32,911 nucleotides of DNA, taken from NCBI GenBank assembly GCA_964548645.1, contig CAZJQU010000002.1, positions 1-32,911 on the forward strand. Reading direction: 5' to 3'. Source of the stretch: an uncultured Muribaculaceae bacterium. Lineage in GTDB: Bacteria > Bacillota_I > Bacilli_A > RF39 > UBA660. Shown piece by piece: positions 1 through 32,911 of this stretch. The notes beneath the pieces are model-generated. The model did no database searches, was not told where the DNA came from, and worked only from the letters and a program-made list of their open reading frames with translations. Within the stretch, counting starts at the first letter, position 1. Every line of letters starts with the position of its first letter. Made by a program: the position numbers and the translations under genes.

Positions 1-5178
<5,178 letters not shown>

Positions 5179-5270
5179 TATTTCACCCCATAATATTAAA
5201 TTTTTTCAAAGATCTGTGTAAAAAGGTACACAGTACCAATTTAAGATAATAACAAAAAAAGTCAAACAAG

Positions 5271-5861
5271 TCAATTGTTTTTGTTAATTTCTGCAAGTAT
5301 TATGAAAAAACCTTTAGATTTTTCTAAAATCGTAATTTTATAGTGTTCTTTTAGTTTTTCAATTGTACTTTTTGCCCCCTGATCTTTTCTCATAACAAAA
5401 TATAGTTTTCCATTATCTTTTAAATGATTTTTTGCTCCAATTAAAATCTCATAAACTTTTTCTTTACCTGCTCTAATTGGAGGATTTGTAATTATTACAT
5501 CGTAGTTTTTTTCGATATTACTATATGCATCGCTTTCAAAAACAGATATATTTGATATTTTATATTCTTTTATATTCATTTTAGTTAGGTGAAGAGCTCT
5601 TTTATTTATATCTACCATATCAACATTGCATTCATAGTTTAAATTTAAATAAATACCTATTACACCGTAACCACAACCCAAGTCTAAAACATCTCCAGAT
5701 ATATGTTCAATATTTTCTAAAAGTAATTTCGTTCCAAAATCTATTTTTGTATTCGAAAATACCCCTTTATCTACAAAAAAACTATAAGTTTTTTCATTTA
5801 TAACAGAACTTATTTTAGATATATTTGAACTTAATTTATTATTTGTAAAGTAATGATTCAT
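5271..5861 (-). CDS. Class I SAM-dependent methyltransferase, RsmC/YbxB-like
   Basis: DLGCGYG SAM-binding motif and NPPIRAG (NPP[IFH]) catalytic motif. It occupies the same position between rplL and rpoB as B. subtilis ybxB. Confidence 0.8.
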   Translation of the reverse strand: MNHYFTNNKLSSNISKISSVINEKTYSFFVDKGVFSNTKIDFGTKLLLENIEHISGDVLDLGCGYGVIGIYLNLNYECNVDMVDINKRALHLTKMNIKEYKISNISVFESDAYSNIEKNYDVIITNPPIRAGKEKVYEILIGAKNHLKDNGKLYFVMRKDQGAKSTIEKLKEHYKITILEKSKGFFIILAEINKNN

Positions 5862-5867
5862 TAATAC

Positions 5868-5901
5868 CTCAAAAACACAAAAAACCTAGTTAATAGGTTT
5901 T
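5868..5901 (-). terminator. Intrinsic terminator/attenuator after rplL
   Basis: Minus strand AACCTA-TTAAC-TAGGTT hairpin followed by TTTTTGTGTTTTT, directly after the rplL stop. This is the classic rplL-rpoB attenuator position. Confidence 0.55.
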
Positions 5902-5906
5902 ATGTA

Positions 5907-6275
5907 TTATTTTAATTCAACTGTTGCGCCAGCTTCTTCTAATTTAGCTTTTAATTCTTCTGCTTCTTCTTTTTTAGCGTTTTCTTTTATATTACCGCCC
6001 GCTTCTGTTAAGTTTTTAGCTTCTACTAGTCCTAAACCTGTTGCTTCTCTTACTAACTTTATAACTGCTATTTTATTAGCACCTGCTGAAGTAAGAACAA
6101 CATCGAATGATGTCTTTTCTTCTGCTTGAGCACCCGCTACTGGAGCTGCTGCTACTGCTACTGCACTTGGATCAACTCCATATGCTTCTTTCATTGCATC
6201 TACTAGTTCCATTACTTCTAGTAAATTCATTTCGTTTAGTGATTCGATAAAACTTTCTTTAGTTAACTTTGCCAT
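5907..6275 (-). CDS. rplL: 50S ribosomal protein L7/L12
   Basis: 122 aa. Ala-rich hinge, and C-terminal domain ending [14 protein letters not shown]. Confidence 0.97.
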
Positions 6276-6276
6276 A

Positions 6277-6777
6277 TTATTTTTCCTCCTCTTTCAATTG
6301 TTCAGCATATAAATTTAATGATATGCTTAAATCCTTTATTAATCCAATCATTCCACCTGCTAACATAGTTAGTAGTGCTGTTCTTCCTGGTATTGTAGAT
6401 AGTTTGTTTAGAACTTCCATAGGAGTTACTTTGCCATCAACTATACCACCTTTTACTTGTACAACATCGTGTTCTTTAGCATATTCAGTTAAGATCTTGA
6501 TTGGACCAACTTGATCTTCACCAAATACTAAAGCACTAGGTCCTACTGTACACTCTTCCATATCTAACTTTAGTTCTTCTAAAGCTCTTTTTGTTAGGGT
6601 GTTCTTGTAAACTTTCATTTCCGCATTTGTTTCCTTAAGTTTTCTTCTAAGTTCAAATATTTGTTCATCTGTTAATCCTCTATAATCAAATATTATAGTT
6701 GAAGACGAAGCAGATATTCTATCTCTTATTTCAGAAACAACATTCTTTTTTAATTCTAGAATTCTTTCGTTTGCCAT
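6277..6777 (-). CDS. rplJ: 50S ribosomal protein L10
   Basis: 166 aa, typical L10 N-terminus (..[17 protein letters not shown]). Synteny rplA-rplJ-rplL. Confidence 0.95.
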
Positions 6778-6927
6778 AATTCACCTCCTAAATTATAAAA
6801 ACTCTCATTATCCATAACGAGAGTTTAAAATAACATTAGTTATTTAAGCCCTCGGTAGGATTTACTTTTTTACCTACTGTCTATGGGTATATTTGCTTTT
6901 TCAATTGGTATTATATATCAATATATA
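6778..6927 (-). promoter_or_regulatory. Structured rplJ 5' leader (candidate L10 leader autoregulatory RNA)
   Basis: 150-bp non-coding gap upstream of rplJ. Minus-strand hairpins: GTAGG..CCTAC within CCCATAGACAGTAGGTAAAAAAGTAAATCCTACCGAGGG, and AAACTCTCGTTATGGATAATGAGAGTTT followed by a T-rich run just before the SD. Assigned by position and structure only; no covariance model was run. Confidence 0.45.
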
Positions 6928-7620
6928 TTATTTGTCAAAAGAATTTAAATCTAATTTTATGCCAGGACCCATAGTAGAAGATATTGATACGTTTTTGACA
7001 TATTCACCCTTTACTGTTGATGGTTTCCCTTTCATTATGACCTCTACAAATGTCTTTAGATTTTCTTCCAATGCTTTTTCTTTAAATGAAATTTTTCCAA
7101 TAATTGAATGAACATTTCCAAATGAATCTGTTTTATATTCTATTTTCCCTTTTTTAACATCTTCTACCGCTTTTGCGACATCATTTGTTACTGTTCCAAC
7201 TTTAGGATTAGGCATTAAACCTTTAGGTCCTAATATCTTTCCTAACTTTCCTAGTTGAGGCATCATATCTGGTGTAGAGATTATTACATCAAAGTCTATC
7301 CAGTTTTCACTTTCAATTTTTTGAAGTATTTCTTCATCTCCCACGTAGTCTGCTCCTGCTGATGTTGCTTCTTTAGCTCTATCACCTTTTGCAACTACTA
7401 AAACCTTCTTTGATTTTCCTGTTCCATGAGGTAGCACAACTGCTCCTCTTACTTGTTGATCTGCCTTTTTAACGTCTACATTTAATCTTATTGCAACTTC
7501 TACAGTTTCATCAAATTTAGATGTAGATATTTCTTTTGCTAATTTTATAGCATCTTCTATAGAATAAGTTTTACTTCTATCTACTTTAGATGCAGCTTTT
7601 AAATATTTCTTTCCTTTCAT
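6928..7620 (-). CDS. rplA: 50S ribosomal protein L1
   Basis: 230 aa, typical L1 sequence (..[24 protein letters not shown]..). Confidence 0.97.
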
Positions 7621-7625
7621 TATTC

Positions 7626-7667
7626 CTCCTTATGTGGTTAATACGGTTTTCCTCCCACATAGGTAAA
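7626..7667 (-). promoter_or_regulatory. Hairpin between rplK and rplA that pairs into the rplA Shine-Dalgarno (candidate L1 autoregulatory site)
   Basis: Minus strand CCTATGTGG-GAGGAAAACCGTATTAA-CCACATAAGG: 9 bp with one bulge. The 3' arm runs into AAGGAGG, the rplA SD. GGGAGG lies at the stem/loop junction. Confidence 0.35.
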
Positions 7668-7677
7668 AACCTATATG

Positions 7678-8103
7678 TTATTCTGTTATTTCTATTCCCA
7701 TGTTTAATGCTGTACCAGCTATTTGTTTCATTGCTGATTCTACATCGTAAGCGTTTAAGTCTTCCATTTTTATTTCTGCTATTTCTTTTAGTTGAGCTTT
7801 TGTTATAGATCCAACTTTCTCAGTTTTTCCCTTTGCTCCAGCTTTTGCTACTTTTGCATACTTCTTTATTAAGAATGCTGCTGGTGGAGTTTTAACTTTA
7901 AAGTCGAAAGATCTATCGTCGTAAACATTTATTACAACAGTTACAACGTCTCCCATTTTGTCTTTAGTTTCTTCATTAAACTTAGTACAAAATTCTTGAG
8001 AGTTAACACCTGCAGGTCCTAACGCAGTACCAACTGGTGGTCCTGGTGTTGCTCTTCCAGCAGGAACTTTTAATCTTATTACTTTTACTGGTAGTTTTGC
8101 CAC
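7678..8103 (-). CDS. rplK: 50S ribosomal protein L11
   Basis: Typical L11 (KLKVPAGRATPGPPVGTALGP). I place the start at the GTG at 8103 (GGAGGTG-TTTTTC-GTG), giving 141 aa. The ORF-track start at 8112 lies inside the SD. Confidence 0.95.
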   Translation of the reverse strand: MAKLPVKVIRLKVPAGRATPGPPVGTALGPAGVNSQEFCTKFNEETKDKMGDVVTVVINVYDDRSFDFKVKTPPAAFLIKKYAKVAKAGAKGKTEKVGSITKAQLKEIAEIKMEDLNAYDVESAMKQIAGTALNMGIEITE

Positions 8104-8192
8104 GAAAAACACCTCCTATAATATTTTTTCGCGGAGTGGTATTATTGCTAATCCGCTCCCACTCGAGTGCCATAAGTAAATATAGCAAAGAT

Positions 8193-8221
8193 ATATTAAC
8201 ACTTTATTTACTTATTTGCAA
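8193..8221 (-). promoter_or_regulatory. Sigma-A-type promoter for the rplK-rplA operon
   Basis: Minus strand TTGCAA - 17 nt - TAATAT. It is followed by an ~80-nt leader containing the hairpin GAGTGG..CCACTC. Confidence 0.5.
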
Positions 8222-8228
8222 TCAATTT

Positions 8229-8768
8229 TTATAATATTTTTTCTACTTGATATAGTTTTGCTTCAATTGGTGTATCTTGTCCAAATAGATCTATTATTAC
8301 TTTCAATTCTTGAGTTTCTAAGTCTATTTCTTGAATCTTACCTGTCATGCTCTTAAATGGTCCGTCAGTTATTTTAACTTTTTCCCCTACTTGAAGTTCA
8401 TCACCAAGTTCAAGTCTACTCATACCCATATTGATTAATATTCTATCTATTTCTGTCGGAAGTAATGGAATCGGTTTTGCACCTTTTCCGCTTGAACCAA
8501 TAAATCCAGTTACCCCAGGAGTATTTCTAACCACATACCAAGCTTCATCAGACATAACCATCTCTACTAATATATAGCCCGGAAACATCTTTTTTATCTT
8601 TTCCTTAGCTACTCCATCTTTTATTTCTTCTACTTTTTGTTCTGGAACTATTACTCTAAAAATGTTTTCTTCCATATTCATAGAGTGAATTCTCATCTCT
8701 AATTTTTCTTTTACTTTACTCTCATGTCCAGAGTAAGTATTTACTACATACCATTGTTTACTATCCAT
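8229..8768 (-). CDS. nusG: Transcription termination/antitermination factor NusG
   Basis: 179 aa. N-terminus WYVVNTYSGHE and C-terminal KOW region. Synteny secE-nusG-rplK. Confidence 0.95.
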   Translation of the reverse strand: MDSKQWYVVNTYSGHESKVKEKLEMRIHSMNMEENIFRVIVPEQKVEEIKDGVAKEKIKKMFPGYILVEMVMSDEAWYVVRNTPGVTGFIGSSGKGAKPIPLLPTEIDRILINMGMSRLELGDELQVGEKVKITDGPFKSMTGKIQEIDLETQELKVIIDLFGQDTPIEAKLYQVEKIL

Positions 8769-8771
8769 AAA

Positions 8772-8951
8772 TTACCCCAACAAACTCTTTAAAAACGCAA
8801 ATACAACATCTAGTACAAAGAAAAATAATCCGAAAAACACCATAAATGATATTGTTGCTCCAGAATATGTTACCATTTCCTTTTTTGTTGGCCATTTAAT
8901 TTTTGCAGTTTCTTTTTTTACACTAGTAAAGAACTCTTTTACTTTTTTCAT
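8772..8951 (-). CDS. secE: Preprotein translocase subunit SecE
   Basis: MKKVKEFFTSVKKETAKIKWPTKKE plus a single TM helix. Start re-called at 8951 (AGGAG-ATAT-ATG). The ORF-track start at 9011 has no SD. Confidence 0.8.
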   Translation of the reverse strand: MKKVKEFFTSVKKETAKIKWPTKKEMVTYSGATISFMVFFGLFFFVLDVVFAFLKSLLG

Positions 8952-9038
8952 ATATCTCCTTTTTCCAAAATAAAAACACCTATATGTGTCTCGATGTCTA
9001 AATATTAGCATAACACAATATAAATGTCAATGAAAAGA

Positions 9039-9644
9039 TTACTCATCAATAATCTTTCTTACTTTCAATCTTATTCTTTGAATTGCACTATCTATCGATT
9101 TATAACTTTTATTTAATAACTGGGATATTTCTTTATAGTCGAAGCTATTCACCTTTAAATCGAACACTTCTTTTTCAAGTGGAGTTAAGACTTCATATAT
9201 TTTAGAAAACAGTTCTTTTTTGTTTTCTTTAAATTCTACCATTTCACTAGGATTTGTACCCTCTTCAAAGAAAATATCTAATAATGTGTTTTCATTCTCG
9301 TTTATAGATTCATCTAATGACATAGAATCATTTAATAGAGTGTGCTTCTTTCTGCTGGCTTTTTTTAGTAAAGAAAATATTTGTCTTTCTATACAAAGAT
9401 TAGCAAAGGTTTTAAACTGTGCCTTTTTATCATCTTTAAAAGAAGTTATAGCTTCGCTTAGTCCCAACATTCCCTCTTGAAACAAATCCTGATATTCTAA
9501 GCCAAACTTTTTACCATACTTTAAGTATCGTTTTGCTTTTAAATCGATTATTGGTTTATATTTATCATATAAAATATTTAAAGCTTGTTCATTGTTCTCT
9601 TCAATTAGATATATTAATTCAAAATCATCTATATCTTTATACAT
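9039..9644 (-). CDS. sigH: Sigma-70 family RNA polymerase sigma factor, SigH-like
   Basis: 201 aa. Region 2 (DLFQEGMLGLSEAITSF) and a region 4 HTH at the C-terminus. It occupies the B. subtilis sigH position between rlmB (yacO) and secE. Confidence 0.7.
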   Translation of the reverse strand: MYKDIDDFELIYLIEENNEQALNILYDKYKPIIDLKAKRYLKYGKKFGLEYQDLFQEGMLGLSEAITSFKDDKKAQFKTFANLCIERQIFSLLKKASRKKHTLLNDSMSLDESINENENTLLDIFFEEGTNPSEMVEFKENKKELFSKIYEVLTPLEKEVFDLKVNSFDYKEISQLLNKSYKSIDSAIQRIRLKVRKIIDE

Positions 9645-9653
9645 TTTGCCTCC

Positions 9654-10352
9654 TTATTTTCTGTTTTTGGTTATCTCATATACTAGGATCCCTGTTGCAA
9701 CCGATGCGTTTAAACTGTTAACTTTTCCTCTCATAGGTATCGTTATTAATGCGTCACAAGATTCTTTTACCAATCTACTAATACCCATACCCTCATTCCC
9801 TATTACTAGTGCGAGAGGAAATATATAGTTAAACTTTGAATATTCATCTTTCGAATCCATAGTAGTCCCTAAAATCCAATAACCCTCTTGCTTTAACTTT
9901 TTTATAGTACTATTCAAATTTGTTACCATAACTATTTTCATATTGTTTAAAGCACCAGAACTTACCTTCATAACTGTAGAGTTAACTTCTACGCTTCTAT
10001 CTTTTGGAATTATTATTGCATCTACTCCTATAGACTCACAAGTTCTTATTATGGCTCCAAAGTTATGTGGATCTTCTATATGATCTAATATGACTATAAA
10101 TCCATTTTGTTTATCTAATACATCTTCTAAATCACTATATTTAAAATTGGGTATATCCAAGATTATACCTTGATGATTTCCATTATCAATTCTAAATAAT
10201 TCCTCTTTTGTCATCAAAATTGGACTTATATTTCTTTTTTGTATCTCATTTAACACATTTTTGTCATTAAAGTCTTTATATAAATATATTTTGTTTATTT
10301 TAGAGTTATTAGTTAAAAATTCTAAAGCTACATTCTTTCCAATTACTATCAT
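9654..10352 (-). CDS. rlmB: TrmH/SpoU family 23S rRNA 2'-O-ribose methyltransferase (RlmB/YacO-like)
   Basis: SpoU motifs (DHIEDPHNFGAIIRT, LVIGNEGMGIS, SLNASVATGI). Preferred start is the ATG at 10352 (GGAG 6 nt upstream, ATGA overlap with the mrnC stop). The ORF-track start is 10364. Confidence 0.85.
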   Translation of the reverse strand: MIVIGKNVALEFLTNNSKINKIYLYKDFNDKNVLNEIQKRNISPILMTKEELFRIDNGNHQGIILDIPNFKYSDLEDVLDKQNGFIVILDHIEDPHNFGAIIRTCESIGVDAIIIPKDRSVEVNSTVMKVSSGALNNMKIVMVTNLNSTIKKLKQEGYWILGTTMDSKDEYSKFNYIFPLALVIGNEGMGISRLVKESCDALITIPMRGKVNSLNASVATGILVYEITKNRK

Positions 10353-10726
10353 TTTATACTCCATATATATTTCATTATTTCATCTATTCTAAAATTCTTA
10401 TTACTTAAATATAAATATCCTATTAAAGATTCTAACGCAGTTGCGTGTTTATAAGTAATTATATCTATATTTTTGGGATGCGAAGAAGTCTTAGCGTTTC
10501 TTCCTCTTTTAATAACATCTAGTTCTTCTTCGTTAAACATATCTTTATCTAGCATAGTTTTTAAAAAATGAGCTTGATTTTTCGCACTCACATACTTTTT
10601 TGATTCTTCTTGTAAGTCATTAACTTTATTTATACCTAAATTAATTAAATATTCTCTAACATACTGTTCATATATAGAGTCTCCTAAGTACGCTAAAACT
10701 AAAGAGTTTTTCTCAATAACACCCAT
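10349..10726 (-). CDS. mrnC: Mini-ribonuclease III
   Basis: LAYLGDSIYE RNase III signature in a ~125-aa protein. Synteny with rlmB as in B. subtilis yazC-yacO. Start re-called at 10726 (GGGTGA-TTTTA-ATG). Confidence 0.8.
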   Translation of the reverse strand: MGVIEKNSLVLAYLGDSIYEQYVREYLINLGINKVNDLQEESKKYVSAKNQAHFLKTMLDKDMFNEEELDVIKRGRNAKTSSHPKNIDIITYKHATALESLIGYLYLSNKNFRIDEIMKYIWSIK

Positions 10727-10770
10727 TAAAATCACCCAAAGATATAATAACATAAAAAGTAAGAAATATC

Positions 10771-11055
10771 TTACTTTTGTATTTTTATAATATATTCGCC
10801 TTTTTTAGAAAATAAATATCTTTCTCTTGCATATCTTGCAACGTATTCTTCGTCTTCCAACTTTATCACTTCACCTTCTAAGTGTACTTTTTCATCTTGT
10901 TTTTCTGCTAATTTTTCTTCGAGTATGTGTTTTTCTTGATTGAGTGTTATTACATTTGCGAAAGCTGAAAATATACCAGCATACATGAAAAACATTATTG
11001 CTAGTGCAAAAACGGTTCTTATAGTGCGTTTTTTAAATTTTCTCTTGCTTTTCAC
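10771..11055 (-). CDS. Septum formation initiator (DivIC/FtsB family)
   Basis: 94 aa: basic N-terminus, one TM helix, a coiled-coil, and the C-terminal EYVARYARERY motif typical of DivIC/FtsB. GTG start. Confidence 0.7.
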   Translation of the reverse strand: MKSKRKFKKRTIRTVFALAIMFFMYAGIFSAFANVITLNQEKHILEEKLAEKQDEKVHLEGEVIKLEDEEYVARYARERYLFSKKGEYIIKIQK

Positions 11056-11151
11056 AAAATCAACACCCTTCTTAATAAGAGTTTAGCATCCAAAAATAAG
11101 GATATCAATCTCAAAAACCTTTACTTTACTATATTTAACAAAAAAAGAAGA

Positions 11152-11454
11152 TTACTCTTCTTCGTTTTCTTCTGTTTCTTCTACTTCAGTTACAGGATCT
11201 TCTGCTTTTTCGTATTCTTCAAGTATAACCTTGTTGAACATTTCACGTGTTTCTTGATTTATAGGATGAGCAACATCTCTATAATCTCCTACCGCATTTC
11301 TACGGCTTGGCATTGCAACGAATAGTCCGTTATCTCCTTCTATTACTTTAATATCATGAACTGCAAAGCAATCATCTATTAGAATAGAAACTATTCCTTT
11401 CATACGTGAGTTCTCTTTTTCGATTTTTCGAACATTTACTGATGTTATTTTCAC
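11152..11454 (-). CDS. spoVG: Septation/regulatory protein SpoVG
   Basis: [10 protein letters not shown]...[22 protein letters not shown] is the conserved SpoVG core. Acidic tail. Start preferred at the second GTG (11454), after GGAGAGG. Confidence 0.9.
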
Positions 11455-11488
11455 AAGCACCTCTCCTTTTGAATATATTTCATTTATA

Positions 11489-11517
11489 ATAGTACATTAT
11501 TATTTAGAAAAAAGCAA
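11489..11517 (-). promoter_or_regulatory. Candidate promoter for spoVG
   Basis: Minus strand TTGCTT - 17 nt - TACTAT in the 64-bp ksgA-spoVG gap. Confidence 0.4.
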
Positions 11518-11524
11518 TGTTTTT

Positions 11525-12328
11525 TTAAATTTTGTTTGAATATAAAGCATTTGAAATGTCTACAAAATTTTTTATAGAAAGTTGTTCTGCTCTTATGTTA
11601 GATGGAAGTCCATTTTTTGTTAAATATTCTTCTACAATATGAAACTCATAATCCATTAAATTGTTCTTCAAAGTTTTTCTTTTATATCTAAAGGAATCTC
11701 TAATTAATTTATAAAAATATTCCTCATTGTTTGGGTTAAATTTATTGGTTTTTTTAGATAATTTTAGTACAACGCTATCTACGTTTGGACTTGGAATGAA
11801 CGATTGTCTGCCTACATTCAATATCTTTTTAACATCAAAATTATAATTTATAAATATACTTAATGAGTTATATTCTTTGCTGTTTGGCTGTGCAGAAATC
11901 CTCGCTCCAACTTCTTTTTGAACCATAATTATAACTCTATATATGTCGAGTTTATCTAGAATTAGCTTTTCTATTATAGGGGTTGTAATGTAATAAGGAA
12001 GATTTGAGATGATATATAGTTTGTTATAATTTATGTCATTTATATCTTCTTTTATATCTCTTTTTAAAAAATCATCATATATTATCTTTAGATTTGAAGC
12101 GTTTATTTCTTCTAAATATGGTGTTAGTTCTTTATCTATTTCATATCCAATTACGTACTTAAAATTATTAACTAGCTTTTTTGTTAATTCTCCAGAACCA
12201 CATCCAACTTCTATGACCAAGGAATCTTCTTCTATATCTGATAAACTTATTATTTTATCTAATATTCCTTGGTCTTTTAAAAAGTTTTGACCAAAGTGTT
12301 TTTTAAATTTAAAATTCTTAACATTCAT
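11525..12328 (-). CDS. rsmA: 16S rRNA (adenine1518/1519-N6)-dimethyltransferase
   Basis: 267 aa. FGQNFL, EVGCGSG and NLPYYITTPI motifs of KsgA/RsmA. Confidence 0.93.
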   Translation of the reverse strand: MNVKNFKFKKHFGQNFLKDQGILDKIISLSDIEEDSLVIEVGCGSGELTKKLVNNFKYVIGYEIDKELTPYLEEINASNLKIIYDDFLKRDIKEDINDINYNKLYIISNLPYYITTPIIEKLILDKLDIYRVIIMVQKEVGARISAQPNSKEYNSLSIFINYNFDVKKILNVGRQSFIPSPNVDSVVLKLSKKTNKFNPNNEEYFYKLIRDSFRYKRKTLKNNLMDYEFHIVEEYLTKNGLPSNIRAEQLSIKNFVDISNALYSNKI

Positions 12329-12333
12329 AATAT

Positions 12334-12357
12334 CTTAAAAAAAGACTTTAAGTCTTT
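12334..12357 (-). terminator. Candidate intrinsic terminator after the 3D-domain gene
   Basis: Minus strand AAAGACT-TAA-AGTCTTT followed by TTTTT, immediately after the stop at 12358-12360. Confidence 0.45.
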
Positions 12358-12897
12358 TTACCATCCATATCTAAGTACATCGTATTTTACTTTAGAACGA
12401 CCTACTTGCCATACTATTTCTTCTTCTTGTGAGCCAAATGCTAAATCCATTAGAGTTCCTTTTATGACTCCACCTCTATCTAAAACTATTGCTAATATAG
12501 GTTCTTCATACACTTTTAATCCCGTTACTCTAACAACTGTTCCAAAGGGTATAGATCTATCCGCTGCTGTTATTCTAAGTGTACCAAATGTTTTATCCTC
12601 ATAATATATGTTGTTATTTCTTATATCATATCCAGAGGTAGTTATACCAGAGCAACCATAACAATCTGCACCATAAGCGGTCATAGTTCCTTCATACGTT
12701 TCCAATATTGGATAGTTTTTGTTGTTTTTTTGTTTAATTTGAACTTTTTCTTCCATTACAACTAAATTATCCTTTTTACTAGCATAACTATCATTTTTAT
12801 ATGATATAACAGAAAAATAACTATATTTGTAAGACAAAATATATGCATTTAAAACAAACACTAATATTATCAATAAAAATATTATATTTTTTTTCAT
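12358..12897 (-). CDS. Membrane-anchored 3D-domain (MltA/YabE C-terminal-like) cell-wall protein
   Basis: N-terminal TM helix, then TMTAYGADCYGCSGITTSG...IPFGTVVRV...VLDRGG...MDLAF, resembling the 3D/DPBB fold motifs. It occupies the yabE position between tatD and ksgA but lacks the DUF348/G5 repeats. Confidence 0.7.
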   Translation of the reverse strand: MKKNIIFLLIILVFVLNAYILSYKYSYFSVISYKNDSYASKKDNLVVMEEKVQIKQKNNKNYPILETYEGTMTAYGADCYGCSGITTSGYDIRNNNIYYEDKTFGTLRITAADRSIPFGTVVRVTGLKVYEEPILAIVLDRGGVIKGTLMDLAFGSQEEEIVWQVGRSKVKYDVLRYGW

Positions 12898-12927
12898 TTT
12901 ACTCCTTAAATGTATGTGATAATTTTA

Positions 12928-13686
12928 TCACTTTTCTAGTTTTAAGTCAAATAAATCTAGGGTGTTTTGAAGAATAATTTCTTTTGTTTTTTCGTATGAT
13001 ATTTCCTTTAAACGTGCGATTTCTTTTGCAATATATTTTAAGTATTTAGGATGATTTTGTTTACCCCTATTTGGTTCTGGAGTTAGGTATGGAGAGTCTG
13101 TTTCTAATACAATATCTTTTATGTCTAAATCTTTTAAGGTTTCTTTTAGATTTGTGTTTTTAAAAGTTAAAACTCCTCCAATTCCAATTTTGTATCCCAT
13201 TTTTATAAATACTTGAGCAAGTTCATAACTTTTAGTAAATGCATGCATTATTCCTTTTAAGTTATAATCTTTTAGAATAGTTATTATATCCTCGGTAGAC
13301 TCCCTATTATGAATTATAACAGGATAATCATATTTTTGAGCAATATCTAATTGCTTTTTAAAAACTTCTATTTGTATTTCTTTATTATCATCTTTCCAAT
13401 AATAATCTAAACCAATTTCTCCTATGCCTACAATTTTATCAAGCTTTAATTGGGCCTCTAATTCTATAAAATCTGCGTCTGTTACTGCATCTACTTCTGA
13501 TGGATGAAAACCTAATGTACCATAAACAAAAGGATATTTATTTGTTAACTCTATTACTTCTTGATTACTTTTTTTATCTACCCCATTTATTATTAATATT
13601 ATGTTTTCTTCTTCTATTTCCTTCATTATTTCTTCTATATCTTCATAATATTCTTCATATATATGACAATGTGTATCTATAAACAT
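12928..13686 (-). CDS. tatD: TatD family metal-dependent DNase/hydrolase
   Basis: MFIDTHCH start and IGEIGLDYYW motif. Start re-called at 13686 (AAGGAGG-AAT-ATG). Synteny metG-tatD as in B. subtilis metS-yabD. Confidence 0.9.
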   Translation of the reverse strand: MFIDTHCHIYEEYYEDIEEIMKEIEEENIILIINGVDKKSNQEVIELTNKYPFVYGTLGFHPSEVDAVTDADFIELEAQLKLDKIVGIGEIGLDYYWKDDNKEIQIEVFKKQLDIAQKYDYPVIIHNRESTEDIITILKDYNLKGIMHAFTKSYELAQVFIKMGYKIGIGGVLTFKNTNLKETLKDLDIKDIVLETDSPYLTPEPNRGKQNHPKYLKYIAKEIARLKEISYEKTKEIILQNTLDLFDLKLEK

Positions 13687-13719
13687 ATTCCTCCTTAAAA
13701 AAAACAATATTTCTATTGC

Positions 13720-13983
13720 TTAAGCTATATAATTTAGAAATGTTTGAACTGGTATAAAGAAGAACTTTGCTACAGGGTGTATATATGAGAATATTGGTCC
13801 TTCTACTAAGTCCAACAAGTATGGTCCTATAAAATAATATGCCGCGATAAAAGAAATTAGTCGTATTGGAACTAAATCCAATTTAATAAGCTCTAATAAC
13901 ATCGAAATAACTCTAAGGACTATCGCCATACAAACTAGTGCAATTGCCAAAGGAAATACTATTTCCATAAAAAAATCTACCAT
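13720..13983 (-). CDS. Hypothetical small integral membrane protein (87 aa, 2-3 predicted TM helices)
   Basis: AGGAGG 7 nt upstream of the ATG. Hydrophobic segments throughout. I recognise no family. Confidence 0.45.
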   Translation of the reverse strand: MVDFFMEIVFPLAIALVCMAIVLRVISMLLELIKLDLVPIRLISFIAAYYFIGPYLLDLVEGPIFSYIHPVAKFFFIPVQTFLNYIA

Positions 13984-14046
13984 ATCTAATCCTCCTAATA
14001 TAGGTATTATAACATGTATTATAGTAAATATAAATAATATTGTACG

Positions 14047-15573
14047 TTATTCTTTTTCGATTCTATCAAATAAAATATCTATTTTGTTTATTTTTATACC
14101 ATCTTCTAATTTACCAAATTCATATATGCTTTCAAATGTTATTTCTTTTGTATTTAGCGAATTTAATATTTTATTAGATGTATCAGGTAAAAATGGTTTT
14201 AATAATATTGATATGATTCTAATAGATTCAAGAATGTTATATATTACCGTATTTAATCTATCAAAATTCTCCTCTTTTGCAAGTATCCACGGAGTTGTAT
14301 CGTCTATATATTTATTGCAAGCTCTAGCGAGATTTATAATATGATTCATAGACAAACTTATGTTTAGATTATCTATTGAGTCTTCAACATCTCTTACTGT
14401 ATTCATAGACTCTTTTATTAAATTTTTATCTAATTCATCATTATTTTTGGTATTTTTAACTGTTCCATCAAAATATTTTATAGACATAGTAATTGTTCTG
14501 TTTATTAGGTTTCCTAGTGTATTTGCAAGGTCAGAATTTATTTTATCTGTTATCAATTCCTTAGAGATCAAACCATCACTTGTAAGAGGCATAGAGCTTA
14601 AGAGATAGTATCTTATTTGATCCAATCCAAATTCCTCTACCAATTCATCTGCATATAATACATTGCCTCTAGATTTACTCATCTTTTCCTTATCTGAAAT
14701 TAACCATTGATGTCCAAATATTGTCTTTGGAAGTGGTTCATCGAGTGCGAGCAAAATAATCGGCCAATATATCGCGTGAAATCTAAAGATATCTTTTCCT
14801 ATTATTTGAAGATCTGCTGGCCAATATTTCAAATATTTTTCGTCCTTGTTATCTACATCGTATCCCAAGAATGTAACATAGTTTATTAAGGCATCTATCC
14901 ATACGTATATTACGCTTTTGTCGTCAAAAGGAACTTTTACTCCCCAATCAAAAGAACTTCTAGTAACGGATAAATCTTGTAGTCCTGGTTTTATAAAGTT
15001 ATTTATTATCTCTGTTTTTCTAAATTCTGGTTGTAAGAACTCTGGATGTTTTTCAATATGTTCTAACAGTTTATCGCTATATTTTGATAATTTAAAGAAA
15101 TAAGATTCTTCGCTATGTTTTTCTACATTTCTATTACAGTCTGGACAGTTACCATCGTTTAATTGAAGATCCGTAAAATACGCTTCACAAGAAATACAAT
15201 ACCAACCTTCATATTTATCTTTATATATATCACCATTATCATATAACTTTTGAAATATTTTAGATACTCTTTCTTTATGTAGGGGGTCCGTTGTTCTAAC
15301 AAAATTGTTGTATGAAATATTTAATAAATCAAAGTTTCTTTTTACTTCTTCTGATATATTATCGACATGTTTTTGAGGATCTAAACCTATTGATTGTGCA
15401 GATTTTTGAACTTTTTCTCCATGTTCATCTATACCTGTTTGAAAGTATACATCGTATCCTTTTAAACGTTTGTATCTTGCAATTGAGTCTGCTAAAACAA
15501 GCTCATACATATTACCTATATGAGGTTTTCCAGAAGCATAAGGTATTGCTGTTGTAATATAAAATTTTTCCAT
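14047..15573 (-). CDS. metG: Methionine--tRNA ligase (short form, no C-terminal EMAP/Trbp111 domain)
   Basis: PYASGKPHIGN (HIGH) and KMSKS motifs, plus a CxxC..CxxC zinc knuckle. Start re-called at 15573 (AAGGAGG-ACAAT-ATG). Confidence 0.95.
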   Translation of the reverse strand: MEKFYITTAIPYASGKPHIGNMYELVLADSIARYKRLKGYDVYFQTGIDEHGEKVQKSAQSIGLDPQKHVDNISEEVKRNFDLLNISYNNFVRTTDPLHKERVSKIFQKLYDNGDIYKDKYEGWYCISCEAYFTDLQLNDGNCPDCNRNVEKHSEESYFFKLSKYSDKLLEHIEKHPEFLQPEFRKTEIINNFIKPGLQDLSVTRSSFDWGVKVPFDDKSVIYVWIDALINYVTFLGYDVDNKDEKYLKYWPADLQIIGKDIFRFHAIYWPIILLALDEPLPKTIFGHQWLISDKEKMSKSRGNVLYADELVEEFGLDQIRYYLLSSMPLTSDGLISKELITDKINSDLANTLGNLINRTITMSIKYFDGTVKNTKNNDELDKNLIKESMNTVRDVEDSIDNLNISLSMNHIINLARACNKYIDDTTPWILAKEENFDRLNTVIYNILESIRIISILLKPFLPDTSNKILNSLNTKEITFESIYEFGKLEDGIKINKIDILFDRIEKE

Positions 15574-15584
15574 ATTGTCCTCCT

Positions 15585-15765
15585 TAAAATAAAAAAACAC
15601 CCTTAAATATAAGGACGCTTTATGCGCGGTACCACCTTAATTCATATTTCTATGCACTTAAATCTCTTAACGCGAGTATTCGTTTGACTCCAAAACCATA
15701 CAAGAAGAAGTGTTATGCTTGTTTCACCAAACCAAGCTCTCTATAATAACTTAAATCTTCTGAAA
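15585..15765 (-). promoter_or_regulatory. T-box riboswitch leader controlling metG, with terminator (about 15591-15620)
   Basis: Minus strand carries the conserved T-box sequence GGTGGTACCGCGC (plus-strand 15624-15636) and a stem I AGAGAG motif (~15737-15742). Terminator: CGTCCTTA-TATT-TAAGGGTG followed by TTTTTTT. An AUG triplet (UGUAUGG) lies in the plausible specifier region; I did not fold it rigorously. Confidence 0.8.
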
Positions 15766-15807
15766 TTTCTTCTATGTCAATAACAATTAAATTATATCAT
15801 CTGAGCA

Positions 15808-18800
15808 CTAATTGTCAACAATATTTAAGAATTCTAGTGCATAGTATAGAAAGTGTTTGTTTAATTTAGATGTATCTAAAGTTACTTTTAATCTTTTGTA
15901 CTCATATGAAAATTTAAAATGTTTATTTATGAATTGAGATTCATAATATAAGTCATTTATATTTAAAGTATCCGTTTTTTCTCTTGTAAAAAGAAGATCT
16001 ATGCTTTTTTTGTTTTGATTAACCTTTTCTATTCCTTTATCTCTTGCTAATTTTTCAAACCATTCTTGATACATATAGAGGAGTAAGTTATCAGAAATTT
16101 TACCAAATCTATCTTCTAACTCTTCTTTTATTTCAACTAGTTTTTCATAACTATCTATCTCGTTTATTTTTTTGTGAATTTCTATTTTTATGTCCTCATC
16201 TAAAACGTATGCGTCTTCTATATGCGTATTTATATTTATTAGGGGAGTCTGTTCTTCTATGTGTTTTTCTTTATATATCCCTTTTAATTTTTCTACTTCT
16301 TCATTTATCATTCTTGTATAAAGTTCTATTCCAACAGTATCGATAAAGCCGGATTGTTCGCTTCCCAATATATCTCCAGAACCTCTTATAGATAGATCTC
16401 TTAAGGCGATAGATAAACCACTTCCAAGTTCAGTAAATTCTTTTATTGTCTTTAATCTTTTTGTTGCAATTTCATTTAAAGTTTTCTTTTTATCGTACAT
16501 TAAATAGGCGTATGCTATTTTATTGGTTCTCCCTACTCTACCTCTTATTTGATAAAGTTGAGAAAGACCAAATCTGTCTGAATCTATTACTATTAAGGTA
16601 TTTACATTTGGAATATCTATTCCGGTTTCTATTATAGTGGTACAAACTAAAACATCGTATTTTCTATCTATAAAGTCTATCATTATTGATTCAATTTCGG
16701 TTTTATTCATTTGACCATGTGCAAAAACCACTTTGGCATCTGGAACTAATCTTTCTATTTCTCTTACTTTTGATTCTATCTTTTCAACATTATTAAAAAG
16801 TATATATATTTGACCATATCTAGAAAGTTCTTTGTATATTGCTTCTTTAATTATAAAAGGATTTTCTTCTAATACGTAAGTTTGAACGGGATATCTGTTT
16901 ACAGGCGGAGTTTCTATCATAGAGAGTCCTCTTAAACCAACCATAGCCATTTGAAGAGTTCTTGGAATTGGAGTTGCAGATAGTGTTAAAACATCAACAT
17001 TAGCTTTATATTCTTTAATTTTTTCTTTATGCGTAACTCCAAATCTTTGTTCTTCATCTATTACTAAAAGGCCCAAATTCTTAAATTTTATATCATTACT
17101 TAATAATCTGTGCGTTCCAAAAACGATATCTATAGTCCCTTTTGATAATCCTTCTAAAACTCTATTTACCTCCTTTTTAGGAGTAAATCTATTTAGTAGA
17201 GCCATAGATATTGGATAATTTTTAAATCTATCTAGGGCACTATTATACTGTTGATTTGAAAGAAGGGTTGTTGGGCAAAGATATGCGACTTGTTTGTTGT
17301 TAGATACTGCCTTAAATATTGCTCTAAATGCAACCTCTGTTTTTCCGTATCCAACATCTCCACATAATAATCTATCCATAGGAATAGTTGATTCCATATC
17401 ATCTTTAATCTCTTTTGTTGATATGAGCTGATCTTTTGTTTCTTCATATATGAATTCTTTTTCAAACTCTAGTTGTTCGTTATTATCTGCCTCAAATGCA
17501 AAACCTTCTTGTAGTTTTCTTTCTGCTGAAATCTTTAGTAGTTTTTCTGCAATATCTTTTATTCTACTTCTTACTCTAAGTTTTGTTTTGTGCCATTCTG
17601 TACCACCCAAACTATTGATGTTAGGTCTTACTCCTTCTCCTTCTTGAAATTTGGTTATTAAATCTATCTTCTCAACAGGAATATATAAATTTTCATTGTT
17701 TTTGTATTTAACAAGTATATAGTCTTTTAATACTCCTGATTTTTCTAATGTTATTATTCCAGAATAAATTCCTATTCCGTGCATTTCATGAACTACATAA
17801 TCTCCAACTACTAATTTGTTTATATCGTTAATTTTTGAACCATATCTAAATTTGCTTGTATATTTTGATTTGATATTTTTAGTCTTAAATATGTTTTTTT
17901 CACTTAAAATGACAAAGTCTTCGTATATAAACCCATCATTTATTCTTTTTTCTATTAAATTTACTTTGTTTGATACTATGTTTGTTTCATCGGTTATTAT
18001 AGATTTCGTCTTTAGTGCATCTTTTAGATTTGTTATTTGTTTGTTTGAAGAAAGAGCAATTACTATCGTTTTTCCTTGGTTTAAAAATCTATCTATGTCC
18101 TTATTTAATAAGTCTATATTCTCTTCGTAATTAGTTTGATTTTTAATATTTAAGTTTATAACGGCATCATACTTAGTGTCTTGAATACTATCAAAACTCT
18201 CAACATATATGTTTCTTTTAGTTATTATGTTATTTAGATCGAACATGTAATCGGTTTTTATTTGGTCTTCTTTTTCAGCTGCATATTCAAATAAATCTTC
18301 TCTTAGTTTAATATATGAAGCCTTTATTTGATTTATATCTTTATATATTAAGATGGGATCTTTTAAATAATCTAGTATTGAATTTGTTTTTTCATAATAG
18401 TTTAAGTACTTTTGTTTTCTCGTTATATTTTCTTTTTTGCTTATAAACTCGCTCATTGGAAAAATTTGTATTTCTTCAATTTCTTTTGTTGATAGTTGTG
18501 TTTCTATATCAAAAATTCTAATTGATTCTATTTCATCTCCAAAAAACTCTATTCTAATAGGATTTTCTTGCAGACAGGGAAATATATCCAAAATAAAACC
18601 ACGCTTTGCAATATCTCCAGTTTTTTTAACAAATGATTCAACATTGTAACCAATTTCAAATAGATGACTTATTAATTCATCTTTATCTATTTCTAAATTC
18701 TTTTTTAATGTTATTTTACTTTTATTCCAATTTTCTTTTGTTGGAAGATATCTAAGTGCTCCCATTAAGTTTGTTATCACTATATGTTTTGTATTATCTG

Positions 18801-19083
18801 AAGTTATCTTATTTAAAGTTTCTAATCTAGTTATTTTTAGTTCTGGGCTGGTTGCATATACTTCCTCAGAAAGAAATTCATCTGTTGGAAAAAAAAGAAC
18901 ATCTGGATTGTAGTTTGATAGTGAGTCGTATATTTTATTTGCTTCATATAAAGTGTTTGCAACTACTAAAATATTATCTTTTTTTAATGCGTTTATATAT
19001 ATACTTAAGAATTCATCATTTTGACAAATAACTGAGGTATTTTCTTTTAAAGTTGTATTTATTTTATTATATAAGAATTGCAT
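15808..19083 (-). CDS. mfd: Transcription-repair coupling factor
   Basis: 1091 aa. RNAP-interaction (CarD/TRCF) domain (GDYVVHEMHGIG) and SF2 helicase motifs (GDVGYGKTEVA, DEEQRFG, LSATPIPRT). Confidence 0.95.
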   Translation of the reverse strand: MQFLYNKINTTLKENTSVICQNDEFLSIYINALKKDNILVVANTLYEANKIYDSLSNYNPDVLFFPTDEFLSEEVYATSPELKITRLETLNKITSDNTKHIVITNLMGALRYLPTKENWNKSKITLKKNLEIDKDELISHLFEIGYNVESFVKKTGDIAKRGFILDIFPCLQENPIRIEFFGDEIESIRIFDIETQLSTKEIEEIQIFPMSEFISKKENITRKQKYLNYYEKTNSILDYLKDPILIYKDINQIKASYIKLREDLFEYAAEKEDQIKTDYMFDLNNIITKRNIYVESFDSIQDTKYDAVINLNIKNQTNYEENIDLLNKDIDRFLNQGKTIVIALSSNKQITNLKDALKTKSIITDETNIVSNKVNLIEKRINDGFIYEDFVILSEKNIFKTKNIKSKYTSKFRYGSKINDINKLVVGDYVVHEMHGIGIYSGIITLEKSGVLKDYILVKYKNNENLYIPVEKIDLITKFQEGEGVRPNINSLGGTEWHKTKLRVRSRIKDIAEKLLKISAERKLQEGFAFEADNNEQLEFEKEFIYEETKDQLISTKEIKDDMESTIPMDRLLCGDVGYGKTEVAFRAIFKAVSNNKQVAYLCPTTLLSNQQYNSALDRFKNYPISMALLNRFTPKKEVNRVLEGLSKGTIDIVFGTHRLLSNDIKFKNLGLLVIDEEQRFGVTHKEKIKEYKANVDVLTLSATPIPRTLQMAMVGLRGLSMIETPPVNRYPVQTYVLEENPFIIKEAIYKELSRYGQIYILFNNVEKIESKVREIERLVPDAKVVFAHGQMNKTEIESIMIDFIDRKYDVLVCTTIIETGIDIPNVNTLIVIDSDRFGLSQLYQIRGRVGRTNKIAYAYLMYDKKKTLNEIATKRLKTIKEFTELGSGLSIALRDLSIRGSGDILGSEQSGFIDTVGIELYTRMINEEVEKLKGIYKEKHIEEQTPLININTHIEDAYVLDEDIKIEIHKKINEIDSYEKLVEIKEELEDRFGKISDNLLLYMYQEWFEKLARDKGIEKVNQNKKSIDLLFTREKTDTLNINDLYYESQFINKHFKFSYEYKRLKVTLDTSKLNKHFLYYALEFLNIVDN

Positions 19084-19093
19084 ATCTACTCTT

Positions 19094-19657
19094 TTATTGC
19101 TTTTTGTTGTATTTTGTCATCAATTTTTCAAATTCTATAGTTAAAAAATCAAATAATATATCATTTGTTGTATTTAAAACGCCTTTTAATACCTTCTTAT
19201 CACTCAATGATAGCTTTCCTAAAACATAGTCTTTTTTATCTATCTCGCTATTTTTTGATATTCCAATCTTCAATCTTTTATAATTTTCAGTATTTAAATT
19301 GTCTTGTATGTTTTTTAACCCATTATGTCCAGCAGAACTTCCAGATAATTTTAATTTGTAATTGCCAAGGTTTATATCCATATCATCGTTAATAACCAAT
19401 ATATCTTGTATATCTATTTTATAGAAATTGATTATATCTCTCACTACTTCACCAGATAAATTCATATATTTTGTGGGTTTCAAAATTAAAACTTTTTCTC
19501 CATTTATGCTATGTATTCCATATATTCCATTGAACTTTTTATCATTTAATTTTATATTGTTTTTTTTACAAAATTCATCGATAACTAAAAAACCCACATT
19601 GTGTCTTGTAGATTTATATATTAATCCAGGATTTCCTAAACCCACTATAAGTTTCAT
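19094..19657 (-). CDS. pth: Peptidyl-tRNA hydrolase
   Basis: MKLIVGLGNPG...TRHNVGF and GHNGLKNI motifs. Synteny pth-mfd. Confidence 0.95.
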   Translation of the reverse strand: MKLIVGLGNPGLIYKSTRHNVGFLVIDEFCKKNNIKLNDKKFNGIYGIHSINGEKVLILKPTKYMNLSGEVVRDIINFYKIDIQDILVINDDMDINLGNYKLKLSGSSAGHNGLKNIQDNLNTENYKRLKIGISKNSEIDKKDYVLGKLSLSDKKVLKGVLNTTNDILFDFLTIEFEKLMTKYNKKQ

Positions 19658-19669
19658 GTTATCACCTCT

Positions 19670-20452
19670 TTAATTTAAAACGGTTTCTTCTATTTGATCG
19701 TTTTCGTTTATTGTTTTATATTTTCTATTTAATATATCTACTGCGATTACTCTTTTTATACCGTCTTTTGTTTTTAATTTCTCTCCGATGTTTGGCATTC
19801 CTTTTCTACACTCTTCGTATTGATCATTTTCATAGCCTAAACAACAAAGTAATCTTCCACATGCACCATTAATTTTTGTCGGATTAAGTGCAAGATTTTG
19901 TGTTTTTGCCATATTTATTGAAAGACTATCGAATGACTTTAAAAAGGTAGAACAGCATAAACATCTTCCGCATGTTCCAATACCTCCAACTTCTTTAGCT
20001 TTATCTCTGACACCAATTTGTCTTAGTTCTATTCTTGTTTTATATATGACGGATAGTTCTTTTGCAAGTCTTCTAAAGTCAACTCTTTCTTCTGAAGTAA
20101 AATGAAACAATAATTGATTTCTATCAAAGGTAAAGTTTGCATTTACTACAGACATGTTTAGGTTGTAGTTTTTTATCAATTCTTCAGCCTTCTTCACTGC
20201 TTCTTTTGATAATTTTGTGTTTTCTAAATGTTTTTGTTCGTCTTCTTTAGTCGATACTCTAATGACAGGCTTTAATATATTTACCATTTTAGAACTATCT
20301 AACTCGGTAATATCAGTTACTGCCTTACCAAATTGTAGACCTCTTTCGGTTTCAACTATAACTGTCACATTTTTACTTAACTCTAATTTATTAGAAGAAA
20401 AATAATATATTTTATTATTATCATCGAATGATATTCCTATAACATCTATCAT
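19670..20452 (-). CDS. ricT: PSP1-domain protein (YaaT/RicT-like)
   Basis: 260 aa. PSP1 C-terminal domain with cysteine clusters (GTCGRCLCC, GACGRLLCCL). Follows holB as in B. subtilis holB-yaaT, with an ATGA overlap. Confidence 0.85.
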   Translation of the reverse strand: MIDVIGISFDDNNKIYYFSSNKLELSKNVTVIVETERGLQFGKAVTDITELDSSKMVNILKPVIRVSTKEDEQKHLENTKLSKEAVKKAEELIKNYNLNMSVVNANFTFDRNQLLFHFTSEERVDFRRLAKELSVIYKTRIELRQIGVRDKAKEVGGIGTCGRCLCCSTFLKSFDSLSINMAKTQNLALNPTKINGACGRLLCCLGYENDQYEECRKGMPNIGEKLKTKDGIKRVIAVDILNRKYKTINENDQIEETVLN

Positions 20453-21375
20453 ATGCTTGCTCCTTCAAATTCAAATATTAATGAATCAATTAGTAGATTA
20501 ACACTAATATTGTTTTTTATCAAATCTTTTTTTTGTATCAATATATTTATTTTGTTTATTAGTGAGTTGTTAGAGTTGTTTTTATCTATTTTTGACAATT
20601 CTTCTTCAAAACTTCCAAAATATTGAGTTGATTTTGTGTTTTTATAGCTAAAAGTATCCTTGTACATAAGTAACATAATTTGAAAAACAATTTCAATATC
20701 TTCTCTCTTTTTAAATATATTGTGAAAATATTCTTTTGAAAAACAGATCATTTTAGCTTTTTGTTCTTCCAAATTTGAAACAAAATTTATAGCATTTGTT
20801 ATGAATTCTTTACCATAATCATTTTTAATATAATCTTCTTTTGTTACTGTATTTTTGAATAAAAAATATAATTTTTCTTCTAAATTTAAATCTTCTGTGT
20901 CTGTTTTAGGCAAATTTATTACTTGGCATCTCGATACAACAGTGTTTAAAACGCCTCCTAAGTTGTTTGTTGTAAGTATTGCAATAATATCCTCTTCTGG
21001 TTCTTCCAAAAATTTTAATATGCTATTTGACGATGAGGGGTTTAACTTGTCTGCTTCATTTATTATATATATTCTTTTCTTAGAATTTAATACTTTTGTT
21101 TTAAATTCATCCTTTAAAGAAGTCATTTGTTCTTTTTTTATCCACATACCATCTGGTTTTATTTCTTTTATCTCACTAAATGTATTATTATCTACTGCTT
21201 TTATTATTAGTTTTGCAGTTTCCTTATCTTCATCCTTTGTTAAAATGCTCTTTATAAATTTGTCTATTATTGTTTTTGAGTCTAGGTTATCGTTTATTAC
21301 AAATAAATATGCATGAGAAAGATGCGTTAATAAATTATTTAGTTTGTTATCTATTTCATCATATTTATTTTTCAT
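20449..21375 (-). CDS. holB: DNA polymerase III subunit delta'
   Basis: 308 aa. HAYLF motif, clamp-loader AAA+-like fold (LKFLEEP, SRCQ). Synteny. Confidence 0.8.
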   Translation of the reverse strand: MKNKYDEIDNKLNNLLTHLSHAYLFVINDNLDSKTIIDKFIKSILTKDEDKETAKLIIKAVDNNTFSEIKEIKPDGMWIKKEQMTSLKDEFKTKVLNSKKRIYIINEADKLNPSSSNSILKFLEEPEEDIIAILTTNNLGGVLNTVVSRCQVINLPKTDTEDLNLEEKLYFLFKNTVTKEDYIKNDYGKEFITNAINFVSNLEEQKAKMICFSKEYFHNIFKKREDIEIVFQIMLLMYKDTFSYKNTKSTQYFGSFEEELSKIDKNNSNNSLINKINILIQKKDLIKNNISVNLLIDSLIFEFEGASI

Positions 21376-21382
21376 ATTTTTC

Positions 21383-21985
21383 CTATTCTGAGATTTTTTT
21401 TCTATCGGTCATAGCCATCTCTAAAGTTAATGAATCCAAATACTCCATATCTGTTCCAAGAGGGACTCCATGGGCAATTTTAGATACAATTATGTTTGTT
21501 CCTTTTAATAGTTTAAGTATATATAGTGCGGTGGTTTCACCCTCTATGGTTGGTTTAACCGCGATAATAACTTCTCTTAAAGAATCTTTTTTGGTCCTAG
21601 CAATAAGTGAGTTTATATTTATATCTTCTGGATTTATGCCGTTTAAAGGTGAGATTAATCCATCTAATACATGATATTTCCCTCTATAATTGCCTGTTTT
21701 TTCAAATAAGATAAGATTTTTAGCATCCTCAACTATACATATTGTTTCATCGTCTCTGGATTTATCCTTGCATATATAACATTCTTCATCTTCTGTTAAA
21801 TTATTACATATTTTACATTTTTTAATTTTTGTTTTTACTTCTTTTAATGAAGTTGAAAATTTATCAATTAACTCTTCATCTAGTGATAAAACAGAAAACG
21901 CTAACCTTTCAGCGGTCTTTTCTCCAATTCCTGGTAACACTTTAAAACTTTCTATTAGATTTTTTAAACTTTCTGGATAGTTCAT
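21383..21985 (-). CDS. recR: Recombination protein RecR
   Basis: LPGIGEKTAERLAF HhH motif, C4 zinc finger (CKICNN..CYIC), and Toprim domain. Start re-called at 21985 (MNYPESL). Confidence 0.95.
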   Translation of the reverse strand: MNYPESLKNLIESFKVLPGIGEKTAERLAFSVLSLDEELIDKFSTSLKEVKTKIKKCKICNNLTEDEECYICKDKSRDDETICIVEDAKNLILFEKTGNYRGKYHVLDGLISPLNGINPEDININSLIARTKKDSLREVIIAVKPTIEGETTALYILKLLKGTNIIVSKIAHGVPLGTDMEYLDSLTLEMAMTDRKKISE

Positions 21986-21986
21986 T

Positions 21987-22280
21987 TTAAAAACCAATAG
22001 ATCCTAAATTATATTTTCCTAATTTTGATTCTAATTCTTTATCAACTTGTTTTAAGGCATCGTTTAATGAAACTAAAATTAAATCTTCTAACATTTCTAT
22101 ATCTTCCTTTTCTAAAGTCTCACTATTTATTTTAATTGTCTGTACCTCTTTTTTTCCATTTACACTAACTTCTACGAAAGATTTTGTACTAGTAAACACT
22201 TTTGCCTCTACTTCTTCTTTTGCTTTTGAAATTTCTCTTTGCATCTTTTGCGCTTGTTGCATCATCGCTTGCATATTCAT
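21987..22280 (-). CDS. ybaB: YbaB/EbfC family nucleoid-associated protein
   Basis: 97 aa. MQQAQKMQ N-terminus. Conserved dnaX-ybaB-recR synteny. Confidence 0.9.
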   Translation of the reverse strand: MNMQAMMQQAQKMQREISKAKEEVEAKVFTSTKSFVEVSVNGKKEVQTIKINSETLEKEDIEMLEDLILVSLNDALKQVDKELESKLGKYNLGSIGF

Positions 22281-22282
22281 AA

Positions 22283-23977
22283 TTATTCCTCCATTTCAAT
22301 TATATCGAATCCGAAATCCTCTAATGTATTATCTAACTCACTGGTTGTAGTTTCTATTTTACAGGATATGGTTTCATCTTCAATTTCTTCCATTAATTCT
22401 ATTTTTTTATTTTTTTCTTTAAGTTCTACATATTTTGGTCTAAGTTCTTTCCATTTTTCCTCGCTTATGGCAACAACCTTATACTTTTTATTCAATAAAT
22501 CTTTTAATATTTTTTCTACTTTTGTCTTATTTTTATCGTGTTCATAAACTAAACTATCGTACTTATATGTTAACAGCACTCTATCTTCGCTAGCCGCATT
22601 TATATTACAGTCCATAAGAAGTGTTGCGATTGCCTTATTTTTTGATGTTGCAAGATATTCTCCTAACCTTTGAAAAGCTTCTTTTACTTCTTTTTTGGAT
22701 TTAGTGTTAGCTAGAGCGATTGTGTTGTTTATTAAAGCTTCTTTTAGCATATATGAATATTCCAAGTTTGGAAGTTCTTTTGGTTCTTCTACAATCTTCT
22801 TTTCTGTTTTATCTTCCTCTTTTTTATCTACAATAACATTTTCTATATCGGTTTTTTCCTCAATTTTTGTGGTAATTTTTTCTGTTTTGACATCTGTTTC
22901 TGTGTTTGTTAATCTAAATAAAGATAGTTGAAAAAGTATATTTGGATTAGAAGATCTTTTTATATTTTCTAGCAAATCATTAAACTCTTTTATTATCTCT
23001 GTTAATCTATCTATTCCAACAAGTTTATCTATGTTTTTTAATTCTTCTTTATAATATAGTTCTTTTTTATCAAAATATTTTTTTGCTTTTTTGAATATTA
23101 ATAAATTTACTAACACATCAATTATAGATTCTGTTATTCTTTCAAAGTTTTTTCCTTTATCGTATAAGTCCTCAGATAGTTCAATTAATGTGTTTATATC
23201 ATTTGAAAAAATCTTTTCCAATAAATCAAATAGCTTTGGACTTTCTAAACTCCCAGTCAGTTCATATAATGCCTCAATGGTTATATTGCCATTTGAAAAT
23301 GCGTTTGTTTGATCTAACAAACCAATAGCATCTCTCAGTGAACCATCAGAAATTTTAGAAATTTCTAACAAGCAAGCATCGTCTATTTCTATTTTTTCTC
23401 TTTTAGCAATAGTTTTCATTCTTTTTTGAATCTCTAATACCGGGATTTTTTTAAAATCGAATCTTTGACACCTAGATATTATTGTTACCGGAATTTTTTG
23501 TGGTTCTGTGGTCGCTAAAATAAATATTGAATGAAGTGGGGGTTCTTCTAATGTTTTTAATAAAGCATTAAATGCCCCAATAGACAACATATGTACTTCA
23601 TCGATTATATATACTTTATATTTACAAAAAACGGGAACTAATGTTGCTTTGTTTTTTATTTCTCTTATTTCATCTACACCGTTATTTGATGCTGCATCAA
23701 TCTCTATTATATCGGGATTTTCATCTATGTTTTTTATTTCACAAACACGACATTTTCCACAAGAAACACCCTCTTTTAAGTCTTCACAATTAACAGTCTT
23801 CGCAAAAATCTTTGCGACTGTGGTTTTTCCTGTTCCTCTCGTTCCAGTAAACAAATATGCGTGACCAATTTTACTATCTTTTATAGAATTAGTTAGGGTT
23901 TGTATTATTGGACCTTGCCCTATTACATCTTCAAAGTCAATTGGTCTATATTTTCTGTATAAAGCTTTGTATTGCAT
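22283..23977 (-). CDS. dnaX: DNA polymerase III subunit gamma/tau
   Basis: 564 aa. Walker A GTRGTGKTT, zinc module CxxCxxC, DEVHML, SRCQRF. Confidence 0.95.
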   Translation of the reverse strand: MQYKALYRKYRPIDFEDVIGQGPIIQTLTNSIKDSKIGHAYLFTGTRGTGKTTVAKIFAKTVNCEDLKEGVSCGKCRVCEIKNIDENPDIIEIDAASNNGVDEIREIKNKATLVPVFCKYKVYIIDEVHMLSIGAFNALLKTLEEPPLHSIFILATTEPQKIPVTIISRCQRFDFKKIPVLEIQKRMKTIAKREKIEIDDACLLEISKISDGSLRDAIGLLDQTNAFSNGNITIEALYELTGSLESPKLFDLLEKIFSNDINTLIELSEDLYDKGKNFERITESIIDVLVNLLIFKKAKKYFDKKELYYKEELKNIDKLVGIDRLTEIIKEFNDLLENIKRSSNPNILFQLSLFRLTNTETDVKTEKITTKIEEKTDIENVIVDKKEEDKTEKKIVEEPKELPNLEYSYMLKEALINNTIALANTKSKKEVKEAFQRLGEYLATSKNKAIATLLMDCNINAASEDRVLLTYKYDSLVYEHDKNKTKVEKILKDLLNKKYKVVAISEEKWKELRPKYVELKEKNKKIELMEEIEDETISCKIETTTSELDNTLEDFGFDIIEMEE

Positions 23978-24000
23978 TTTGCCTCCATAAGTATACTTTA

Positions 24001-24009
24001 ATTATAACA
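24001..24009 (-). promoter_or_regulatory. Candidate extended -10 promoter for dnaX
   Basis: Minus strand TGTTATAAT (TGn + TATAAT) about 25 nt upstream of the dnaX SD (GGAGG). Confidence 0.35.
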
Positions 24010-24040
24010 TGTTATGTGTTCAAAATATCATTCAAACATA

Positions 24041-24469
24041 TTATTTTTTTCTTTGAATTTCAAAAAAATCTTTCAATATTTTTTTAGATTTCTCTTCAAA
24101 AATACCGTATTCAATATCTATTTTGCTATTTGCAACTATTACATCTAAGCTATGCTTATATTTATTATTTCTAGTAGAACAATATACCTTTTTTATTCTA
24201 GTTTCTGCGATAAGTCCCATGCACATTATACAAGGCTCTAAGTTTACAAATAGTAAACAGTCGTTAAGCCTCCAGTCCCCTATTTTTTTACAGGCTTTTT
24301 TTATTGCAATTATTTCGGCATGTGCAAAAGGGTTGTTTTTACTTTCTTTTAGATTATGGGCTCTTGCCACTATTTTATCATCACAAACCACGATAGCACC
24401 AATCGGAGTTTCACCTTTTTTAAAAGCTTTATTAGCTTCTTTTAAGGTCTCTAACATATATTTTTCCAT
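24041..24469 (-). CDS. tadA: tRNA-specific adenosine deaminase
   Basis: HAE...PCIMC zinc-binding deaminase motifs. Start re-called at 24469 (GGAGGTGAA-ATG, MEKYMLETL). The ORF-track extension to 24502 would read through a parS palindrome and has no SD. Confidence 0.9.
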   Translation of the reverse strand: MEKYMLETLKEANKAFKKGETPIGAIVVCDDKIVARAHNLKESKNNPFAHAEIIAIKKACKKIGDWRLNDCLLFVNLEPCIMCMGLIAETRIKKVYCSTRNNKYKHSLDVIVANSKIDIEYGIFEEKSKKILKDFFEIQRKK

Positions 24470-24479
24470 TTCACCTCCA

Positions 24480-24497
24480 ATGTTCCACGTGGAACAT
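24480..24497. other. parS site, CC-type (ATGTTCCACGTGGAACAT; core TGTTCCACGTGGAACA)
   Basis: Perfect 18-bp palindrome matching the parS consensus TGTTNCACGTGNAACA. Lies 10 bp upstream of the tadA SD. Confidence 0.75.
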
Positions 24498-24538
24498 AGC
24501 ACAACTTTAATAATTCATATTTTACACTACTTAAACAT

Positions 24539-24617
24539 AAAAAACGACGTACACGAATCAAATTTGATTGGCTGCTACCTTTCGGTCCTGACCGATTATC
24601 AACAGACTCGTTACGTC
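24539..24617 (-). ncRNA. ffs: Signal recognition particle RNA, short (4.5S-like) form
   Basis: Minus strand GACGTAACGAGTCTGTTGATAATCGGTCAGGACCGAAAGGTAGCAGCCAATCAAATTTGATTCGTGTACGTC followed by GTTTTTT. GGTCAGGACCGAAAGGTAGCAGCC matches the universally conserved domain IV sequence (E. coli GGUCAGGUCCGGAAGGAAGCAGCC). The ends pair into a long hairpin. Firmicute synteny places scr next to tadA/dnaX. Confidence 0.8.
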
Positions 24618-24623
24618 TTATTA

Positions 24624-24652
24624 AGTATAGTTTATAACCACAAAAATATCAA
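24624..24652 (-). promoter_or_regulatory. Promoter of the SRP RNA gene
   Basis: Minus strand TTGATA - 17 nt - TATACT. Six nt downstream is the G that begins the SRP RNA hairpin. Confidence 0.55.
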
Positions 24653-24677
24653 TAAATTTAAGACAACACCTCTTACA

Positions 24678-24695
24678 ATGTTTCACGTGAAACAT
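24678..24695. other. parS site, TT-type (ATGTTTCACGTGAAACAT; core TGTTTCACGTGAAACA)
   Basis: Perfect 18-bp palindrome. The core equals the widely used consensus parS. Confidence 0.75.
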
Positions 24696-24765
24696 ACATT
24701 AGATGAAACAAATAAAGTCTGAGCCATAATAAGGAGTTGTTTGTTTCACATCGATTTTCATACAT

Positions 24766-24789
24766 AAATTATTTCCCGGGAAATAATTT
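24766..24789. other. Noc-binding-site-type palindrome (AAATTATTTCCCGGGAAATAATTT; core TATTTCCCGGGAAATA)
   Basis: Perfect 24-bp palindrome. The core equals the consensus NBS (B. subtilis ATTTCCCGGGAAAT). Confidence 0.65.
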
Positions 24790-24797
24790 GATAAGCT

Positions 24798-24815
24798 ATG
24801 TTCCACGTGGAACAT
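24798..24815. other. parS site, CC-type
   Basis: ATGTTCCACGTGGAACAT, 8 bp from the preceding NBS palindrome. Confidence 0.75.
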
Positions 24816-24900
24816 CGAAATGTTGTTGATCAATTAATGGTATTCAATGTATGTCTGAGTTTTTTGCTTATTTATTATATGCAATTAGAATCGCGCACTA

Positions 24901-24918
24901 ATGTTTCACGTGAAACAT
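24901..24918. other. parS site, TT-type
   Basis: ATGTTTCACGTGAAACAT. Confidence 0.75.
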
Positions 24919-24986
24919 TAAAAATTATATGTGACCTTTTTATAATCGACTATTGTCTATAGGTTATTTTATCATATTTAATTAAG

Positions 24987-25010
24987 AAATTATTTCCCGG
25001 GAAATAATTT
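24987..25010. other. Noc-binding-site-type palindrome
   Basis: AAATTATTTCCCGGGAAATAATTT, identical to the copy at 24766. Confidence 0.65.
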
Positions 25011-25018
25011 AATGAGTT

Positions 25019-25036
25019 ATGTTCCACGTGGAACAT
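25019..25036. other. parS site, CC-type
   Basis: ATGTTCCACGTGGAACAT, 8 bp from the preceding NBS palindrome. Confidence 0.75.
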
Positions 25037-25111
25037 TGTTTTTTTGTTTAATTAAAGAGTTGCTTCTATTTTATATTTGAATAAATTGTTTGTTCTTTTT
25101 TTTGCTGGTTC

Positions 25112-25129
25112 ATGTTTCACGTGAAACAT
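25112..25129. other. parS site, TT-type (palindrome extends to 20 bp, 25111-25130)
   Basis: CATGTTTCACGTGAAACATG. Confidence 0.75.
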
Positions 25130-25199
25130 GAAAGGCAAGGAGAATTTATTATTTATGAATAACAATTATTTTATAAGCATATCTGTTCTGTTGATCAAC

Positions 25200-25223
25200 A
25201 AATTATTTCCCGGGAAATAATTT
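25200..25223. other. Noc-binding-site-type palindrome
   Basis: AAATTATTTCCCGGGAAATAATTT, third identical copy. Confidence 0.65.
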
Positions 25224-25232
25224 AAAGAAAAG

Positions 25233-25250
25233 ATGTTCCACGTGGAACAT
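25233..25250. other. parS site, CC-type, abutting the gyrA stop codon
   Basis: ATGTTCCACGTGGAACAT, 9 bp from the NBS. Its last base is the last base of the gyrA TGA (25250-25252 on the minus strand). Confidence 0.75.
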
Positions 25251-27679
25251 CATTCTTTTATATTAAATACTGCAGTTACTTTTTGATTATCTTTTACATT
25301 TATAAGTCTTACTCCTTGAGTAACCCTACTCATGGTTGATATTTGATTTATTGGAATTCTAATTACCATTCCACTATCTGTTATTATAATTAGATCTTCG
25401 TCTTCTTCTACAATTTTGAATGCAACTATTTTTCCTGTTTTATCTGTTGTGTTTAGAGTTTTAACACCTTTGCTTCCTCTTTTTGTTGTTCTATATTCCT
25501 CTATTACAGTCCTTTTTCCATAACCGTTTTCACTTACAACTAAAACTTTGCTGTTGGCATCTACAATATTTGCATCAATACACAGAGCTCCTGAATCTAG
25601 ATTTATTCCTCTAACGCCAGTTGCCGTTCTTCCCATTATTCTAACTTCTTCTTCGTTGAATCTTACCATCTTTCCAGTTGAGGATGCCATGACTACCTCA
25701 GAATGGCCATTTGTCTTTCTAACAGCAATTAACTTATCGTCCTCTTTTAATTTTATAGCTATCTTTCCAGTTTTCCTTATGTTTTGGAATTCTTCCACCT
25801 TACATCTCTTAACAAGGCCTTGTTGGGTTGCAAATAGTAAACATTTGTTTTCTTCATCTTTTGAAACCTTTAGAATTGATGTTATTCTTTCATCTTTTTC
25901 TAATGGTAGCAAGTTTACAATTGGTAAACCTTTTGATTGCCTGCTAAATTCTGGCACTTCATAACCTTTTATTCTATAGATTAACCCTTTATCTGAGAAA
26001 AGCATCAGAAAGTCATGTGTATTTAACATTAATAGGTTTTCGGCGAAGTCTTCTTCATTTGTAGTCATTCCTTTTACACCAGTTCCGCCCCTATTTTGAG
26101 TTTTGTATGTATCAAGCGGTAACCTTTTAATATATCCTTTATTTGTTAATGTTATTATTATTTCTTCTTGAGGTATTAATTCTTCATCATCTATGTGTTC
26201 TATTGAAGACATATCTATTTTTGTTCTTCTTTCGTTAGCGTACTTTTCCTTTATTTCTAACATCTCTGTTTTAATTATTTCTAGTACTTTTTGAGGATCT
26301 GACAAGATTTCTTCTAATTGTCTGATCAAATTTAAGATATTTGCTAGTTCATCTTCTATTTTACCTCTCTCAAGTCCCGTTAATCTTCTTAGTTTCATTT
26401 CTAATATTGCTTCTGATTGAAGATCGCTTAATGAAAATCTGTTTTTGAGTTCTTCTTTTGCTTTTTGATCATCTTTTGATGTTTTTAGAATTTTAATAAT
26501 TTCATCTATATTATCTAAAGCAATTTTTAAACCTTCTAATATATGTTCTCTTGCTTTTGCTTTTTCTAAATCAAATTGAGTTCTTCTAATTATGATTGTT
26601 TTTTGATAATCGACATAATGTCTATATATATCTTTTAAACCTAGAGTTTTTGGTCTACCGTCTACTAGCATAAGTAGATTTATTCCATAAGATATTTGAA
26701 GGGGAGTATGTTTATATAGATTGTTTAATACAACATTTGCATTTGCTTCTTTTTTTATTTCTATATTTAACTTTATACCTTCTAATGATGATTCATCATG
26801 TAAGTCACTAATGCCATCTAATTGTTTGTTTCTTATTAACTCTCCAATTTTCTTCGTTAAATCGTTAGTTTTACTTACTTGATATGGTACCTCTGTTATT
26901 AAAATTCTGCTTTTTTTGCCCTCTTCTTCTATTATTTCAGCTTTTCCTCTTAATACTATAATTCCTTTTCCTGTTTCATATGCTTTTTTTATTCCACTAT
27001 TTCCTAATATATAACCGTATGTAGGAAAGTCTGGTCCTTTTATAAATTGCATAAGTTCAAGCACTGAAATATCAGGATTATCTATATATTGAATACAAGC
27101 ATCTATTACTTCTCCTAAGTTGTGCGGTGGTATATTCGTTGCCATACCTACTGCTATACCCATGTTTCCATTAACTAATATATTTGGAAATCTAGATGGT
27201 AGTATATTTGGTTCTCTTCTTTGTCCATCGTAATTATCAGAAAAATCTACTGTATTTTTATTTATATCTCTTAATAATTCCATAGAAATCTTTGATAATC
27301 TTGCCTCTGTATAACGAGAAGCCGCTGGACTATCTCCATCTCCAGATCCAAAGTTTCCGTGTCCATCTATTAATGTATGTCTATAAGTAAAGTCTTGTGC
27401 CATCCTTGCCATTGAATCATATATCGCAGAATCTCCATGTGGGTGATAATGTCCCATAACTGCACCAACCGCATTTGCACTTTTTTGATGCTTCTTTTCT
27501 GGTGTCATTCCTTCTTCAAACATAGTATATAGTATTCTTCTATGTACGGGTTTTAGTCCATCTCTAACGTCAGGTATTGCTCTAGATACTATTACACTCA
27601 TCGAATAGTCTAAAAAAGAGTTTTTTATTTCAGTTGATAAGTTAATATCTTCAATTTTATCTATTATTTTTTCTTCCAT
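25250..27679 (-). CDS. gyrA: DNA gyrase subunit A
   Basis: 809 aa. QRDR region HPHGDSAIYD, active-site AASRYTEARL, and a C-terminal beta-pinwheel with a GyrA-box-like QNRGGTGVKG. Confidence 0.98.
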   Translation of the reverse strand: MEEKIIDKIEDINLSTEIKNSFLDYSMSVIVSRAIPDVRDGLKPVHRRILYTMFEEGMTPEKKHQKSANAVGAVMGHYHPHGDSAIYDSMARMAQDFTYRHTLIDGHGNFGSGDGDSPAASRYTEARLSKISMELLRDINKNTVDFSDNYDGQRREPNILPSRFPNILVNGNMGIAVGMATNIPPHNLGEVIDACIQYIDNPDISVLELMQFIKGPDFPTYGYILGNSGIKKAYETGKGIIVLRGKAEIIEEEGKKSRILITEVPYQVSKTNDLTKKIGELIRNKQLDGISDLHDESSLEGIKLNIEIKKEANANVVLNNLYKHTPLQISYGINLLMLVDGRPKTLGLKDIYRHYVDYQKTIIIRRTQFDLEKAKAREHILEGLKIALDNIDEIIKILKTSKDDQKAKEELKNRFSLSDLQSEAILEMKLRRLTGLERGKIEDELANILNLIRQLEEILSDPQKVLEIIKTEMLEIKEKYANERRTKIDMSSIEHIDDEELIPQEEIIITLTNKGYIKRLPLDTYKTQNRGGTGVKGMTTNEEDFAENLLMLNTHDFLMLFSDKGLIYRIKGYEVPEFSRQSKGLPIVNLLPLEKDERITSILKVSKDEENKCLLFATQQGLVKRCKVEEFQNIRKTGKIAIKLKEDDKLIAVRKTNGHSEVVMASSTGKMVRFNEEEVRIMGRTATGVRGINLDSGALCIDANIVDANSKVLVVSENGYGKRTVIEEYRTTKRGSKGVKTLNTTDKTGKIVAFKIVEEDEDLIIITDSGMVIRIPINQISTMSRVTQGVRLINVKDNQKVTAVFNIKE

Positions 27680-27689
27680 AATACCCTCC

Positions 27690-29615
27690 TTATACGTCTA
27701 AGTTTCTTACTTTTAGTGCATTTTCTTCTATGAATTGTCTACGCGGTTCTACTTCTTCTCCCATCAATATTTGGAATGTTTCATCCGCTAATATCGCATC
27801 ATCTACCGTTAATCTTATTAATGTTCTGGTTTCTAAACTCATAGTTGTTTCTCTCAACTCTATAGCGTCCATTTCTCCAAGACCTTTCATTCTAACTATT
27901 TCTGTTTTTGTGTTTTCTGGAAGTGTTGCTATATAGGCATCTTTTGCTTTTTCATTTAAAACATATTTTTGAGTTTTTCCATGAGATACCCTAAATAGTG
28001 GTGGTTGCGCAGCATAAACATGACCCTTTTCAACCAAAGGTCTAAAATACCTATAAAGGAATGTCAATAAAAGCGTTCTTATGTGAGAACCGTCTACATC
28101 GGCATCGGTCATTATTATTATTTTGTGATATCTCAATTTATTGTAGTCGAACTCTTCTCCAATGCCGGTTCCAAATGCTGTTATTAGGTTTCTTATTTCT
28201 TCATTTCCTAATATTCTATCTAATCTTGCTTTTTCTACGTTTAAAATTTTTCCTCTTATTGGAATTACTGCTTGAGTTTTTGAATCTCTACCTTGTTTTG
28301 CTGGTCCTTCTGCGCTTCGTCCTTCTACGATAAAAATTTCTGATATTGTTGGGTCTTTGCTAGAACAATCTGTTAATTTTTCCCATTGATTTGATATATC
28401 TAAAAGACCTTTTCTTCTAGTTAGTTCTCTTGCTTTTTTAGCAGCCGCTCTAGCTCTTGCTGCGGTTAGAGTTTTATCTAATATTTTTCTTGCTTCATCT
28501 GGGTTTTCTAATAAATATCTTTCCAATCCTGATGAAAAAATGCTGTCTGATATTTTTCTAACTTCTATATTACCTAGTTTTGTTTTTGTTTGTCCTTCAA
28601 ATTGAGGATTTTGATGTTTAACAGAAATTATCATAGTAATTCCTTCTCTAACATCTTCTCCGGTTAATCCTTCATCGTTTTGTTTTAATATTCCAGAGCT
28701 CTTTCCATAGTTATTTATTACTCTTGTCAAAGCTCTTTTTACACCTTCGTCGTGAGTTCCACCTTCGTATGTATTTATATTGTTTACGAACGAATATATA
28801 CTCTCTGTATAAGAGTCTGTGTATTGAAGTGCTATTTCTAATTTTATATTGTCTTCTTCTCCCTCAAAATAAACAATTTCTTTGTTTACTGGAGTTTTGT
28901 TTTTATTTAATAGTTCAATGTATTCTTTAATTCCGCCTTCATATACAAATGTTTCTTTTTTTTCTGCTTCTCTATCGTCTGTTAAAATAAATCTCAATCC
29001 CTTATTTAAAAATGCAAGTTCTCTAGTTCTAGATCTCAAAGAATCATAATCAAATTCTATAGTTTCTTCAAAAATTGTAGGATCTGGTTTGAAAGTCACT
29101 GTGGTTCCAGTTCTCTCTATATCGCATTCTCCAATTATTTTTAGTGTCTCTTCTGATTTTCCACCATTTTTAAAACGTTGGAAATATATTTTTCCATTTT
29201 TATAAACGGTTACCTCTAAATATACACTAAGTGCATTTACTACAGATGCTCCGACTCCGTGAAGACCACCAGATACTTTATACCCGCCTCCACCAAATTT
29301 ACCCCCAGCATGTAATACTGTATATACAGTTTCTACTGTAGAAAGTCCAGTTTTTGGATGTATGTCTACAGGAATTCCTCTTCCATCATCTTTTATTGTT
29401 ATTGCATTATTTTTTTCTATAGTTATCTCTATATCATCGCAGTATCCAGCTAAAGCCTCATCAACTGCATTATCAACTATTTCCCATACTAAATGATGTA
29501 ACCCTTTTGAACCAGTTGTACCTATATACATACCTGGTCGTTTTCTTACTGCATCTAATCCTTCTAAAACTTGAATATCTGAAGAATCGTAATGTAATGT
29601 TGAATCTTTTTCCAT
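27690..29615 (-). CDS. gyrB: DNA gyrase subunit B
   Basis: GHKL ATPase motifs ([22 protein letters not shown]), Toprim [13 protein letters not shown], and DADVDGSHI. Start re-called at the ATG at 29615 (AAGGGAG upstream); the ORF-track start is a TTG. Confidence 0.98.
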
Positions 29616-29692
29616 TGTTTCTCCCTTCAAAACAAAAAAACGCTTGAATTTTGTTTTTAATAATTATTGTGTAGGTTGATACTTACATTATA

Positions 29693-29703
29693 ATTATACC
29701 ACA
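29693..29703 (-). promoter_or_regulatory. Candidate extended -10 promoter for gyrB-gyrA
   Basis: Minus strand TGTGGTATAAT (TGn + TATAAT; a second overlapping TATAAT follows) in the 124-bp recF-gyrB gap. It is preceded by the small hairpin AAAACG-CCT-CGTTTT. Confidence 0.4.
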
Positions 29704-29739
29704 AAACGAGGCGTTTTACACACTTAAATTGAAAAAACG

Positions 29740-30849
29740 TTATTTTTCGGTTACTTTTTTGTTTTTTACATTAAATATTTTTGAATCCTTTAGTAATTTA
29801 TCGTCTAAACTATTTAAATCTGTTGTAGTTATGAAGGTTTGAATGTCATTTTTTATATATTTTATTATATTGTTTTGTTTTTTTTCATCGAGTTCGCTAA
29901 ATATATCATCTAATAGTAAAACTGGATATTCTCCGGTTATTTCTTTGAATATTTCGATTTCTGCTAGTTTTAAACACACCATGATTATTCTTTGTTGTCC
30001 TTGAGAGGCATGATTTCTAATATCATTTTTATTTAGATAAAATATTAGGTCATCTCTGTGTGGACCGTTTACTGTCATTCCTAAAAATAAATCTCTTTTT
30101 ATATTGGATGTTAATTTTTTAAATAGAATCTCTCTTATTTCATCTTCGTTTTTTAAATTAGTTATATCTATATTTGTTTTGTATTCTATATCCAAATTTC
30201 CTTCTTCGAATATAGTTTTATATATTTTTTTTGTTTTTTGATTGAGTTTTTCTATAAAATCAATTCTTTTTTTGTAAATTTCGGTCCCTTTTTTTGAAAT
30301 TTGTTCATTTATGATAGAAAGATAGGTCAAATCAAGTTCTTCCATTTTCTTGTTTTTTATGTATTCATTTCTATTTTTTACTAATAAGTTATATTCATTT
30401 AATATTGATAAGTATTTATTATCTATTTGTGCGATTTCTATATTTAAGAACTTTCTTCTAGATGAGGGATTTCCTTTTATTAAATCTAAATCGCTGGGAA
30501 AAAACATTATTACGTTGAAGTTTGAAATGTAATGACTTATTTTCTTTATTATAATATCGTTTATTTTTACACTTTTTCCCTTTGTATTTATTAATATTTC
30601 AAATTTTTTTGTTTCTTTTTGTAATTCTAATTCGCCTTTTATCTTAGTTGCTTGTAAACCTTCTTTTATTAAATGTTTATCTATGTTTATTCTATGAGAC
30701 TTAGTTATAGCCAAAACATATATACTTTCTAATATATTTGTTTTTCCTACCGCATTATCTCCATAAAATATATTTATATTGGGAGAAAATTGTAGTTTTA
30801 AATCCTCATAATTTCTAAAGTTTTTTAATTCTAATTTGTTTAGTTTCAT
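29740..30849 (-). CDS. recF: DNA replication and repair protein RecF
   Basis: 369 aa. Walker A GDNAVGKTN, signature SQGQQR, Walker B LLLDDIFSELD. Confidence 0.93.
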   Translation of the reverse strand: MKLNKLELKNFRNYEDLKLQFSPNINIFYGDNAVGKTNILESIYVLAITKSHRINIDKHLIKEGLQATKIKGELELQKETKKFEILINTKGKSVKINDIIIKKISHYISNFNVIMFFPSDLDLIKGNPSSRRKFLNIEIAQIDNKYLSILNEYNLLVKNRNEYIKNKKMEELDLTYLSIINEQISKKGTEIYKKRIDFIEKLNQKTKKIYKTIFEEGNLDIEYKTNIDITNLKNEDEIREILFKKLTSNIKRDLFLGMTVNGPHRDDLIFYLNKNDIRNHASQGQQRIIMVCLKLAEIEIFKEITGEYPVLLLDDIFSELDEKKQNNIIKYIKNDIQTFITTTDLNSLDDKLLKDSKIFNVKNKKVTEK

Positions 30850-30850
30850 C

Positions 30851-32197
30851 TTATTTTCCTAAACAGAAATTACTGAATATTTCGTCAATTAGTTCTTCTT
30901 TGTAGTTTTTTCCAATAACGTCTCCTAATAGTTCCCAAATTTGTTTTAAGTCTATTTCTAATATATCTACTGGTAATTCTTCTTTTAAACCTATCTTTAT
31001 ATCTTCTATATTAACTATTGTTTTCTTTAATGTGCTGATTTGTCTAGTATTAAAGAGATAATTCGGATCTTTTTTATTTATTTCATTTATATTAAATTTA
31101 TCTATAATTTTATCTTTTAAATTTGTTATATCATTATTTAAAGCACTTATTTCTACAATATCTCCGGATAGCATTGTCTTATCTATCTTTTGTTCTAAGT
31201 CCATTTTATTTATTACGATTATTCTGTTTTTATCTTTTGTTCTCTCTAATAGTTCTATATCTTCTTTTTCTAAAATTTCATTATTATTTAAAACTAATAT
31301 TATAAGGTCTGATTCATCTATCAAATTCAAAGATTTATCCACACCAATTTTTTCTATTATATCTTTTGTGTCTCGTATTCCGGCAGTATCCGTTATATTA
31401 AATAGTATAGAGTTTATTGAAATTGTTCCTTCTACTATATCTCTAGTAGTTCCAGCGATATCGGTAACTATTGCTTTATCTTCATCTATTAATTTATTTA
31501 ATAAACTGCTTTTTCCAACGTTTGGTTTTCCTAAAATAACAGTGTTTATTCCGTTTTTTATTATTTTTCCATTTTCGCTTTCTTTTATTATTTTAACTAT
31601 TTCTTCTTCTATAACCTTTATTTCTTTATCTATCATTTCTTTTGTTATTACTAATATGTCTTCGTATTCAGGATAGTCTATATTTGCTTCTATATTAGAT
31701 AATATTTTTGATAGTTTACTTCTTAAGTTTTCAATCATAGTTGAAATATTACCTTTAATTCCGTTAATTGCTAGTTTTCTAGCTGATTCTGTTTTTGAAT
31801 TAATTAATTCCATAATTGATTCTGCTTCGATTAAATCTATTCTTCCATTTAAAAATGCCCTTTTTGTGAATTCTCCTGGTTCAGCAAGTCTTGCTCCATT
31901 TTCTATTAATAATTCTAATATTTTATTTGTAGTTGTTATCCCGCCATGACAATTAATCTCAATAATATCTTCTTTTGTGAAGGTTTTAGGCGCTCTCATC
32001 AAACTTACTAAAACTTCGTCTATTATTGTGTTTTTTTCTTTTATAAAACCATAATTAATAGTATGACTTTCTATATTAGTCAAATCTTTACTAAATATTT
32101 TATTTACTATCTCTATTGCTTCTTTACCGCTTATTCTTATTATAGATATTGCTCCGATTCCCAAAGCTGTAGATATTCCTGCGATTGTGTCGTACAT
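30851..32197 (-). CDS. mnmE: tRNA uridine-5-carboxymethylaminomethyl modification GTPase MnmE
   Basis: N-terminal DTIAGIST, G-domain GKPNVGKSSL / DTAGIR / NKMD, and the C-terminal CxGK tail (FCLGK). Start preferred at 32197 (GGGTGA-TTTT-ATG). Confidence 0.95.
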   Translation of the reverse strand: MYDTIAGISTALGIGAISIIRISGKEAIEIVNKIFSKDLTNIESHTINYGFIKEKNTIIDEVLVSLMRAPKTFTKEDIIEINCHGGITTTNKILELLIENGARLAEPGEFTKRAFLNGRIDLIEAESIMELINSKTESARKLAINGIKGNISTMIENLRSKLSKILSNIEANIDYPEYEDILVITKEMIDKEIKVIEEEIVKIIKESENGKIIKNGINTVILGKPNVGKSSLLNKLIDEDKAIVTDIAGTTRDIVEGTISINSILFNITDTAGIRDTKDIIEKIGVDKSLNLIDESDLIILVLNNNEILEKEDIELLERTKDKNRIIVINKMDLEQKIDKTMLSGDIVEISALNNDITNLKDKIIDKFNINEINKKDPNYLFNTRQISTLKKTIVNIEDIKIGLKEELPVDILEIDLKQIWELLGDVIGKNYKEELIDEIFSNFCLGK

Positions 32198-32213
32198 AAA
32201 ATCACCCAATAAC

Positions 32214-32222
32214 ATTATAACA
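32214..32222 (-). promoter_or_regulatory. Candidate extended -10 promoter for mnmE-recF
   Basis: Minus strand TGTTATAAT in the jag-mnmE gap. It is preceded by the weak hairpin AGAGT-TAAT-ACTCT followed by TTTTTT. Confidence 0.35.
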
Positions 32223-32242
32223 TTAAAAAAAGAGTATTAACT

Positions 32243-32851
32243 CTATTTTTTCTTTATTGTTATACATCTATTTGGTTCTTCACCCACAGATTCTGTAGTA
32301 ATTCCACCAATCTCTGAACATATGCTGTGAACTAATCTTCTTTCGTATGAGTTCATTGGATCAAGTGTTACTTCAACTCCAGATTTTTTTACATCGAATG
32401 CTATTCTTTTTATATTTCTTTCTAAGTTTCTTTTTTGTTTTTCTCTATAATCCTCAACATCTATTATAATATTTACTTTAAATCCTGTATTGTTTTGAAT
32501 AGAACTCCTTACTATTATCTGAATTGAATCTAGTGTTTGTCCGTTTCTACCAATTAAAATTGAGTTTTTATCTGAAAATAAAGTAAATTTTAAATGATCA
32601 TCTCTCTTTTTTGCCTCAATATTTGCATCTATTCCCATTTTTGAGGTTATTTCGAGAACCAGTTCTTTTACATAGTCTATCATGTCATCTTTTAATACTG
32701 CAGTTAGTTTAGTTTTTTTTGATTTAAATAAACCAGATGTTTCTTCTGTATCTTTGAAAAATACGTCTTTTTCTGAAACACTTAATTCATAAAACATTTT
32801 TTCTTTTGCCAAATCTAAGTTTTTTTCTACATATTCATAAGTTTTTATCAT
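32243..32851 (-). CDS. jag: RNA-binding protein Jag/KhpB (Jag_N, KH, R3H domains)
   Basis: 202 aa. KH-like IGRNGQTLDSIQ and R3H ERRLVH motifs. Synteny yidC-jag-mnmE. Confidence 0.85.
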   Translation of the reverse strand: MIKTYEYVEKNLDLAKEKMFYELSVSEKDVFFKDTEETSGLFKSKKTKLTAVLKDDMIDYVKELVLEITSKMGIDANIEAKKRDDHLKFTLFSDKNSILIGRNGQTLDSIQIIVRSSIQNNTGFKVNIIIDVEDYREKQKRNLERNIKRIAFDVKKSGVEVTLDPMNSYERRLVHSICSEIGGITTESVGEEPNRCITIKKK

Positions 32852-32852
32852 A

Positions 32853-32911
32853 TTAACCTCTTTTCATAACTGCTACGTTTTGTACTATAGTAAATATATT
32901 AGATGCTATCC
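32853..32911 (-). CDS. yidC: Membrane protein insertase YidC (last 18 codons only)
   Basis: My minus-strand translation gives IASNIFTIVQNVAVMKRG*, which resembles the conserved YidC C-terminal TM motif (..SN.f.i.Q..). Position is immediately upstream of jag. The fragment is very short. Confidence 0.45.
   Translation of the reverse strand, partial: IASNIFTIVQNVAVMKRG

Follow-up and report, generated by a model that had tools for sequence, protein, structure and literature searches.

The window, by which we mean the whole stretch of 32,911 nucleotides analyzed here (32.9 kb), comes from an uncultured low-GC gut bacterium and contains between gyrA and tadA an array of 771 bp with seven parS palindromes, i.e. 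approximately one parS per 110 bp (Table 1). All seven have zero mismatches to TGTTNCACGTGNAACA, compared to 0.08 such sites expected by chance in the 32.9-kb window; none of 100 shuffles reached seven parS, and with up to two mismatches allowed there was no match beyond the seven in the window. No perfect parS was found in L001. An earlier note, made from the sequence alone, had recognized these seven palindromes as exact canonical parS sequences, and this holds for 7/7 sites. Equally, the two 18-bp forms that it described are present and alternate along the array, ATGTTCCACGTGGAACAT in four copies (C/G variant) and ATGTTTCACGTGAAACAT in three (T/A variant), and the only other CACGTG of the window is indeed the one at 11244, inside the SpoVG ORF. 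The parS sites are irregularly spaced (93-198 bp) and the intervening spacers are unrelated. When the three repeat units of the array (approximately 180-240 nt each) are aligned, the 18, 24 and 18 columns that make up the sites are invariant and the spacers are unrelated. Judged from this alignment, selection falls on the sites only, with the palindromes as the sole conserved elements of an otherwise drifting spacer.

Table 1. Sites of the array, the RNA gene inside it and the flanking genes, in the order of the window's forward strand.
Feature	Position	Strand	16-bp core	Remarks
tadA	24041..24469	-		NCBIfam TadA; downstream flank of the array; ATG at 24467-24469, preceded by GGAGGTGAA
parS site 1	24480..24497	none	starts at 24481	ATGTTCCACGTGGAACAT, C/G variant, 0 mismatches; ffs on one side, tadA ribosome-binding site on the other
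ffs (SRP RNA gene)	24531..24627	-		Rfam RF00169, 55.5 bits vs gathering score 40, full-length; inside the array
Promoter-like site for ffs, TTGATA-17-TATACT	24624..24652	-		10/12 consensus matches; consensus match only
parS site 2	24678..24695	none	starts at 24679	ATGTTTCACGTGAAACAT, T/A variant, 0 mismatches
NBS 1	24766-24789	none	24770-24785	Core TATTTCCCGGGAAATA, perfect match to the 16-bp NBS
parS site 3	24798..24815	none	starts at 24799	C/G variant; 13 bp from NBS 1 core
parS site 4	24901..24918	none	starts at 24902	T/A variant
NBS 2	24987-25010	none	24991-25006	Perfect NBS match
parS site 5	25019..25036	none	starts at 25020	C/G variant; 13 bp from NBS 2 core
parS site 6	25112..25129	none	starts at 25113	T/A variant
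NBS 3	25200-25223	none	25204-25219	Perfect NBS match
parS site 7	25233..25250	none	starts at 25234	C/G variant; abuts gyrA stop codon
gyrA	25250..27679	-		NCBIfam GyrA, 1168 bits; upstream flank of the array

The array is embedded in housekeeping genes in the order jag-mnmE-recF-gyrB-gyrA-[array]-ffs-tadA-dnaX. This bears out the neighborhood proposed in the earlier note, except that yidC lies just past the end of the window. The stretch is not wholly non-coding, as had been thought, because parS sites 1 and 2 enclose the SRP RNA gene (ffs; minus strand, 24531-24627), whose candidate promoter is 26 bp from site 2. At the other end of ffs, parS site 1 is directly upstream of the ribosome-binding site and ATG (24467-24469) of tadA; the NCBIfam match to TadA begins at residue 12 of a longer ORF. 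ffs is present in the locus of 13 of 14 relatives and, in the nine of these that were mapped, beside tadA. We found neither mobile-element genes nor an adjacent par operon at the flanks of the array, and no par genes within 15 kb of it. The proposed origin-proximal position was confirmed: a cluster of DnaA boxes occupies the dnaA-rpmH gap, 9-10 kb from the array. The array itself contains no DnaA boxes, and we rejected the idea that it is such a cluster or a second origin. The GC skew stays uniform throughout the window.

Between the parS sites lie three perfect copies of a 24-bp palindrome, AAATTATTTCCCGGGAAATAATTT. Its 16-bp core, TATTTCCCGGGAAATA, is what we take to be the Noc-binding site (NBS) sequence of Wu et al. 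2009 and Jalal et al. 2020. The three perfect NBS compare to 0.18 expected by chance in the window even for up to three mismatches, each NBS core is 13-14 bp from a parS, and CCCGGG occurs three times in the window, each time inside an NBS. According to PMC7383237, each half-site has two positions at which NBS and parS differ. The earlier reading of the sequence had overlooked these three palindromes, which are the most distinctive feature of the array.

All of the sequences are from metagenome assemblies; the clade is placed in Bacilli incertae sedis. In 18 species-level genomes, in which GyrA is 57-64% identical where gyrA is in the locus, the gyrA-tadA-dnaX region has 2-10 perfect parS, mostly between gyrA and tadA. 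Among 61 clade loci that span gyrA and dnaX, with 77 kb in the gyrA..dnaX interval and 455 kb outside, 241 of 242 perfect parS are inside the interval. Because the parS are confined in this way, a REP-like dispersal of the palindromes, which the earlier note had considered, is ruled out.

The density of the parS sites, which the earlier note had taken to be exceptional, is not. We scanned genomes for two perfect parS 76-106 bp apart and, among the first 120 matches listed, 26 loci have at least five perfect parS per kb, and one of the dense loci has 9-10; 16 of the 26 are outside the clade, in eight phyla. A unique density of the array was, therefore, ruled out by the scan. Thus, many phyla of uncultured bacteria commonly have very dense parS arrays, which are not known from the standard model organisms.

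The only ParB-family gene in the approximately 47 kb around oriC (window + L001/L123) codes for a Noc-like protein. The gene is directly downstream of rsmG, making it the syntenic Noc orthologue, and lies approximately 15 kb from the array on the other side of oriC. In structure matches, the protein has 197 and 178 bits with Noc versus 163 bits with Spo0J, and its best NCBIfam model is TIGR04285 nucleoid_noc with 272-298 bits, which is below the cut-off of 315. Its specificity positions read Q-K-S-R, i.e. they are of the NBS type: Q173 and R201 are present in 263/263 family members examined and K179 in 256/263, and position 184 is N, S or G instead of K. As described by Jalal et al. 2020 (PMC7383237), Q173 and R201 with one lysine at 179 or 184 give NBS specificity. 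The same residue mapping returned RxxG in more than 50 ParBs and QK[K/R/A]R in Clostridial Nocs. The CTP-motif box GERRYK is conserved in the family and the C-terminal domain is Noc-type.

In B. subtilis-type Noc, nucleoid occlusion requires a 10-residue N-terminal amphipathic membrane-targeting helix (PMC8429893). This helix is absent from the Noc-like protein: the alignment pairs residue 6 of the protein with residue 27 of B. subtilis Noc, the ORF has room for no more than four additional codons, and 255/263 family members have 14-19 residues before PNRFQPR. Because the helix is absent, the activity of the Noc-like protein cannot be read from B. subtilis Noc. The protein also has an inserted linker of 150-300 residues with the conserved motifs NPQxxLINKL, NRFI and KTYTDSLVQEFRQ. 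From these features, its role is probably not classical membrane-tethered nucleoid occlusion; an accessory centromere function, e.g. connecting or insulating the ParB complex, is more likely.

A canonical ParA-ParB pair was not found in the approximately 47 kb around oriC of the window's genome and, for this reason, the presence of ParA and ParB in this genome rests on its relatives. ParB-family genes are absent from the vicinity of noc in six of seven Noc-gene contexts of relatives, with none within 10 kb in five relatives, and they are absent from all array loci (up to 14 kb each). Similarity searches with the Noc-like protein (word-index and exhaustive representative) returned the Noc-like family only, with the best 150 clusters all above 236 bits. 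ParB was reached only via a divergent member with the ancestral noc-parA-parB order, followed by a walk via ComK. A single 92.8-kb contig (92,795 bp) from a distant clade member carries the genes for the Noc-like protein, ParA and ParB, the latter with R-M-R-G at the specificity positions, together with two copies of ATGTTCCACGTGGAACAT in the gyrA-ffs spacer. Within approximately 9 kb of the parAB genes, no parS was found on this contig, nor in L291 (a clade member) or L293 (same ParB family). More than 120 clusters of that ParB family (66-83% identical) are present in 'Bacilli bacterium' assemblies; the organism names among the cluster members are 'Bacilli bacterium' and 'Candidatus Aphodocola'. 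Another carrier of the family, not itself linked to the clade, has a whiA-parA-parB-mscS-ychF-rpsF block, away from rsmG-noc. The search for parA/parB that the earlier note had suggested was, thus, without result around oriC and successful on the contig of the clade member, where ParA accompanies a canonical ParB (R173/G201). Its view of ParB as the binder at the locus finds support in this canonical ParB and the gyrA-ffs parS in the clade, and is weakened in that the nearest ParB-family gene is of the Noc type.

As the likely reading of these data, we suggest that the 771-bp stretch is an origin-proximal chromosomal centromere at which two paralogous CTP-dependent DNA clamps have a common, composite loading zone. 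In this model, the seven parS would be nucleation sites for canonical ParB, encoded together with ParA elsewhere on the chromosome in the clade, and the Noc-type paralogue, whose gene is next to rsmG, would nucleate at the three NBS. In analogy to their B. subtilis counterparts, both proteins would bind to their own sites, close as CTP-bound clamps and slide onto the flanking DNA. With sites alternating at approximately 30-100 bp, the two types of clamp would be loaded within one and the same kilobase, from which they would spread in both directions, over gyrBA and over ffs-tadA-dnaX. The outcome would be one dense, mixed nucleoprotein complex approximately 10 kb from oriC that marks the origin for segregation and, probably, as a place where SMC is loaded. 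Binding itself, the loading of the clamps, recruitment of SMC and any joint role of the two proteins are inferred; it would be reasonable to expect ParB and SMC to load at the array with high occupancy.

The NBS could also be merely co-located with an ordinary multi-site parS centromere, in a compact genome with few sizeable intergenic regions near the origin, with ParB and the Noc-like protein acting independently, the former in segregation and the latter in its own genome-wide role. We consider this unlikely, although several observations are in its favor. Away from the arrays, NBS occur approximately once per 73 kb of origin-region sequence, resembling the scattered NBS of B. subtilis, and in relatives they are found in other origin-proximal spacers, e.g. 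jag-mnmE and mnmE-mnmG. Moreover, among the 18 relatives, whose selection did not involve NBS, the array contains a perfect NBS in only approximately half, and in L064, L042 and L102 the NBS are hundreds of bp from the parS block. Thus, tight pairing of NBS and parS is not obligatory and joint function is not required. By contrast, in the 61 loci, part of which were selected for NBS, 112 of 129 NBS are inside the gyrA..dnaX interval, i.e. perfect NBS are approximately 40-fold denser inside (112 in 77 kb) than outside (17 in 455 kb). In loci not selected for NBS, the median NBS-to-parS distance is 37 bp versus 69 bp for random placement in the same spacer (P ~0.007, with duplicated units within a locus counted as independent). 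Pairs of parS and NBS have also been amplified as a unit, as in the repeat units of the window and in L202, which has a true 72-bp tandem repeat with one parS and one NBS per unit. Finally, a search with the pattern NBS-N(1-31)-parS gave 120 metagenome matches, of which 118 have a GC content of 0.19-0.35, and nearly all of these 118 low-GC loci have gyrA, tadA or dnaX homologues beside the sites. On the basis of these matches, the parS+NBS composite is a hallmark of the clade, almost exclusive to clade and locus.

It is very improbable that a single bispecific member of the ParB/Noc family, the QK(S/N)R protein encoded next to rsmG, binds both palindromes as the sole family member. The isolation of its gene around oriC and in the five relatives would fit this idea, as would two ParB-like traits, i.e. 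the lack of the membrane helix and of a lysine at position 184. However, in the mutational scans of Jalal et al. (PMC7383237), Q173 and R201 switch specificity to NBS, and dual-specificity variants mostly have T/S at position 201, not R. Also, an RxxG ParB and ParA share a clade contig with the Noc-like gene and gyrA-ffs parS, and 'Bacilli bacterium' assemblies contain the canonical ParB family in abundance.

That the palindromes are mainly RNA or DNA hairpins, e.g. transcription terminators or REP/MITE-like repeats, rather than protein-loading sites is more doubtful still. On the minus strand, parS site 7 forms a hairpin with a U-run behind it and resembles a terminator (terminator scan; RNA fold -15.8 kcal/mol, z = -5.1), making it a good candidate for the gyrA terminator, and the scan also gave a terminator-like structure for site 5 on the plus strand. 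The remaining sites, however, fold no better than shuffled sequence (z -1.4 to -1.7), the palindromes match the two protein-binding consensus sites exactly, only 1/242 parS is outside the spacer, and the hallmarks of mobile elements are absent while the sequences between the sites are unrelated.

That the array is what remains of the partition site of an integrated plasmid or phage, i.e. an iterated centromere such as F sopC, can practically be dismissed: the site density is superficially similar, and parS pairs are also present on 42 viral or plasmid-like contigs, but the flanks are core housekeeping genes whose synteny is conserved in well over 100 loci across the clade, which excludes a recent integration, and neither the flanks nor the spacing of the sites have the expected features. 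F sopC consists of 12 tandem 43-bp repeats. The array shares with such centromeres that many ParB-type binding sites lie in less than 1 kb. It differs in that its units are not tandem copies (true tandem units being those of 72 bp in the relative L202), that it is chromosomal and that it has two site types. The likeness to an iterated plasmid centromere suggested in the earlier note is, therefore, not sustained, given the spacing of 93-198 bp, the unrelated spacers and the lack of an adjacent par operon.

Among chromosomal systems, there are 10 parS for Spo0J of B. subtilis and 20-23 in Streptomyces coelicolor and Listeria innocua, and other species have clusters near parAB. The composite centromere that we suggest is similar to chromosomal ParABS centromeres in its 16-bp consensus, its origin-proximal position, the presence of several sites and the ParA-ParB pair in the clade. 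However, described clusters span kilobases to hundreds of kilobases, while the array has seven perfect sites in 0.77 kb, occupies the gyrA-ffs-tadA spacer instead of lying within or beside parB, and is interleaved with sites for a paralogous protein. In a review (PMC7333895), the number of parS is described as varying widely, and why sites cluster is posed as a question.

With the Noc-NBS system of B. subtilis and S. aureus, the clade has in common the identical 16-bp NBS core and a syntenic orthologue downstream of rsmG that retains Q173, K179, R201, the conserved CTP-motif box and the Noc-type C-terminal domain. It differs in the replacement of K184 by N/S/G, the inserted 150-300-residue linker and the missing membrane helix. 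Also, NBS have been described as scattered around the chromosome (PMC8429893, PMC7383237), whereas in the clade they are grouped with parS at the origin and are part of a longer, 24-bp palindrome. In the known Noc system, NBS are also taken to be missing near the terminus. A related arrangement is the Clostridia-type noc-[parS]-parA-parB order (L071, L073, L089, L217), which likewise encodes Noc of the QKxR and ParB of the RxxG type, has small clusters of parS close by and, in L217, includes one NBS among its parS. There, 2-4 sites lie between noc and parB; in the clade, the sites are across oriC, multiplied and paired with NBS, and parAB has left the rsmG-noc neighborhood in most members examined. 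In the literature searched (subscription journals lay mostly outside it), we found no description of parS-NBS composite arrays or of ParB/Noc in these lineages. As far as could be found, the parS+NBS composite, which is conserved across a large clade, appears not to have been described before.

More tentatively, and with considerable doubt, we speculate that the Noc orthologue in this clade may be a second centromere-binding CTP clamp, which would co-assemble with ParB on the parS/NBS array instead of acting as a membrane-tethered occlusion factor. It could represent a secondary re-purposing or a living intermediate in the evolution of Noc from ParB. The parS+NBS pair would then be the functional unit that was amplified in several lineages, and the linker motifs might tie the partition complex to another cellular structure. 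In the version with an intermediate stage, the new DNA specificity has been gained, the membrane helix has not yet been acquired, and the sites are still at the centromere.

Textbooks use ParB and Noc to illustrate the gain of a new specificity and a new job after duplication of a DNA-binding protein. The two have been described as acting at different places, ParB on parS at the origin and Noc on scattered NBS, while here both types of sites are interleaved in one array. If both proteins load, the array would be an example from nature in which one loading zone serves two paralogous CTP clamps, raising the issues of mutual roadblocking, co-condensation and heterotypic contacts between them. It would also provide a concrete system for the questions of why parS numbers vary and why parS sites cluster (PMC7333895), and would bear on the origin of Noc from ParB.

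Based on the sequences of metagenome assemblies, which are the evidence throughout, we suggest that the array is probably a chromosomal centromere organised as a composite ParB/Noc-type loading zone. In this model, the seven parS sites would load ParB-CTP clamps, and probably also SMC, and three Noc-binding sites (NBS) would load a Noc-type paralogue. Because the two kinds of site alternate at 30-100 bp, ParB and Noc-type clamps would share the same DNA.

As proposed in the earlier note, the parS consensus TGTTNCACGTGNAACA has seven matches without mismatch in the window (0.08 expected by chance), and the only CACGTG outside these sites is in the SpoVG ORF. There are no further matches in the window with up to two mismatches, and neither parS nor NBS with up to three mismatches is present elsewhere in the ~47 kb read around oriC. 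Four copies of ATGTTCCACGTGGAACAT strictly alternate with three copies of ATGTTTCACGTGAAACAT. Each of the three copies of a 24-bp palindrome, AAATTATTTCCCGGGAAATAATTT, has a C-type parS at a core-to-core distance of 13-14 bp. The core of this palindrome, TATTTCCCGGGAAATA, is taken to be the 16-bp NBS; CCCGGG occurs in the window only within these copies. The array contains three repeat units of ~180-240 nt with the layout parS-T, ~70 bp, NBS, 8-9 bp, parS-C, ~85 bp. In their alignment, the 18, 24 and 18 site columns are all invariant while the spacers are unrelated, i.e. only the binding sites are conserved among the units. NBS and parS differ at just two positions per half-site (Jalal et al. 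2020, PMC7383237).

Positions of the array sites and of other features discussed (window coordinates unless a contig or locus is named)
Feature	Position	Strand	Remark
parS core, site 1	24481 (start)		matches TGTTNCACGTGNAACA
parS core, site 2	24679 (start)		matches TGTTNCACGTGNAACA
parS core, site 3	24799 (start)		matches TGTTNCACGTGNAACA
parS core, site 4	24902 (start)		matches TGTTNCACGTGNAACA
parS core, site 5	25020 (start)		matches TGTTNCACGTGNAACA
parS core, site 6	25113 (start)		matches TGTTNCACGTGNAACA
parS core, site 7	25234 (start)		matches TGTTNCACGTGNAACA
AAATTATTTCCCGGGAAATAATTT, copy 1	24766-24789		
AAATTATTTCCCGGGAAATAATTT, copy 2	24987-25010		
AAATTATTTCCCGGGAAATAATTT, copy 3	25200-25223		
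ffs (SRP RNA gene)	24531-24627	minus	between sites 1 and 2
Site 7 + U-run	25232-25251	minus	gyrA strand
CACGTG outside parS	11244		
L10 leader	6786-6904	minus	RF00557, 61.5 bits
Rearranged origin region	29740-32851 + L001		
Noc-like gene	L001 1656-3029	minus	~39.8-41.2 kb on window scale, outside window; adjoins rsmG
dnaN, two ORFs	L001 5658-6738	minus	84 + 260 residues
Tandem composite	L202 1-320		
NBS cluster	L127 5816-5943		
NBS	L291 7274		
NBS	L292 5892		
R-S-K-S protein gene	L105 782-1354		

The density of parS, previously regarded as exceptional, is not. In a scan for pairs of perfect parS at a distance of 76-106 bp, with each GTDB species represented by one genome (at least 120 matches), at least 26 loci have five or more perfect parS within 1 kb (26 among the matches listed). 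Among the same listed matches, seven loci have at least seven, the densest has 9-10, and 16 of the 26 are outside the clade, i.e. the low-GC uncultured Bacilli with parS in the gyrA-tadA-dnaX region. These 16 represent eight phyla (Bacteroidota, Clostridia-type Bacillota, Patescibacteria, Acidobacteriota, Bdellovibrionota, Spirochaetota, Planctomycetota and Pseudomonadota). Thus, dense parS arrays are common among uncultured bacteria. A canonical ParB gene is within a few kb in about half of the matches listed. Loci with 5-7 perfect parS per kb include L038, L046, L079, L094, L093, L092, L120, L041 and others (Bacteroidota, Lachnospiraceae, Paceibacterota, Acidobacteriota, Bdellovibrionota, Treponema, Planctomycetota); some dense arrays outside the clade are regularly spaced at ~46, 55 or 99 bp. 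In L003 and L112, both of them low-GC and Clostridia-like, the whole mnmG-rsmG spacer is occupied by the array, which adjoins parA. In IMG/VR, 42 contigs have two perfect chromosomal-type parS at a distance of 76-106 bp; phage-plasmids or mis-binned host DNA could account for them. The number and clustering of parS are named as open questions in a review (PMC7333895).

In 18 genomes of the density scan (low-GC 'Bacilli', 'Tenericutes' or 'Mycoplasmatota'), an array likewise occupies the gyrA-tadA-dnaX region, in most cases between gyrA and tadA, with a GyrA identity of 57-64% where gyrA is in the locus; about half of the 18 have a perfect NBS inside the array or at its edge. ffs is present in 13 of the 14 clade loci tested and beside tadA in the nine loci mapped. 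A scan of metagenomes for NBS-N(1-31)-parS gave at least 120 matches; among the 120 listed, 118 have a GC content of 0.19-0.35, nearly all of these with homologues of gyrA, tadA or dnaX next to the sites. As judged from these scans, the parS+NBS composite is clade-specific. In 61 loci spanning both gyrA and dnaX, a sample partly selected for NBS, 241 of 242 perfect parS and 112 of 129 perfect NBS are inside the gyrA-dnaX interval, which totals 77 kb vs 455 kb outside. The median in these loci is four parS (range 1-10), with the window's seven in the upper part.

A weaker, rather unlikely alternative is that two independent systems simply share a spacer, large ones being scarce near oriC. Where loci had not been chosen for NBS, the median distance from NBS to the nearest parS is 37 bp vs 69 bp under random placement in the same spacer (P ~0.007; inflated by duplicated units), and more than 2 kb away from the arrays NBS occur about once per 73 kb; in some relatives, NBS form a block apart from parS. 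The most extreme composite observed is on the rumen metagenome contig Ga0247610_10037449 (L202), where true tandem units of 72 bp each contain one parS and one NBS, both perfect (centres 27 bp apart), giving five parS and four NBS in 310 bp. The 24-bp NBS form makes up 40% of the clade sites. NBS are also found in the oriC-adjacent jag-mnmE or mnmE-mnmG spacers of three relatives (in L127 as a cluster of four, of which one is perfect and three have two mismatches); the gyrA-tadA array is, therefore, not the only place near the origin with NBS.

The candidate NBS binder is encoded on L001, a metagenome contig that is 98.6% identical and extends past the window across the origin. This 457-residue Noc-like protein has ParB_N and HTH_ParB domains, and its closest structures are Noc (7NG0, 197 bits) and B. 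subtilis Noc (7OL9, 178 bits), with Spo0J at 163 bits. Among NCBIfam models, nucleoid_noc gives the highest score, 272 bits (generic parB_part, 160 bits), but this is under the cut-off of 315, so the family is annotated only as 'ParB/RepB/Spo0J family'. In ParB, R173/G201 are "absolutely conserved", and Noc has Q173, K179, K184 and R201, with one of the two lysines being enough (Jalal et al. 2020, PMC7383237). At these four positions, the Noc-like protein reads Q-K-S-R; of the 263 family members compared, all have Q173 and R201, 256 have K179 and almost none has K184, and the GERRYK box is kept. Identical mapping gave RxxG in every ParB adjoining parS arrays of other phyla and QK[K/R/A]R in Clostridial Nocs and, therefore, separates the two. 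Beside a parS pair in an uncultured Peptoniphilaceae contig, a ParB-family protein reads R-S-K-S, with serine at 201, where the ParB glycine is reported invariant; S or T at 201 was the mark of dual-specificity variants in a mutational scan (Jalal et al., PMC7383237). The Noc-like family is large: clustering at 50% identity divides it into at least 150 clusters (the best 150 are all members). Unlike B. subtilis Noc, it has neither the 10-residue membrane-targeting helix nor helix alpha2; Noc residue 27 pairs with residue 6 of the Noc-like protein, and upstream extension of the ORF is limited to 4 codons. A low-complexity linker of 150-300 residues with conserved short motifs (ETLDFN, NPQxxLINKL, DINxIKE..ADVNxLLG, NRFI with invariant F, and KTYTDSLVQEFRQ) precedes a Noc-type C-terminal domain.

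The 47 kb read for the window's genome encode neither a canonical ParB nor a ParA, and the same holds for every array locus and, in five relatives, for the DNA up to 10 kb from the Noc-like gene. A divergent clade member with the ancestral order has rsmG, Noc-like, ParA, ParB, mscS, ychF, rpsF, ssb, rpsR and dnaB, and its ParB has the specificity residues R-M-R-G. On the same 92.8-kb contig, dnaA, dnaN, comK, recF, gyrB and gyrA are succeeded by a pair of perfect ATGTTCCACGTGGAACAT sites at a distance of 38 bp, then by an SRP-RNA-like stretch, tadA and dnaX; no other parS is present in the remaining ~30 kb read, which includes parAB and its flanks of ~9 kb each. Within the clade, therefore, gyrA-ffs parS coexist with both a canonical ParB and the Noc-like protein. 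This ParB family comprises more than 120 clusters (66-83% identity) from 'Bacilli bacterium' and 'Candidatus Aphodocola' assemblies; another carrier, unlinked to the clade, has a whiA-parA-parB-mscS-ychF block away from rsmG-noc, with no parS within 10 kb of it. We infer that the window's genome probably has a canonical ParB of this kind. A single bispecific protein binding both parS and NBS is very unlikely, as the specificity residues and the clade ParB oppose it.

The array had been described as non-coding, but ffs lies inside it and has a promoter-like site adjoining parS site 2. Site 1 is immediately upstream of the tadA ribosome-binding site, and site 7 abuts the gyrA stop codon. With its U-run, site 7 gives a strong intrinsic-terminator-like hairpin (-15.8 kcal/mol, z = -5.1) directly after this stop and, therefore, one palindrome may be both ParB site and gyrA terminator. 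That the palindromes are hairpin or terminator elements is still less credible, given that only site 7 resembles one.

The window's genes are all on the minus strand, with uniform GC skew, in the order jag, mnmE, recF, gyrB, gyrA, array with ffs, tadA, dnaX, ybaB, recR, holB, yaaT-like, pth, mfd, metS, tatD, ksgA, spoVG, divIC, mini-RNase III, rlmB, sigma factor, nusG, rplKAJL and rpoB. Past jag follow yidC, rnpA, rpmH, a gap that contains three DnaA boxes (perfect and near-perfect), dnaA, dnaN, mnmG, rsmG and the ParB-family gene. The position of this gap places the array 9-10 kb from oriC; the array itself has no DnaA boxes and is about 15 kb from the ParB-family gene. Conserved housekeeping synteny excludes, for practical purposes, a plasmid or phage remnant.

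Compared with the ancestral Firmicutes origin cluster, which relatives L127, L291 and L292 retain, the region is rearranged: rpmH-rnpA-yidC-jag-mnmE is joined to recF-gyrB-gyrA and dnaA-dnaN to mnmG-rsmG-noc, which looks like an inversion around oriC. The split dnaN on L001 is probably a frameshift or assembly error because the gene is intact in relatives (~372 residues). An ordinary ribosomal protein L10 leader precedes rplJ. Sporulation/competence genes (SpoIID, SpoIIR, Spo0A, YabP, BofA, ComK) occur in the relatives L124, L126, L127 and L292, and spoVG and a gene for a sigH-like sigma factor are in the window. Although names such as 'Tenericutes' or 'Mycoplasma sp.' have been attached to it, the clade, judging from gene content, is probably one of spore-forming Bacilli rather than mollicute-like.

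parS, NBS, ParB, Noc and clusters of parS are already known. In a literature search that covered few subscription journals, we found no description of parS interleaved with NBS in one origin-proximal array, of a fixed gyrA to ffs/tadA array position across a large clade, or of a Noc orthologue family lacking the membrane-targeting helix. Within the suggested composite loading zone, the Noc-type protein is without a membrane helix, so classical nucleoid occlusion by this protein is unlikely; it may assist the partition complex as an accessory factor or act as an insulator (roadblock).

Follow-up and report, generated by a model that had tools for sequence, protein, structure and literature searches.

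Layout of the array

The window analyzed here is a stretch of DNA of 32,911 nt. Between positions 24480 and 25250 it carries seven perfect parS sites and three perfect Noc-binding sites (NBS), all within a single intergenic gap, gyrA–ffs–tadA. The gap is flanked upstream by gyrA (25250–27679, minus strand), which anchors the array and is conserved in this role throughout the lineage, and downstream by tadA (24041–24469, minus strand). The gene for the small SRP RNA, ffs (24531–24627, minus strand; RF00169, 55.5 bits, E = 1e-9), lies between tadA and most of the sites. Both motifs agree with the parS and NBS sequences in the literature (PMC7383237, PMC8429893, PMC8299390), as originally identified.

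All seven parS sites are 18-bp palindromes (A-core-T) to which no strand is assigned. Their cores are of two variants in alternation, TGTTTCACGTGAAACA and TGTTCCACGTGGAACA, referred to here as TT and CC. The TT palindromes occupy 24678–24695 (TT1, core start 24679), 24901–24918 (TT2, 24902) and 25112–25129 (TT3, 25113; ATGTTTCACGTGAAACAT); one strain, L002, has a C>T change in the core of TT2. The CC palindromes are found at 24798–24815 (CC1, core start 24799), 25019–25036 (CC2, 25020) and 25233–25250 (CC3, 25234; ATGTTCCACGTGGAACAT), and a lone site, CC0, lies at 24480–24497 (24481), beyond ffs from the others. The three NBS, likewise without strand, each sit inside one identical 24-bp palindrome, AAATTATTTCCCGGGAAATAATTT, at 24766–24789 (NBS1), 24987–25010 (NBS2) and 25200–25223 (NBS3), with the 14-mers starting at 24771, 24992 and 25205. 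No further parS or NBS match with up to two mismatches was found elsewhere in the 32.9-kb window. By chance, 0.08 parS and 0.04 NBS would be expected in the window, and the observed counts were reached in 0 of 100 shuffles.

The sites between ffs and gyrA form three [parS-NBS-parS] modules of near-equal geometry. The genes are all on the minus strand, so that a module followed along their transcription runs [CC-NBS-TT]. Centre-to-centre distances are 91, 89 and 91 bp from TT to NBS and 29, 29 and 30 bp from NBS to CC. Like elements recur at 223 and 211 bp (TT), 221 and 213 bp (NBS) and 221 and 214 bp (CC). From palindrome edge to palindrome edge, the spacers within modules measure 70/68/70 and 8/8/9 bp, while those between modules measure 85 and 75 bp and thus differ by 10 bp. 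Recomputation reproduced the coordinates, distances and three-module geometry of the original prediction, and confirmed that in the window the palindromes are identical from copy to copy, including their A..T and AAAT..ATTT flanks.

Transcription-level features

Several of the sites lie close to expression signals. The core of CC3 abuts the gyrA stop codon, and the last base of the palindrome is the first base of that codon (TGA, 25250–25252, minus strand). Read on the minus strand, CC3 forms a hairpin followed by UUUUCUUU and resembles an intrinsic terminator (fold −16.2 kcal/mol, z = −2.7). CC2 is also terminator-like, with a T-run following on the plus strand. At the other end of the array, CC0 is directly followed by the ribosome-binding site of tadA (ACAT-TGGAGG), and its end is 11 nt upstream of the tadA ATG. 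The same arrangement of CC0 and tadA was seen in five related loci (L086, L087, L219, L220 and L222) and is common to about 12% of the loci of the lineage. The edge of TT1 is 26 bp upstream of the −35 hexamer of a candidate ffs promoter (24624–24652, minus strand; TTGATA-17-TATACT, 10/12 consensus match), which lies outside the array.

These features might suggest that the palindromes are not primarily a centromere but act mainly at the level of RNA or transcription, as terminators, processing hairpins or operators for gyrA, ffs and tadA. The CC3 hairpin with its U-run right after the gyrA stop, the terminator-like CC2 and the contact of CC0 with the tadA ribosome-binding site speak for this explanation. 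Nevertheless, T-runs follow only some of the sites, and the first parS of related genomes often has none; all ten sites are exact to the 16-bp protein-binding consensus, the NBS show no terminator features, and a cognate Noc-type protein is encoded. A mainly transcriptional role is thus considered very improbable, and a secondary role of CC3 as a terminator is compatible with the centromere explanation. Spacer open reading frames with features of real genes were not found, an Rfam search returned ffs only, and promoter-like matches in the spacers were at shuffle level (12 against 9.0 ± 3.4 in shuffles).

Spacer divergence and conservation of the sites

The original prediction described the spacers as unalignable and the array as unlike a recent tandem duplication. 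The modules were aligned, and both statements hold. Like spacers in the same orientation gave semi-global and local alignment scores with z between −1.3 and +0.9 relative to shuffles, and the 30 nt adjoining the sites were 0.28–0.48 identical, with about 0.32 expected from composition. Tandem Repeats Finder reported nothing in the window array and detected the array of a relative that served as positive control. Head-to-tail copies with alignable spacers, the feature of a recent tandem repeat, are therefore absent in the window, and they are present in many relatives. A 72-nt repeat of 83% identity (D3) was tried as a candidate for residual homology beside the sites and was rejected, as it consists almost wholly of the two palindromes, with flanks at background.

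In contrast to the spacers, the sites appear to be held by selection. The A..T flank accompanies 99% of 469 parS sites in the lineage, and the AAAT..ATTT flanks accompany about 80% of 299 NBS. Since this conservation is lineage-wide, the flanks belong to the functional sites and are not a sign of copying. The sequences thus support selection on parS and NBS identity, as had been proposed. Between strains, 7 substitutions and 2 indels were counted in 776 bp; this polymorphism was dropped as a test of constraint, the differences being too few for any power.

Arrays in related genomes and origin of the modules

The relatives used for comparison are uncultured gut Bacilli of an RF39-like group, and in nearly all of these genomes the gyrA–ffs–tadA gap holds parS arrays, often with NBS interleaved. 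At least two parS directly follow gyrA in about 40 of 49 GTDB species-level relatives, and in 30 full-length 22-kb loci the first kilobase after gyrA holds 105 of the 118 parS. Metagenomes were scanned with the pattern NBS-N(4-34)-parS, which gave at least 120 loci. Among the matches listed, 118 were of low GC content (19–35%), most had gyrA, tadA or dnaX adjoining, and only L185 and L195 stood apart. Altogether, at least 146 non-redundant loci with such arrays were collected across a very diverse lineage. No published description of a mixed parS/NBS array was found in the literature.

Species vary freely in the order of the sites, in the parS variant and in the period, which ranges from 28 to about 400 bp. 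Arrays of parS only occur with periods of 28, 38, 53, 74 and 107 bp, next to alternations of parS (P) and NBS (N) with periods of 61–126 bp, P-N-P modules and N-N doublets. Many are plain tandem repeats, with spacers 84–100% identical in 14 of them. The closest relatives carry the module of the window once or twice: a single [P-N-P] is present in L086, and L087 has it on both sides of ffs. In L090 two copies lie on either side of ffs and are identical, including a 143-nt spacer, with the ends of the repeat coinciding with the outer parS palindromes. The arrangement in L219–L223 is similar to these.

The most economical reading of these comparisons is an old triplication of one [parS-NBS-parS] module, after which the sites would have been kept by purifying selection while the spacers drifted. 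The founding module, which the nearest relatives carry once or twice, would have been triplicated long ago, and the locus shows frequent module duplication throughout the lineage. Once duplicated, the palindromes would be held for protein binding and the spacers would drift to random. The triplication is deduced from the relatives, the window spacers having no residual homology among themselves. Triplication of one [CC-NBS-TT] module yields the TT/CC alternation automatically; both the alternation and the similar module lengths would then mostly be inherited from the founding module, with only the tight juxtaposition of NBS and parS showing signs of being favoured.

The original prediction had also raised motif-targeted gene conversion. 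Concerted evolution of this kind, in which palindrome-directed conversion or recombination maintains identical copies as the spacers diverge, finds some encouragement in L090, where whole modules are 100% identical and end at the outer parS palindromes, suggesting parS-anchored copying of modules. The L090 event took the spacers too, however, which points to duplication or conversion of whole modules instead of the motifs by themselves. Identity in the window drops to background right at the palindrome edges, with no raised identity flanking the sites, and the copies equal the lineage-wide consensus, for which purifying selection suffices. Conversion is therefore unnecessary, and we regard it as a very unlikely source of the identical copies.

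Spacing, phasing and alternation

With triplication and drift as the preferred reading, the regular spacing of the array has to be weighed against direct selection on it. In the stronger form of this alternative, the distances, the 211–223-bp period, the helical phasing and the TT/CC alternation are all selected and reflect a defined higher-order nucleoprotein structure of ParB and Noc. Comparison with the relatives was mostly unfavorable. Spacing, period and order are common to no two species, and the long step from NBS to parS, about 91 bp in the window, measures 33–188 bp in the closest relatives. The claim that conserved order and spacing are under selection was thereby largely refuted, since both differ between related genomes. 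Within the window itself, the spacers between modules are 10 bp apart in length.

The distance between NBS and parS behaved differently. In 14 independently sampled species the median was 35 bp, compared with 62 bp under random placement, and none of 2000 permutations reached the observed value. Placement of NBS close to parS is non-random. The short gap also stays constant in arrays whose long spacers have diverged, at 12 bp in 5 of 5 copies in L113, 13/13/14 bp in L097, 22–24 bp in L131 and 14/13/13 bp in the window. This constancy was rejected as proof of constraint, because a target of 12–14 bp is expected to escape indels anyway; by estimate, a 12-bp target rarely takes one. As for the long spacer, 70/68/70 bp is the tightest set among arrays with spacer identity at random level. 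From a strain-level indel:substitution ratio of 2 to 7, neutral drift predicts larger length differences, with a rough estimate of p ~0.03–0.07. As support for selected geometry the tight spacer is weak, being post hoc and not decisive.

Spacing of like elements by about 20–21 helical turns had also been suggested. The individual steps of 29, 91 and 93–103 bp are not whole helical turns, and the distances in the lineage are spread over 21–58 bp without a sharp phase. A Rayleigh test on parS–NBS centre distances gave p = 0.19 in the unbiased set, and helical phasing was rejected. The metagenome set gave p = 0.002; it was set aside, as its distances are bounded by the search pattern. Clamps are moreover known to slide off their loading sites, which leaves no obvious mechanical role for fixed phasing (PMC8429893).

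The alternation of TT and CC is real in the window but is not a rule of the lineage. Across the lineage, position 5 of parS is T in 71%, C in 26% and A in 2% of sites, and which base stands there is unrelated to whether an NBS lies next to the site; the proposed constant pairing of CC with an NBS falls for the same reason. Selection on the geometry and alternation as a whole is accordingly judged unlikely, and descent from a single duplicated module accounts for most of the conserved geometry noted earlier.

Position relative to oriC and the Noc-type protein

Locus L093 is from the same species as the window (98.6% nucleotide identity over an overlap of 3459 bp) and continues past the end of the window as far as rpmH and dnaA, the latter in divergent orientation. 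The dnaA–rpmH gap of L093 contains three DnaA boxes, two of them perfect and the third with one mismatch, which places the array 9–10 kb from oriC. More distant relatives have dnaA 5–6.5 kb upstream of gyrA. The upstream genes had been considered as dnaA and dnaN; this was ruled out, as Pfam assigns them to mnmE and recF.

L093 also encodes a Noc-type protein (1659–3029), adjoining rsmG. Among solved structures it is matched best by Noc (7NG0, 7NFU and 7OL9; E = 5e-57), with Spo0J (6SDK; E = 9e-47) behind. Against TIGR04285 it scored 272 bits, where the curated cut-off is 315. The residues described to specify NBS recognition are Q173, K179, K184 and R201, with K179 alone being permissive (Jalal et al. 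2020, PMC7383237). At these positions the L093 protein has Q173, K179, S184 and R201, and it is counted as carrying the NBS-specificity residues. ParB box II and the CTP motifs are largely intact, with GERR(Y/F)KA for GERRWRA, and a long acidic linker is present. The protein has 457 residues (family median 485), and at 50% identity its family comprises more than 149 clusters.

The N-terminal amphipathic membrane-targeting helix (~10–15 residues) is absent from this protein, as judged by alignment and by the limits of the open reading frame. The alignment begins at residue 25–27 of the solved Noc chains, and the reading frame permits at most five more residues upstream. Only 14–19 residues precede PNRFQPR in all of the best 120 homologs and in about 95% of 149 clusters at 50% identity, compared with about 39 in B. 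subtilis Noc. The helix is required for Noc function and occlusion (PMC4331003, PMC8429893), and Adams et al. found it in all Noc homologs that they examined (PMC4331003).

A canonical ParB gene (R173/G201 type) was not found by motif and phmmer scans of the lineage loci examined. The ancestral adjacency noc-soj-spo0J, including a ParB beside noc, is absent in all four noc loci inspected (the window species and three relatives). A representative search seeded with the lineage Noc returned a single Noc-type family in its best 150 clusters and so offered no route to ParB; a homology search limited by ranking cannot reach a lineage ParB without a lineage bait. A canonical ParB is nevertheless presumed to exist in the species. 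In the ~43 kb seen for the species, all three NBS are in the array, and more distant relatives have additional NBS at about +2–3 kb and +6–8 kb.

Proposed function and comparison with known systems

Taken together, the array is probably the origin-proximal chromosomal centromere of an uncultured, low-GC gut bacterium from the RF39-like Bacilli. It would be a composite array on which two CTP clamps of the ParB family load, and it would have arisen from an old module triplication. The seven 18-bp parS palindromes would be nucleation and loading sites for ParB, and the three 24-bp NBS palindromes, each 8–9 bp from a parS palindrome, would be loading sites for the Noc-type paralog. By analogy with B. 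subtilis ParB and Noc, site binding and clamp loading are expected at the array: each dimer would nucleate on its site, bind CTP, close into a clamp and slide onto the flanking DNA, and several sites should raise the loading flux. Known spreading ranges are 8–20 kb. Over such distances both clamps would coat the same DNA up to oriC, 9–10 kb away.

ParB and Noc, which serve as the two models of a CTP-switch DNA clamp, are treated as functionally separate, ParB acting at the centromere and Noc from scattered sites in membrane tethering. Adjoining loading sites at the origin and a Noc without membrane anchor suggest a function of Noc different from membrane-mediated nucleoid occlusion. It is conceivable, although we hold it only tentatively, that the anchor-less paralog with its long acidic linker was recruited to the centromere and is co-loaded with ParB from NBS hard-wired near parS, giving a two-protein centromere in which close pairing is selected for direct cross-talk of the clamps. 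If so, it might control clamp flux, SMC loading or origin firing, or replace a missing ParA, and arrays that grow and shrink by tandem duplication would tune dosage.

Chromosomal B. subtilis centromeres have about ten parS sites scattered across hundreds of kilobases. The array shares with them the 16-bp palindrome TGTTNCACGTGNAACA, origin proximity and multiple copies, but here seven sites fall within 770 bp of one gap and are interleaved with sites of a second ParB-family protein. The gap in this lineage often holds true tandem-repeat arrays, and no parB was located in the loci searched. Presumably the mechanism of the ParABS system of B. subtilis (Spo0J), in which clamps load and spread in a CTP-dependent manner (PMC7053999, PMC8299390), is shared as well.

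The array has the same NBS core, ATTTCCCGGGAAAT, as the Noc system of B. subtilis and S. aureus, and the lineage protein shares the Noc-type specificity residues, the position of its gene beside rsmG and, largely intact, the CTP motifs and ParB box II. In the Noc system, however, NBS are dispersed over the origin-proximal part of the chromosome, are missing near the terminus and do not form arrays within a few base pairs of parS, and the lineage protein differs in lacking the N-terminal amphipathic membrane helix.

The sopC centromere of plasmid F consists of 12 repeats of 43 bp with one SopB site each (in part, PMC3597684). The head-to-tail repeats of the relatives likewise carry one ParB-family site per unit (periods 28–126 bp), and their copy number appears to vary via duplication. 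The present array differs in being chromosomal, with two site types for two paralogous proteins, and in that its repeat has decayed to the sites. The series in the lineage, from fresh tandem repeats to sites-only arrays, shows how chromosomal centromeres gain and lose sites.

The engineered mParSpot labelling arrays also use parS and NBS as independent, non-cross-reacting sites for paralogous proteins (PMC11109969). Those are synthetic, at separate loci and in human cells, whereas the array described here is natural and its sites are juxtaposed. Such arrays offer natural substrates for testing whether clamps of the two types interact on DNA, and whether they hinder or assist one another.

Site array and gene neighborhood

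A motif scan of the window allowing up to two mismatches returned exactly seven matches to TGTTNCACGTGNAACA (parS, the ParB docking site) and three to ATTTCCCGGGAAAT (NBS, the Noc-binding site), against shuffle expectations of 0.08 and 0.04. All 10 matches were perfect and lay within 24481-25249. Two parS variants alternate strictly along the DNA: parS-TT, TGTTTCACGTGAAACA, at 24679, 24902 and 25113, and parS-CC, TGTTCCACGTGGAACA, at 24481, 24799, 25020 and 25234. Each parS is an 18-bp palindrome (A-core-T), and each NBS is embedded in one and the same 24-bp palindrome, AAATTATTTCCCGGGAAATAATTT. Within the three modules, centre-to-centre distances are 91/89/91 bp from TT to NBS and 29/29/30 bp from NBS to CC. 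The spacers between palindrome edges measure 70/68/70 and 8/8/9 bp, with 85/75 bp between modules, and like elements recur every 223/211 (TT), 221/213 (NBS) and 221/214 bp (CC). Direct reading of the region and the motif scans agreed with every number in the original prediction.

The spacers had also been described as dissimilar, and this was borne out. Like spacers compared in the same orientation were similar at the level of shuffled sequence (z -1.3 to +0.9), and identity immediately beside the palindromes was at background (0.28-0.48 vs about 0.32 expected). Tandem Repeats Finder reported nothing in the window array; a 126-bp repeat detected in a relative served as positive control. Four short same-species assemblies (99.3-99.97% identity) carry the same array, their strain differences being few SNPs and poly-A indels, mostly in spacers.

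All genes of the window lie on the minus strand, in the transcriptional order jag, mnmE, recF, gyrB, gyrA, array, ffs, CC0 (the lone parS-CC), tadA, dnaX, ybaB, recR and holB. The organism has a GC content of about 28% (metagenomic). Contig L093 shares 98.6% nucleotide identity with the window over a 3459-bp overlap, encodes an identical Jag protein and is of the same species. It runs past the window end through yidC, rnpA and rpmH into a divergent dnaA-dnaN-mnmG-rsmG-noc arm. As its dnaA-rpmH gap contains three DnaA boxes, two of them perfect and the third nearly so, the array lies 9-10 kb from the probable oriC.

Compared with B. subtilis and with more distant relatives, this species has its origin arms exchanged (window 29740-32851 and L093:1-10000): recF-gyrB-gyrA comes after rpmH-rnpA-yidC-jag-mnmE, and mnmG-rsmG-noc after dnaA-dnaN, as if by an inversion across the origin. 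In L093, dnaN is broken into ORFs of 260 and 84 aa, possibly by an assembly error.

Arrays in relatives

A GyrA-based scan with one genome per GTDB species yielded 49 loci from uncultured gut 'Bacilli/Tenericutes' MAGs, including Mycoplasma sp. CAG:956, Clostridium sp. CAG:417 and Candidatus Coprovivens, the last assigned to GTDB order RF39 (PMC8035907). No close relative was found in this set, the top GyrA identity being 66%. At least two perfect parS follow gyrA immediately on its 3' side in about 40 of the 49 loci. Thirty of the loci span the full 22 kb, and there 105 of 118 parS are located no more than 1 kb beyond gyrA. Upstream of gyrA, at a distance of 5-6.5 kb, most of these genomes carry dnaA. 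Other Firmicutes found by the same scan had no such array after gyrA. In the more distant relatives (L005-L052, 30 loci), additional NBS occur downstream of the gyrA end at two distances that are approximately kept between loci, 10 at +2-3 kb and 15 at +6-8 kb; the window has none at these positions.

NBS are interleaved with parS in 14 species of the GTDB set. Arrays of parS alone repeat every 28, 53, 74 or 107 bp; where parS and NBS alternate, the period is 72-126 bp and as many as eight units are present. One locus, L034, carries the same three-element module as the window, [P-36-N-84-P] twice (P, parS; N, NBS; distances in bp). Judged by sequence, the regular arrays of these relatives are ordinary recent tandem repeats, because their spacers are 84-97% identical in all cases. 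Two parS-only arrays are extremely dense: four imperfect sites with a 28-bp period at L026:12569-12668, and seven perfect parS with a 38-bp period and identical 22-nt spacers, followed by one NBS, at L168:5104-5347.

The closest relatives were reached through TadA (68-76% identity). Their loci read gyrA-[P-53-N-36-P]-ffs-P-tadA (L086), [P-28-N-34-P]-ffs-[P-28-N-35-P] (L087) and [P-34-N-159-P]-ffs-[P-34-N-159-P] (L090:5409-5966), with further variants of the arrangement in L219 to L223. The window looks like the L086 plan with the module in three copies. In L090 the modules flanking the single ffs are 100% identical, including the 143-nt spacer, and the outer parS palindromes mark the ends of the repeat, a hint that entire modules were copied with parS as anchor.

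Scanning metagenome contigs for NBS-N(4-34)-parS gave at least 120 loci. Among the 120 matches listed, 118 were of low GC (19-35%), and gyrA, tadA or dnaX adjoined the sites in most; the two that stood apart were L185 and L195. Close parS-NBS pairing is thus, among the matches listed, essentially a signature of the RF39-like lineage at the gyrA-tadA locus. In L185 (GC 0.49), noc-like and parB genes flank a parS and an NBS that lie 47 bp from each other. L195 (GC 0.38) has parS-29-NBS doublets adjoining a GyrA gene split in two ORFs, perhaps because of a different genetic code or a frameshift.

Selection versus descent

Site statistics were collected from 146 non-redundant lineage loci (469 parS, 299 NBS). 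In 99% of parS the core is preceded by A, and about 80% of NBS have AAAT/ATTT flanks. Being conserved lineage-wide, the identical flanks are part of the selected sites, so that no copying mechanism is needed. The proposed selection on site identity was therefore upheld, and the motif-targeted gene conversion offered beside it became unnecessary.

The alternation of TT and CC and the pairing of CC with NBS, although real in the window, did not prove to be a selected rule. Position 5 of parS (T 71%, C 26%, A 2%) varies within arrays and showed no relation to NBS adjacency in the 146 loci. Triplication of one [CC-NBS-TT] module explains both patterns.

Spacing was likewise not kept across species: where the window has about 91 bp for the long NBS-to-parS step, its nearest relatives have 33-188 bp. 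Nor did helical phasing hold, as no whole number of helical turns fits the steps and distances across the lineage lack a sharp phase. Arrays with random-identity spacers usually have very unequal long spacers (L113, 209-239; L097, 172-359; L199, 79-117; L142, 80-173 bp), and the 70/68/70 bp of the window is the tightest among arrays with spacers so decayed. Our post hoc probability for this tightness is roughly 0.03-0.07, dependent on the assumed indel rate; the inter-module spacers nonetheless differ by 10 bp in length. From unit to unit of an old array the short parS-NBS gap stays constant, which we consider expected for a 12-14-bp target.

One element of the predicted geometry did exceed chance. 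In the motif-unbiased GTDB set, NBS lay a median 35 bp from a parS, closer than the 62 +/- 11 bp obtained when NBS were placed at random in the array; 0 of 2000 permutations gave a value this low. For the most part, the geometry and alternation that had been read as selected follow from the inheritance of a duplicated module.

Noc-type protein and proposed mechanism

Outside the window, the same species has a ParB-family gene beside rsmG (L093:1659-3029, minus strand, 457 aa). Its top structure matches were Noc (7NG0, 7NFU, 7OL9; E 5e-57) vs 9e-47 for Spo0J (6SDK), and its TIGR04285 score of 272 bits fell short of the curated cut-off (315). Jalal et al. (PMC7383237) defined four specificity positions, which read Q-K-K-R in Noc and R-T-A-G in ParB; the protein has Q173, K179, S184 and R201 there. 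A single lysine at 179 or 184 suffices as permissive residue (PMC7383237), and with Q173, K179 and R201 in place the protein should read NBS, not parS.

The protein starts about 22 residues later than known Noc and its reading frame permits no extension; the N-terminal amphipathic membrane-targeting helix is therefore absent. This helix was present in all Noc homologs examined by Adams et al. and is needed for function (PMC4331003, PMC8429893). The protein also has GERRYKA in place of GERRWRA and an acidic, Asn-rich linker of about 190 aa ahead of the C-terminal domain. These departures are characteristic of the family: the short N-terminus, GERR(Y/F)KA and Q-K-x-R recur in the best 120 homologs and in at least 149 clusters at 50% identity (242-834 aa, median 485 aa).

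No canonical ParB gene was found in the lineage loci examined, and soj-spo0J was absent after noc in all four noc loci examined. We infer a parS reader in the lineage because the parS sites are perfectly conserved lineage-wide. Near noc, relatives carry a SpoIIR-domain gene (L095:18774-19307, L216:17618-18157); this reduced-genome lineage thus retains at least one sporulation-associated gene.

By analogy with the established CTP-clamp mechanism of ParB and Noc (PMC7053999, PMC8429893), the seven parS would be nucleation sites for ParB and the three NBS for the Noc-type protein. Either protein would bind CTP, close as a clamp and slide onto flanking DNA, and several sites should increase the loading rate. 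If spreading matched the 8-10 kb of S. aureus Noc (PMC5540599), both clamp species would be present on the same DNA near the origin and could extend as far as oriC. With centres 29-30 bp apart, neighboring NBS and parS palindromes are separated by 8-9 bp and could probably be occupied simultaneously. Classical membrane-mediated occlusion is unlikely because the Noc-type protein lacks the membrane helix.

parS, NBS and a Noc-type paralog are known parts, here in an arrangement that is not known: literature searches returned no description of natural interleaved parS/NBS arrays, RF39 partition systems or a Noc family without the membrane helix. The closest analogs are chromosomes on which parS and NBS sites lie scattered, plasmid centromeres built of repeats, such as sopC, and the orthogonal parS/NBS labels that have been engineered. 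The unexpected element is a putative lineage-wide composite centromere combined with an anchor-less Noc.

Possible transcript features

The core of CC3, the parS-CC at the gyrA end, abuts the gyrA stop codon. With the downstream UUUUCUUU it forms a hairpin directly after the stop that resembles an intrinsic terminator (25232-25251, minus strand; -16.2 kcal/mol, z -2.7). The T-run after the equivalent site is present in L090 and absent in L086 and L087. In the stretch 24470-24530 (minus strand), CC0 directly abuts the tadA ribosome-binding site (AACAT-TGGAGG). This arrangement is kept in L086, L087, L219, L220 and L222; parS placement at the tadA ribosome-binding site is common to only about 12% of lineage loci. 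The sequence reads as a candidate extended -10 promoter (TGTAAAAT) some 25 nt upstream of CC0; if real, it would place the CC0 palindrome in the tadA 5' leader. Unrelated to the array, a ribosomal protein L10 leader (RF00557, 61.5 bits) was found at 6786-6904 on the minus strand.

Follow-up and report, generated by a model that had tools for sequence, protein, structure and literature searches.

The textbook case of a DNA-binding protein that acquired another site and another function after duplication is that of ParB and Noc. Where the pair has been studied, the sites of the two proteins (parS for ParB and the Noc-binding site, NBS, for Noc) are physically separate, and Noc function depends on a membrane helix. 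A stretch of 32,911 nucleotides from an uncultured bacterium (contig CAZJQU010000002.1; hereafter the window) departs from this picture, in that both classes of site stand side by side in one intergenic gap. Which proteins would load at such a locus, and to what end? An earlier note on this DNA had described a composite parS/NBS unit and offered three readings: (a) ParB and Noc clamps load side by side, with membrane tethering of the locus through Noc; (b) one protein of dual specificity serves both motifs; or (c) the two paralogues compete or hand off.

The genes of the window all lie on the minus strand. The 770-bp gap between gyrA and tadA contains 10 sites (3 NBS and 7 parS), every one of them non-coding. 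The features of this region are as follows, with the palindromic sites and the array given without strand.

24041..24469, minus strand: tadA (tRNA adenosine deaminase), downstream boundary gene; likely start codon ATG at 24469, after GGAGGTG
24480..25250, no strand: whole composite array of 10 palindromic sites, from the gyrA stop codon to the tadA ribosome-binding site (RBS), with the SRP RNA gene embedded
24480..24497, no strand: solitary CC-type parS flanked by the SRP RNA gene and tadA, placed 1-2 nt upstream of the Shine-Dalgarno sequence of tadA
24531..24627, minus strand: ffs (small SRP RNA gene), a syntenic landmark (RF00169, 55.5 bits)
24678..24695, no strand: TT-type parS-1, 18-bp palindrome ATGTTTCACGTGAAACAT, perfect parS match
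24766..24789, no strand: NBS-1, 24-bp extended palindrome, 24-mer match with a profile conserved across the clade
24798..24815, no strand: CC-type parS ATGTTCCACGTGGAACAT, partner of NBS-1, centres 29 bp apart
24901..24918, no strand: TT-type parS-2, perfect parS match
24987..25010, no strand: NBS-2, 24-mer match
25019..25036, no strand: CC-type parS, partner of NBS-2, centres 29 bp apart
25112..25129, no strand: TT-type parS-3, perfect parS match
25200..25223, no strand: NBS-3, 24-mer match
25233..25250, no strand: CC-type parS, partner of NBS-3, centres 30 bp apart, abutting the gyrA stop codon
25250..27679, minus strand: gyrA, upstream boundary gene of the slot

The three NBS are identical, palindromic copies of the 24-mer AAATTATTTCCCGGGAAATAATTT. 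As the earlier note had reported, they match exactly at all three positions; no further match occurred in the window even with up to 3 mismatches, and 0 copies are expected by chance (100 shuffles). The assignment of the core to Noc was likewise correct, since the central 16-mer, TATTTCCCGGGAAATA, is letter for letter the experimental NBS printed in the Noc papers. Perfect 16-bp parS sites number 7 in the array region, versus 0.08 expected. Four are of the CC type (TGTTCCACGTGGAACA, starting at 24481, 24799, 25020 and 25234) and three of the TT type (TGTTTCACGTGAAACA, starting at 24679, 24902 and 25113). The half-sites of NBS and TT-parS differ at 2 positions (TGTTTCAC vs TATTTCCC). Between the 24-mer and the 18-bp CC-parS palindrome we measured gaps of 8, 8 and 9 bp, corresponding to centre distances of 29, 29 and 30 bp, in agreement with the values given earlier.

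The NBS/parS unit is thus confirmed. The earlier note had missed that it belongs to a larger module present three times (TT-parS, 89-91 bp, NBS, 29-30 bp, CC-parS), that all sites are non-coding, and that the rest of the window is free of NBS-like and parS-like sites. The fourth CC-parS lies outside the modules, beyond the SRP RNA gene. An alignment of the modules shows diverged spacers and just three invariant elements: TT-parS (18 bp), NBS (24 bp) and CC-parS (18 bp). This is consistent with an ancient triplication after which only the sites were under selection.

The array lies near the replication origin. Genes in the window are ordered jag, mnmE, recF, gyrB, gyrA, array, ffs, tadA, dnaX, ybaB, recR and holB, followed by housekeeping genes as far as rpoB. 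A contig of a 98.6%-identical strain (L001) reaches 10 kb beyond the right end of the window, and these 10 kb contained no NBS-like or parS-like site. In L001, rpmH-rnpA-yidC-jag is divergent from dnaA-dnaN-mnmG-rsmG. This gene order places the array, with its seven perfect parS, ~9 kb from the dnaA-rpmH origin region.

To assess conservation, we searched bacterial genomes, one for each species, for parS sites with an NBS core 4-34 bp away. Composite parS/NBS loci were found in at least 120 species, all of them represented by metagenome-assembled genomes (MAGs). Labels among the listed loci included uncultured low-GC Bacilli, Mollicutes, Tenericutes, Mycoplasmatota, Erysipelotrichaceae and "Clostridium sp. 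CAG"; the array-bearing MAGs may belong to the GTDB orders RF39 and RFN20. One array-bearing genome is a complete 1.53-Mb MAG chromosome (CP091739.1). Nearly all of the 120 listed loci contain mixed parS and NBS arrays, and almost all share the slot gyrA-(ffs)-tadA/dnaX, with ffs next to the array at 15 of the 16 related loci tested. GyrA in the listed loci is only 58-82% identical to that of the window (median 62%), indicating that the slot has been kept over deep divergence. An array may hold as many as 9 NBS, or as many as 22 sites within 2.6 kb, and some arrays repeat with marked regularity, at periods of 64, 75, 76, 82, 84 or 117 bp.

The two site classes are associated well beyond the window. 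In the sampled DNA, 261 of 306 perfect NBS (85%) have a parS no more than 700 bp away; the other 45 are isolated, in dnaX, ybaB and holB, as far as 7 kb away from arrays. Adjacent sites were of different type in 272 of 372 cases versus 199 ± 9 in permutations, a figure that tandem duplication inflates. The NBS-parS pairing, whose conservation in relatives the earlier note had left to be tested, is therefore non-random and shared by at least 120 species. A mobile-element or phage repeat was rejected as its source, as the composite pattern had 0 matches in 2.9 million viral contigs.

The conserved spans of the two sites differ. NBS is conserved as a 24-bp palindrome, with an invariant 16-mer and 71-85% conservation of the outer 4 bases on each side (36% background). 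In contrast, the parS profile is conserved over 18 bp across the 120 listed loci. This difference fits two different binders. In many species the NBS 24-mer also occurs inside the variable C-terminal part of dnaX. As it is read there in two different frames, selection seems to act on the DNA and not on the protein. We also considered CC- and TT-type parS as separate specificities. This division was unsupported: position 5 is degenerate throughout the clade (T 72%) and either type may adjoin NBS.

The earlier note had proposed a search for ParB-family paralogues and an inspection of their HTH residues; one Noc-type protein was found. Its gene was read in strain L001, not in the window's own contig. 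The ORF (457 aa) comes directly after mnmG-rsmG, across oriC from the array and ~15 kb away from it, and the gene follows rsmG in 7 lineages, which is the noc position of Firmicutes. The protein contains the Pfam domains ParB_N and HTH_ParB and scored 271.7 bits on the Noc model TIGR04285, compared to 160 bits on a generic ParB model; the curated NCBIfam cut-off of TIGR04285 is 315 bits, which it fails. Among solved structures, its best relatives are Noc (196-197 bits vs 163 for B. subtilis Spo0J).

Four residues (173, 179, 184 and 201) set the choice between parS and NBS, with Q173 reading adenine 1 and R201 reading cytosine 6, and a single lysine at 179 or 184 being sufficient (Jalal 2020). 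In structure alignments these residues are QKSR in the L001 protein, QKKR in Noc and RHTG in Spo0J. A database search returned at least 120 homologues of 290-539 aa. Among the 120 listed, Q173, K179 and R201 are invariant or nearly so, while position 184, a lysine in Noc, is taken by N, G, S, A or T. The QKSR residues predict that the protein binds NBS and not parS.

The features of a ParB-CTPase clamp, namely CTP boxes, HTH and a C-terminal dimerisation domain, are present on sequence and structural model. The CTP boxes were found in nearly all of the 120 listed homologues (GERR in 120, FQPR in 119, ENxxR in 115). AlphaFold predicted with confidence an N-terminal and DNA-binding part (residues 8-201) and a small C-terminal domain (residues 417-455), separated by a disordered linker of ~210 residues that is acidic (net charge -24) and includes a short helix at residues ~300-321. 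Across the family the linker measures 0-250 aa. A ParA-binding motif was present in 0 of the 120 listed homologues.

The N-terminus sets this family apart from Noc, which has an N-terminal amphipathic helix and helix α2. Noc-like proteins start ~21 residues later than B. subtilis Noc, and the L001 protein aligns to Noc structures only from Noc residue 25-27 onwards. In L001, in-frame stops lie 5 codons upstream of the ORF start, and an upstream start codon restoring the helix was rejected for this reason. The upstream stops and the start of the alignment indicate that the protein is without the 10-residue membrane-targeting helix (aa 1-10) and without the conserved helix α2. Thus, the Noc-type N-terminal helix for which the earlier note had suggested a check is absent from the L001 protein, as it is from all 120 homologues listed, in which 14-22 residues precede the PNRFQPR box. 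The N-termini of the homologues are acidic. In previous work these helix elements were present in all Noc homologues examined, and the membrane helix was required for nucleoid occlusion, NocNΔ10 being non-functional (Adams et al. 2015; Jalal et al. 2021). Because the protein lacks the membrane helix and falls below the score cut-off, we call it Noc-like rather than Noc.

Compared with the Noc/NBS systems of B. subtilis and S. aureus, the same 16-bp site is used and Noc is the closest sequence, sharing Q173, K179 and R201, the CTP boxes, the C-terminal domain and the gene position after rsmG. Unlike Noc, the Noc-like protein has an inserted acidic disordered linker of variable length, lacks both N-terminal helices and K184, and scores under the TIGR04285 cut-off. 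The sites differ as well: NBS is conserved over 24 bp here, compared to 14-16 bp in the Noc system, and in the DNA sampled it is concentrated in an origin-proximal array interleaved with parS, whereas NBS of B. subtilis are described as scattered round the chromosome; sparseness near the terminus is a further mark of the Noc pattern.

We consider it fairly probable that the gyrA-tadA intergenic region is an origin-proximal centromere that serves as a composite loading array for two ParB-family clamps. In this model, the 18-bp parS palindromes would be nucleation sites for a canonical ParB and the 24-bp extended NBS palindromes those for the Noc-derived paralogue, which would load at NBS as a CTP-dependent sliding clamp and then spread. 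Retention of the CTP boxes, the Noc-type HTH and the Noc-like C-terminal dimerisation domain suggests such CTP-dependent loading, and we infer that the paralogue binds NBS and would clamp with CTP. The lack of an N-terminal membrane helix and of a ParA-binding motif, together with the ~210-residue acidic linker, indicates that the protein probably does not anchor DNA at the membrane in Noc's manner. The interleaved sites would put both clamp populations on the same few kb beside the origin, giving rise to a mixed nucleoprotein complex, and co-occupancy by the two clamps would be the function under selection. Among the three readings offered earlier, side-by-side loading (a) is best supported, but its membrane tether is not, as helices α1 and α2 are absent.

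A broader form of the model extends it to the whole clade: a two-paralogue centromere at which an anchorless Noc-derived clamp with an acidic linker acts with ParB at the origin and not as an occlusion factor, loading from 24-bp NBS that are interleaved with parS and possibly helically phased. We regard this extension as evenly balanced between right and wrong.

Alternatively, the protein could be a functional Noc engaged in ordinary nucleoid occlusion, reaching the membrane via a partner protein or a motif in the linker, with NBS scattered and the array as their densest cluster. The Noc-type residues, the best match to Noc, the gene in noc position after rsmG and the 45 isolated NBS in dnaX, ybaB and holB would agree with this, as would the short AlphaFold helix in the linker. 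We also surveyed 134.5 kb of DNA from 7 lineages that surrounds oriC and the Noc-like gene. NBS occurred there at one locus only, a three-site NBS-only cluster (L130). The cluster itself speaks for occlusion, the confinement of NBS to this one locus against it. Moreover, a helix that is extremely conserved in Noc homologues, and whose loss inactivates Noc, is absent in all 120 listed proteins; a linker of net charge -24 is unlike a membrane anchor; and 85% of the perfect NBS in the sampled DNA are close to a parS. We therefore consider ordinary occlusion unlikely.

The next question was whether one ParB-family protein might suffice. With the N-terminal half of the Noc-like protein as phmmer query, no ParB-family ORF was detected in the window or in the 120 listed array loci (~0.9 Mb). 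The 134.5 kb around the Noc-like gene in 7 lineages contained no second ParB-family ORF, no canonical ParB of the R173/G201 type and no parS. No ORF with the deviant Walker A motif of ParA, KGGxGK[ST]T, was present in ~1.1 Mb comprising the window, the array loci and the surroundings of the Noc-like gene. In B. subtilis, noc is followed by soj-spo0J; here, soj-spo0J was absent from the slot after the Noc-like gene in 7 of 7 lineages. Some ParB-parS systems function without ParA, for example that of Streptococcus pneumoniae.

The single ParB-family ORF in the sampled DNA, the empty soj-spo0J slot and the small genomes (such as the complete MAG of 1.53 Mb) would all be expected if the Noc-like protein served both parS and NBS by relaxed specificity or through two binding modes. 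However, Q173 and R201 are invariant in the family. In a deep mutational scan, parS-specific variants always had R173, and dual-specificity variants mostly had T or S at 201 and bound both sites more weakly (Jalal 2020). The site classes are also sharply distinct, with degenerate NBS variants but no intermediates enriched in the spacers, and their conserved footprints differ (18 vs 24 bp). Dual specificity, reading (b) of the earlier note, is thus disfavoured for the Noc-like protein, and we find the use of both sites by this one protein quite unlikely. Strict conservation of the 18-bp parS in more than 100 species implies a cognate binder, and the Noc-type residues argue that the Noc-like protein is not that binder. 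From the conservation of parS we infer a separate ParB, which would occupy these sites in the two-clamp model.

We then analyzed the spacing between the two sites. The "locked" register of 8-9 bp emphasized in the earlier note is confined to the window's array: between species the NBS-parS centre distance varies from ~21 to 57 bp and is constant only within an array. A universal fixed register was therefore rejected. When each distinct value is counted once for a species, the distances peak near 26-27, 36-37, 47-48 and 56-57 bp, with a period of ~10.5-11.5 bp (p<0.0005 vs a uniform null), and the peaks correspond to half-integer helical turns. The signal persisted at 84 genome clusters but weakened to p ~0.02 under aggressive collapse. 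The window's own distances of 29-30 bp fall between peaks. We regard helical phasing of NBS and parS as suggestive only.

Such phasing bears on a further possibility, that the NBS-bound protein is a boundary or roadblock shaping the spreading of ParB or SMC, or else a regulator of ffs, tadA or dnaX transcription. The 21-57 bp that separate NBS from parS in most arrays are in line with this, and the half-integer phasing, if real, would have the dimers of the two proteins sit on opposite sides of the helix. Sites also abut the gyrA stop codon and the tadA RBS. On the other hand, the conserved CTP-clamp motifs predict a protein that leaves its loading site rather than a static block, and up to 9 NBS per array are more than a boundary element needs. 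A boundary or regulatory role is distinctly improbable in our view. Finally, that tandem duplication merely copied a parS with a nearby NBS, leaving a functionless pairing, agrees with spacing that is constant within but variable between arrays and with the clear descent of the window's three modules from one ancestral module, but is barely credible given mixed arrays retained at one syntenic position by at least 120 species with GyrA diverged to ~60% identity, sites that stay perfect while spacers decay, independent amplification of composite units with six different periods, and the lack of viral matches, which argues against a mobile repeat.

How does the proposed two-clamp centromere relate to known systems? 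ParABS centromeres, such as those of Caulobacter, Pseudomonas, Myxococcus and Corynebacterium, have the same perfect consensus parS, TGTTNCACGTGNAACA, and resemble the present locus in that the parS are non-coding and clustered within ~10 kb of oriC. They differ in that a second class of ParB-family site is interleaved here, that the array is unusually compact and sometimes perfectly periodic, and that no parAB operon lies near it or was located in the DNA searched. In B. subtilis, a second DNA-binding protein, RacA, organises the origin in addition to ParB-parS and has palindromes of its own (ram) concentrated around it. RacA does not belong to the ParB family of CTPases, and ram sites are spread over hundreds of kb and not interleaved with parS; the likeness would thus be one of functional analogy only. 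The orphan ParB-CTPase paralogues KorB, VirB, BisD and PadC (surveyed in PMC12704722) share with the Noc-like protein a ParB fold without ParA-binding motif and a role other than ParA-driven segregation. In contrast to the array described here, they use their own unrelated sites, act mostly in transcription regulation or as scaffolds, and none is reported to be interleaved in a chromosomal centromere.

The earlier note knew of no precedent for such a module. In agreement with this, the literature searched contained no earlier description of interleaved or clustered parS/NBS arrays or of a helix-less Noc family. In evolutionary terms, this may be what Noc was like before it gained the membrane helix, with new sites arising beside parS via two substitutions per half-site. 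Alternatively, it could reflect later re-purposing after loss of the helix. Against the textbook separation of Noc and ParB, the two site types are interleaved here at a candidate centromere, the Noc-type protein is helix-less, and the arrangement is kept in more than 100 species. This raises the questions of whether two ParB-family clamps can share the same DNA, and whether they pass, block or recruit each other. It also bears on what role Noc may have before or without membrane binding, and on how new sites are born beside old ones after gene duplication. The hosts are abundant uncultured gut bacteria with small genomes. As a pair, the 24-bp NBS and the 18-bp parS may serve for orthogonal DNA labelling.

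Two observations concern the DNA between and around the sites. A third motif class in the spacers was sought and rejected, since only degenerate NBS variants were enriched; DnaA boxes showed a modest excess there. At the gyrA end of the array, the CC-parS at 25233..25250 together with the subsequent minus-strand T-run resembles an intrinsic terminator.

The parS palindromes of the array may have a second role as RNA hairpins at window positions 25232-25251 and 25019-25036. A scan for intrinsic terminators scored a terminator-like hairpin on the minus strand at 25232-25251, where a parS palindrome abuts the gyrA stop codon and is followed by a T-run. The same scan also flagged the parS at 25019-25036 on the plus strand as terminator-like. 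A further palindrome lies just upstream of tadA:

Window 24480-24497: solitary CC-type parS, preceding the tadA Shine-Dalgarno sequence by 1-2 nt
Window 24472-24478: tadA Shine-Dalgarno sequence, GGAGGTG

Translation of tadA probably starts at the ATG at 24469, rather than at the GTG of the listed 153-aa ORF.

Degenerate NBS variants, either centred on CCCAGG/CCTGGG or lacking one base, are enriched in the array spacers of the related loci from the genome scan (L003-L122). The same spacers hold perfect DnaA boxes (TTATCCACA) at ~4-fold higher density (0.26 versus 0.06 per kb).

NBS sites also occur outside the array. In many species (L004, L006, L008, L019, L023, L038, L079 and others), the variable C-terminal part of dnaX holds a perfect 24-bp NBS, ~1.6-1.9 kb from the array. 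The embedded site is read in two frames and encodes either IISREII or NYFPGNN, and the dnaX of L079 carries three tandem NBS at 48-bp spacing. No NBS was found in the window's own dnaX. In the jag-mnmE intergenic region of L130 (5834-5929), a locus near the origin, we observed a mini-cluster consisting of NBS only: one perfect core and two ATTTCCTGGGAAAT variants, spaced at 46-49 bp, with no parS nearby.

The window's species has a rearranged gene order around the origin (window 29740-32851 and the related-strain loci L001/L123, compared with L129 and L130). Here recF-gyrB-gyrA comes after mnmE on one flank of oriC, and mnmG-rsmG-noc-like comes after dnaA-dnaN on the other. In contrast, other lineages (compare L129 and L130) retain the B. 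subtilis-like order, with jag-mnmE-mnmG-rsmG-noc-like and dnaA-dnaN-recF. In the related strain, dnaN is broken into an 84-aa and a 260-aa ORF (L001 5658-6738; L123 6292-7372), probably reflecting a frameshift or an assembly error.

The linker of the Noc-like protein may contain a short interaction motif. AlphaFold predicted, with moderate confidence (block pLDDT ~72), a short helical segment at residues ~300-321 within an otherwise disordered linker, and proline 345 shows almost no variation among family members. In several lineages, the neighbours of the Noc-like gene or dnaN include pilin-like genes that encode an N-terminal methylation motif, together with bacterial Ig-like surface domains:

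L001 1656-3029: Noc-like gene
L001 170-1623; L124 5860-7269; L131 11142-12853: pilin-like/Ig-like surface genes

Records of L007, L008, L014, L030 and other array-bearing contigs name Muribaculaceae or Bacteroides. The labels of these MAG contigs probably reflect mislabelling or mis-binning, because the contigs share the same low-GC gyrA-array-tadA locus with the rest.

The sporulation- and competence-associated genes SpoIIR, SpoIID, SpoVG, ComK and DivIC are present in small-genome MAGs of the array-bearing clade, and the clade may retain a partial sporulation programme. Their positions, and that of an RNA leader in the window, are as follows:

L124, L126, L128, L130, ~6-8 kb downstream of the Noc-like gene; L129 17168-17440; L130 113-565: sporulation/competence-associated genes
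Window 6786-6904, minus strand: ribosomal protein L10 leader (RF00557, 61.5 bits), upstream of rplJ-rplL
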